A DNA stretch of 41,372 nt. It comes from Candidatus Methylomirabilota bacterium. Its GTDB lineage: Bacteria; Methylomirabilota; Methylomirabilia; Methylomirabilales; CSP1-5. Under the pieces are notes generated by a model, which was not told the DNA's origin, did not search any database, and worked only from the letters and a program-made list of their open reading frames with translations. Shown here one piece after another: positions 1 through 41,372 of this stretch (its first letter is position 1; every line of letters starts with the position of its first letter). The translations under genes and the position numbers were made by a program. Where the stretch lies: the NCBI GenBank assembly GCA_019456075.1, contig VRUN01000006.1, positions 1-41,372 of the forward strand, read 5' to 3'.

Positions 1-644
1 AGGAATCCGAGGAGCGTGATGTGGTTCGGGGTGAGCGGGGTGTTTGCCATCCAGCGCATGACCGGGGAAAGGCAAAGCCGCGTCCATCGGATCATCCAGC
101 TATCCGTCGGTTTTCCCAAGGCCCGACACAAGGCCGTTGTCGCCTCCCCTGCTGTGGCGGTGGTCAGGTCGAGGCACACCGCGTTCCCGGATAGGTCCAC
201 TCCCTCGGCGGAGCTCTCGGAAGTGGGTGGGAGTGTGGGTGACCGTAATACCACTGGACATTCGGGGCCCTGTCCCCCGTTTACCTGGAGGGTTGCCCCT
301 GGGTGAAAGGCAGCTTTCATCTCGGTGAGCGCCGCTGGATTCAGCACGGTGCTGGCAGAGATAATGAAGCACGGAGAGGTCCCATTCTGTCGCAGGGCCT
401 GAGTCAGGTCGGCCTCGGAATCTCCAATCCAGCAGAGATCGCCCTGGAGTGGATATCCAGCCACCAGACGCTGCAGCCGGGGAGCGGCCTCTCCGGCGCA
501 GATGGTGACATGGTTGACCCCGGCCCGCTCCACACTGAGGAGGATCCGCGCGAGGAGGGGGACCCCGGCCAACCGCTTCGCAGCGAGCCCCCAGTCCCCA
601 TTTTCGGGAGGGAGGATAATGGCGCTTTTTCCGACGTGTTCCAT
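1..644 (-). CDS. CDP-alcohol phosphatidyltransferase family protein with degenerate N-terminal nucleotidyltransferase-like region (partial, runs off window start)
   Basis: Not in the ORF track. Manual translation from ATG at 644 (TGATG overlap with the hpnG stop) gives MEHVGKSAIILPP...LAGVPLLARILLSVERAGVNHV...ALGKPTDSWMIRW...MANTPLTPNHITLLGF, open to base 1. TPNxIT is typical of CDP-alcohol phosphotransferases. Confidence 0.75.
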   Translation of the reverse strand, partial: MEHVGKSAIILPPENGDWGLAAKRLAGVPLLARILLSVERAGVNHVTICAGEAAPRLQRLVAGYPLQGDLCWIGDSEADLTQALRQNGTSPCFIISASTVLNPAALTEMKAAFHPGATLQVNGGQGPECPVVLRSPTLPPTSESSAEGVDLSGNAVCLDLTTATAGEATTALCRALGKPTDSWMIRWTRLCLSPVMRWMANTPLTPNHITLLGF

Positions 645-1387
645 CACGTGTTCAACTCCTCCAGGAGGGCTTTTGTTCCCTGAGCGAGCTGGCGGGTGGC
701 AAGCCGGAGCTGGGAAGCGAGGCGGAGCATCCGAGGAATCCACGAAGGGTGCCGGAAGAGAGTGGCTGCGAGGGACACCGCCTTCAGGCGGCCGTCCTGG
801 TCCAGGAAGGACCTTGCTTCGGCTGCCCAGGGCTCGGCCGGCGTGTCTGAGACAACCCTGATCCCCAGGAACGGGACACTCTGGCGCCTCGCCGCCTCGG
901 CGAGGTAGGCGCTCTCCATGTCCACGGCCAAGATCTGCAGATCCGCCCGTCCCTCCAACCCTTCAGCCGGGGTGACGACTTCATCCACCGTGAGAATGGG
1001 ACCCACATGAAAGGGGAGACCGATAGTCTTGAGGGCGCGCGTTGCTGCCTCCAGGACGAGGGGCTCGGCGGGAAAAGAGTCGGTATTGCGCATGACATGG
1101 GACGCGACGACGACGTCCCCTAGATCAAGGCCGGGCCCCACTCCTCCACAGAAGCCTGCCGACAGGATGAGGGCGGGCTTGTCAAGGCGGACGAGAGCCC
1201 GGGCTGCTCCACGGGGGCCTATCCCCGCCTGAAGCAGGAGCACCCGATCCTCCTGGCCGCGGTACTCGATAACCTCCGCGTGCACCCCGTCCCTGCGGAG
1301 GCCAAGATGCTTGGCAATCGGGGTGGCCTCCCAAGGAAGGGCCACGACAATGGCCGCCGGGCCGGGAGCCAATTGGGAATTGCTCAC
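644..1387 (-). CDS. hpnG: Hopanoid-associated nucleoside phosphorylase (HpnG-like, PNP/UDP family)
   Basis: AGIG, SAGFCGG, GDVVVA, VDMESA and IRVVSD motifs; lies downstream of hpnH in a locus with shc. Confidence 0.75.
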   Translation of the reverse strand: MSNSQLAPGPAAIVVALPWEATPIAKHLGLRRDGVHAEVIEYRGQEDRVLLLQAGIGPRGAARALVRLDKPALILSAGFCGGVGPGLDLGDVVVASHVMRNTDSFPAEPLVLEAATRALKTIGLPFHVGPILTVDEVVTPAEGLEGRADLQILAVDMESAYLAEAARRQSVPFLGIRVVSDTPAEPWAAEARSFLDQDGRLKAVSLAATLFRHPSWIPRMLRLASQLRLATRQLAQGTKALLEELNT

Positions 1388-1495
1388 CTCACCGTCCTCC
1401 GACCACCCGGGATGTTCCGAGTGGCTCCCCGGGAACGCTCCCTAGAAATGGCGAGGCGCCGCGGCGAGGAATCACGGGCCCGGGCAATATCACTC

Positions 1496-1888
1496 CTAAA
1501 GATCCCCGCGTGCCTCCGCCTCGGCTCGAACCCGCTCTGCTTCGGCCCTGTGCAACGCCTCGCTCTTGGCGACCCAGCCCTCCCAGGATTTCCCAAAGGC
1601 GGTGTCTTCCCCCGTGAATTCGACGGCCACGATATCTGCGTACTGTATGACCGTGTTGCCGGAGGCTTTCTTAGGAAAAAATTGAACGTACGGCTCGGGC
1701 GCTTGCGCGTCGCGGTTGAAGACGTACCCTTCGATCGTCGTTCCGTCCTTGAGGTGGAAGGTGACATCGCCCCGATAATCAAAGGCTGCCTCGATCACCT
1801 CACACAACTCGCTGTGGTTCGCAGGACGGAAAGAGCGACCTTCCCACCGCGGTCTTTCGAATCCGTGGGCTTTCGTTTCCTGGGGCAT
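1496..1888 (-). CDS. Hypothetical protein (130 aa) with Sm-like beta pattern
   Basis: Protein-like composition (YRGDVTFHLKDGTTIEGYVFNRD); co-oriented between hpnH and hpnG, 15 nt after the hpnH stop. Confidence 0.7.
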   Translation of the reverse strand: MPQETKAHGFERPRWEGRSFRPANHSELCEVIEAAFDYRGDVTFHLKDGTTIEGYVFNRDAQAPEPYVQFFPKKASGNTVIQYADIVAVEFTGEDTAFGKSWEGWVAKSEALHRAEAERVRAEAEARGDL

Positions 1889-1903
1889 GAAGATGTATTC
1901 CTC

Positions 1904-2920
1904 TTACGATTTCGGAAGGAGCGTCAGCCTCACGGTCCGGGCAAATCCCGACCATGAACCGAAGGTGTCATCCACCGCGCTGGCTTCGTACCCGCAGTGG
2001 ACCATGCAGTCGGCGCACTTTTCGTTCCTACTCCCGGTGCCGTACCGGTCCCACTGGGTGGTCTCGATTAATTCCTTGAAGGTCGTCGTGTAGCCGTCCT
2101 GCAACAGATAGCAAGGCTTCTGCCATCCGAAGATGTTGTAAGTGGGATTTCCCCACGGGGTGCATTCGTAGTCTCGGATCCCCATAAGAAAATCGAGGAA
2201 CAAGGGAGACTGGTTAAAGTCCCAGTGCTTTTTGCGATCCCTGAGAATGGCCGCAAAGAGTTCCTTAATGCGGTTTCGCCGAAGGAAGTGCTCTTGGTCG
2301 GGGGCCTTCTGATAACTGTACCCCGGAGAGATCATCATCCCCTCGATCCCTAAATCCATCATCACGTCGAAGAATTTCCGGACCCTGTCGGGATCGGCAC
2401 CTTCGAACAGGGTGGTGTTGGTCGTGACGCGGAAGCCTCGCTCGATCGCTGCCTTGATTGCTCTGACCGCAATATCGTACACGCCGTCGCGGCACACGGC
2501 GATGTCGTGCTCTTCTTTGAGGCCGTCCATGTGGACGCTGAACGTCAGGTATTTGGAGGGTGGATACTCCGGAAGTTTCCGCTCCATCAGGAGGGCGTTG
2601 GTGCAGAGGTAGACGTACTTCTTGCGCTCGACCAACCCTCGAACAATCTCGGGCATCTCGGGATGGATCAGGGGCTCACCGCCGGGAATACTGACGATGG
2701 GTGCCCCACATTCATCGGCGGCGGCCCAACACTGTTCCGGTGTGAGGCGTTTCTGCAATACGTGTTCGGGGTATTGGATCTTTCCACAGCCTGCACAGGC
2801 CAGATTGCAGCGAAAGAGGGGCTCGAGCATGAGCACGAGGGGATAGTGTTTATTCCCCCGCAACTTTTGTCGAAGGACGTACGTTGTCACCGTGAGCGCC
2901 TGTGACAGAGGTATTGCCAT
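1904..2920 (-). CDS. hpnH: Adenosyl-hopene transferase, radical SAM protein HpnH
   Basis: [23 protein letters not shown] (CxxxCxxC), [12 protein letters not shown] and [11 protein letters not shown] are typical HpnH signatures. Confidence 0.95.
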
Positions 2921-2977
2921 GATGTTGGTCTTCCCTCCTTTGGCCCGCTTCTGTCCCGCTCAGGCCTGTCGAGGACC

Positions 2978-3001
2978 CTCGGGCTGAGCCCTGTCGAAGC
3001 C
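2978..3001. repeat. REP-like short intergenic element
   Basis: CTCGGGCTGAGCCCTGTCGAAGCC resembles the reverse complement of CTTCGGCGAGCTCAGTCGAGCC at 20049-20070 (shared CTGAGC-n2/3-GYCGAAG core). Confidence 0.4.
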
Positions 3002-3009
3002 CTCGTCGC

Positions 3010-3921
3010 CTATTCAGGGTCCTTCCAGACGACCTTCACGGGAAGAGACCCTTTGCTGTTCGGGGGCATGCCTCCTCCTACTACAACACCTTGCCAATGC
3101 TGAAGATTCCCCCCGGACGACCTCTGGCTGTCCCGCCACCGCGCCGCCATCGTGGCCGCCAGGAGGATAGTCACAGGGCAGTAGATGAAGAGACCGGCGA
3201 GGAACAGGGTCTTCTCTCCGATCAGCCACGTGACGGTGAGTGCAAACCCCAGGACCAGGTAATAGAGGATCGGCCCATACAAGGGGCGCAGGGGAAGGCG
3301 TACCGCCCACCGGGGTAATCCGCCCTTGACCCGGCGCTCGAGGAGCGCATAGAGGGTCATGATCACGCACCCCACCACCCCCCATCCCACAAAGTTGGAC
3401 ACCGGGACCCCAAAGTAGGCCCCAGGTTCGGGGTAGTAAAAGATTTGGCCCAGGAACCAGCGATCGCCCCGGACGGCGAGGGGGTCTACCACCACATCGA
3501 TCAAGACAAAGAGGACCACAGTGAGCAGGAGGACAGGCGGGCTCAATCGGCCACGGTGCGGAAGCGAGAGCGTCCACCGTCCCTTCCCCTCCACGCTCAC
3601 CGGGAGCAGCGCCAGGGAGGCGAGGGCCCAGCTCGCGTAAGCCAGGAAAACGAACGAAATGGAATCCATGAAGGGGACACCGGCGATCCAGAGCTCTTGG
3701 TCCGCGGTCGTGGGCAGGTAGTGGTACAGGCCGAAGGGGATTCCCACCCGGATAGAGAAGAATTCGGCGGTGAAGGCTACGCTCCACCCCACCAGAGTGA
3801 ATACAAGGGTCCGCCGCCATCCCATATCCGCGACGGCAGCGAAAAGATACAGGAAGAGAAAGATGAAGACGTACGGGCGCAAGACAATGGTCCCGACCAG
3901 TAGGGCAAGGAAAGAGTCCAT
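3010..3921 (-). CDS. CruF-like (DUF422, carotenoid biosynthesis family) multi-pass membrane protein
   Basis: GIPFGLYHY, IAGVPF, DVVVDPLA and YFGVPVSNFVGW motifs with several hydrophobic helices. Confidence 0.8.
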   Translation of the reverse strand: MDSFLALLVGTIVLRPYVFIFLFLYLFAAVADMGWRRTLVFTLVGWSVAFTAEFFSIRVGIPFGLYHYLPTTADQELWIAGVPFMDSISFVFLAYASWALASLALLPVSVEGKGRWTLSLPHRGRLSPPVLLLTVVLFVLIDVVVDPLAVRGDRWFLGQIFYYPEPGAYFGVPVSNFVGWGVVGCVIMTLYALLERRVKGGLPRWAVRLPLRPLYGPILYYLVLGFALTVTWLIGEKTLFLAGLFIYCPVTILLAATMAARWRDSQRSSGGNLQHWQGVVVGGGMPPNSKGSLPVKVVWKDPE

Positions 3922-3958
3922 CAGTATCCTCGTGAGATGGGGGTAAATGTAAGAAATT

Positions 3959-3987
3959 AGGCTATAGTGGTTTCAAGGATTTTGCAA
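3959..3987 (-). promoter_or_regulatory. Putative sigma70 promoter of the cruF-like/hpnH arm
   Basis: Minus strand TTGCAA-17 nt-TAGCCT in an AT-rich tract about 40 nt upstream of the 3921 start. Confidence 0.45.
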
Positions 3988-4133
3988 CGGAAAAATCCTC
4001 CGGGACGAGGGACGGCGTTCGGCTCGTCTTCGCCACCAATCATCCTCTGGAGGGGGACGTACGGAGGCCAATCCCAATGACGATATTCGCATTGGTGCCC
4101 GTGTTGCGGATCCGAAAATTCCACCGCTCATCC

Positions 4134-4163
4134 TTGACATATGGCGTATTTCTATACTACTTT
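4134..4163 (+). promoter_or_regulatory. Putative sigma70 promoter of the mlaE...shc arm
   Basis: TTGACA (4134-4139), 18 nt, TACTTT (4158-4163). Confidence 0.45.
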
Positions 4164-4266
4164 TCGTGATTGCGACCGCATCCCGTAGCAGGTAAGATGT
4201 GACCTCTTTGTCCGGAATCGGGCTAGTTCGTGCGGTGGAAGCTCACTCCTTTCGTGAGGGACGGCC

Positions 4267-5034
4267 ATAAGAATCCTGGGCCTCCTCGGCCGATGGACCT
4301 TGAATTCGCTCCGCGAAGGGGGCCGGATGGTGATCTTTCTGGGCTCTGCCCTCTTCTACACCTTTCTCCCTCCTCTCAAGTGGCGGCGCATGATCGCCCG
4401 GATCCACTTCATCGGGGCGAAGTCCCTCTTGGTGATCGTCGTCACGGGAGCCTTCACCGGGATGGTCCTCGGTTTGCAAGTGTTCTATACCTTGAGGAAG
4501 TTCGGGGCCGAGGGTTTCCTGGGGTCGGTGGTGGCCTTGACCCTGATCCGCGAGCTCGGCCCGGTCCTCTGCGCCTTGATGGTCACGGGGCGGGCCGGCT
4601 CCGCCTTGACGGCTGAGATCGGGATCATGCGCATCACCGAGCAGATCGATGCGCTGGACGCGATGGCGTTAAACCCGATGCGATACCTAGTCGTCCCGTC
4701 CATCCTGGCCGGCCTTATCGTGTTCCCGCTCCTCACGGCTATCTTCGATTTGGTGGGAATCTACGGGGGGTATCTCGTCGGTGTGAAGCTGTTAGGCGTC
4801 GCGGGGGGGACCTATTTTGGGGAGATGGAAACCTACGTGGACCTTCGAGACATCACCCAGGGTTTCCTCAAATCGCTGAGCTTCGGGCTGCTGATGACGT
4901 GGGTCTGCTGTTACAAGGGGTTCTATACCAGTCACGGGGCAGAGGGGGTGAGCCGGGCCACCACGCAAGCGGTGGTTCTGTCCTCGGTGTTGATCCTGGT
5001 CTGGGACTATTTTCTCGGTTCGGTACTTTTATAG
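4267..5034 (+). CDS. mlaE: MlaE family lipid ABC transporter permease (start uncertain: ATA 4267 or TTG 4300)
   Basis: RELGPVLCALMVTGRAGSALTAEIGIMRITEQIDAL and GAEGVSRATTQAVV motifs. In-frame stop at 4255-4257; SD-like GAGG precedes ATA 4267. Confidence 0.9.
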   Translation: MRILGLLGRWTLNSLREGGRMVIFLGSALFYTFLPPLKWRRMIARIHFIGAKSLLVIVVTGAFTGMVLGLQVFYTLRKFGAEGFLGSVVALTLIRELGPVLCALMVTGRAGSALTAEIGIMRITEQIDALDAMALNPMRYLVVPSILAGLIVFPLLTAIFDLVGIYGGYLVGVKLLGVAGGTYFGEMETYVDLRDITQGFLKSLSFGLLMTWVCCYKGFYTSHGAEGVSRATTQAVVLSSVLILVWDYFLGSVLL

Positions 5035-5046
5035 CTGCGGGGCGCA

Positions 5047-5793
5047 ATGGTCGAGATCCGCAACTTGCATAAGGCCTTCGAGGGGCAACAGGTTCTCCGG
5101 GGCGTGGACCTGCAGGTCGCGAAGGGGGAGATCCTGGTCATCATCGGGCGGAGTGGCGGAGGCAAGAGCGTCCTCCTGAAGCACCTGATGGGGCTGCTGA
5201 AGCCGGATGAGGGCCAGATTTTTATCGACGGCGTGGACATTACCCAGCTCCGAGGACGCGCGTTCGACCAACTCAGGGAGCGATTTGGCGTGGTCTTTCA
5301 GGGAGGGGCGCTCTTTGATTCGTTAACCGCTTTTGAGAACGTGGCCTTTCCGCTTCGGGAGAAGACCCGGCTACTCGAGGAGGCCATCCGGGAAAAGACC
5401 TTGACCCTTTTGAAACAGGTAGGCCTCGCAGATATGGGCCACAAGTATCCCGCCGAGGTGAGCGGAGGGATGAGGAAGCGGGTCGCACTGGCCCGCGCCC
5501 TGACCATGGAGCCGGAGATTATCCTGTTCGACGAACCGACAACCGGTCTCGATCCGATTATGGTTAATGCGATTCATCGGCTGATCCTCGATCTTCATCG
5601 GCGCATCGGTTTTACGGCTGTCCTGGTCAGCCACGAGATCCCCGAGATCTTCGGTCTTGCCGACCGCGTAGCAATGCTCCATCACGGGGTGGTGGTCGAG
5701 GCGGGGACTCCAGAGGCGATACAGTTTTCTGCCAATCCCGTGGTCCGACAGTTCATCACGGGTGATCCGGAGGGGCCGATCCAGCCGGACTGA
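5047..5793 (+). CDS. mlaF: MlaF family ABC transporter ATP-binding protein
   Basis: Walker A GRSGGGKS, VFQGGALFDSL, VSGGMRKRVALARAL, DEPTTGLDP, H-loop SHE. Confidence 0.93.
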   Translation: MVEIRNLHKAFEGQQVLRGVDLQVAKGEILVIIGRSGGGKSVLLKHLMGLLKPDEGQIFIDGVDITQLRGRAFDQLRERFGVVFQGGALFDSLTAFENVAFPLREKTRLLEEAIREKTLTLLKQVGLADMGHKYPAEVSGGMRKRVALARALTMEPEIILFDEPTTGLDPIMVNAIHRLILDLHRRIGFTAVLVSHEIPEIFGLADRVAMLHHGVVVEAGTPEAIQFSANPVVRQFITGDPEGPIQPD

Positions 5794-5805
5794 AGGGAGC
5801 GCGCA

Positions 5806-6246
5806 ATGAAACGAGGGGGTCTGGAAGTCGTGGTGGGTGTTTTCCTGCTCCTGGGTATCTTCGCACTCGGCTGGATCTCTATTCGGCTCGGCCAGATGCA
5901 GGTTTTGGGGGTGTCCGGATACACGGTGTACGCGGATTTTCCCACCGCTGGAGGGTTGAAAGAAGGGGCCAGTGTGGAGATCGCCGGGGTGAAGATCGGT
6001 CGGGTCGAGGGTATCTCATTGATCGATTACCAGGCGAGGGTCGCCATGCGCATCGACAGTGGGGTCGAACTGCAGGAGGATACGATCGCCTCCATCAAGA
6101 CAAAGGGGCTCATCGGTGAAAAGTATATGCGTCTGAGTCCCGGAGCATCCGATGAGATCATTTCCCCCGGAGGCAAAATCCGCGAGACCGAACCGCCTAT
6201 TGATCTCGAAGATCTTATCGGGAATATCATCTTTGGCAAATTTTAA
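5806..6246 (+). CDS. mlaD: MlaD MCE-domain protein
   Basis: N-terminal TM (EVVVGVFLLLG), GLKEGASVEIAGVKIGRV, IKTKGLIGEKY. Confidence 0.93.
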   Translation: MKRGGLEVVVGVFLLLGIFALGWISIRLGQMQVLGVSGYTVYADFPTAGGLKEGASVEIAGVKIGRVEGISLIDYQARVAMRIDSGVELQEDTIASIKTKGLIGEKYMRLSPGASDEIISPGGKIRETEPPIDLEDLIGNIIFGKF

Positions 6247-6283
6247 AGGCCGAGTAACCCTCACGCTGCCAAGGAGGAGTATT

Positions 6284-7678
6284 ATGGCCGCCTCCCTCGT
6301 GTCCGTCATCTGTGGTGTCCTGATCCTGCTGGCGCCTCTATCGGTAGGCGCTCAGGGTGAACCGCCCGGTGAACAAAAGAAGCTGGTCATCAGTGTGCAG
6401 GATGCCATCAAAGGTACGCTTGCCGTGGACAACAGAATTAAAGAGTCCCGCGCCGGCGTGGATGCAAGGCGCGCCCAGAAGTTACAGGCCGATTCCGCAC
6501 GGTGGGCGCAACTCGAGGCCAACCTTTTCGCGGGTCCGTCTCCCGAGTCGGAGCTGATCAGCTCTTCGGGCACCATCGTCTCCAAGACGAAGACGGGAGA
6601 CCTCAATATCAACGGTGTCTTCGGCCGGGCCCTGGTCCGCGTCGTCCAGCCGATATACACCTTCGGGAAGATCAGTTCCTTCCGGGAGGCGGCCGCCCGA
6701 GGTGTGCGGGTGAGTGAGGCGGCCGTGGATCAGACGGCCTCCGAAGTGACCCTGCAGGTCCAGCAGTTTTATTACGGGGCTCTGCTGGCCCGTGATATTC
6801 GAGAATTTCTCAAAGGCCTCCGGGAGGATCTTCAGAAGGCCCTGAAGACAGCTGAACGGCGTGTGGAAGCGGGGTCCCCTGCAGCCACCTTCAGTGATGT
6901 ATACCAGTTGCGGTCCTTCGTCGCGAGGATCGACAAGGGCATTGCCGATGCCCAGGAGGGGTACACGCTGGCCCTGGACGCGCTTCGCACAGCCCTCCAG
7001 CTCGAAGCGCGAGTGAAATTCGAATTGGCGGATAAAAAGTTGACACCTGGCAAGATGGATCTGAAGGGCATCGAATCTTATTTGCAAACCGCCAAGGAGC
7101 TCCGCCCGGAGTTCGTGCAGCTCAAGGAGGGGATCAAGGCCCGGGAGGCTCTGGTGCAGGCCGCCATTGCCGACCAGTATCCAGTCTTCTACGCCGCGCT
7201 CTTGGGTGATATTGCTGGGGCGAGCAATCGGGATCGGAGTCAGGTCCCGATCATTACCGATCCGCTGAAACACACCGTTGGCGGAGTGATCGTCGGACTC
7301 AATTGGCATTTCGACTTCGGGATCACGCAGGGGAGGATCGACGAGGCCCAAGCAGATAGAATGAAGCTTGTCCACATACAGGATTTTGCCGAGCAAGGGA
7401 TCCCTCTGCAGGTGCGGAAAGCATACGCGAATTTCCGGACTGCCCAAAAGAACATCGAGAACACGAGGCGGGCCTACCGGAATGCCCGGCGATGGCTGGT
7501 GACCGCCGTGGCGAACATCGACCTCGGGATTGGTGATACCACGTCGCTCACCCAGGCGTTCATTGCCTATACCGAGTTCCGGGTCGAAAACTTCCGCGCC
7601 GTCCACGATCAGCGCATCGCCCTCGCCAACCTGTCCTTTGCGACCGGGGAGGCCGTGAGGCAGTATCCGGCGCGATAG
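6284..7678 (+). CDS. TolC family outer membrane efflux protein
   Basis: AAGGAGGAG RBS before ATG 6284; signal peptide; repeated helical OEP pattern (QPIYTFGKI...VQQFYYG; ELRPE...YP; VRKAY). Confidence 0.8.
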   Translation: MAASLVSVICGVLILLAPLSVGAQGEPPGEQKKLVISVQDAIKGTLAVDNRIKESRAGVDARRAQKLQADSARWAQLEANLFAGPSPESELISSSGTIVSKTKTGDLNINGVFGRALVRVVQPIYTFGKISSFREAAARGVRVSEAAVDQTASEVTLQVQQFYYGALLARDIREFLKGLREDLQKALKTAERRVEAGSPAATFSDVYQLRSFVARIDKGIADAQEGYTLALDALRTALQLEARVKFELADKKLTPGKMDLKGIESYLQTAKELRPEFVQLKEGIKAREALVQAAIADQYPVFYAALLGDIAGASNRDRSQVPIITDPLKHTVGGVIVGLNWHFDFGITQGRIDEAQADRMKLVHIQDFAEQGIPLQVRKAYANFRTAQKNIENTRRAYRNARRWLVTAVANIDLGIGDTTSLTQAFIAYTEFRVENFRAVHDQRIALANLSFATGEAVRQYPAR

Positions 7679-7727
7679 GGAACGCGGGGGCGACCCGGGA
7701 GATGTGGGCTCGCCAGGGAGCGAAAAG

Positions 7728-8366
7728 ATGGGGCAGGTGATGCGGAAGACTTTGATCCTATGCGGGATAAGCCTTGTGGCCTTTTCGTCGTTGTCCATCG
7801 CCGATAATGGACCGACGGCCCAGGTAAAATCCACGATTGACAGGGTCCTGGAGATTTTGAAAGACCCGACGCTAAAGAACCCGAACATGGAGAAAGCGCG
7901 GGGGACACAGCTGAAAAAGGTCATCTTCGCCCGCTTCGACTTCCACGAGATGGCGAAACGCTCCTTAGGCGTGCATTGGCGCAAGCGGACTCTCCAGGAG
8001 CGGAAAGAGTTCGTGAAGCTCTATGCCGATCTGTTGGAGCTGTCCTACCGCAGGAAGATCGAACGCTATGTGGATGAGAAAATCCTGTATACGAAAGAGC
8101 AGGTGGATGAGAAGTTTGGGCTCGTCACCACAGAGATAGTGAGCGAGAAAGAGGATGTGGATATTCCCATTGAGTACAAAGTCATTCGCCGTGGCGACGA
8201 GTGGAAAGTCTATGACGTGGTGATCGACGGCATCAGCCTGGTGAGTAATTACCGGAACCAGTTCAACCGGATCATCCGACGATCCTCCTACGCGGAACTC
8301 GTGAAGAAAATGCGGATCAAGCAGGAGACCGAAGCGGAGGAAATCGACTCACCGCCAAAACGATAA
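7728..8366 (+). CDS. MlaC/HpnM (Ttg2D) family periplasmic lipid-binding protein
   Basis: Signal peptide; FDFHEMAKRSLGVHW and WKVYDVVIDGISLVSNYRNQF motifs. Confidence 0.9.
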   Translation: MGQVMRKTLILCGISLVAFSSLSIADNGPTAQVKSTIDRVLEILKDPTLKNPNMEKARGTQLKKVIFARFDFHEMAKRSLGVHWRKRTLQERKEFVKLYADLLELSYRRKIERYVDEKILYTKEQVDEKFGLVTTEIVSEKEDVDIPIEYKVIRRGDEWKVYDVVIDGISLVSNYRNQFNRIIRRSSYAELVKKMRIKQETEAEEIDSPPKR

Positions 8367-8396
8367 TTGGAGTCGCCGAGAGGTGCAATAGCGGTC

Positions 8397-11150
8397 ATGG
8401 CTGGGCGTTGGTCTCAATTCATCCTGAAGCATCCCCGTCTCATCGTGTTCGTGGCGTGTCTGCTTGCTTTTGTCTCCCTCCTGGCGGCAACCCGATGGCT
8501 CGAGATTCGCCCAAGTCGCATGGAACTGGTCTTCTCTGGTGACCGTCTCTTGCAGCTGAAGCAGGCCTATAAGCGGGAATTTGGGGACCGAGACCGCATC
8601 GTTGTTGTGGTAGATGCCTCTGATCTTCCCCGGGCCAAGCAGTTCATCTCTGCCCTGGCCGCACGGCTCCAAAAAGATCGCGAGCACATCGCAGAACTGT
8701 TCTATCGGGTTGACGCCGCTCCCTTCGAGGCCCATGCCCTCCAGTATCTGTCTCGGAAGGAGTTGGAGAAGCTCCAACAGAGTTTGCAGGATCACCGGAC
8801 GCTGATCCGGGATCTCGCGACGTCCCCGGGACTGAATACCCTATTTCACGCAATGAATCAGGAGATGGGTCAGGCCCTGGTGGGGCATCTCTTTACCGGC
8901 TTCCTGGAAGAGAAGGAGAAGTCCGCGCAGATCGATCTTGTCTTCTTGAATTCCCTCCTCCGGCAGGTCAATAGCAGCGTGAGCGGCATCCGATCATTGA
9001 CGTCACCCTGGGGGAAGTGGTTGGGGGCGGGAGAAGAGCCGGTCTCGGAAGGGTACCTGCTCACCGAGGACAAGCGGTACCTCATCCTCCTGGCCCAGAT
9101 CCGTGGGACGGACGAGCGGTCGCTGTCGCCAAAGCAAGAGGGAATCCGCCGGATCCGGACCGCCATCGCCGAGATCGGCCGTGATTATCCAGGCATAGAG
9201 GCTGGTGTGACCGGGCCCGATGCCCTGAGGACGGACGAGATGGTGACCGCCAAACGGGACGCCATGGTGGCAACCATCGTCGCCCTCGGGGGGGTCGCCC
9301 TGCTGTTTCTTCTATTCTGGAGAGGTTTTGCTGTGCCGCTGCGCGGTCTCCTGAGCATGGCCGTGGGGGTTTCCTGGACCTTGGGGTTCATCGTCCTGAC
9401 CATCGGCTCGCTCAACATTCTGACCGCCATGTTTATCCCAATCCTCATCGGTCTGGGGATCGATTTCAACATTCATATATTGGAACGCTACGCGGAGGAA
9501 CGGGGGATGGGGGCCGCTGCGCCGGAGGCGCTCGAGGCCACCCTTATGAAGGCAGGTGGGAATATCGTCACCGCGGCGGTGACCACCGCCATCGCCTTTT
9601 ATGCGCTGCTGCTGACCGATTTTAAGGCATTGGTGGAGCTGGGCTTTATCACTGGCAGCGGCTTGCTCCTCTGCCTCGTGGCGGCATTCACAGTGCTGCC
9701 CGCGCTGTTGATCCTCCATGAGCGGCGGGCGGGCGCTTGGGTCGCCTCCCCGTCGGTGTCGTTCCTCGCGGTTATGGAACGGTGGAGTCGCCATCCGCGG
9801 ATCATCATAACCGGGGCAGGACTCCTCGCCATGGCCTCTCTCTTTGCCCTCGGCACGATTCAGCTCGAGTTCAATCTATTGGAGCTTCAAGCGGAGGGGA
9901 CCGAGTCGGTGGACTGGGAACTTCGGCTCCTCGAAGGGGGTGGAACCTCTACCTGGTATGGGGTTGTCCTGGCCCAATCTCCGGGGCAGGTGGAAAAAAA
10001 AGCCATGGCCCTGGACGCCCTCCCCTCGGTGGATCGGGTCCAGACGATCTTCTCGTTCCTCCCGAAGGCGGAGGCGGGTAAGAAGGAAGCTATTAAAGCG
10101 CTTGGACCCCTGTTGGCCGAACTTCCCGTCACGTTTGGGACGTTGCAGCCAGTGGACCTTGAAGGACTACAAAAAACCTTTGAGAGAATTCGATTCAAGC
10201 TGGGGGATACAGGGGGCTCTCCCTCTGCATCGGACAAAGAGCTGGAGGAGGCGCGGCAGCTCGTGGAGGCCGTACAAGGAAAACTTGCGAAGGGTGATCC
10301 CGCCAGGCTGACGCAGGACTTGACCTCGTACCAGGCCGCGCTCTTTGGCGACCTGGAGAAGAAAGTTGCCGTGCTCCGAAAAAATCTCCGGGCGAGCCTC
10401 ATGACCGTGGCGGACCTGCCGAAAGACATACGGGATCGGTTTATCGGCAAAGAGGGGACCTATCTCCTGAAGGTGTTTCCCCACGGGAATACATGGGGGC
10501 GGGAATCCGTCCAGGAGTTTGTGAGGGAGGTGCGGTCCGTCGATCCGAATGCCATTGGGAATCCGATCACGGCCTGGGAGTACGGCCAGAGCATGGAGAG
10601 GGGGTATCTTCTCGGGGGTCTGTACGCGGCGACCGCGATGCTGGTGGTCATCCTGTGGTCCTTCGGCAGCGTGGGACACTTGCTATTAGCCCTGCTCCCT
10701 CTCGTCGTCGGCGGGGCCTGGACCCTTGGCCTTATGGAGCTTTTCGGGATCAACTTCAATCTGGCCAACCTCATTATCCTCCCGCTCATTGTCGGGTACG
10801 GGATTATGAACGGTCTGCACATCGTCAAGCGGTGTCAACGGGAGGGGGGAAATGATTCGATCATCGCAAACAGCACGGGTCGGGCAGTCTTCCTCTCTGC
10901 CAGCACAACCATGGTGGGATTTGGGAGCCTTATGGTGGCGAACCACCGGGGGATTTTCAGCCTGGGCTTCCTCTTGTCCGTGGGGGTGGGGAGCATCCTG
11001 CTGGCTTCACTCACGGTGCTGCCGGCCCTCCTTTGGACCATTTACGGTGGAACGAAGGCTGAACCAGTGGAAAAGGTTCCTCAGCCGGCCCCGGCCCTGT
11101 CTTCCTCCAAAGGGCCCTGGGATGTGCCGGGAGGGAGGGAGCGCCGATGA
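8397..11150 (+). CDS. hpnN: MMPL/RND hopanoid transporter HpnN-like
   Basis: Two TM blocks with ILIGLGIDFNIH and LPLIVGYGIMNGLHIV, GVTG linker, large periplasmic loops; hopanoid cluster context. Start could be TTG 8367. Confidence 0.85.
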   Translation: MAGRWSQFILKHPRLIVFVACLLAFVSLLAATRWLEIRPSRMELVFSGDRLLQLKQAYKREFGDRDRIVVVVDASDLPRAKQFISALAARLQKDREHIAELFYRVDAAPFEAHALQYLSRKELEKLQQSLQDHRTLIRDLATSPGLNTLFHAMNQEMGQALVGHLFTGFLEEKEKSAQIDLVFLNSLLRQVNSSVSGIRSLTSPWGKWLGAGEEPVSEGYLLTEDKRYLILLAQIRGTDERSLSPKQEGIRRIRTAIAEIGRDYPGIEAGVTGPDALRTDEMVTAKRDAMVATIVALGGVALLFLLFWRGFAVPLRGLLSMAVGVSWTLGFIVLTIGSLNILTAMFIPILIGLGIDFNIHILERYAEERGMGAAAPEALEATLMKAGGNIVTAAVTTAIAFYALLLTDFKALVELGFITGSGLLLCLVAAFTVLPALLILHERRAGAWVASPSVSFLAVMERWSRHPRIIITGAGLLAMASLFALGTIQLEFNLLELQAEGTESVDWELRLLEGGGTSTWYGVVLAQSPGQVEKKAMALDALPSVDRVQTIFSFLPKAEAGKKEAIKALGPLLAELPVTFGTLQPVDLEGLQKTFERIRFKLGDTGGSPSASDKELEEARQLVEAVQGKLAKGDPARLTQDLTSYQAALFGDLEKKVAVLRKNLRASLMTVADLPKDIRDRFIGKEGTYLLKVFPHGNTWGRESVQEFVREVRSVDPNAIGNPITAWEYGQSMERGYLLGGLYAATAMLVVILWSFGSVGHLLLALLPLVVGGAWTLGLMELFGINFNLANLIILPLIVGYGIMNGLHIVKRCQREGGNDSIIANSTGRAVFLSASTTMVGFGSLMVANHRGIFSLGFLLSVGVGSILLASLTVLPALLWTIYGGTKAEPVEKVPQPAPALSSSKGPWDVPGGRERR

Positions 11151-11174
11151 GCAGCGCCCCCGGAGGACCGTGAG

Positions 11175-11810
11175 ATGAGGCGATCCGAAGGGCCGCGGGG
11201 TTTTTCCTGTTGCCGCACGCTGTGGCTCGGGATCCTTTTGCTGGGATTTGTCTTGCCGGTCTCGCTGGGGGCAGGTGAGGGGGCGCCCATCGATCGGGTC
11301 CGGGATACCCTGGAGGGGGCTATGGACATTCTCAGAGATCCCGCCTTGCAGGGTCCGGACAAGGAAGCAGCGCGGAAACAAAAGGTCCGGAAGTTAATTG
11401 CCGCCGGCTTCAACTATACGGAGATGGCGGCGCGATCTCTGGGTTCCCACTGGGACAAGCTGACCCGTAAGCAGCGTCAAGGATTCGTGGACCTCTTCGG
11501 GGACCTCTTCGAAATCTCTTACAGCCAGATGGTCTTAGAGTCGCTGCCGGATCGGCAGACGATGTACACCGGAGAATCGGTGAACCGGACACGCGCGGTC
11601 GTTAACACGGTCATCGTGGACGCGCGGGGCGATCGCCTGCCGGTCGATTATCAGGTGCAGTGCCCCCATGGCCAGTGGGAGCTGATCGATGTCGTGATCG
11701 ACGGGGTGAGCATTGTGAGGGTGTATCGATCGCAGTTCAACAAAGTCATCCGGACCTCCTCGTTCGATGCATTGGTCAAGAAAATGCGCGTGAAGAGGGA
11801 TGAGCAATGA
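11175..11810 (+). CDS. Second MlaC/HpnM family protein
   Basis: FNYTEMAARSLGSHW and WELIDVVIDGVSIVRVYRSQF; paralogous pattern to 7728-8366. Confidence 0.88.
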   Translation: MRRSEGPRGFSCCRTLWLGILLLGFVLPVSLGAGEGAPIDRVRDTLEGAMDILRDPALQGPDKEAARKQKVRKLIAAGFNYTEMAARSLGSHWDKLTRKQRQGFVDLFGDLFEISYSQMVLESLPDRQTMYTGESVNRTRAVVNTVIVDARGDRLPVDYQVQCPHGQWELIDVVIDGVSIVRVYRSQFNKVIRTSSFDALVKKMRVKRDEQ

Positions 11811-11846
11811 TGCCTGTTGGCCTCAACCAATGGAGGGAAGCGGCAA

Positions 11847-12503
11847 ATGAGACTGCCGTGCAGGCTCGTGCTGTTTGCGTCGGCCCTGGCGATGCTTCTT
11901 CCAAGAGGGGGGTGGGCAGCAGACACTGGATCCAGGTCGCCGGCCACCCAGGAGGCGGCGGCAGAGTTCCCGGCACGTCTCTTTGGATTGGGCACACAGG
12001 AGGTCGGGATGGTGGTCGGATATGGGTTTCCCATTCGCATCGGAGGAACCAGGGATGAAGAGCTCAGGGAAATCCAGTATATCTATGCGGCCCCGCAGTG
12101 GGGCATCGGAATCACCCACCCCATCGGCGGGGACTCCTGGTGGCGAGGCAACTTCGAGCTGGTGCTTGAAGGGACATTCATCGGAAACTTTGAGCCCAAA
12201 GGCGGCGTTGCGGTTGGGTTGACTGGACTGATCCGGTATAACTTCCTCCCCGATTGGAAGGTCATTCCCTTTCTGGAGGTCGGAGGAGGCCTCCTCTATG
12301 TGGACATGGATTTCAAGAAGAGATCAGACGGGTTGAATTTCGCGCCCCAAGCCGGATTGGGGCTTCGTTATTTCATTTCAGACCGAACGGCGATTACGGG
12401 GGAATGGCGGTTCCACCATATCTCGAATGCCGATACCAAACTTCCGAACTTCGGCATCAACTCGAGTCTGTTCCTCATCGGGATCTCGATTGTGTTAAAG
12501 TGA
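11847..12503 (+). CDS. PagL-like acyloxyacyl hydrolase (outer membrane beta-barrel)
   Basis: Signal peptide, amphipathic strands, PFLEVGGG and WRFHHISNA...NFGIN (His-x-Ser-Asn catalytic motif). Confidence 0.8.
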   Translation: MRLPCRLVLFASALAMLLPRGGWAADTGSRSPATQEAAAEFPARLFGLGTQEVGMVVGYGFPIRIGGTRDEELREIQYIYAAPQWGIGITHPIGGDSWWRGNFELVLEGTFIGNFEPKGGVAVGLTGLIRYNFLPDWKVIPFLEVGGGLLYVDMDFKKRSDGLNFAPQAGLGLRYFISDRTAITGEWRFHHISNADTKLPNFGINSSLFLIGISIVLK

Positions 12504-12546
12504 CCGGTCTGGTCCCGTCGAAGGGATCGAGGGAAGGAGGCTAAGC

Positions 12547-14457
12547 TTGTCACCTGAAACGACCGGAGACCGGCCCACCGTCCAGGTGTTGGAAGAGGCT
12601 ATCCGTCGGGCTCAGGAGTATCTCCTAAACCTCCAGCATGCTGAGGGGTACTGGCTTGGCGAACTCGAGGCGGATAGTACTCTGACGTCGGAGTACATCA
12701 TGCTCCGTCACTTCCTGGATCGGGTGGATCGGGATCGAGAACGAAAGGCCGCCAATTACCTTCGAGCCAAGCAACTGCCCGATGGGGGATGGGATCTCTT
12801 CCCGGGGAGCCCGAGCGATATCAGTGCGACGGTGAAGGGGTACTTCGCCTTGAAGCTGGTGGGACATTCCGCTGATGAGCCCTTCATGCTCCGGGCCCGG
12901 GAGAACATCCTGGCGAAAGGCGGGGTGACCAAGGTCAACGTCTTCACCAAGATCGCCCTGGCCCTCTTCGGACAATACGACTGGCAGGGGGTCCCAACCA
13001 TGCCGGTCGAGATTATGCTTCTCCCCCGCTGGTCCTACTTTAACCTCTACGAGGTGTCCTACTGGTCCAGAACGGTTATTGTGCCTCTGCTGGTCCTCAT
13101 GGATCTCAAACCGGTCTGTCCGATCCCGCCGGAGGCGGCCCTCGATGAACTGTACATTCCGTCCCGGGCGGCGGCCGATCTGCGGTTTCCCCTGACCGAT
13201 GAGCTTCTCTCCTGGAAGAATTTCTTCATCGGGCTGGATACAGTGCTCCCCGGACTGGAGCGGTGGGCCCCGCGCCCCTTCCGGGCGCGGGCACGCCAGC
13301 AAGCCTTGGCGTGGATGTTGACGCGGATGGGACCCGGGGGACTCGGGGGGATCTATCCAGCCATGGCCAGTGCGGTGATGACCCTGCACACCCTGGGGTA
13401 CTCTGAGGACCACCCGAAGATGGCCGAAGGGTTGAAAGAGATCGAGCTCTTGGGGATCGAGGAGGCCGACAGGTTTCACCTTCAACCGTGTCTTTCGCCC
13501 GTCTGGGATACCTCCCTTGCGATGAACGCCCTGGTGGAATCTGGCCTGGCCCCAGACGACCCCGCGCTGGGGACGGCCACCACCTGGCTGCTTCAGGAAC
13601 AGATCCTGCGGCGTGGCGATTGGCAGGTGAAGCGGCCGAATCTGCCCGCCGGGGGGTGGCCGTTCCAATTCCGGAATGACTTCTATCCCGACACCGACGA
13701 CAGCGCCATGGTGCTGATGGCCCTGAAGAAAGTCCAGATGCCTGGTCGAACCAATTATCAGCAGGCCATTGACAGGGGCCTCACCTGGTTTCTCGGCATG
13801 CAGTCAGAGAATGGCGGATGGGGCTCTTTCGATGCGGGTAACGTGCGTTTCGTGTTGAATCATATCCCGTTTGCCGACCACGGAGCCCTGCTCGATCCGC
13901 CCACCGAGGATTTGGCGGGACGCGGGCTAGAGACGCTCGGAACCTGCGGCGAAAGTCCGGTACATCCCGAGGCGGCCAGAGCATTGGCCTTCATCAAAGA
14001 GACGCAATGTGCGAACGGCTCCTGGTACGGTCGGTGGGGGGCCAATTATATTTACGGGACCTGGTCGGTCCTCCGGGGCCTGGGGGCCATCGGGGAGGAT
14101 TTCAACGCCCCGTACGTCCGACGGGCCGTCCGATGGCTCGAAGGCTGCCAGAATGCGGACGGGGGATGGGGGGAGACTCTTTTGAGCTATACAGATCCTG
14201 CCCTGGCCGGAAAAGGGGAGAGCATGCCGAGTCAGACCGCCTGGGCGCTCCTCGGGCTTCTTGCGGTGGGAGAGGCCAGGAGCTCCGCGGTGGCCATGGG
14301 GATTCGGTATCTGCTCGAGACCAAACGGCCGGACGGCTCATGGGACGATGCCTTCTGGAACGGGACCGGCTTCCCCCGCGTTTTCTTCCTCAAGTATCAC
14401 CTCTATCCGGTCTACTTCCCCCTCTGGGCTCTCGGCGTTTACCGCAGCACCCTTTAG
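12547..14457 (+). CDS. shc: Squalene-hopene cyclase
   Basis: YPDTDDSA (DxDD), QW repeats (QHAEGYW, QLPDGGW, QNADGGW), SPVWDT, GSWYGRWG, GTGFPRVF; AGGAGG RBS before the TTG start. Confidence 0.97.
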   Translation: MSPETTGDRPTVQVLEEAIRRAQEYLLNLQHAEGYWLGELEADSTLTSEYIMLRHFLDRVDRDRERKAANYLRAKQLPDGGWDLFPGSPSDISATVKGYFALKLVGHSADEPFMLRARENILAKGGVTKVNVFTKIALALFGQYDWQGVPTMPVEIMLLPRWSYFNLYEVSYWSRTVIVPLLVLMDLKPVCPIPPEAALDELYIPSRAAADLRFPLTDELLSWKNFFIGLDTVLPGLERWAPRPFRARARQQALAWMLTRMGPGGLGGIYPAMASAVMTLHTLGYSEDHPKMAEGLKEIELLGIEEADRFHLQPCLSPVWDTSLAMNALVESGLAPDDPALGTATTWLLQEQILRRGDWQVKRPNLPAGGWPFQFRNDFYPDTDDSAMVLMALKKVQMPGRTNYQQAIDRGLTWFLGMQSENGGWGSFDAGNVRFVLNHIPFADHGALLDPPTEDLAGRGLETLGTCGESPVHPEAARALAFIKETQCANGSWYGRWGANYIYGTWSVLRGLGAIGEDFNAPYVRRAVRWLEGCQNADGGWGETLLSYTDPALAGKGESMPSQTAWALLGLLAVGEARSSAVAMGIRYLLETKRPDGSWDDAFWNGTGFPRVFFLKYHLYPVYFPLWALGVYRSTL

Positions 14458-14605
14458 GACGACCGCTGATTCCCCGGATAAATCTTCATGAAGTTCCGAG
14501 GCAACTCAGGCTCGGACATTGCGTCGTCATCTCGGAACGGGCACCATGAACACGCTATTGCACCACACGCGTATCTTCTAGGCGAGACGTAGTAGGGACA
14601 CACCA

Positions 14606-15871
14606 ATGTCAAGCGTGAGGACGGTACAGTCAAGAGTAACGGGGATCGTAGTCGTCGGGGCCGCATGCCTGACACTCTCCTGTGTGCAAGCCGGGGTCTC
14701 CGAGCCCGCTTCTGAGAAGGGAGCAATGCCGTTTGATCCACCGGCCGTCTACTTGACCTGGCAACGCGACCCGACGACGACAATGACAGTCCAGTGGCAT
14801 AGCGATGGCGGACGCGACGATGTTATTCAGTACCTGCGGCTCGACGAACGGGTGTGGCACACTGTCATTGGTGCGCACCACCCGATGCCTTATTCCGATC
14901 GGATTGTGCACGTGGCGGAATTGACAGGCTTAGAACCAGGGACCGAGTACCGGTTCCGCTTCGGCACAAATTCTGTTGCGTTCACATTTCGCACCATGCC
15001 CCGGGATGTAAGCAAGCCGATCCGGTTCGTCGTCGGTGGAGATACGATGGAATCGTTCGACGCACTCGACGTATGGTTTGAAGAGTGCCGCCGCCTGGTG
15101 GCTGAACAGGACCCGATGTTCACGGTCATTGGTGGCGACATCGCCTACGCCAACGGAGACCCGAAGCTCGTGAAGCGATGGTACCGTTGGCTGGCAGCGT
15201 GGAAGAAGCACATGGTCACGTCCCGTGGGCGGCTGATCCCGTTGCTGATGGTTATTGGTAACCACGAGGTTCAAGGGGGGTTTCGGCAGCGGCCTGCAAA
15301 GGCCCCGTATTTCTACAGCTTATTTGCAATGCCCGGCCAGCGCGGATACAACGTTGTCGATTTTGGCCGGTACATGAGTTTGATTTTGCTGGACTCTGAA
15401 CACACCCATGCCATCGATGGCAGGCAAACTGACTGGTTAGGTCGGACGTTGGCCAATCGGCAGGACGTGCCCCACATCTTTGGGGTGTACCACGTGCCGG
15501 CCTATCCATCGGTGCGGAAATTCAACAACCGAGTCAGCACGAAAATCCGTCAGCACTGGGTTCCTCTGTTCGAGAAGTTTGGCTTGGATGTGGCCTTTGA
15601 ACACCATGACCACGCCTACAAGCGCACCCACCTCATTCGGGCCGGCACGGTCGATCCGCGAGGGGTGTTGTACCTCGGCGATGGTGCCTGGGGTGCGTTG
15701 CCCAGAAAGACCCGGGAAGATTGGTACCTGACAAAAACCGCCAGCAGACAACACTTCATCCTCGTCACGATCGACGGCCAAAGCCGCACCTTTCAGGCGA
15801 TCGACATCAAAGGACATGTCTTTGATCAAGTTCACCAGAACGCATTGTCGCATTCGATAATAGCCCAGTGA
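14606..15871 (+). CDS. Purple acid phosphatase-like metallophosphoesterase with N-terminal FN3-like domain, probably exported
   Basis: GGD, GGDIAYA, GNHE, YHVP and EHHDHAY metal motifs; LTGLEPGTEYRFR FN3 pattern; lipobox-like LSC. Confidence 0.85.
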   Translation: MSSVRTVQSRVTGIVVVGAACLTLSCVQAGVSEPASEKGAMPFDPPAVYLTWQRDPTTTMTVQWHSDGGRDDVIQYLRLDERVWHTVIGAHHPMPYSDRIVHVAELTGLEPGTEYRFRFGTNSVAFTFRTMPRDVSKPIRFVVGGDTMESFDALDVWFEECRRLVAEQDPMFTVIGGDIAYANGDPKLVKRWYRWLAAWKKHMVTSRGRLIPLLMVIGNHEVQGGFRQRPAKAPYFYSLFAMPGQRGYNVVDFGRYMSLILLDSEHTHAIDGRQTDWLGRTLANRQDVPHIFGVYHVPAYPSVRKFNNRVSTKIRQHWVPLFEKFGLDVAFEHHDHAYKRTHLIRAGTVDPRGVLYLGDGAWGALPRKTREDWYLTKTASRQHFILVTIDGQSRTFQAIDIKGHVFDQVHQNALSHSIIAQ

Positions 15872-16081
15872 TGGAGGGATCTGTGAGGCTGTCTCAAGTC
15901 GTGAGCATTCATTACACACAAGCGGCTCAAGCGGTCTCACGAACCCCCTTCGCGTCGGCCCCTGATCCTCGTTACGCTTGAAACTGATCGGCTGCCATCA
16001 GCTGTCCGCCTTGTTTTTCTCGTCGTTCCGTGGTAGCTTTTGAGCCAATTGTCCGTCAGGACGGTTCGCAGGGTGGCAGGA

Positions 16082-17260
16082 ATGCTGGATCCACAAAAGC
16101 AGGCGGTGATCGAGGAGGTCGATCGTCTCCGCCCCGAACTTTTGGAGGTGAGCCGGTTTCTCCATGCTCACCCCGAGCTCGCCTTTGAAGAAGTCCAGGC
16201 GGCCGCGTTCCTCGCGCGGATCATGGAGGAGCACGACTTTTCCGTCGAGCGGGGGGTGGCAGGGCTCACGACTGCCTTCACCGCCACCTATGGATCGGGA
16301 AAGGGTCCCACCATTGCGTTCCTGGCTGAGTACGATGCCCTTCCGGAGATTGGCCATGCATGCGGGCACAATCTAATTGCGACCGGTTCGGTGGGGGCCG
16401 CGTTGGCCCTGAAAGCGCTGTTGGGAGAGGTTGCTGGCCGCGTACTCCTGGTGGGATGTCCGGCGGAGGAGAAGGGGGGAGGCAAGATCCCTCTGGTAGA
16501 GTCCGGACTGTTTCGGAGGGTGGATGCCGCGATGCTGTTTCACCCGAGCAACCGGACCGAGATGGTGAAGCAGGCCCTCGGGATGCGGGATGTCCAGGTG
16601 GAATTCTTCGGCCGGTCCTCCCACGCCGCGGCGACTCCGCATCTCGGCATCAACGCGCTGGATGCCGTCATTCTCGCGTTCAATAACATCAATGCACTGC
16701 GGCAGCAGGTGCGCTCCGATGCTCGGATCCACGGAATCATCACCCACGGAGGGAAGGCACCCAACATCATCCCGGATCATACGGCGGCCCTCTTCTATGT
16801 TCGCGCGCTAGACATCGGATACCTCGATGAACTCTACGAAAAGGTCCTCGGCTGCTTTGAGGCGGCCGCCAGCGCCACGGGGGCCAGTTACCACGTCAAG
16901 CGGGCTGGACATGACTACCACCCCCACAAAATCAACTATGCCCTTGCCCAACTCTTTCGGCAGAATCTGGAAGCGTTGGGGGGTGAGGTCGATCAGGGTC
17001 CGGAGGACGAAGACCTGGGATCCACGGATGTCGGGAACGTGAGCCGGGTCGTTCCCACCATCCAACCCACCATCGCCATTTGCGGTCCCAAGGTCAGTTG
17101 CCACATGCCCGAGTTCGCCGTGGCCGCCGCCTCGCCTTCCGGAGAGGAGGGGATGTTGCTGGCGGCGAGGGCCATGGCCCTCACCGGCCTTGATCTCTTG
17201 AGAGACCGGGATGCCTTACACAGCGTCAAGGCGGAATTTGCAGGAGGGAAACGTCCCTGA
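16082..17260 (+). CDS. M20 family metallopeptidase/amidohydrolase
   Basis: HAHPELAFEE, EYDALPEIGHACGHN, PAEE, GSTDVGNVS and CHMPEF motifs. Confidence 0.92.
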   Translation: MLDPQKQAVIEEVDRLRPELLEVSRFLHAHPELAFEEVQAAAFLARIMEEHDFSVERGVAGLTTAFTATYGSGKGPTIAFLAEYDALPEIGHACGHNLIATGSVGAALALKALLGEVAGRVLLVGCPAEEKGGGKIPLVESGLFRRVDAAMLFHPSNRTEMVKQALGMRDVQVEFFGRSSHAAATPHLGINALDAVILAFNNINALRQQVRSDARIHGIITHGGKAPNIIPDHTAALFYVRALDIGYLDELYEKVLGCFEAAASATGASYHVKRAGHDYHPHKINYALAQLFRQNLEALGGEVDQGPEDEDLGSTDVGNVSRVVPTIQPTIAICGPKVSCHMPEFAVAAASPSGEEGMLLAARAMALTGLDLLRDRDALHSVKAEFAGGKRP

Positions 17261-18435
17261 AGGTCATTGGACTCATGTCTGGGACCTCGGCGGACGGGGT
17301 TGACGCGGTCCTCGTAGAGATCACCAGAGAGTCCGACAACCCCGCGGTGAGTCTCCTCTGTTTTGAGCGTCGTCCGTATCCACCGGGGATTCGAGGTCGA
17401 ATCCTCCGCCTTCCTGAACATCCCAACGCCCTCCGCGAAGTCTGTCATCTCAACGTGTTGCTGGGGGAGCTCTTTGCCCAAGCGGCCCTCGATCTCCTGC
17501 AGACAACTGGCACCTCCCCGACCGAGGTGGCTCTCATTGGCTCCCACGGCCAGACGATCTGCCATCTTCCGATTCCGTCCACCGAGGGGGCATTCAACCT
17601 CCGGTCCACTCTTCAGATTGGTGAGCCATGTGTCATCGCTGAGCGGACCGGACTCTTGACCGTGGCTGACTTCCGCCCGAGGGACATGGCAGCTGGAGGA
17701 GAGGGGGCACCGCTGACCCCCTATCCCCATTATCTCCTCTTTCGACATCCCGAGCGGTGCCGCGTAATCGTCAACCTCGGCGGGATCTCAAATCTCACCC
17801 TGCTCCCTCCCGACACCTCGGTATCCGAGATCGTGGCCTTCGATGCAGGGCCCGGCAATGTCCTGATCGATGGAGTGGTTCGACACCTCAGTGGTGGGAC
17901 CTTAGAGTACGATACCGATGGGGCTTGGGCAGCATCGGGCAACGTGAATCAGGCCCTCCTCAAGCGTCTTCTCGGCCACCCTTTCTTCCGCCGTTCTCCC
18001 CCGCGGAGTGCCGGCCAGGAGGAGTTTGGTCCTCGGATGCTCGAAGAGATCCTGGTCGAAGCGGAGCAGAAAGGAATCTCACCGGCCGATCTGGTAGCCA
18101 CGATCTCGACCCTCTCTGTGGAGGCAGTGGTCGGGAGCCTTGAGACCACCATCTTTCCGCGGCACGCCGTGGATGAGATACTACTCTGCGGCGGCGGGGC
18201 GCGGAACCGATGGCTGAGCAGCGCGCTCGGAACCCGCCTGGCGCCCCGTCCCGTCCTCACAACCGACGACATCGGGTTTCCGGTCGGGGCGGTCGAAGCG
18301 ACGGCATTCGCCATTCTGGCCTACCTCACCCTTGTCGGACAGCCGGGGAACCTTGTGTCCGCCACTGGGGCGCGGCATGCAGTTCCGCTGGGCAAGATTA
18401 TTCCCGGCAGGAATTTTCCAGGACTGATCTCGTGA
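17257..18435 (+). CDS. anmK: Anhydro-N-acetylmuramic acid kinase (probable CTG start)
   Basis: (M)KVIGLMSGTSADGVD, GSHGQT, DFRPRDMAAGGEGAPL, NLGGISN, DAGPGN and CGGGARN motifs. Confidence 0.93.
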   Translation: MKVIGLMSGTSADGVDAVLVEITRESDNPAVSLLCFERRPYPPGIRGRILRLPEHPNALREVCHLNVLLGELFAQAALDLLQTTGTSPTEVALIGSHGQTICHLPIPSTEGAFNLRSTLQIGEPCVIAERTGLLTVADFRPRDMAAGGEGAPLTPYPHYLLFRHPERCRVIVNLGGISNLTLLPPDTSVSEIVAFDAGPGNVLIDGVVRHLSGGTLEYDTDGAWAASGNVNQALLKRLLGHPFFRRSPPRSAGQEEFGPRMLEEILVEAEQKGISPADLVATISTLSVEAVVGSLETTIFPRHAVDEILLCGGGARNRWLSSALGTRLAPRPVLTTDDIGFPVGAVEATAFAILAYLTLVGQPGNLVSATGARHAVPLGKIIPGRNFPGLIS

Positions 18436-18442
18436 GGAAGTG

Positions 18443-19177
18443 ATGGATCGCGACCCGTACACGGCTGCCGTGCTGAGGCTCATTGGCCGGATCGAAGAGA
18501 CGCAACAGGGAGCACTCGAGCAGGCGGTTCAGGCCATCTTTGAGTCGCTGAAACGGGACGGGGTGTTGCACGTGTTCGGCAGTGGCCATTCCATCGCGGT
18601 CGCTCAAGAGGCCTTTCACCGGGCAGGCGGATTGGTCCCGGTCAACCTGATTCAGGAGGCCATTCTGTCTCCGCTCACCCCTCCGGCCGTGAGCGGGAGG
18701 ATAGAGCGGCTCCCCGGGGTGGCCTCGATCCTTCTGGACCGGAACGATGCCCGACCCGGAGAGGTCCTGATCGTGGTATCCAACTCCGGGATCAACGCCG
18801 TCCCGGTGGAGATGGCTCTTGAAGGCAAGACACGGGGACTCTTCGTGATCGCCCTGACCTCCCTGACCCACTCGAGGGCGGTCCCGGCCCGGCACGCAAG
18901 TGGCAAGCGCCTCTTCGAAGTTGCCGACCTCTGCCTCGATAACTGTGGGGAGGAGGGGGATGCTGCCGTGGCCTATCCTGGGTGGGGCGGCAAGGTCGGT
19001 CCCACTTCGGTCGTCACCGGAACGTTCCTGATGAACCGTCTCATCTGCGGGGTGGTGGAGCGGTTTCTCGCCGAGGGTCTCAGTCCTCCGGTCTATATGA
19101 GCGCCAACCTTCCCGGGGGGGACGAGCATAACCGTCGCCTGGAGGAGCAGTACCGTGACAGGATCACACTGCTCTAA
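18443..19177 (+). CDS. SIS domain sugar-phosphate isomerase-like protein
   Basis: VFGSGHS, RAGGL, VSNSGINAVPVEMA and PPVYMSAN; directly follows anmK. Confidence 0.85.
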   Translation: MDRDPYTAAVLRLIGRIEETQQGALEQAVQAIFESLKRDGVLHVFGSGHSIAVAQEAFHRAGGLVPVNLIQEAILSPLTPPAVSGRIERLPGVASILLDRNDARPGEVLIVVSNSGINAVPVEMALEGKTRGLFVIALTSLTHSRAVPARHASGKRLFEVADLCLDNCGEEGDAAVAYPGWGGKVGPTSVVTGTFLMNRLICGVVERFLAEGLSPPVYMSANLPGGDEHNRRLEEQYRDRITLL

Positions 19178-20000
19178 GCGAAGGCGACGAGTTCTCCTTT
19201 GCGGTCTGGTCCTGCTGCTCCTCGGTCCTGTGCTGGGGGCTTCTCAGGCGCAGTCCTCGAAGGTCGAGCGCGTGATCGACGGGGATACCGCGGTCCTCGA
19301 GGATGGCAGACGTGTTCGGTATCTCGGCATCAATGCACCCGAGCGAGGTCAACCCTACTTCGCCGAAGCGGTCACCCTGAATCGACGGCTGACCGAAGGC
19401 AAGCACGTGAGTCTCGAGGCGGATGAGGTGAGGGAGGATGGGTACCATCGCTTGCTAGCGTATGTGTATGCCGATGGACACATGGTGAATGCGCGCTTGA
19501 TCGAGGCGGGGCTTGCCCATGTCTTTGCGTTCCCGCCGAACCTCAGGTACTACGATCGGTTCCTTGAGCTGCAGCGGTGGGCGCGTGTCGCGCGGCGTGG
19601 AATATGGCAACGTGTGAGGGGTCCGTTGAAGATTACCTCGCTCAAGTTCAACGCCCCTGGCGATGATCGATTCAACCCGAACGGTGAGTATGTCCGAATC
19701 GCCAGTGTTGCCGATGAGGTCATCGATGTCCGGGGGTATGTCCTGAGCGACGCGTATGGGCACCGATACACTTTCCCCGCCCTTTCCCTGAAGCCCGGCT
19801 ATTCGGTGCTCCTCGTGAGTGGGCGGGGTGTCGATGTCACCGATCCCCTGGACCGGATTATCCTTTACTGGCAATCGAATGGTCCCATCTGGAATAATGA
19901 TGGGGATACCGCGACCCTGCGGGCCCCCGATGGTTCTCCGGTCGATAAGTTTCAGTATCAGGGGTTTCAGAGACGACGACCGACGACCGTAATCCGATGA
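19155..20000 (+). CDS. Secreted thermonuclease (SNase) with C-terminal lamin-tail domain
   Basis: VIDGDT, VRYLGINAPE and DGYHRLLAYVY; C-terminal NGEYVRI...IWNNDGDTATL. Confidence 0.88.
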   Translation: MTGSHCSKRRRRVLLCGLVLLLLGPVLGASQAQSSKVERVIDGDTAVLEDGRRVRYLGINAPERGQPYFAEAVTLNRRLTEGKHVSLEADEVREDGYHRLLAYVYADGHMVNARLIEAGLAHVFAFPPNLRYYDRFLELQRWARVARRGIWQRVRGPLKITSLKFNAPGDDRFNPNGEYVRIASVADEVIDVRGYVLSDAYGHRYTFPALSLKPGYSVLLVSGRGVDVTDPLDRIILYWQSNGPIWNNDGDTATLRAPDGSPVDKFQYQGFQRRRPTTVIR

Positions 20001-20115
20001 CCGACTACCGACGACAGCGAAAAGCTAATAGCCCTTTCGGTCGTCGGACTTCGGCGAGCTCAGTCGAGCCGTCACCGGACATCGGTCATCGAGTTGTGTC
20101 GGTCGTCGGTCGTCG
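19974..20115. repeat. Inverted heptamer repeat array (CGACGAC units / GTCGTCG units)
   Basis: Six CGAYKAC-like units at 19974-20015, a short spacer, then about seven GTCRTCG-like units at 20040-20115. Confidence 0.8.
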
Positions 20116-20129
20116 AAATTGAGGAGATC

Positions 20130-21728
20130 ATGTACGATCTGATCATCGCCGGGGCGAGCATCATCGATGGCAGCGGATCCCCGCCTTTTCCGGGTGACAT
20201 CGGCATCATCCGGGACCGGATCGCTGCCGTCGGGAAGATCCCCGAAACCCAAGCCCGGCGGACGATTCGGGCGCCCGGGCTTGTCGCCTGTCCCGGTTTC
20301 GTGGATCTCCACTCCCACTCTGATTACTTTCTGCTGCTGAATCCCCGGGCCGAGAGCGCCGTTCGCCAGGGGGTCACCACCGAAATCGGGGGCAACTGCG
20401 GCTATTCCGCAGCGCCGATCTGGGGAGAGTGGAGAGAGGAACGTGCCCAGACCTATCGGGAACTCTATGGTCTCGAGCTCGAATGGCAGGGCGTGCGAGA
20501 TTATTTTGGGCAGCTCGCCGCCCAGGGGCTGTCGATCAACTTTGGCCTCCTCCTCGGCCACAACACCATCCGGGGCTCTGTCATGGGGGGAGCCGCAAGA
20601 CCACCCGAGGCTCGAGAGATGGAGGAGATGGTCCAGGCGGTCCGGGAGGGGATGCGGGAAGGGGCCTTGGGCCTCTCGACCGGTCTCATCTATACTCCGG
20701 CATGCTTCGCGTCATCGGAAGAGTTAGTGACGTTAGCTGGGGCTACGTGGGAAGAAGGGGGTGTGCTCACCTGCCACATGCGAAGTGAGGGGGACGGACT
20801 GTTAGAGGCGGTTCGGGAGATTCTTGATGTCGCGAGAAAGGCCCGAATCCCTCTCCAAATTTCCCATCTCAAGACATCGGGTGAGCGCAACTGGGGCAAA
20901 CTTCCGGAGGCCTTGCGACTTATTGAAGAGGCGCGGTCGCGCGGCCAGGATGTCACGGCTGATCGTTATCCCTACACGGCCTCCAATACTCAACTGCAAG
21001 CAGTCCTGCCTTCGTGGGCGCTCGAGGGAAAGCGGGTGGAACAGGTGGCTCGATTGCAGGAACCATCGGTGCGGAAACGGCTGGATCGAGAACTCGCCGA
21101 TAGGCGGTGGGACCTGATCATGATCGCCGAGGTGACGCAGGAAGGGAATACGCGGTACGAGGGATTGCGCGTCGATCAGGCGGCGGCCTTGGCCGGGAAA
21201 GACCCGTTGGAGTTCGTTTGTGACCTGCTCGTTGAAGAGGGAGGACGGGTAGACGCCATTTTCTTTACGATGTCTGAGGAGAACCTGCAGCAGATCTTGT
21301 CTCGCCCCTATGTGATGGTGGCTTCTGATAGCGGGACCCGGGCCCATGTCGGTCCGCTGAGCCGGGGTCGGCCTCATCCCCGCACGTTCGGGACGTTCCC
21401 GCGGATCTTAGGCGTGTATGTCAGGGAAAAACGACTCCTCGATCTGCCCACCGCCATCCGGAAGATGACGCTTGACCCCTGCCGTCGCTTTGGGCTTGCC
21501 GAACGGGGCCTGATTGCACCCGGCTACTCTGCCGACGTGGTCGTGTTTGATCCCGACAAGGTTGCGGATCGGGCAAGCTACGAAGAGCCGATCCAATACC
21601 CAGATGGAATTCGATACGTGCTGGTGAACGGTGTGATCAGTGTAGAAGAGGGAGAGCACACCGGTGCGAGAGCGGGCGGCGTGCTCAGGGGTTCCGGAGG
21701 CGTCACGGGGACGAGAGGTGGAGGGTAG
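20130..21728 (+). CDS. N-acyl-D-amino-acid deacylase (D-aminoacylase)
   Basis: PGFVDLHSHSD, GNCG, HMRSEG, SHLK, YPYTAS and HPRTFGTFPR; GAGGAG RBS before ATG 20130. Confidence 0.92.
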   Translation: MYDLIIAGASIIDGSGSPPFPGDIGIIRDRIAAVGKIPETQARRTIRAPGLVACPGFVDLHSHSDYFLLLNPRAESAVRQGVTTEIGGNCGYSAAPIWGEWREERAQTYRELYGLELEWQGVRDYFGQLAAQGLSINFGLLLGHNTIRGSVMGGAARPPEAREMEEMVQAVREGMREGALGLSTGLIYTPACFASSEELVTLAGATWEEGGVLTCHMRSEGDGLLEAVREILDVARKARIPLQISHLKTSGERNWGKLPEALRLIEEARSRGQDVTADRYPYTASNTQLQAVLPSWALEGKRVEQVARLQEPSVRKRLDRELADRRWDLIMIAEVTQEGNTRYEGLRVDQAAALAGKDPLEFVCDLLVEEGGRVDAIFFTMSEENLQQILSRPYVMVASDSGTRAHVGPLSRGRPHPRTFGTFPRILGVYVREKRLLDLPTAIRKMTLDPCRRFGLAERGLIAPGYSADVVVFDPDKVADRASYEEPIQYPDGIRYVLVNGVISVEEGEHTGARAGGVLRGSGGVTGTRGGG

Positions 21729-21730
21729 GG

Positions 21731-22528
21731 GTGAGCGGGCAAGAGCACGGAGTTGCTCACGGAAGGCCTTCCACACGACCTCGCATCTGTATTACCAGTG
21801 GGAGGGACCCGCTGGGCGAGCAGCCGGAGCAGCAGTACGAGCGGGTTCGTGCGGCCTACTCCGGGTGCGTGGCCGAAAGTGGCGGGATACCGTACATTTT
21901 GCCCACGCCAGGATATGATCCTGCTCTCAATGCGACATATCTCGATTTTGCCGATGGGTTGATCTTTTCGGGGGGAGAGGACATTCATCCCTCCTTTTAC
22001 GGAGAGATCGTTCTCGAAAAATGTGGAGCCATTGATGAAAAACGAGATCTCTTCGAAATCGAGCTGTTCCGGGGCGCCCTCGAGCGAGGATTGCCGGTCC
22101 TGGGCGTATGTCGGGGGATGCAGCTCATCGCAGTGGCGTTGGGAGGGAGCCTTTACCAGGACTTGTCCTATTGTCAGGACGCCGGAGCATTCCATGCCGG
22201 GGCGTGGCAAGACGGGGGAGAGATGCCATCGGTGAGACTCACATCGGGGACCCTTCTGCATCAGGTCATCGAGGAGGAGTCTCTGCCTGTCAACTGTCAG
22301 CATCATCAGTTGATCAAGGCTCTTGACCACAACTGTACGGTGAGCGCGGTCTCTCCGGATGGCATGATCGAGGGGATCGAAGTGTCAGGCAGCCCATTTG
22401 TCCTGGGGGTGCACTGGCATCCCGAGCGCTTGGCCTTACGAGATCGGTGCCATCTGGAGTTGTTCCGAGCACTGGTGAGAGCGGCGGCAGACTATTCCCG
22501 AAAAGCCGTCTCCTCGAAGCGTCCCTGA
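21731..22528 (+). CDS. Gamma-glutamyl-gamma-aminobutyrate hydrolase family (peptidase C26)
   Basis: SGGEDI, LGVCRGMQ (nucleophile Cys), HHQ and WHPE. Confidence 0.9.
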   Translation: MSGQEHGVAHGRPSTRPRICITSGRDPLGEQPEQQYERVRAAYSGCVAESGGIPYILPTPGYDPALNATYLDFADGLIFSGGEDIHPSFYGEIVLEKCGAIDEKRDLFEIELFRGALERGLPVLGVCRGMQLIAVALGGSLYQDLSYCQDAGAFHAGAWQDGGEMPSVRLTSGTLLHQVIEEESLPVNCQHHQLIKALDHNCTVSAVSPDGMIEGIEVSGSPFVLGVHWHPERLALRDRCHLELFRALVRAAADYSRKAVSSKRP

Positions 22529-22575
22529 GGAAGGGGGGCCGGATGGCAGCGGGTGGCGGGGGGTAGTAAAAACGC

Positions 22576-22605
22576 TTGACATAAAGAGGAATGGGATGAT
22601 AGGAA
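22576..22605 (+). promoter_or_regulatory. Putative sigma70 promoter of the attenuator leader
   Basis: TTGACA (22576-22581), 18 nt, TAGGAA (22600-22605) preceded by TG (extended -10). Confidence 0.5.
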
Positions 22606-22631
22606 CGACGGACACTTATAGGAGTTTATCG

Positions 22632-22703
22632 GTGGCTGGATTTGAACAGATCCTCGTAGTAGTAGGTGTACGCGGCGCCTGCGCCCCGGCGGGCAGCCCG
22701 TAG
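22632..22703 (+). CDS. Attenuator leader peptide MAGFEQILVVVGVRGACAPAGSP (23 aa)
   Basis: AGGAG at 22620-22624, GTG start 7 nt later, control tract ATC CTC GTA GTA GTA GGT GTA, TAG at 22701. Confidence 0.75.
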   Translation: MAGFEQILVVVGVRGACAPAGSP

Positions 22704-22745
22704 TGCCTTTACTGCGGGCTCTGTAATTTCGCCGCGGGGCACAGG
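22678..22745 (+). promoter_or_regulatory. Antiterminator of a ribosome-mediated attenuator
   Basis: CCTGCGCCCCGGCG (22678-22691) can pair with CGCCGCGGGGCACAGG (22730-22745), enclosing the hairpin AGCCCGTAGT/ACTGCGGGCT (22695-22720). Confidence 0.7.
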
Positions 22746-22769
22746 CAGATGTCCCGTGGCTTTTTGTTT
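22731..22769 (+). terminator. Intrinsic terminator of the attenuator
   Basis: GCCGCGGGGCA / TGTCCCGTGGC 11-bp stem (2 G-U pairs), 8-nt loop, followed by TTTTTGTTT. Confidence 0.82.
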
Positions 22770-22843
22770 GGGCCGCGGGGTCTCTTGGTTTAATGATTCG
22801 ATTTTCAACGAGGTTTGCGTCACTTTTCGGTAAGGAGGATTCG

Positions 22844-23122
22844 ATGGCTCGCAGGTGTGGTTGTGGACAAGAGTTGCGGTCGGTGATGGAGGAGTGGGGG
22901 TGTCTTCACTGTGGGGGCCTCTGTTGCCCCACCTGTGGGTATGCCCCTGAGGGCACAGCCTACTGTGCCGAATGTGCCCAGAGCCTTTTTAATGTGTACA
23001 CGAGGCAGCCGGTGGTGACCCGGCCCAAGCGCATCTCGGCCTGGTGGGAGGCGGCGACGGTGCAACCCGTGCCGCGGCATACAGAGGCGGCAAGCCTGGA
23101 CCAGCCCCAGGCGTCCGCCTGA
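22844..23122 (+). CDS. Small Cys-rich putative zinc-binding protein (92 aa), function unknown
   Basis: TAAGGAGG RBS before ATG 22844; CxC-x12-CxxC-x3-CCxxC-x9-CxxC pattern followed by a low-complexity tail. Confidence 0.8.
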   Translation: MARRCGCGQELRSVMEEWGCLHCGGLCCPTCGYAPEGTAYCAECAQSLFNVYTRQPVVTRPKRISAWWEAATVQPVPRHTEAASLDQPQASA

Positions 23123-23267
23123 CGAGCCGGTCCACACCTTCGGGGAGGCCTCGCCGAACGGGTGCGAGAGTCTCCATATGTCTATCGAGGCCCTCGACAG
23201 CACGCAGGTGTTCCGGATCCTTCCCCCTTTCCCTCCGTTTATAGCTACTCCCTCCACGAAGAAAGAT

Positions 23268-23296
23268 TTGCGCGGGAGTCGTCCTGGCCCTATCCT
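23268..23296 (+). promoter_or_regulatory. Putative sigma70 promoter
   Basis: TTGCGC-17 nt-TATCCT upstream of the 23383 gene. Confidence 0.4.
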
Positions 23297-23382
23297 GATA
23301 GCGTCGGCTGACGCCGGGGTGCCTGCCGTATCACCTCAGGCCCCTGAGCGGACCACCGACGCGTGAATGAAGGAGGCAGGGG

Positions 23383-23805
23383 ATGAATCTCATTCAGCGA
23401 TGTGTCGCCAGTATTGCTCTCTTGCTGCTCCTGGTCGTCTCCGCCCATGCCCAAAAACGCCCTTCGGAAAAGAATCTCGGTGCCCCCATTTATCCGAAGG
23501 CCACGTTCATCGAAAGCTTCACCGACGGGCCGGTGGCCCGATATCTCTTCGGCTCGAACGATATCACCATTTCGGTGACCCGGTTTTATGAAGCGAAGAT
23601 CGGGAAGAAATCTGAACGCATCAAAAGTCCCGACGGGACGGAGACGTATCGGTTCGTACTGAAAGGCAAACAGGAGGCAGCGGTGCCGGAACTCGAGGTT
23701 CGGGTGAATCACTTTCCCGGGGGCTTCCACATCCCGGATCAGCGGGGCGAGACCCGACGGTACAGGACGGTCATCATCATCAGCAAGAAGAAGAGGGAAC
23801 CGTGA
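23383..23805 (+). CDS. Exported hypothetical protein
   Basis: AAGGAGG RBS; signal peptide ending AHA; LGAPIYPKATF...VTRFYEAK. Confidence 0.75.
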   Translation: MNLIQRCVASIALLLLLVVSAHAQKRPSEKNLGAPIYPKATFIESFTDGPVARYLFGSNDITISVTRFYEAKIGKKSERIKSPDGTETYRFVLKGKQEAAVPELEVRVNHFPGGFHIPDQRGETRRYRTVIIISKKKREP

Positions 23806-23849
23806 CAGAACCTGGGTCCTGCCCTCCTCAAGGCCCACGGGAGGCCGCA

Positions 23850-24647
23850 ATGTTTGTACCGTCCAAAGCTCATCCAAAAGAGATGCGGGAAAAGATTCGG
23901 ACCGGCGAGTGGCAAGACCCCACAGCTGGATGCTCGGACGGCTACGTGCAGGCCAATCTGGTGGTCCTGCCAAAAGCCCTGGCCTACGATTTCCTTCTCT
24001 TCTGTCACCGCAATCCTAAGCCCTGCCCGTTACTGGAGGTCACCGATCCCGGTGACGCGGAGCCCAAGACCGCTGCGCCCAGTGCAGACCTTCGGACTGA
24101 TATTCCCAGGTACCGGGTTTACCGCGGCGGCAAGCTGGAGCAGGAGGTGACCGATCTTCTTCAGGTCTGGCGGACAGACCTGGTGGGCTTCCTCTTGGGC
24201 TGTAGCTTCACCTTCGATGTCGCTCTGCACAGGGCGGGCGTCCCGGTCCGTCATCTTGAGGAGGGGAAAAACGTCTCGATGTATATGACGAATCAGTCGT
24301 GCCATCCTGCTGGGGATTTCACCGGACCTCTGGTGGTCTCCATGCGCCCGATCCCGGCCCATCTCGTCCCTCGGGCGGTGGAAGTCACCGCTCGCTTCCC
24401 GCTGTCTCATGGGGCCCCGGTTCATGTGGGCGAGCCCGAGACGATCGGCATTGCCGATCTCGGTCGACCCCACTTTGGCGATGCGGTCTCGATCCGGTCG
24501 GGTGAGATTCCGGTCTTTTGGGCCTGTGGTGTGACGCCACAGGCCGTCGCCATGCATGCGAAGCCGGAGTTCATGATCACCCATGCTCCCGGTCACATGT
24601 TCATTACCGACCTGCCTGAGGAAGAGTTAACCCACTCTCTCGCGTAA
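23850..24647 (+). CDS. DUF1445 putative hydro-lyase (D-glutamate cyclase-like, YcsI family)
   Basis: GYVQANLV, RNPKPCPLL, DLRTDIPRY, GCSFTF, VVSMRP, FWACGVTPQ and THAPGHMFITD; GGAGG before ATG 23850 (alternative GTG 23802). Confidence 0.92.
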   Translation: MFVPSKAHPKEMREKIRTGEWQDPTAGCSDGYVQANLVVLPKALAYDFLLFCHRNPKPCPLLEVTDPGDAEPKTAAPSADLRTDIPRYRVYRGGKLEQEVTDLLQVWRTDLVGFLLGCSFTFDVALHRAGVPVRHLEEGKNVSMYMTNQSCHPAGDFTGPLVVSMRPIPAHLVPRAVEVTARFPLSHGAPVHVGEPETIGIADLGRPHFGDAVSIRSGEIPVFWACGVTPQAVAMHAKPEFMITHAPGHMFITDLPEEELTHSLA

Positions 24648-24750
24648 AACGCGCCGGGTTCCCCAGACGGGGAATTGCCCATTGCGGCTCTCCGTTCAGT
24701 CAACCTGCGTACGGATGGCCTTCCCTGCGCTCACGCTGAGAAGCTTGTTC

Positions 24751-24793
24751 TGGACGATGTCCGCATCCCTGGGTATACTCTTTCAATAGAGTA
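24751..24793 (+). promoter_or_regulatory. Putative promoter with overlapping inverted repeat
   Basis: TGGACG-17 nt-TATACT (24774-24779), overlapped by TACTCT-n6-AGAGTA (24776-24793). Confidence 0.45.
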
Positions 24794-24849
24794 ACGGACG
24801 TGCGCGTTTGGCGGCGGTAGACCCCCACTCGTATTGGCGAGGGCAACGG

Positions 24850-26826
24850 ATGACGACGATCGGCGTGGACGTGGGGGGGACCTTCACCGACCTGGTCTTT
24901 TTGGCCGAGGGGAGACTCTGGACCCGGAAGGTTCTTTCGACTCCTCACGACCCGGCCTGGGGTGTGCTTCAGGGACTTTCTCAGGAAGCTTTGGGAGAGG
25001 GGAGATGGCAGCTTGTCCATGGCTCCACCGTGGCGACTAACGCGCTGCTCGAGCGGAAGGGGGCCAAGGTCGCCTTGATCACCACGGCGGGTTTCGAAGA
25101 TGTGCTCGAGATCGGCCGCCAGGATCGAGCCGGGTTGTACGATTTTTTTATCGATCGGGCACCAGTCCTGGTCCCCCGTGCTCACCGTATCGGCGTCCCG
25201 GAGCGGATGGACTGCCGAGGGAGGGTCCTGGAGCCCCTCGATGATGAGAGCCTCGATCCCATCTTGGACCGGCTGAGTCAGGAGGGTGTCGAGTCGATCG
25301 CCATTTGCCTTCTCTGTTCCTATGCGAATCCTGTCCATGAGGCCCGCATCCTTCATCGGGCCTTGCGGATTGGAGTGCCGGTCTCTGCCTCTCATCGCAT
25401 CCTCCCCGAGTACCGAGAGTACGAACGGTGCATGGCCACCGTCGTGAACGCCTATGTCTCGCCCCTGATGGAACGGTACCTCGGTCGGCTCGAGGCAGAG
25501 CTCGGGGGAGGACGTCTCAGGATCATGCAGTCCAATGGCGGAAGTATCTCTGCGGCCACGGCGCGGCAGGAGGCGGTGCGGACCATTCTCTCGGGCCCGG
25601 CGGGGGGGGTTGTGGGTGCCGCCTCCATCGCGAGGGAGGCTGGATTTGAGAAAGTGATCACGTTTGATATGGGGGGAACCTCTACCGATGTCTCCCTCGT
25701 CGATGGTGGTCTCAGGGTCAGCACAGAGGCTACGGTGGGGGACATCCCCCTTCGCATTCCCCTCCTCGACATCCATACGGTGGGCTCAGGCGGTGGATCA
25801 TTAGCCTGGATCGATGAGGGGGGCGCCCTGCGCGTAGGCCCCCGGAGCGCCGGGGCCGATCCCGGGCCGGTCTGCTACGGGCGGGGAGACCAGATCACCG
25901 TCACGGATGCACACCTCGCGCTGGGACGTTTGGAACCGGACCGATTCCTCGGCGGGAAGATGCGGCTTGATGTGGAGCGGGCCGAGGGCGCCTTACAGGC
26001 CTTCTCCCGCCAGGTGAACATGGACTCTCTCCGACTGGCGGAAGGGATCGTCACGGTGGCCACTGCCACCATGGAGAAGGCCATCCGGGTCATTTCCGTG
26101 GAGCGAGGGTATGATCCCCGAGAATTCTGCCTGGTCTCTTTTGGCGGGGCAGGAGGACTGCACGCCTGTGCCCTGGCTCGATCACTGTCCATCCCCTGGG
26201 TGCTGGTTCCGCCGCACGCAGGGCTGCTGTCGGCCTACGGGATGTTGGTGGCTGATGTGGTCAAGGAGTACGCCAAGACGATCTTGCGGCCGACGGCCAC
26301 CACACCCTTCGAGGAGCTGGAGGCCGTTGTGAGCCTCCTGAGGGAACAAGGCCTGCGTGAGATGAAAGATGAGGGGATAGCGGAGGAGTCGGTCAGCACG
26401 GAAGCCTCCCTGGACATGCGCTACCTGGGGCAGTCCTACGAGCTCCGCGTCCCCTTCGGAAGAGACTTTGTCTCTCGGTTCCACGACGTGCACCGGAAGA
26501 GTTACGGCTACGCCAATCCGGCCCGGGAGACCGAGATTGTGACGGGACGCCTTCGGGTCAGGGGGGAAGTCGAGGGCCCACCCCTTCCTGAGGTGGAGGC
26601 GGGATCGGCGGATCCTGGTGCAGCCTGCCTGGGCGAGAAGCAGGTCTTTCTCGAGGACGGCTGGGTCACGGCTCCTGTCTTCGCCCGAGAGACTCTGCAG
26701 GCTGCCAACCGGATCGATGGGCCAGCCCTCGTGGTAGAGATGAGCGCCACCACGCTGATTGCACCGGGTTGGGAGGGGGAGGTGGACGAGCGGGGTAATC
26801 TTCTTCTCAAAACGCGCCAGCCCTGA
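24850..26826 (+). CDS. Hydantoinase A / 5-oxoprolinase family ATP-binding subunit
   Basis: GVDVGGTFTD, HGSTVATNALLER, LSGPAGGV, DMGGTSTD, SAGADPGP and FGGAGGLHA. Confidence 0.93.
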   Translation: MTTIGVDVGGTFTDLVFLAEGRLWTRKVLSTPHDPAWGVLQGLSQEALGEGRWQLVHGSTVATNALLERKGAKVALITTAGFEDVLEIGRQDRAGLYDFFIDRAPVLVPRAHRIGVPERMDCRGRVLEPLDDESLDPILDRLSQEGVESIAICLLCSYANPVHEARILHRALRIGVPVSASHRILPEYREYERCMATVVNAYVSPLMERYLGRLEAELGGGRLRIMQSNGGSISAATARQEAVRTILSGPAGGVVGAASIAREAGFEKVITFDMGGTSTDVSLVDGGLRVSTEATVGDIPLRIPLLDIHTVGSGGGSLAWIDEGGALRVGPRSAGADPGPVCYGRGDQITVTDAHLALGRLEPDRFLGGKMRLDVERAEGALQAFSRQVNMDSLRLAEGIVTVATATMEKAIRVISVERGYDPREFCLVSFGGAGGLHACALARSLSIPWVLVPPHAGLLSAYGMLVADVVKEYAKTILRPTATTPFEELEAVVSLLREQGLREMKDEGIAEESVSTEASLDMRYLGQSYELRVPFGRDFVSRFHDVHRKSYGYANPARETEIVTGRLRVRGEVEGPPLPEVEAGSADPGAACLGEKQVFLEDGWVTAPVFARETLQAANRIDGPALVVEMSATTLIAPGWEGEVDERGNLLLKTRQP

Positions 26827-26836
26827 GGGGATCCCG

Positions 26837-28423
26837 GTGGAGCGACCATACGATCCGATCAAACTGGAGGTCTTCAAAAATCTCTTTGCTTCAGTCGCCG
26901 AAGAGATGGGGGTTGCCCTGTGTCGAACCGGACACTCTCCCAATATCAAGGAGCGCCGGGATTACTCCTGCGCCATCTTCGACGGCGGGGGGGAGATGAT
27001 CGCACAGGCGGCCCATATCCCCGTTCATCTGGGGTCGATGCCCCTGGCGGTGAAAGGTGCGATGCAGGGGAGGCGCGTCAGCCCGGGAGATACGGTGGTC
27101 CTCAACGACCCGTACCGGGGGGGTACCCATCTCCCTGACATTACCCTTATCTCTCCTATCTTTCGAGAAGAAAGCCCCTCTCCCCTCTTCTTTGTCGCAA
27201 ACCGCGCCCATCACGCCGATGTGGGAGGGATGGCCGCCGGCTCCATGGCGGTGGCCACGGAAATCTTTCAGGAGGGAATTCGAATCCCACCGGTAACACT
27301 CGTGCAAGAGGGGAGGCTGAACCAGGATGTTCTCGATCTCCTGCTGGCCAACGTGCGGACTCCTGACGAGCGGGAGGGGGATCTGGAGGCCCAGCTGGCG
27401 GCGAACGAGACCGGGCGGAGGCGACTTCTCGAGATCGTCGCCCGGTACGGAACGGAAGAGACCCTCCGCGCCATCGAGGAACTCAAGACGTACGCCGAGC
27501 GGATGACCCGAGAGGCCATCCGGCGGATCCCGGATGGTTGCTATACCTTTGAAGATTACCTGGATGATGACGGAATGACCGATGAACCCATTCAGATCGT
27601 CGTGGCCGTGACCATAAGAGGGGATCAGGCCGTGATCGATTTTACGGGGACATCCCCGCAGGTGGCTGGCAGTGTCAATGCCGTGTATGCCGTGACGCTG
27701 TCCGCGGTCTTCTATGTCTTCCGCTGCCTCGTCGACTTTGACATCCCGTCCAATGCGGGGTGCATGATTCCCCTGACCGTGATTGCCCCGGAAGGCACGG
27801 CTGTCAACGCGAGAGCACCGGCGGCCGTGGCGGGCGGGAATGTGGAGATGTCTCAGCGGATTGTGGATGTACTCTTGGGAGCGCTCGCCAAAGCCCTGCC
27901 CGATCGCATCCCCGCGGCGAGCGCCGGGACGATGAGTAACCTCATCATCGGCGGCTCTGATCCGGAGCGCGGACGGAATTACACCTATTACGAAACTATC
28001 GCCGGAGGGATGGGAGCCCGGCCGACGCGAGATGGCATGGATGCGGTGCAGACCCATATGACCAATACCCGGAACACGCCCATTGAAGCCTTGGAACATG
28101 CCTATCCTCTCCGCGTTCTCCGCTACGAGATTCGCCGTGGATCGGGCGGGAAGGGGAGATATCGAGGGGGGGATGGGATCCGGCGTGATATTGCACTGCT
28201 CGCGGACTGCACGGTTGGTCTCCTCTCGGATCGGAGGCGATTTCGACCTTATGGGCTCCAAGGAGGAGAATCCGGTCAGGGAGGAGAAAGTATCCTCGTG
28301 ACCCCCCGTGGGGAGAGGCCCCTCGGTTCCAAGTTTCATATCCAGGCCCGCGCTGGAGAGATCATCAGTATTCGAACCCCCGGAGGAGGCGGACACGGGA
28401 AGGCGGCGGAACCCACCTCATGA
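26837..28423 (+). CDS. Hydantoinase B / 5-oxoprolinase family subunit
   Basis: SPNIKERRDYSCA, HIPVHLGSM, NDPYRGGTHLPD, HHADVGG and TPGGGG; GTG start after GAGGGG. Confidence 0.93.
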   Translation: MERPYDPIKLEVFKNLFASVAEEMGVALCRTGHSPNIKERRDYSCAIFDGGGEMIAQAAHIPVHLGSMPLAVKGAMQGRRVSPGDTVVLNDPYRGGTHLPDITLISPIFREESPSPLFFVANRAHHADVGGMAAGSMAVATEIFQEGIRIPPVTLVQEGRLNQDVLDLLLANVRTPDEREGDLEAQLAANETGRRRLLEIVARYGTEETLRAIEELKTYAERMTREAIRRIPDGCYTFEDYLDDDGMTDEPIQIVVAVTIRGDQAVIDFTGTSPQVAGSVNAVYAVTLSAVFYVFRCLVDFDIPSNAGCMIPLTVIAPEGTAVNARAPAAVAGGNVEMSQRIVDVLLGALAKALPDRIPAASAGTMSNLIIGGSDPERGRNYTYYETIAGGMGARPTRDGMDAVQTHMTNTRNTPIEALEHAYPLRVLRYEIRRGSGGKGRYRGGDGIRRDIALLADCTVGLLSDRRRFRPYGLQGGESGQGGESILVTPRGERPLGSKFHIQARAGEIISIRTPGGGGHGKAAEPTS

Positions 28424-28436
28424 GGAGACAAGGGGG

Positions 28437-28946
28437 ATGAAGGTACACGCAAGAACGGGAGTGGCAATTTGGGGGTGTGTCATTGCCGTGGGACTCTGCG
28501 TCGGCTGTTCCTCTAAGTTTAAACCTTCTCCGAGTGGTCCTGGAGTCCCCCGGATCAGCAATCTCCGCATCGAGCCGCGAGAGGTCGAGAGGGGGGAGCA
28601 GGCAACTTTACGCTTCGATTTTCGAGACACGGACGGGGATATCGTGGATGTCTATCTCGGGCTGAAAAGAAAGGTCCAGGACTTTACCATATCCAAGGGG
28701 CTTCGGCCTGAGGTGATCAGCCGCGGACGCTATTTAGGCCAGTCGGAGGGCACGGCAGAGGAGACGATCACGGTCAGCGGTGAGCGCCGATTGACGCCCC
28801 TCACCGTCGAAAAGCGGGAGTATACAGGACAGGTGGAGCCTGCGCGGTCTCCCTCGGAGCACGGCACCCGGCTCTATGAGGTTTTTGTGGTCGATGAAAA
28901 GGGACAGGTGAGCAATCGCCTTGAGGCGCAGGTGACCGTCCGGTGA
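28437..28946 (+). CDS. Hypothetical lipoprotein with Ig-like beta pattern
   Basis: Lipobox-like CVGC; PRISNLRIEP...FDFRDTDGDI...VVDEKGQVSN. Confidence 0.7.
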   Translation: MKVHARTGVAIWGCVIAVGLCVGCSSKFKPSPSGPGVPRISNLRIEPREVERGEQATLRFDFRDTDGDIVDVYLGLKRKVQDFTISKGLRPEVISRGRYLGQSEGTAEETITVSGERRLTPLTVEKREYTGQVEPARSPSEHGTRLYEVFVVDEKGQVSNRLEAQVTVR

Positions 28947-29887
28947 AGGGAAGCGGCTCGACTGGCGCTCTAAGAATCGGTGAGGCGGCGGATCAGGTAT
29001 GTCTCTTCCCCCGGGAAGTCCAAGGCGGGATTGAGCAGCGGTTGTATCGGGCGGCGCGGCGGCTCCAGAAGGCTCCCCTTACCTGGTTGGCCGCGTCTCG
29101 ATTGACGGAGGTCGTCAGATCGGGGGATGCAGTCGTGCTCCTCACCGGTGCAGGCGCTCCTCCTGAACTCCCGGCTGGCGAGACCGATGGTCCCCTGGGA
29201 ATCGCAGTGCTGGGGCGGGCTCTGCAACTAGGCCTGGGGGCTCGGCCCGTTGTGATCTCGGAGGAGAGAAACCTGGGACCAATTCGCGCGGCGCTAGAGG
29301 TGACGCGAGCAGCCTGCTCTCTCCTCCCCATCCCCTGTGGCCGGGAAGACCCAGGGTATCGCCTGCTAGAGGAGCTTCGCCCGACGGCCCTCATCAGCGT
29401 GGAGAAGCTGGGTCCCAATCCGAAGGGGGTCATCCACGATACGCGGGGCCGTGATGTTTCGGCAAGTCACGCGTCTGTCCGGGGGCTGTTTGATAGCGCC
29501 AGAGACCGGGGCGTCCTCACCGTGGCGGTCGGAGATCGGGGAAACGAGGTGGGCTTTGGGCTCCTCGGCGGCCCTCACGTGAGACCCCGGCTTCGCCCGG
29601 GCCGGTGTCGGTGTCCCTGCCGGGGAAGTATCGCCTGTGATATCCGGGCGGATGTCCTCGTCGTGAGCTCTATCTCTAACTGGGGAGCTTACGGCGTGGT
29701 GACCTGCTTGCAAACTCTTACCGATCGTCGCCTCCTGCACACTCCGGAGGATGAAGCGGCGATGCTCGAGGCTGCCGTCAATGCAGGGGCACGGGACGGG
29801 GTGACCCATACGGCAACCTTCACGGTTGACGGGGCCGATCTGACAGTTCAGCAGGCGGTGGTGACGCTGCTCGGTAATATTCAGTAA
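28943..29887 (+). CDS. DUF4392 (D-glutamate cyclase C-terminal-like) protein
   Basis: ETDGPLG, ISVEKLG, GDRGNEVGFG, SNWGAYG and DGVT motifs; GTGA overlap with the previous gene. Confidence 0.85.
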   Translation: MKGSGSTGALRIGEAADQVCLFPREVQGGIEQRLYRAARRLQKAPLTWLAASRLTEVVRSGDAVVLLTGAGAPPELPAGETDGPLGIAVLGRALQLGLGARPVVISEERNLGPIRAALEVTRAACSLLPIPCGREDPGYRLLEELRPTALISVEKLGPNPKGVIHDTRGRDVSASHASVRGLFDSARDRGVLTVAVGDRGNEVGFGLLGGPHVRPRLRPGRCRCPCRGSIACDIRADVLVVSSISNWGAYGVVTCLQTLTDRRLLHTPEDEAAMLEAAVNAGARDGVTHTATFTVDGADLTVQQAVVTLLGNIQ

Positions 29888-29905
29888 GAGGGGGTACGTG
29901 CATCA

Positions 29906-30904
29906 ATGACGGAACTCAGGAAAGACCCGTTGACCAGTCGGTGGGTAATCATCTCCACGGAGCGCGCGAGCCGCCCGTCCGACTTCAACTCGGAGCGCCG
30001 TCGTCGACATGCGGGTCCCTGTCCCTTTTGCCCAGGAAATGAGGAAGAGACCCCGCCAGAGATCATGGCCTATCGGAATGGTGGCGGGCTCCCCAACACC
30101 CCGGGATGGCGCGTCCGGGTCGTCGCCAACAAGTTCCCAGCCCTCGTGACCGAGGGAGATCCTCATCGGCAGGGAGAAGGGATATACGATAGGATGCACG
30201 GGGTCGGGGCGCACGAGATCATCATCGAGACTCCCCACCACGATCAGACGATGGCCACCATGCCGGAGCAACAAATCGAGGATGTCTTATTGGCCTATCG
30301 GGATCGGATCCTCGACCTCAAGCAGAACCCCCGATTGCAATATGTGTTGATCTTCAAGAACCACGGTGAAGCCGCGGGAGCTTCGCTCGAGCATCCCCAT
30401 TCCCAGCTCATCGCGACGCCTATTATCCCCAAGTTGGTGCGGGAAGAGGTGGATGGGGCCAAGCAGTACTACGACTCCACGGAGCGTTGCGTGTACTGTG
30501 ACATGATCCGGCAGGAGCTTACCCAGAAGAAGCGTGTGATCACGGTGAACGATCATTTCGTGGCCCTGGCGCCATTCGCCTCCCGATTCCCCTTTGAAAC
30601 CTGGATCCTTCCCCGGACTCACGATGCCTTCTTTGAGGATGCGCGACGGGAAGCGTATGCGAGTCTCGCCCGGATACTTCGGGAAACTTTTCAACGGTTT
30701 GAACAGGTGCTGTCGAATCCCCCTTATAACTGGGTGATTCACACCTCTCCCTTCCGAGAGGATGATCGTCTCCACTATCACTGGCACCTCGAGATAACTC
30801 CGAGGCTGATTCAGGTGGCTGGCTTCGAGTGGGGAACCGGTTTCTATATCAACCCCACCCCCCCTGAAGAGGCGGCTCAATACCTCCGGGATGCAGGGGC
30901 GTAG
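29906..30904 (+). CDS. galT: Galactose-1-phosphate uridylyltransferase (GalT family)
   Basis: ELRKDPL, CPFCPGNE, NKFPAL, GASLEHPHSQ (HPH nucleophile) and AGFEWGTG. Confidence 0.92.
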   Translation: MTELRKDPLTSRWVIISTERASRPSDFNSERRRRHAGPCPFCPGNEEETPPEIMAYRNGGGLPNTPGWRVRVVANKFPALVTEGDPHRQGEGIYDRMHGVGAHEIIIETPHHDQTMATMPEQQIEDVLLAYRDRILDLKQNPRLQYVLIFKNHGEAAGASLEHPHSQLIATPIIPKLVREEVDGAKQYYDSTERCVYCDMIRQELTQKKRVITVNDHFVALAPFASRFPFETWILPRTHDAFFEDARREAYASLARILRETFQRFEQVLSNPPYNWVIHTSPFREDDRLHYHWHLEITPRLIQVAGFEWGTGFYINPTPPEEAAQYLRDAGA

Positions 30905-31069
30905 GAATCTCACTCCAAATTAGATCCTGCTAATGAAACGGGCAAGGCATAGATATCTGCTTAATTCGTAGGCATGAACAGAAGGTGATGAAGGAAAAGG
31001 GGAAAGCGCTAGATCCAGCATTCTCATGAACTTTCCGTGGGTTGGGAGGTCCGGGAATGGAAAAAAGGA

Positions 31070-31086
31070 TTGGCATAGGGCTTGCT
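31070..31086 (+). promoter_or_regulatory. Sigma54 (-24/-12) promoter of glnB
   Basis: TTGGCATAGGGCTTGCT with exact GG-n10-GC spacing, about 90 nt upstream of glnB. Confidence 0.8.
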
Positions 31087-31106
31087 CCCTTGCGGGGCGT
31101 TGTTGA

Positions 31107-31512
<406 letters not shown>

Positions 31513-31514
<2 letters not shown>

Positions 31515-31582
31515 TTCCTGGTTCACGGTTCACCGTTCACAGATTGGGGTCCGCGATTGGTGTTAGGTGGTTCGTGATTAGT
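31513..31582. repeat. Degenerate heptamer tandem array (single arm)
   Basis: gattcct ggttcac ggttcac cgttcac agattgg ggtccgc gattggt gttaggt ggttcgt gattagt. Confidence 0.7.
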
Positions 31583-31587
31583 GGGTG

Positions 31588-31695
31588 ATGGTGGACGTCA
31601 TCGAGACCTGGCTGTGGTACAAGCGGACGAAGGAGGTGGATCCGGTCCGGCTCCGGCCCCATCCGTACGAGTGTGTCTTGTATTTCGATCTATAG
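31588..31695 (+). pseudogene. glnA: glnA C-terminal remnant or micro-ORF (35 aa)
   Basis: [35 protein letters not shown] follows the type I glutamine synthetase C-terminal pattern (D-x-IETW-x2-YK...EVDP[15 protein letters not shown]); in-frame stop upstream at 31579. Confidence 0.85.
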
Positions 31696-31714
31696 GTCGT
31701 CGCCGTCTCCTCCG

Positions 31715-31750
31715 AGGGCCCCGCGGGATCGCGGAGCCCTTTTTCCTTTT
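31715..31750 (+). terminator. Intrinsic terminator of the glnB-(glnA) transcript
   Basis: AGGGCCCCGCG-GGAT-CGCGGAGCCCT followed by TTTTCCTTTT. Confidence 0.8.
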
Positions 31751-31781
31751 GATTCCATTTCCAATGTCTGCATGAAGGCAG

Positions 31782-31810
31782 TTGACCTCATCTGGGCCTC
31801 CCAGTAATGT
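31782..31810 (+). promoter_or_regulatory. Putative sigma70 promoter (possibly leaderless transcript)
   Basis: TTGACC-17 nt-TAATGT ending 7 nt before ATG 31818. Confidence 0.5.
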
Positions 31811-31817
31811 GGGGAGC

Positions 31818-32489
31818 ATGGGAACGCGGATCCTCGATTTTCGGTTCGGGCTCATCGATCTTGAGGGTGTGATCTTCAACCCTGGGATTCTTTACCGGCG
31901 GGAGTTCGGTCGGTTCCTGCAGGGACGGTACAATATCTCAGCGAAAGAGGCCCTCGTCTTCTACCAGGCCCATGAGGCACTCCCCCTGGAAGGGAAGTTT
32001 GATCGCCTCCTTGCCCAGCACGGCCGTCCACCGGGAGAGACGGCTGAGGCGGTTACCGCATTTCGAACGTCTGTGGCAGCGTCACGGCCGGTTGTTTCGG
32101 AAGGGGCCAGGGAGCTCTTGGAGATCCTGGTTTCTCGAGAGGCACAACTGTTTGCCCTGTCCGAGGCAGAGTCCCGGATCGCCGATGTCAAGATACAAGA
32201 GGTGGAGCTGCGGAATTTCTTTGGGCATATGATAGGGACCGAACACGCTCCGCGAGGGCGCGGGCAGATCGCGTTCTGTGGAGACGTCGTCGGGCTGCCG
32301 CTTGAAGCCTTTGCCGGGCAAAGTTTCGTTCTCGCCAGCAGCCCTGAGGATGTCGTGGCGGCGAGGGAGCTCGGGTTCTACAGTATCGGTATCGCTCATC
32401 TGTTTCCAGAGGACGCCTTGAAGGCGCATGGGGCTCACGAGGTGTATCGGCATATTGCCTACCTGTCTCTGCACCTCCGCCATGCTTAG
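31818..32489 (+). CDS. HAD-like hydrolase fold protein with degenerate motifs
   Basis: LIDLEGVI (motif I, DxE), GARELLEIL, and VLASSPEDVVAARELG where GD-x3-D is expected. Confidence 0.75.
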   Translation: MGTRILDFRFGLIDLEGVIFNPGILYRREFGRFLQGRYNISAKEALVFYQAHEALPLEGKFDRLLAQHGRPPGETAEAVTAFRTSVAASRPVVSEGARELLEILVSREAQLFALSEAESRIADVKIQEVELRNFFGHMIGTEHAPRGRGQIAFCGDVVGLPLEAFAGQSFVLASSPEDVVAARELGFYSIGIAHLFPEDALKAHGAHEVYRHIAYLSLHLRHA

Positions 32490-32510
32490 AACGGCTATCA
32501 GACGCAAACC

Positions 32511-32666
32511 GCTAGCAGGCTGGTAAGCTAGCATGCTGGCATGCTAGAAAACCAGGAAAGCAGGAAACATCCAGAGTTCTACCTCGCTAGCGTACTAGCG
32601 TTGTGGCTTTCCAGCCTTCTAGCGTGCTAGCCTTCTAGCTTTCTGGTGCGGACCGCTGACTGCTGG
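32511..32666. repeat. Inverted octamer repeat array (GCTRGCAW / TCTAGCYT) with a short heptamer tail
   Basis: gctagcag gctggtaa gctagcat gctggcat gctagaaa ... gctagcgt actagcgt ... tccagcct tctagcgt gctagcct tctagctt. Confidence 0.8.
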
Positions 32667-32679
32667 TTTTAGGGTCGGG

Positions 32680-33258
32680 ATGCGCGAAGAGGACGCGATC
32701 ACACAATTACGGGAGGGAGAGGATATGGCACGCCGTCAGGCTGCCGACCTGCTGGGGGCGATCGGCCGGGCTCAGGCTGTGGAACCGCTGGTTCAGGCTC
32801 TACAGGATGAGGATTGGGGGGTGCGAACCATTGCCGAGCGCTCGCTGTGGCAAATCTGGTGTCGGTCTGGCGATTCAGCGGTAGATGCCCTGCTGCAGGA
32901 AGGAATCCACGCCTTGGACCAGAGCGCGTGGGCGGAGGCGGTCGCTCAGTTCACCACGGTCATTGAGAGGGCTCCCGAATTTGCCGAAGGGTATAACAAG
33001 CGGGCGACCACCTACTACGTGATGGGGGAGTATGCGCAGGCCATCGCCGACTGTGAGGCCACGGTCGCCCGGAATCCGTACCACTTCGGGGCTTTGAGTG
33101 GGGCAGCGCAGTGTTACCTGGCCCTGGGCCGGCTGGAGAAGGCCCGGGACCTATTCCGGAGGGCCTTAGCGGTAAACCCCAACATGCCGGGGGTGGAGCA
33201 GAATCTCGCTGGCGTTGAGCGTTCCCTGCGAGGCGGCGGCAATGGGTCCCATTCGTAA
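32680..33258 (+). CDS. HEAT-repeat plus tetratricopeptide repeat protein
   Basis: AVEPLVQALQDEDWGVR (HEAT); PEFAEGYNKRAT, NPYHFGALSG and ALAVNPNM (TPR). Confidence 0.88.
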   Translation: MREEDAITQLREGEDMARRQAADLLGAIGRAQAVEPLVQALQDEDWGVRTIAERSLWQIWCRSGDSAVDALLQEGIHALDQSAWAEAVAQFTTVIERAPEFAEGYNKRATTYYVMGEYAQAIADCEATVARNPYHFGALSGAAQCYLALGRLEKARDLFRRALAVNPNMPGVEQNLAGVERSLRGGGNGSHS

Positions 33259-33266
33259 GGGAAGGT

Positions 33267-33908
33267 TCAGGCGATTCGGAGGCACGAGAGCGGCTGGGCG
33301 GTGAGACCCAGAAGGACTTGGATCGTCGGGGGAAAGGGCTCGGTCTTTGTAAGAAAGCACCGGATGTAAATGGCCGTTGCCCGTTTGTTTCCTTCGAGGA
33401 TCGTCCATGTCTTTCCCCCGGGACGCCCCATCAAGATGAGTGGAAACGGGATCTCGGCCCCCTTCAGTCGATTTCGGATCTCGCGTACATGTGTGATCAC
33501 CGCATGGGCCTCTTGAGCCCAGCGGCCCTTTGCCTTGGGGGGGACGGTTTCCCTGGCGACCACGGCCGCCGCCGCTGACAGGCGCCCGGTGCCGCGGGAA
33601 AGAAGGGTCCAGGTCGGATAGTTAATCACCCGGAGCCTTCGAAATTCTTGGGGGGTGATCGCGGCTCGCCACCACTGCGTGTGTTGGGGAAGGATTCCCC
33701 AGGTGTCTCCTCGGTGAAGGTGTAACGCCTGCTGTCGCAAGAGATTTTCCCGGCGGTTGGTCAGGGTCGGCCTCTCAACGGCACGCAGGGGAAGGTGAAA
33801 CTGTTTCAGGGCCTGTACGACCCGAGGACGAAACCGGGGAGAGGAAAGCTCTGCTTTGAGCCAGCTGGCGGCGACGAGGTCGCGACTCACCTGTTCTAGG
33901 AAGATCAT
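33267..33908 (-). CDS. Hypothetical protein with ParB/Srx-like motif
   Basis: PLILMG...WTILEGNKRATA resembles the ParB/Srx IxDGxHR motif; co-oriented after the SDR gene. Confidence 0.6.
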   Translation of the reverse strand: MIFLEQVSRDLVAASWLKAELSSPRFRPRVVQALKQFHLPLRAVERPTLTNRRENLLRQQALHLHRGDTWGILPQHTQWWRAAITPQEFRRLRVINYPTWTLLSRGTGRLSAAAAVVARETVPPKAKGRWAQEAHAVITHVREIRNRLKGAEIPFPLILMGRPGGKTWTILEGNKRATAIYIRCFLTKTEPFPPTIQVLLGLTAQPLSCLRIA

Positions 33909-33958
33909 AGGGGGGCTGAGGCCTCATCCCTTCGTGGGTTTCGCTGTGCCCGCCCTGT

Positions 33959-34666
33959 TCACGCTCGACTGGGCTTTGTCGGTCGCATCTCGATCCGGGT
34001 AGCCATGGTTCGGGACGGGGATTTGAGCAAGGTGATCACCATATCAGCGATCTGCTCGGGGAGAATGGCCCACCCTTTTTTTCCGCTCGAAAAGTCTGTC
34101 TCCACACTCCCGGGCATGATGTGACTCACGCGAATTCCATCGTAGCGAACCTCTTGGAATAGTGCCTCGCTGAAACCGAGGAGGCCGAACTTCGACGCGT
34201 TGTAGGCGGCCATCATCGGGTGGGCGTTCGCCCCGGCGAGGGAGCCGATGTTGACGATATACCCGCCTCCTCGCGTCCGGAGGTGAGGAATGGCCTCGTG
34301 GCAACAGTAGAAGACCCCGGTGAGATTGGTGTCGATGATCTCGTGCCATTCCTCGGGCTTGAGATCAGCGACGGAGGCGGTGTGGGCGACCCCGGCGTTA
34401 TTCACGAGGATATCGAGGCCTCCGAGCTCTCGAATGGCGAAGTCAATCAGCCGCTGAACCTGGCCGTGCTCCCGGACATCGCAGGCGATCCCTACTACCC
34501 TTCCCTTTTCCCGCTCGCGACACGCCGCCACGGTCCGATCCACGTCCCGCTGGCGGCGGGAGCAGATCACGACTGAAACCTCCTCGTCGATCAAAGCCTC
34601 CGCAATGGCGCGGCCAATTCCTCGCGTGCTCCCCGTGACCACCGCCACCTTTCCTTTGAGCGACAC
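33959..34666 (-). CDS. Short-chain dehydrogenase/reductase
   Basis: TGSTRGIG, NNAG and YNASK; AGGAGG RBS before GTG 34666 (the ORF-track extension to 34756 runs through repeats). Confidence 0.93.
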   Translation of the reverse strand: MSLKGKVAVVTGSTRGIGRAIAEALIDEEVSVVICSRRQRDVDRTVAACREREKGRVVGIACDVREHGQVQRLIDFAIRELGGLDILVNNAGVAHTASVADLKPEEWHEIIDTNLTGVFYCCHEAIPHLRTRGGGYIVNIGSLAGANAHPMMAAYNASKFGLLGFSEALFQEVRYDGIRVSHIMPGSVETDFSSGKKGWAILPEQIADMVITLLKSPSRTMATRIEMRPTKPSRA

Positions 34667-34695
34667 GCGCTGCACCTCCTGACGACCGATAAGTG

Positions 34696-34836
34696 TAGCC
34701 GTCAGCAACTCTCCAGCGGTCAGCGGCCAGCAAAAATTCAAACCTACCAAGAGCACCCTAAGCTGATCGCTGACGGCTGATAGCTGATAGCTTCAAAAGC
34801 TGCTGACCGCTGATCGCTGACTGCTGATGGCTGGTT
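34696..34836. repeat. Inverted heptamer repeat array (CAGCGGY / GCTGAYN)
   Basis: cagcggt cagcggc cagcaaa, spacer, gctgatc gctgacg gctgata gctgata ... gctgacc gctgatc gctgact gctgatg. Confidence 0.85.
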
Positions 34837-34838
34837 TT

Positions 34839-34867
34839 ACTATAGCGGGTTTCCTTCGCTTTGCCAA
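34839..34867 (-). promoter_or_regulatory. Putative sigma70 promoter of the SDR gene
   Basis: Minus strand TTGGCA-17 nt-TATAGT. Confidence 0.6.
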
Positions 34868-34982
34868 TGGGAGGAGGGTTGTTTCGGTCTCTGCAGCAGA
34901 GGTGTGGGACATTTTGACAAATCGGCATGACATTTTGGCCTGGTCGGAATCGCCAGAGGGGAGAGCAAAAGACAGGGGAGGG

Positions 34983-35681
34983 CTAGTGGAGAGGCGGGCC
35001 GAATCGGGAACCCGCCGGCAGTGGAAATGTCTCGCCGCACACGCGATCCACGAGGGTCCCGATGAGGGTAGTCTCTGACGGCCTGGGATCGAGGAACTGC
35101 ACTCCCATCCCCATAGTGGCAGCTGGGTCTACTTCATCACTTCGCATCCACACGACTCGCGCCAGAACTGAAAAGGTATGGGACAGGTGCGGCAGGTTGA
35201 ACTTGAGGGAGACCTGTGACCCCGGCTGGACCGGCTGGGTCGTTGAGATGAACATCCCGCCGCGGCTCAGGTTTATGCATGTCCCGCGACCGGCCGTCCC
35301 CGCCTCGATGTAGTCTACAGGGAACTGGACGGGAGCGCGGGTGTGAGACTGCCGTTCGGCGCGATATACCCATTGGCGGACCAGGTGTGGATCAACCGAT
35401 TGCTGGAAGGCCAATCCGTGAGGCACTTTGATCCCCACGGAGGTCGGTGTGCCGCGCTCTACCCAGACGACGTAGGCGCGCAATAGATCTCCGTCACCGA
35501 TCTGGAGTAAAACCGGCGTCCCGACCGGGAGGGTTTCGGGCAGCAGGATTTCGAGCCCGCCGGCACTGATGGATCGGGTCTTTCCCGTGACCCCTCTTGA
35601 GCGGGCGCCTCCAGGGGTCGTGCACTGAACCGGCAGGTAGACCTCAAACCGGGGGTCACCGCCCTGTGTATGGTCAGTCAT
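34983..35681 (-). CDS. Tandem PilZ domain protein
   Basis: TRSISAGG...VVW...HGLAF and CINLSRGGMFI...ARVVW...GMGVQF; GGAGG RBS. Confidence 0.88.
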   Translation of the reverse strand: MTDHTQGGDPRFEVYLPVQCTTPGGARSRGVTGKTRSISAGGLEILLPETLPVGTPVLLQIGDGDLLRAYVVWVERGTPTSVGIKVPHGLAFQQSVDPHLVRQWVYRAERQSHTRAPVQFPVDYIEAGTAGRGTCINLSRGGMFISTTQPVQPGSQVSLKFNLPHLSHTFSVLARVVWMRSDEVDPAATMGMGVQFLDPRPSETTLIGTLVDRVCGETFPLPAGSRFGPPLH

Positions 35682-35715
35682 GTGTCACCTCCAGCACGAT
35701 TTACGGACATATGGG

Positions 35716-35731
35716 GCAAGGGTCGTGCCAA
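35716..35731 (-). promoter_or_regulatory. Sigma54 promoter of the PilZ gene
   Basis: Minus strand TTGGCACGACCCTTGC, 34 nt upstream of the ATG. Confidence 0.78.
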
Positions 35732-35814
35732 ATCAAGCCTTTCTTTTACACGCGGTCTACGAAAAGGTCTTCAGGCAAGCGGAGGGCTAAGGGCCGAAGG
35801 TCAAGAGGAGGGGA

Positions 35815-36594
35815 CTAGCTCATCCGCCGGGCCACCATGAAAAATCCAGTATGGGCCACCATGCGGAGCTGTGGTCGGACGCTCAACCCCTGGATCCGCC
35901 AGGGACGGTGGACCGTTTCGAAGACCTCCTGAAGCACGAGGAGCGACTCATCCTCGATGGCGGCAGCCATCGTCTGTAGTTGGGGGACCGTCGGGTAAAA
36001 GGCGAGGAGCAGTCCCCCGGGTCTGAGTGCCTGGGCCGCGTGCCTGACCGCCCGCCACCCCTCCGGCACGTCTAAGATCACACGATCGACAGAGGTCTCC
36101 TCGATCCCTTCGTAGATGTCCTTCAGCTTCGGCATCCAATGGGGCACCTTGCCCAAGAAAGCCTCGACGTTAGTCCTGGCCTGCCGCAGAAAATCTTCCC
36201 GAAGCTCATAGGTAATGACCTGTCCCTTCTCCCCCACGGCCTGGAGCAGGGCGATGGTCAGCGCCCCCGAACCGCCACCCCCCTCGACTACCGTGGTGCC
36301 CGGAAAGATGTCCCCCCAGATCAGGACCGTCGCAATGTCTTTCGGGTACAGGACCTGGGCACCCCGCTTCATCTTGAGGGCATACTCGGCAAAGGTGGGG
36401 CGGAATGCCGCAAAGGCGGCGCCTCTTGAAGAACGCAGGACGGACCCCTCCTCCCGGCCGATCATGTCGCTGTGGGGGATCGTTCCCAGGTGACTGGAGA
36501 ATTGATGTTGAGGCCGCAAGGTCAGGAGATATTTGCGCCCCTTCGGATCGATCAAGAGGACCTTATCGCCCGCCTCAAAAGGTCCGCTCCGCAT
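35815..36594 (-). CDS. trmI: tRNA (adenine58-N1)-methyltransferase
   Basis: MKRGAQVLYPKD, VEGGGGSGAL, YELREDF, ILDVPE and RMVAHTGF. Confidence 0.92.
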   Translation of the reverse strand: MRSGPFEAGDKVLLIDPKGRKYLLTLRPQHQFSSHLGTIPHSDMIGREEGSVLRSSRGAAFAAFRPTFAEYALKMKRGAQVLYPKDIATVLIWGDIFPGTTVVEGGGGSGALTIALLQAVGEKGQVITYELREDFLRQARTNVEAFLGKVPHWMPKLKDIYEGIEETSVDRVILDVPEGWRAVRHAAQALRPGGLLLAFYPTVPQLQTMAAAIEDESLLVLQEVFETVHRPWRIQGLSVRPQLRMVAHTGFFMVARRMS

Positions 36595-36855
36595 GATTCT
36601 CTCCCATCGAGGCTAACTCTACCACACCCGTGCGTGCGCGGAAAGGGAGGTCAAGGATGCTGGTGGTCGCTCCACCGTCCAGGGCAAGTCTTTGGCTGCG
36701 GGAAGGAGATCGAGGACTGAGGAGGGAGTTGGCACAAGTAGTTGGAACGGCACTCGCGCTACTGTACCAGGAACCGGCGGCCCTTTCGACTCTCGCGCGG
36801 GCCCATCTCACGACCGGTACCGTGTGGATCCTTGATGTTTTCTTCTGTCTCCTGG

Positions 36856-37128
36856 TCAGAATCCCCTGGCATGCAGTGCCTGAAGGATGTCTTCGATCGT
36901 CACCGTAGTTTTCCGGTAGGTAATTTTGGCGAAGTGTCGTTCGAGATCCACGGTGACGTCAAGCACCCCCTTCAGTCCCTGTAAGATCCTGTTCACGTCA
37001 GCGGCCTGCTCTTTGGACTTCATGTGGGCCATGTGAATCGTGGCCTGCCCTACCGTGAGAGGCCGCAAGAGACGGAGGCAGAGCAGGAGGAAAAACGCCA
37101 AAATTGTGGCCACGACGACCCACTTCAT
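36856..37128 (-). CDS. Membrane-anchored HMA-fold protein lacking CxxC
   Basis: N-terminal TM, then LKGVLDVTVDLE...ITY...IEDILQALHARGF; AGGAGG RBS. Confidence 0.75.
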   Translation of the reverse strand: MKWVVVATILAFFLLLCLRLLRPLTVGQATIHMAHMKSKEQAADVNRILQGLKGVLDVTVDLERHFAKITYRKTTVTIEDILQALHARGF

Positions 37129-37377
37129 CTGGATCCTCCTCTGCTGGTCACTTTAGCCGAGGCCCCCCCCCGAAGTCCAGATTGAAGCGGCTTTTCGAAT
37201 GATTCTTGCCTTACCATGCGGGCGTGAAGGGGCACCGTGTATATCGAGGGTCAGGTCTTGCGATCAAACGGCGGTTACTCCATTGTTCCTTGACTTCGGG
37301 AAATCCTCTGATGGCTTGACATCTCCTGGCTAAGCTAGGGATACTTAACCCGTTAGTAGGAGATGCAGGAAGGTGGC

Positions 37378-37394
37378 TTGGCACTGAAGTTGCT
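37378..37394 (+). promoter_or_regulatory. Sigma54 promoter upstream of pfk
   Basis: TTGGCACTGAAGTTGCT with exact GG-n10-GC spacing. Confidence 0.7.
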
Positions 37395-37523
37395 TGCCCC
37401 GGCCTCTTGGGGACTCCCCTTGATCGTGGGCCATTGAGGGTGGCAAAAAGGGGTACGGTTCCGCGATGGATCACGAGGCTGGGATAAACTTCATGTGGCG
37501 ACTCGTCACGGAGGATTGTAGGC

Positions 37524-38723
37524 GTGGCAGCACACAAAGGCACGATCGGGATTTTGACCGGCGGAGGTGATGTTCCCGGGCTGAATCCAGCCATCCGCGC
37601 CATCACGATTCGCGCCCTGCATGAGGGATATCGGGTACTGGGAATTCGGCGTGGCTGGGCCGGGCTGGTCGAACTGGTTCCGGACAAGGCGGCCGACAAT
37701 GACGCCCACGTCCAGGTCCTGAATGATGAGGTCGTCAATCGGACTGGGCGAACGGGTGGAACCTTCATCCATACCTCGCGAACCCGACCGAGCCGCCTTC
37801 CGAAAATTCTCGTCCCGGACCACCTCAAGACCAAGTACAAGGAGGACGTCAACGACGTTACCCCCGACGTGCTCAAGAACCTGGAGTTTCTCGGTGTTGA
37901 CTTCCTTATTTCCATCGGTGGCGACGATACCCTCAGTTATGCTCAGCGCCTTCACGAAGAGGGTATCAAAATCGTGGGGGTCCCCAAGACGATGGACAAT
38001 GATGTTCCCGGGACCGACTACTGCATCGGGTTCAGCACATGTGTCACCCGGACGATCGAGTTGACCCACAAACTTCGCACGACTGCCGGTTCACACGAGC
38101 GCTTCCTCGTCATCGAGGTCTTCGGGCGGTACGCCGGCTACACGGCGCTGGTGCCGACGATGGCTGGTGCGGCCGACCGGTGCGTGATTCCCGAGCACCC
38201 CTTTGACATTGAACACCTGGCCGAGCTCCTTGTGTACGACCGGAATCGCCATCCGAGCCATTACGCTGTCGTCTTGGTATCCGAGGGTGCACGGATGACA
38301 GGGCACGAGGAAATGACCTTCGAGGGCGAAGAAAGAGACCAGTATGGCCACCGCAAGCTCGGTGGGGTCGGCGATCAGGTGGCGGCTCGCCTCAAGGAGC
38401 TCTCCCCCAAGTTCAACCGCGGGCGCCAGATCAACGTTGTAGACCAGCGGCTCGGCTACATGGTCCGATGCGGCGATCCCGATGCGCTCGATTCGATCGT
38501 GCCTATGGCCTTCGGCAACCTCGCCTTGGACCTGGTGCTGTCGGGCACGTCGGGGCGCCTCGTCAGCCTGCGCAACGGATGCTACGACAACGTCGCGATC
38601 GACGTGGTGACGGGGCGCAAGAAGGCCGTCGATGTCCACAAATTCTACAACATCGAGCGACTCCGACCGAGGTACGAGACGCTCTTCGGTCAGTCCCTCT
38701 TTATCATGACCAGCGACGTCTAG
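37524..38723 (+). CDS. pfp: PfkA-family phosphofructokinase, probably pyrophosphate-dependent
   Basis: TGGGDVPGLN, GGDDTL (Asp at the PPi-specificity position), PKTMDND and EVFGRYAG; GGAGG RBS. Confidence 0.85.
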   Translation: MAAHKGTIGILTGGGDVPGLNPAIRAITIRALHEGYRVLGIRRGWAGLVELVPDKAADNDAHVQVLNDEVVNRTGRTGGTFIHTSRTRPSRLPKILVPDHLKTKYKEDVNDVTPDVLKNLEFLGVDFLISIGGDDTLSYAQRLHEEGIKIVGVPKTMDNDVPGTDYCIGFSTCVTRTIELTHKLRTTAGSHERFLVIEVFGRYAGYTALVPTMAGAADRCVIPEHPFDIEHLAELLVYDRNRHPSHYAVVLVSEGARMTGHEEMTFEGEERDQYGHRKLGGVGDQVAARLKELSPKFNRGRQINVVDQRLGYMVRCGDPDALDSIVPMAFGNLALDLVLSGTSGRLVSLRNGCYDNVAIDVVTGRKKAVDVHKFYNIERLRPRYETLFGQSLFIMTSDV

Positions 38724-38769
38724 CCCTGATGCGGCGGCTCGGGGACTCTCCGTTTTAGTGATTCTTTCC

Positions 38770-38798
38770 TTGCCATGCGGGTTTAAACCGGCTATATT
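38770..38798 (+). promoter_or_regulatory. Sigma70 promoter of rnpB
   Basis: TTGCCA-17 nt-TATATT just upstream of the P1 helix. Confidence 0.75.
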
Positions 38799-38806
38799 GT
38801 TGGGTG

Positions 38807-39250
38807 GCCGGAGTGGGCCGGGTGGTCGCTCCGATCTGTAGATCGGGGAGGAAAGTCCGGACTCCGCAGGGCAGGGTGGTGGGTAACGCCCACCGGGGGT
38901 AACCCCAGGGAAAGTGCCACAGAAAATATACCTCCCCGCCGGCAGCCTTTGCTCTCTTGCTTCAAAAAGGCTGTCCGCGGGGTAAGGGTGAAAAGGTGCG
39001 GTAAGAGCGCACCAGCAGTCCGGTGACGGGCTGGCTTGGCAAACCCCACCCGGAGCAAGGCCAAATAGGTTCCGCTTCCTTGCTGTCGTTCATCGAGCGA
39101 GGGCGAGGATGAGAGCGGCCCGCTTTCATGGCCAGAAAGGCAGGCGGAACGGGTAGGCCGCTAGAGTCCCGCAGCAATGCGGGACCCAGAGGAATGATCA
39201 CCCTTCGCCTGCGGGCGAAGACAGAATCCGGCTTACAGGCCCACTCCGGC
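38807..39250 (+). ncRNA. rnpB: RNase P RNA, bacterial type A
   Basis: GAGGAAAGTCCGG, AGTGCCACAGAAA, GGGTGAAAAGGTGCGGTAAGAGCGCACC, AAACCC and ACAGAATCCGGCTTA; terminal P1 GCCGGAGTGGGCC/GGCCCACTCCGGC. Confidence 0.97.
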
Positions 39251-39426
39251 CTACATTATATTTATAGTCCTTCTCCCTTCCTGTTCCCCCCCAGACGGTC
39301 CCCACCGGTCTTCTCTCGGCGTTTCAGGGGCATTTCCTGATGCAAGCGGCTGGAAACGTGTCGTTTGCGGAGAGCCAGATCTGATGGGACAGAGGCGAAG
39401 GGAGGGAGGCCGAATTTTGACAGAGG

Positions 39427-39639
39427 TCATCCCCTCGGTGGTGAAGTCCGGGAGCGGCGGGGGAAAGGTGTCCAACCGATCTTTTCAGGTTCGAGCGTGA
39501 GGCCGTAGCGGTAGCAATCCTCATGGTAGACCCGGACCCGCGCCTTCTTGTCTTCCATGGAAAGTGGATTACATCGGATCGGAAGGCCGCACCAGGCGCA
39601 GCGAGGAAAATCAGAATTCTCGGGACGCTTTTGACGCAC
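39427..39639 (-). CDS. Small putative zinc-finger protein (CxxC...HxxC), about 70 aa
   Basis: GTG 39639 after GGAG; CAWCGLPI...VYHEDCY; follows the ATP-grasp gene on the same strand. Confidence 0.6.
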   Translation of the reverse strand: MRQKRPENSDFPRCAWCGLPIRCNPLSMEDKKARVRVYHEDCYRYGLTLEPEKIGWTPFPRRSRTSPPRG

Positions 39640-39667
39640 CTTCTTGTCTCCGGTAGATGAGCGCAGG

Positions 39668-40363
39668 TCACGCGGTGGGATTTTTCTGGTGGAGGAGGAC
39701 TCGGACATCGACCACGCTGAGGCCTTTTTCGTAGACGATGACCGGATTCAGGTCCATCTCGGCGATCTCCAGGTTTTCCTCGGCGATCTGTGAGACCTTC
39801 ATGAGAAGATCGGTGAGCCCCTCGAGATCTGCAGGTCTGCTTCCCCGAACCCCCTGGAGTATCGGGAAGGCCTTGACCTCCTGGATCATGGCGGCCGCAT
39901 CTGGCTTGGCCAGGGGGACGACCCGGAAACTCACGTCCTGATAGACCTCGACAAAGATCCCCCCCAGGCCAAACATCATCACCGGTCCGAACTGGGTGTC
40001 CTGGGTGAGACCGACAATTACCTCGGTGCCCGGCGGCTCCATGCGGCTGATCAGGACGCCCCGAACTCCCGCCTTGCGCTGGCGAGCGCGCTCCGTAATC
40101 TCTTGGTAGGCAGACCTGACCGCCGCCCCATCATTGAGGTTGAGGAGGACGCCCCCCGTCTCGGTCTTGTGCAGGATATCCGGCGAGACGATCTTGGCCA
40201 CGACCGGATAGCCGATGTCCGCCGCCGCGGCCTCGGCCTCCTCGACCGAGCTGACACACCGGTGGGAGGGTACGGGTGCCCCGTAATGCGCAAGCAGTTC
40301 GTAGGCCTCCGGCTCTAAGAGATTTCGGCCTTCCTGGATCGCCTTGCCAAGAGCAATCGTCAT
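39668..40363 (-). CDS. ADP-forming acyl/acetate-CoA ligase beta subunit (ATP-grasp)
   Basis: GYPVVAKIVSPDILHKTETGGV, FGPVMMFGLGGIFVE and EMDLNP. Confidence 0.92.
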   Translation of the reverse strand: MTIALGKAIQEGRNLLEPEAYELLAHYGAPVPSHRCVSSVEEAEAAAADIGYPVVAKIVSPDILHKTETGGVLLNLNDGAAVRSAYQEITERARQRKAGVRGVLISRMEPPGTEVIVGLTQDTQFGPVMMFGLGGIFVEVYQDVSFRVVPLAKPDAAAMIQEVKAFPILQGVRGSRPADLEGLTDLLMKVSQIAEENLEIAEMDLNPVIVYEKGLSVVDVRVLLHQKNPTA

Positions 40364-40372
40364 TATGGTTCC

Positions 40373-41372
40373 CTAGCGGAGGAGTGCGCCCAGGGCTCGA
40401 ATTCCCCGTTCGGGTGTCGGAAAGACAGGGATGCCTTTCCGGTGGAAGAGGAGTCGCTCCTGCCGCTCTACCTCTGCTCCTCCCAGATATATGACAAGCT
40501 GGAGAGGATCGGTGCCGACCACCTCCGAGGCGCCGGGAATCGGATCGCCAAAGATCAGGGCGATGATATCGAAGTGGGGCGCGGCGGCCTCGACGACCTG
40601 CCGGTACATCTGCGCGTTGGCATCCCCGGTGAGGTCCAGGGGGTTCGCCACGATGCAGTGCTTGGGCAGGACCTCGCGGAGCCTTCCGGCCACCTCAGGT
40701 GGAAGGGGGGCGACGTCCAGGCCGGTCATTTCCGCCATATCGGTGGCCAGGATGCCGGAGCCGCCCGAGCTGGTTACGATGAGAAGCCGGCGACCCTTGG
40801 GAGGGGACATATGGGACAACGCCTTGCTGAAGTCGTACAGCTGCTCCAGATCTCTCGCTCGGTGAATCCCGAACTGACGGAAGACTCCCTCGTACACCTC
40901 GTCCCGGCCTGCGAGAGACCGGGTGTGGGATTCAGCCGCCTTGCGTCCCTTGGGCGTCCACCCCGCCTTCAAGATCACGAGTGGCTTTTGACATTGGCGG
41001 ACGGCTTCGAGGAATTTGGAAGCAACCTTGACCCCTTCCATGTACATGGCAATAGTATTGGTATGGGGGTCCTGGGCAAAGTAGTGAATCAGATCGGCCT
41101 CGTCTACGTCTGCCCGGTTCCCGAGGCTCACGAACGTGGACACCCCCAGCTCTTCCTGCGACGCCCAGTCCATCAGCGCGGCCCCGACGGTCCCGCTCTG
41201 GGAGATGATCGCCACCCCACCTCGCCGGGTGAGGAGGGGCCAGGAGGCGCACAGGGGGTGGTGCGGGTTGTTGACTCCCTGACAGTTTGGTCCGATGACG
41301 GCTACCTTGGCCTCCTGGGCCGCCTGGAGCAGTTGGCCTTGGAGCACCTCTCCCTCTGGTCCGGTCTCGCTG
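40373..41372 (-). CDS. ADP-forming acyl/acetate-CoA ligase alpha subunit (partial, starts beyond window end)
   Basis: IGPNCQG, ISQSG, SLGN, AESHTRSLAG (phospho-His), SGGSG and NPLDLTGDA; frame is open to the window edge. Confidence 0.92.
   Translation of the reverse strand, partial: SETGPEGEVLQGQLLQAAQEAKVAVIGPNCQGVNNPHHPLCASWPLLTRRGGVAIISQSGTVGAALMDWASQEELGVSTFVSLGNRADVDEADLIHYFAQDPHTNTIAMYMEGVKVASKFLEAVRQCQKPLVILKAGWTPKGRKAAESHTRSLAGRDEVYEGVFRQFGIHRARDLEQLYDFSKALSHMSPPKGRRLLIVTSSGGSGILATDMAEMTGLDVAPLPPEVAGRLREVLPKHCIVANPLDLTGDANAQMYRQVVEAAAPHFDIIALIFGDPIPGASEVVGTDPLQLVIYLGGAEVERQERLLFHRKGIPVFPTPERGIRALGALLR

What the first reader, a model, noticed from the sequence alone, without database searches (positions are those of the whole stretch)
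22576..23122. Complete branched-chain amino acid type attenuator controlling an orphan Cys-rich microprotein instead of ilv/leu genes
Seen: a promoter-like TTGACA, then AGGAG + GTG opening a 23-aa leader with Ile-Leu-Val-Val-Val-Gly-Val. All four Val codons are GTA, which by eye is uncommon in this window. Downstream are an antiterminator (22678-22691 with 22730-22745), a 10-bp hairpin over the leader stop, and a terminator with U-tract (22731-22769) that is mutually exclusive with the antiterminator. Established: this is the architecture of ilv/leu leader-peptide attenuators. A ribosome stalled on the Val run leaves the antiterminator strand free, while one reaching the stop covers it. Unusual: the next gene is a 92-aa, 9-Cys protein of unknown function, and the gene after it appears to have its own promoter. 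Inference: a small metal-binding effector induced by Val/Ile/Leu starvation or slowed translation. This is the best candidate here for an undescribed system.
Basis: partly seen in the sequence, partly recalled or inferred. Interest (0 to 1): 0.88.

Follow-up and report, generated by a model that had tools for sequence, protein, structure and literature searches.

The report
Valine-codon attenuator before zinc-finger microprotein
A tiny upstream reading frame full of rare valine codons, followed by competing RNA hairpins and a terminator, most likely turns on a small cysteine-rich gene when valine decoding slows, and it is one copy of a reusable switch that the same bacterial order also places, with aromatic codons, before an aromatic amino-acid synthesis gene.

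Summary
At 22576-22770 there is a conserved TTGACA, AGGAG + GTG, a 23-codon frame (22632-22703) with four GTA valine codons, two hairpins, an alternative antiterminator and a terminator with a U-tract. GTA makes up 7.7% of valine codons in this genome.

It is one member of a homologous family of leader-peptide attenuators. A covariance model found it in 40 of 66 genomes of the window's order (NC10/Methylomirabilota by the names of related proteins). It found none in 108 genomes of the phylum's other families.

Among 60 aligned copies the RNA switch is constant. The seven codons just before it change with the downstream gene:
- Phe/Trp/Tyr-rich in 20 of 20 copies before DAHP synthase.
- Val-rich in 19 of 20 copies before the Cys-rich gene.

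Ribosome-masked folding gives the classical logic: a stall in that window leaves the antiterminator free, and moving on destroys it.

The Cys-rich gene is not an orphan. It has nine invariant Cys and a weak two-zinc-finger-like fold. In relatives it neighbours or is fused to 2-oxoacid and C2-assimilation enzymes. Canonical ilv genes lie elsewhere without such a leader. No experiment exists. I rate it a new variant of a known mechanism with unusual targets.

The parts
22576..22581 (+). -35 promoter hexamer TTGACA of the leader transcript
   Evidence: Read. Conserved as CTTGACA in all 16 orthologous leaders. TTGACA lies upstream of 55 of 61 family members and TTGAC[GT] upstream of the other 6. 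The -10 is weak in this genome and the consensus scan did not list the site.
22620..22624 (+). Shine-Dalgarno AGGAG, 7 nt before the leader start codon
   Evidence: An AGGAG-like box and a GTG/ATG at the same place occur in the 14 genus orthologues.
22632..22703 (+). Leader reading frame, 23 codons plus TAG (MAGFEQILVVVGVRGACAPAGSP)
   Evidence: It is kept open in the same frame in all 16 orthologues, and every indel is a multiple of 3. In 57 of 60 aligned family members a frame-0 ORF ends 8 to 12 codons after codon 0.
22650..22670 (+). Regulatory codon window, codons -9 to -3 before the switch: ATC CTC GTA GTA GTA GGT GTA (I L V V V G V)
   Evidence: GTA is 7.7% of Val codons genome-wide. In this window it accounts for 53 of 62 Val codons across the 19 frame-0 Cys-gene leaders that were counted (L047 left out).
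22678..22693 (+). Hairpin H1 inside the leader frame. Its 5' arm (22678-22687) is also the 5' strand of the antiterminator.
   Evidence: RNAalifold consensus. This helix has 91.6% of cells paired across 60 sequences.
22695..22720 (+). Hairpin H2 over the leader stop codon
   Evidence: Scan (11 pairs). All 7 pairs of this helix show changes on both sides across 60 sequences.
22677..22746 (+). Antiterminator. Strands 22678-22687 and 22736-22745 pair, with inner pairs, and enclose H2. It excludes both H1 and the terminator.
   Evidence: It is the minimum-energy fold of 22608-22750 and of 22672-22750. It is also the minimum-energy fold with a ribosome at codons 1 to 11. Across 55 distinct strand pairs the register is paired in 82% of cells, against 42-51% when slid. 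One position switches G-C / C-G / G-U.
22731..22770 (+). Intrinsic terminator: stem 22731-22760 and U-tract TTTTTGTTTG
   Evidence: This helix has 95.9% of cells paired and 5 of 11 pairs with changes on both sides in 60 sequences.
22770..22781 (+). Repeat of the terminator's 5' arm (GGGCCGCGGGG). It can pair with the terminator's 3' arm and is a remnant of a second, tandem terminator that is intact in some relatives.
   Evidence: Hairpin 22751-22781. An intact second hairpin plus U-run occurs in about 20 of 60 family members, not in this one.
22844..23122 (+). Cys-rich 92-aa gene with RBS AAGGAGGA at 22832-22839. The N-terminal ~50 residues form a probable two-zinc finger.
   Evidence: Orthologues in 13 of 13 congeners. 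Nine invariant Cys in 25 sequences. No Pfam or NCBIfam family. AlphaFold pLDDT is 78-90 for residues 1-50. Fold matches to FYVE/LIM/PHD/RING are only weak, E >= 0.1.
23383..26826 (+). Probable downstream members of the transcription unit: a 140-aa signal-peptide protein (23383-23805), a PF07286 hydro-lyase (23802-24647) and hydantoinase/oxoprolinase A (24808-26826)
   Evidence: Families. No terminator-like site between 22784 and 23526. The order Cys gene then hydro-lyase is kept in 13 of 14 genus loci and in 2 of 4 loci of another family. Co-transcription is inferred, not shown.

Best explanation
This is a ribosome-mediated (leader-peptide) transcription attenuator. Transcription starts after the TTGACA promoter, and a ribosome translates the 23-codon leader close behind the polymerase.

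If the ribosome is delayed in the window of rare GUA valine codons (plus Ile and Leu; 22650-22670), the strand 22678-22687 stays free. That strand pairs with 22736-22745, which is the 5' arm of the terminator. The terminator then cannot form, and the polymerase reads on into the Cys-rich gene, probably also into the hydro-lyase and hydantoinase genes behind it.

If decoding is fast, the ribosome moves onto 22678-22703 and covers the antiterminator strand. The terminator 22731-22770 then forms and the transcript ends.

Shown here by computation:
- the sequence elements;
- their conservation and covariation;
- the dependence of the predicted fold on ribosome position;
- the match between the codon window and the downstream gene across 60 family members.

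Inferred:
- that valyl-tRNA charging is the physiological signal;
- that read-through rises on starvation;
- that the downstream genes are co-transcribed.

The Cys-rich product is most likely a small two-zinc-finger protein that works with 2-oxoacid or C2-assimilation metabolism or with its regulation. That last step is the weakest.
For: 1. Conservation.
- Promoter, SD, start, frame, stop and all three hairpins are kept in 14 of 14 genus orthologues and in 2 of 2 from another family, while the flanks do not align.

2. Family.
- Model R1 hits 40 of 66 genomes of the order, with 1 to 4 copies each.
- It hits 0 of 108 genomes in the other families of the phylum.
- Rfam has no match here.

3. A natural codon-swap experiment. 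The window of codons -9 to -3 has:
- >= 3 Phe/Trp/Tyr in 20 of 20 leaders before DAHP synthase, and in 0 of the 40 others;
- >= 2 Val in 19 of 20 leaders before the Cys-rich gene, and in 0 of 20 DAHP synthase leaders.
The RNA switch downstream of the window is the same in all. A Phe/Tyr leader before DAHP synthase is the known logic of aroR-aroF in Corynebacterium glutamicum (passages read in PMC11802643).

4. Rare codons.
- 80 of 112 Val codons in the windows of the non-aromatic leaders are GTA, against 7.7% genome-wide.

5. Structure.
- 92.9% of cells are paired against 43-52% in slid controls, and 14 of 25 pairs change on both sides.
- The antiterminator register is paired in 82% of cells against 42-51% when slid, with a G-C / C-G swap.

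6. Ribosome position, with the footprint masked in 57 leaders. The antiterminator forms with >= 6 expected pairs in:
- 46 to 56 of 57 with the A site at codons -11 to -4;
- 26 of 57 at codon -3;
- 0 of 57 from codon -2 to +7.
The window's own leader behaves the same way.

7. RNA rather than peptide is conserved in the tail.
- Variation falls in the H1 loop codon.
- The first base of codon 0 covaries with the terminator loop side.
- Two members read the same RNA in another frame, with an Ile/Val run (IVII) in the window.
Against: - There are no expression or termination data. RNA-library contigs of close relatives cover 22621-22773 and the gene, but contigs show neither ends nor levels, and DNA carry-over is possible.
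- The targets are not valine biosynthesis genes, so the physiological sense of a Val signal is unexplained. Canonical ilvBNC and ilvD exist elsewhere without this leader.
- Some orthologues keep only two Val codons in the window (L008).
- The antiterminator is also predicted in ribosome-free nascent RNA, with a mean of 7.3 expected pairs. There is thus no predicted 'no translation = off' state. For this leader a different 5' end gave another fold.
- In members with a longer tail the antiterminator re-forms when the ribosome sits at the stop: 9 of 16 at +10 and 7 of 8 at +11.
- The footprint of -18 to +12 nt around the A site is an assumption.
- The genomes are kin, and alignment A3 was fitted to the model's structure, so the covariation counts lean towards it.
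Confidence: 0.78

Rival explanations
1. The small frame encodes a functional peptide in its own right, and the terminator only sets the ratio of peptide to downstream protein. The conserved tail G-V-C-P-x-A-G-G-P-stop would make it either a precursor of a modified peptide or a nascent-chain arrest peptide that stalls at Pro-stop.
For: The tail x-G-V-C-P-x-x-G-G is similar in most of the 60 members, and the stop sits at a fixed distance. Class A members end in Pro-stop in 15 of 16. No leader stop in the Cys-gene class is TGA.
Against: The tail maps exactly on H1, on the antiterminator strand and on H2. The variable codon is the H1 loop, and codon 0 covaries at the RNA level with the terminator loop side. 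Two members (L060, L063) keep the RNA but read it in another frame, giving RRLPSGRRLRR. Pro-stop is absent from the other classes, which end in R, A, T, S, V or C. No modifying enzyme is conserved nearby. What varies systematically with the downstream gene is the window before the tail, not the tail itself.
Confidence: 0.06
2. The leader RNA is a riboswitch or a protein-binding attenuator, and the small frame is incidental or only tunes it.
For: The RNA core is very strongly conserved. The antiterminator is predicted even without a ribosome, so some factor might be needed to favour the terminator.
Against: The ORF, SD and start are conserved, with in-frame indels only. The codon window tracks the downstream gene. 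There is no conserved unpaired pocket or multi-helix junction beyond three simple hairpins. No Rfam family matches.
Confidence: 0.05
3. The architecture is the same but the sign or the signal differs. The rare GUA codons would act as a general gauge of translation speed or tRNA-Val(UAC) state. Alternatively the system is on when valine is plentiful, as suits catabolic targets such as acyl-CoA dehydrogenase and a methylmalonyl-CoA-mutase-family enzyme.
For: The Val-type targets look like catabolic or central carbon enzymes, not ilv genes. The last window codon (-3) already half covers the antiterminator strand (26 of 57). The genome has tRNA-Val(UAC) and tRNA-Val(GAC) among the 31 tRNAs found.
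Against: The same switch with aromatic codons precedes DAHP synthase in 20 of 20 cases. There only 'starvation = on' makes sense. Folding gives the antiterminator for stalls at codons -11 to -4.
Confidence: 0.08

Closest known systems
Leader-peptide attenuators of branched-chain amino-acid operons of Escherichia coli (ilvGMEDA leader ilvL, ilvBN leader ivbL, leu leader leuL). Recalled textbook knowledge, not from a call.
   Same: A short translated leader with a run of regulatory codons, alternative antiterminator and terminator hairpins, and an intrinsic terminator before the first structural gene. Rare synonymous codons are preferred in the control run; the CUA codons of leuL are recalled, and here GUA accounts for 80 of 112 Val codons against 7.7% genome-wide.
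   Different: There is no sequence or Rfam relation. The target is a Cys-rich microprotein operon, not ilv/leu. Only 2 to 4 Val codons are present. The antiterminator strand lies inside the leader frame downstream of the control codons and is sequestered by a local hairpin with a downstream partner, not by an upstream 'segment 1'. No superattenuated state is predicted.
aroR-aroF attenuator of Corynebacterium glutamicum (Neshat et al. 2014, as described in the review PMC11802643; passages read)
   Same: A leader peptide with Phe-Tyr-Phe upstream of the DAHP synthase gene, with transcription enhanced by stalling at those codons. The aromatic members of the present family have 3 to 6 Phe/Tyr/Trp codons before a DAHP synthase gene (PF00793 + PF18152) in 20 of 20 cases.
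   Different: It is in another phylum, and similarity to it was not tested here. The NC10-type aromatic leaders share their whole switch with the Val-type copy in this window, which is not reported for aroR.
T-box leader family (analogy of design, not membership). Recalled knowledge.
   Same: One homologous terminator/antiterminator scaffold is reused before many operons. Specificity is set by a small exchangeable codon element: the specifier codon there, and a 7-codon window here.
   Different: T-boxes bind uncharged tRNA directly and need no translation. This element has a translated frame and no T-box motifs, and Rfam found no T-box match.
Two-zinc treble-clef or cross-brace fingers (FYVE, LIM, PHD, RING, B-box), for the downstream protein
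   Same: Nine invariant Cys arranged mostly as CxC / CxxC pairs within 44 residues. The top fold matches are FYVE and LIM domains. The ESM Atlas lists neighbours carrying DUF2180, B-box and Prok-RING_2 as leads.
   Different: No Pfam or NCBIfam hit. Foldseek E-values are 0.1 or worse and TM 0.33-0.42. The fold relationship is therefore not established, and metal binding is untested.

Membership tests
Ribosome-mediated (leader-peptide) transcription attenuator | Short translatable upstream ORF with ribosome-binding site and start codon | tested here: met
   AGGAG at 22620-24 and GTG at 22632. The ORF is kept in frame in 16 of 16 orthologues. A frame-0 ORF is present in 57 of 60 family members. 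Two members (L060, L063) carry the ORF in another frame; in L047 the Val run likewise lies in another frame.
Ribosome-mediated (leader-peptide) transcription attenuator | Cluster of codons for the sensed amino acid, placed so that a stalled ribosome leaves the antiterminator free | tested here: met
   Window ILVVVGV at 22650-22670. With the ribosome footprint masked, the antiterminator forms with the A site at codons -11 to -4 in 46 to 56 of 57 leaders and is lost from -2 to +7 in 57 of 57. This is computation only, with an assumed footprint.
Ribosome-mediated (leader-peptide) transcription attenuator | Intrinsic terminator between the leader and the first structural gene | tested here: met
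   22731-22760 plus U-tract. 95.9% of cells paired in 60 sequences.
Ribosome-mediated (leader-peptide) transcription attenuator | Antiterminator mutually exclusive with the terminator | tested here: met
   for the window. The register is paired in 82% of cells against 42-51% when slid, with G-C / C-G exchange, in 55 distinct pairs.
Ribosome-mediated (leader-peptide) transcription attenuator | Controlled genes make, or charge tRNA with, the amino acid whose codons are in the leader | tested here: not met
   For this copy the downstream genes are a Cys-rich protein, a hydro-lyase and a hydantoinase. The ilv genes are elsewhere. The feature is met for the aromatic paralogues, where DAHP synthase follows in 20 of 20. 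It is customary rather than mechanistic, so it lowers 'classical biosynthetic attenuator', not 'works as an attenuator'.
Ribosome-mediated (leader-peptide) transcription attenuator | Read-through increases in vivo when the cognate aminoacyl-tRNA is scarce | not testable with these tools
   Only contigs of RNA libraries were available.
Described RNA families of Rfam 15 (amino-acid leaders, T-box, riboswitches) | Covariance-model match at the gathering score | tested here: not met
   There is no match in 22400-23400 at the gathering score. At E <= 10 only two chance-level hits appeared: ncS037 at 17.6 bits against a threshold of 112, and HOTAIR_2.
Two-zinc-finger domains (B-box / FYVE / LIM / RING-like) for the 92-aa protein | Eight or so metal-ligand Cys/His in paired CxxC-type knuckles | tested here: met
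   C5, C7, C20, C23, C27, C28, C31, C41 and C44 are invariant in 25 sequences.
Two-zinc-finger domains (B-box / FYVE / LIM / RING-like) for the 92-aa protein | Profile or fold match to a named family | tested here: inconclusive
   Pfam and NCBIfam gave none. The best Foldseek E-value is 0.097, with probabilities up to 0.97 for FYVE domains. The Atlas gives leads only.

The most novel reading that the evidence does not exclude
The order uses one portable promoter-leader-terminator cassette as a translation-coupled counterpart of the T-box: the same RNA switch with an exchangeable 7-codon window. Its valine version would not be a feedback loop for valine synthesis. It would be a feast/famine sensor that couples valyl-tRNA charging to acetyl-CoA, glyoxylate and 2-oxoacid metabolism.

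Val-type leaders, or the Cys-rich gene they control, sit next to the following genes:
- an acyl-CoA dehydrogenase, mutase and thiolase operon;
- a malate-synthase-like gene;
- isocitrate lyase;
- a CitE/malyl-CoA-lyase-like gene;
- crotonyl-CoA carboxylase/reductase;
- a sigma-54 activator.

The Cys-rich domain is also fused to a PorB/VorB-type 2-oxoacid:ferredoxin oxidoreductase subunit. The Cys-rich microprotein would then be a new zinc-finger regulator or accessory subunit of that network.
Probability: 0.22. Interest if true: 0.8.

Novelty: new variant of a known kind. Interest (0 to 1): 0.6.

Why it matters
Leader-peptide attenuation is a textbook mechanism known mainly from Proteobacteria and Actinobacteria. 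This is a well-supported family in the uncultured-dominated NC10/Methylomirabilota lineage. Three full-text searches found no description of it there.

The family offers something rare: about 60 natural variants of one switch in which only the codon window changes with the regulated gene. That amounts to a ready-made mutational series for how attenuators acquire new specificities.

The valine version controls genes outside valine synthesis, including a conserved Cys-rich microprotein of unknown function. It therefore gives a concrete, testable handle on that protein: it should be induced when valine decoding slows. It also raises the question of whether branched-chain amino-acid status steers central carbon metabolism in these bacteria.

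The covariance models made here could be used to annotate these leaders in metagenome-assembled genomes.

Tried and rejected
- Rfam at gathering and at E <= 10 gave nothing relevant.
- The sigma-70 scan listed no promoter in 21500-24500, so it neither supports nor refutes an own promoter for the gene at 23383.
- A sigma-54 -24/-12 pattern matched the window at chance level (32 matches against 32 expected), with none in 22500-23400 apart from a 2-mismatch site inside the 140-aa gene.
- The third, weak R1 hit in the own genome (C65, E 0.34) is the 3' end of a chaperonin-like gene plus its terminator, not a leader.
- The intergenic region before the ilvBNC-type operon (C51) has a TTGACA and a small ORF, but no Val/Leu/Ile run and no terminator. 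The ilvD upstream region likewise has none.
- A broader model R2, built from 60 members, found no further targets in five genomes: all 12 hits were already known.
- My first equilibrium test with the full terminator present always gave the terminator and is uninformative.
- My first family-wide ribosome-mask script mis-placed the terminator in many leaders and gave mostly zeros. It was replaced by a version using alignment columns. Three leaders (L060, L063, L047) were left out because their frame differs.
- A fixed-column pseudoknot count of the antiterminator on A3 was not run. Members with four and with five G in the terminator arm are aligned one column apart, so I used an anchor-based count of my own. 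In it five or so rows were mis-anchored and were still counted as they fell.
- RNA-library runs: only Logan contigs with small word shares (0.06-0.15) were on offer. Laid at 90% likeness, they cover 22621-22773 and parts of the downstream genes in four runs. They cannot show ends, strand or level, and they come from relatives 90-99% alike. I draw no conclusion from them.
- Supplementary files of papers were not consulted. Supplements of transcriptome studies of Methylomirabilis, which I could not see, might hold transcript-end data that bear on this.
- Two genomes are unpublished. G006 gave locus L011, one of the 16 class-A leaders in A1, R1 and A3. G021 gave locus L089, one of three malate-synthase-type leaders in A3 and R2. 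Every count that includes them would change by one at most, and no conclusion rests on them alone.
Full report
**What is in the sequence.**

One search shows, on the + strand:
- TTGACA at 22576-22581.
- AGGAG at 22620-22624.
- A GTG at 22632 opening a 23-codon frame that ends with TAG at 22701-22703 (MAGFEQILVVVGVRGACAPAGSP).
- Four Val codons, all GTA.

In 521 long ORFs of the same assembly GTA is 7.7% of Val codons, and the genome has 60% G+C.

The terminator scan lists the hairpin over the stop (22695-22720). It also lists a stem at 22731-22760 followed by TTTTTGTTTG. The region 22600-22790 folds better than all 200 shuffles.

Strand 22678-22687 pairs with 22736-22745, around the stop hairpin. 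This holds for 22608-22750 and for 22672-22750.

The 92-aa gene at 22844-23122 has its own AAGGAGGA. The only correction is that the leader is 22632-22703.

**Is it more than chance?**

The Cys-rich protein has matches in 26 of 41 related genomes, including 13 of 13 of the same genus. I aligned 400 nt upstream of the 14 genus copies. Everything upstream of the promoter fails to align. The following elements are kept:
- CTTGACA.
- The SD and the start.
- The frame, with all indels in multiples of three.
- The stop, as TAG or TAA.
- Three hairpins.
- The U-tract.

Two genomes of another family have the same leader (MMRSLFSYVVGVCGVCPRAGGP and MQLLSSYVVDVCGVCPRAGRP) before their Cys-rich gene. The related proteins carry names such as Candidatus Methylomirabilales bacterium and candidate division NC10. 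That is the only basis for the taxon name used here.

**A family, not a single locus.**

A covariance model of the 16 leaders (R1) found a second copy in the window's own genome, at contig 32, 42378-42524, minus strand. Its leader is MQSWFMSSIVVVRFSGLCPRRGGR.

R1 matched 40 of 66 genomes of the order, with one to four copies each. It matched none of 108 genomes in the four other families sampled from the phylum (strict filters, E <= 0.001).

I fetched the loci. I then aligned 60 matches from 61 loci to the model. One weak member, L085, and six antisense or partial terminator hits seen were dropped by the E-value threshold.

I identified the first downstream genes by Pfam or NCBIfam on representatives. 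The remaining loci were assigned by tblastn. The first downstream genes are:

| First downstream gene | Leaders |
|---|---|
| DAHP synthase (PF00793 with the ferredoxin-like domain PF18152) | 20 |
| The Cys-rich gene | 20 |
| Acyl-CoA dehydrogenase, then a methylmalonyl-CoA-mutase-family protein (thiolase next where examined) | 9 |
| Malate-synthase-like protein | 3 |
| Class-V aminotransferase | 2 |
| ABM-domain protein, followed in the one locus that reaches far enough (L063) by a ferredoxin and an aldehyde:ferredoxin oxidoreductase | 2 |
| Sigma-54 activator, followed in one locus by the Cys-rich gene | 2 |
| Contig ends before any gene | 2 |

A broader model (R2) found no further targets in five genomes.

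**The decisive comparison.**

The RNA from the antiterminator strand (consensus GGCGUCUGCCC) to the terminator (GCCACGGGG(G)CAGAC ... CCCCGUGGC U-run) is nearly constant in all 60. The seven codons before it differ by target:
- Before DAHP synthase, the window is 70% Phe/Trp/Tyr and 1% Val. There are >= 3 aromatic codons in 20 of 20 leaders, against 0 of the 40 others.
- Before the Cys-rich gene, the window is 45% Val. There are >= 2 Val in 19 of 20. The exception, L047, has its Val run in another frame.
- Before the acyl-CoA dehydrogenase operon, the window reads I-V-V-V-x-F.
- Before the aminotransferase, it is Gly-rich (GIGVGSG).

The DAHP synthase leaders come from six of the seven families of the order, and the Val-type leaders from four. 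An aromatic leader before DAHP synthase is the logic described for aroR-aroF of Corynebacterium glutamicum (review PMC11802643, passages read).

The family therefore behaves as a natural codon-swap series of an amino-acid-responsive attenuator. Rare codons are preferred:
- 80 of 112 Val codons in the non-aromatic windows are GTA. For the Cys-gene leaders the figure is 53 of 62.
- Phe is TTT in 41 of 49 cases in the aromatic windows. In the window's genome TTT is 41.5% of Phe codons. That comparison crosses genomes.

**RNA or peptide?**

Most members share the tail x-G-V-C-P-x-x-G-G-x-stop, which at first suggested a conserved peptide. Four observations point to RNA instead:
- The tail lies exactly on hairpin H1, on the antiterminator strand and on H2.
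- The variable codon is the H1 loop.
- The first base of codon 0 (G, C or U) changes together with its partner beside the terminator loop, as G-C, C-G or U-G.
- The two members before the ABM gene keep the RNA but read it in another frame. Their leader is MRNGRLQESRLSGIVIIQRRRLPSGRRLRR, with an Ile/Val run in the equivalent window.

Pro-stop is confined to one class.

**Structure support.**

On the 60-sequence alignment the three hairpins have 92.9% of cells paired, against 43-52% when partners are slid. Fourteen of 25 pairs have changes on both sides, and all seven pairs of the stop hairpin do. This alignment was fitted to the model's structure and the genomes are kin, so these figures are generous.

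For the antiterminator I counted pairs from sequence anchors in 55 distinct strand combinations. In register 82% are paired, against 42-51% at shifts of 1 to 3. One position occurs as G-C (28), G-U (7), C-G (6) and U-G (1).

**Mechanism by ribosome position.**

I masked 31 nt, from -18 to +12 around the first base of the A-site codon, in transcripts cut before the terminator's 3' arm. The antiterminator is then predicted with at least 6 expected pairs as follows:

| A-site position (codon) | Leaders with the antiterminator |
|---|---|
| -11 to -4 | 46 to 56 of 57 |
| -3 | 26 of 57 |
| -2 to +7 | 0 of 57 |

The window's own leader gives the same picture: the antiterminator forms for codons 1 to 11 and is lost from codon 12 or 13 on. 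The codon window that varies with the target is thus exactly the stretch where a stalled ribosome leaves the antiterminator free.

Two points depart from the trp paradigm:
- The antiterminator is also predicted without any ribosome (mean 7.3 expected pairs). For this leader a transcript starting at 22621 folded differently.
- In members with tails of 10 or 11 codons it re-forms when the ribosome sits on the stop codon.

About 20 of 60 members carry a second hairpin plus U-run, whose arms repeat those of the first terminator. In this window only its 5' arm remains (22770-22781). A chain of pairings (antiterminator, then terminator 3' arm with the repeat) could open both terminators together. 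This is an idea, not a result.

**What is controlled here.**

Canonical ilvC and ilvD are present on other contigs. The ilvB-N-C-type cluster and ilvD have no such leader. The element is not a relic of a lost ilv operon either. The order peptidase C26, leader, Cys-rich gene is shared within the genus, and no relative has ilv genes at this locus.

The Cys-rich gene is followed by the PF07286 hydro-lyase in 13 of 14 genus loci and in 2 of 4 loci of another family. The hydro-lyase also matches the NCBIfam model 'putative hydro-lyase' above its cut-off. No terminator-like site lies between 22784 and 23526. Co-transcription with the 140-aa protein, the hydro-lyase and the hydantoinase is therefore plausible but unproven.

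**The Cys-rich protein.**

- It has no Pfam or NCBIfam family.
- Nine Cys are invariant in 25 sequences from four families.
- The AlphaFold model is confident only for residues 1-50.
- It resembles FYVE, LIM, PHD and RING fingers weakly, with best E 0.097.
- The ESM Atlas places it among hypothetical-protein clusters of Methylomirabilota and Rokubacteria, the largest with 1442 members.

Its context in relatives is suggestive:
- It is fused to the C-terminus of a PorB/VorB-type 2-oxoacid:ferredoxin oxidoreductase beta subunit in two genomes.
- It is followed by isocitrate lyase in one genome (TIGR01346 above cut-off).
- It is followed by a CitE/malyl-CoA-lyase-like protein in two genomes.
- It lies between a sigma-54 activator and crotonyl-CoA carboxylase/reductase (TIGR01751 above cut-off) in another.

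Other Val-type leaders sit before a malate-synthase-like gene and before the acyl-CoA dehydrogenase, mutase and thiolase operon. Together this points to acetyl-CoA, glyoxylate and 2-oxoacid metabolism. I offer that as the boldest reading, not as a finding.

**Novelty and verdict.**

Rfam has no model for this element. Full-text searches gave:
- 'Methylomirabilis' with 'attenuator': no paper.
- 'Methylomirabil' with 'leader peptide': two unrelated papers.
- The listing for the three-term search showed none with Methylomirabilis among its 15 rows.

The mechanism is the known leader-peptide attenuation. Three things are new:
- The lineage.
- One homologous switch reused with exchangeable codon windows.
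- The valine version controlling non-ilv genes, among them a conserved zinc-finger-like microprotein.

No experimental evidence exists. RNA-library contigs of relatives cover the leader and the gene but prove nothing about ends or levels.

I put 0.78 on the attenuator mechanism as stated. I rate the finding as a new variant of a known kind, with interest 0.6.

Two unpublished genomes contribute one leader each (G006 and G021). No conclusion depends on them.

Noticed in passing
own genome, contig 32, 42378-42531, minus strand (loci L022 / L096): A second copy of the same attenuator, with leader MQSWFMSSIVVVRFSGLCPRRGGR. It sits before an acyl-CoA dehydrogenase (385 aa) and a methylmalonyl-CoA-mutase-family gene. 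In a congener the next gene is a thiolase.
   Followed up: yes
window 22751-22781, and relatives such as L003, L006, L062, L065, L086, L087: In about 20 of 60 family members a second hairpin plus U-run follows the first terminator, and its arms repeat those of the first terminator. The 3' arm of terminator 1 can pair with the 5' arm of terminator 2, so one antiterminator might open both. In the window only the 5' arm remains.
   Followed up: partly
L060 and L063 (two genomes of another family): Two family members keep the RNA switch but read it in a different frame, with an Ile/Val run (IVII) in the regulatory position. They precede an ABM-domain gene; in L063, the one locus that reaches far enough, a 4Fe-4S ferredoxin and an aldehyde:ferredoxin oxidoreductase follow.
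   Followed up: partly
L054 and L059: Two leaders have a Gly-rich window (GIGVGSG / GTGVGSG) before a class-V aminotransferase. Its best, sub-threshold, NCBIfam match is aspartate-glyoxylate aminotransferase BhcA, so this is possibly a glycine-responsive copy.
   Followed up: no
L017 and L018: The Cys-rich domain occurs as a C-terminal extension of a PorB/VorB-type 2-oxoacid:ferredoxin oxidoreductase beta subunit. The alpha subunit lies upstream and a universal stress protein downstream.
   Followed up: partly
L047: In this Cys-gene leader the Val run (GTC GTC GTA GCC GT.) is one base out of frame with the V-C-P tail. This is either a real frame difference or an assembly indel.
   Followed up: no
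window 38810-39251, + strand: Bacterial RNase P RNA class A (320 bits, full length).
   Followed up: no
window 35716-35730 (minus strand) and 37379-37393 (+ strand): Two perfect matches to the sigma-54 -24/-12 pattern TGGCAC-N5-TTGC. The total number of matches in the window, allowing two mismatches, was at chance level.
   Followed up: no
window 20094-22528 and 23802-26826: The attenuator sits inside a cluster of amide and gamma-glutamyl handling genes: an amidohydrolase family 3 protein, a peptidase C26 gamma-glutamyl hydrolase-like protein, a PF07286 D-glutamate-cyclase-family hydro-lyase, and hydantoinase/oxoprolinase A.
   Followed up: partly
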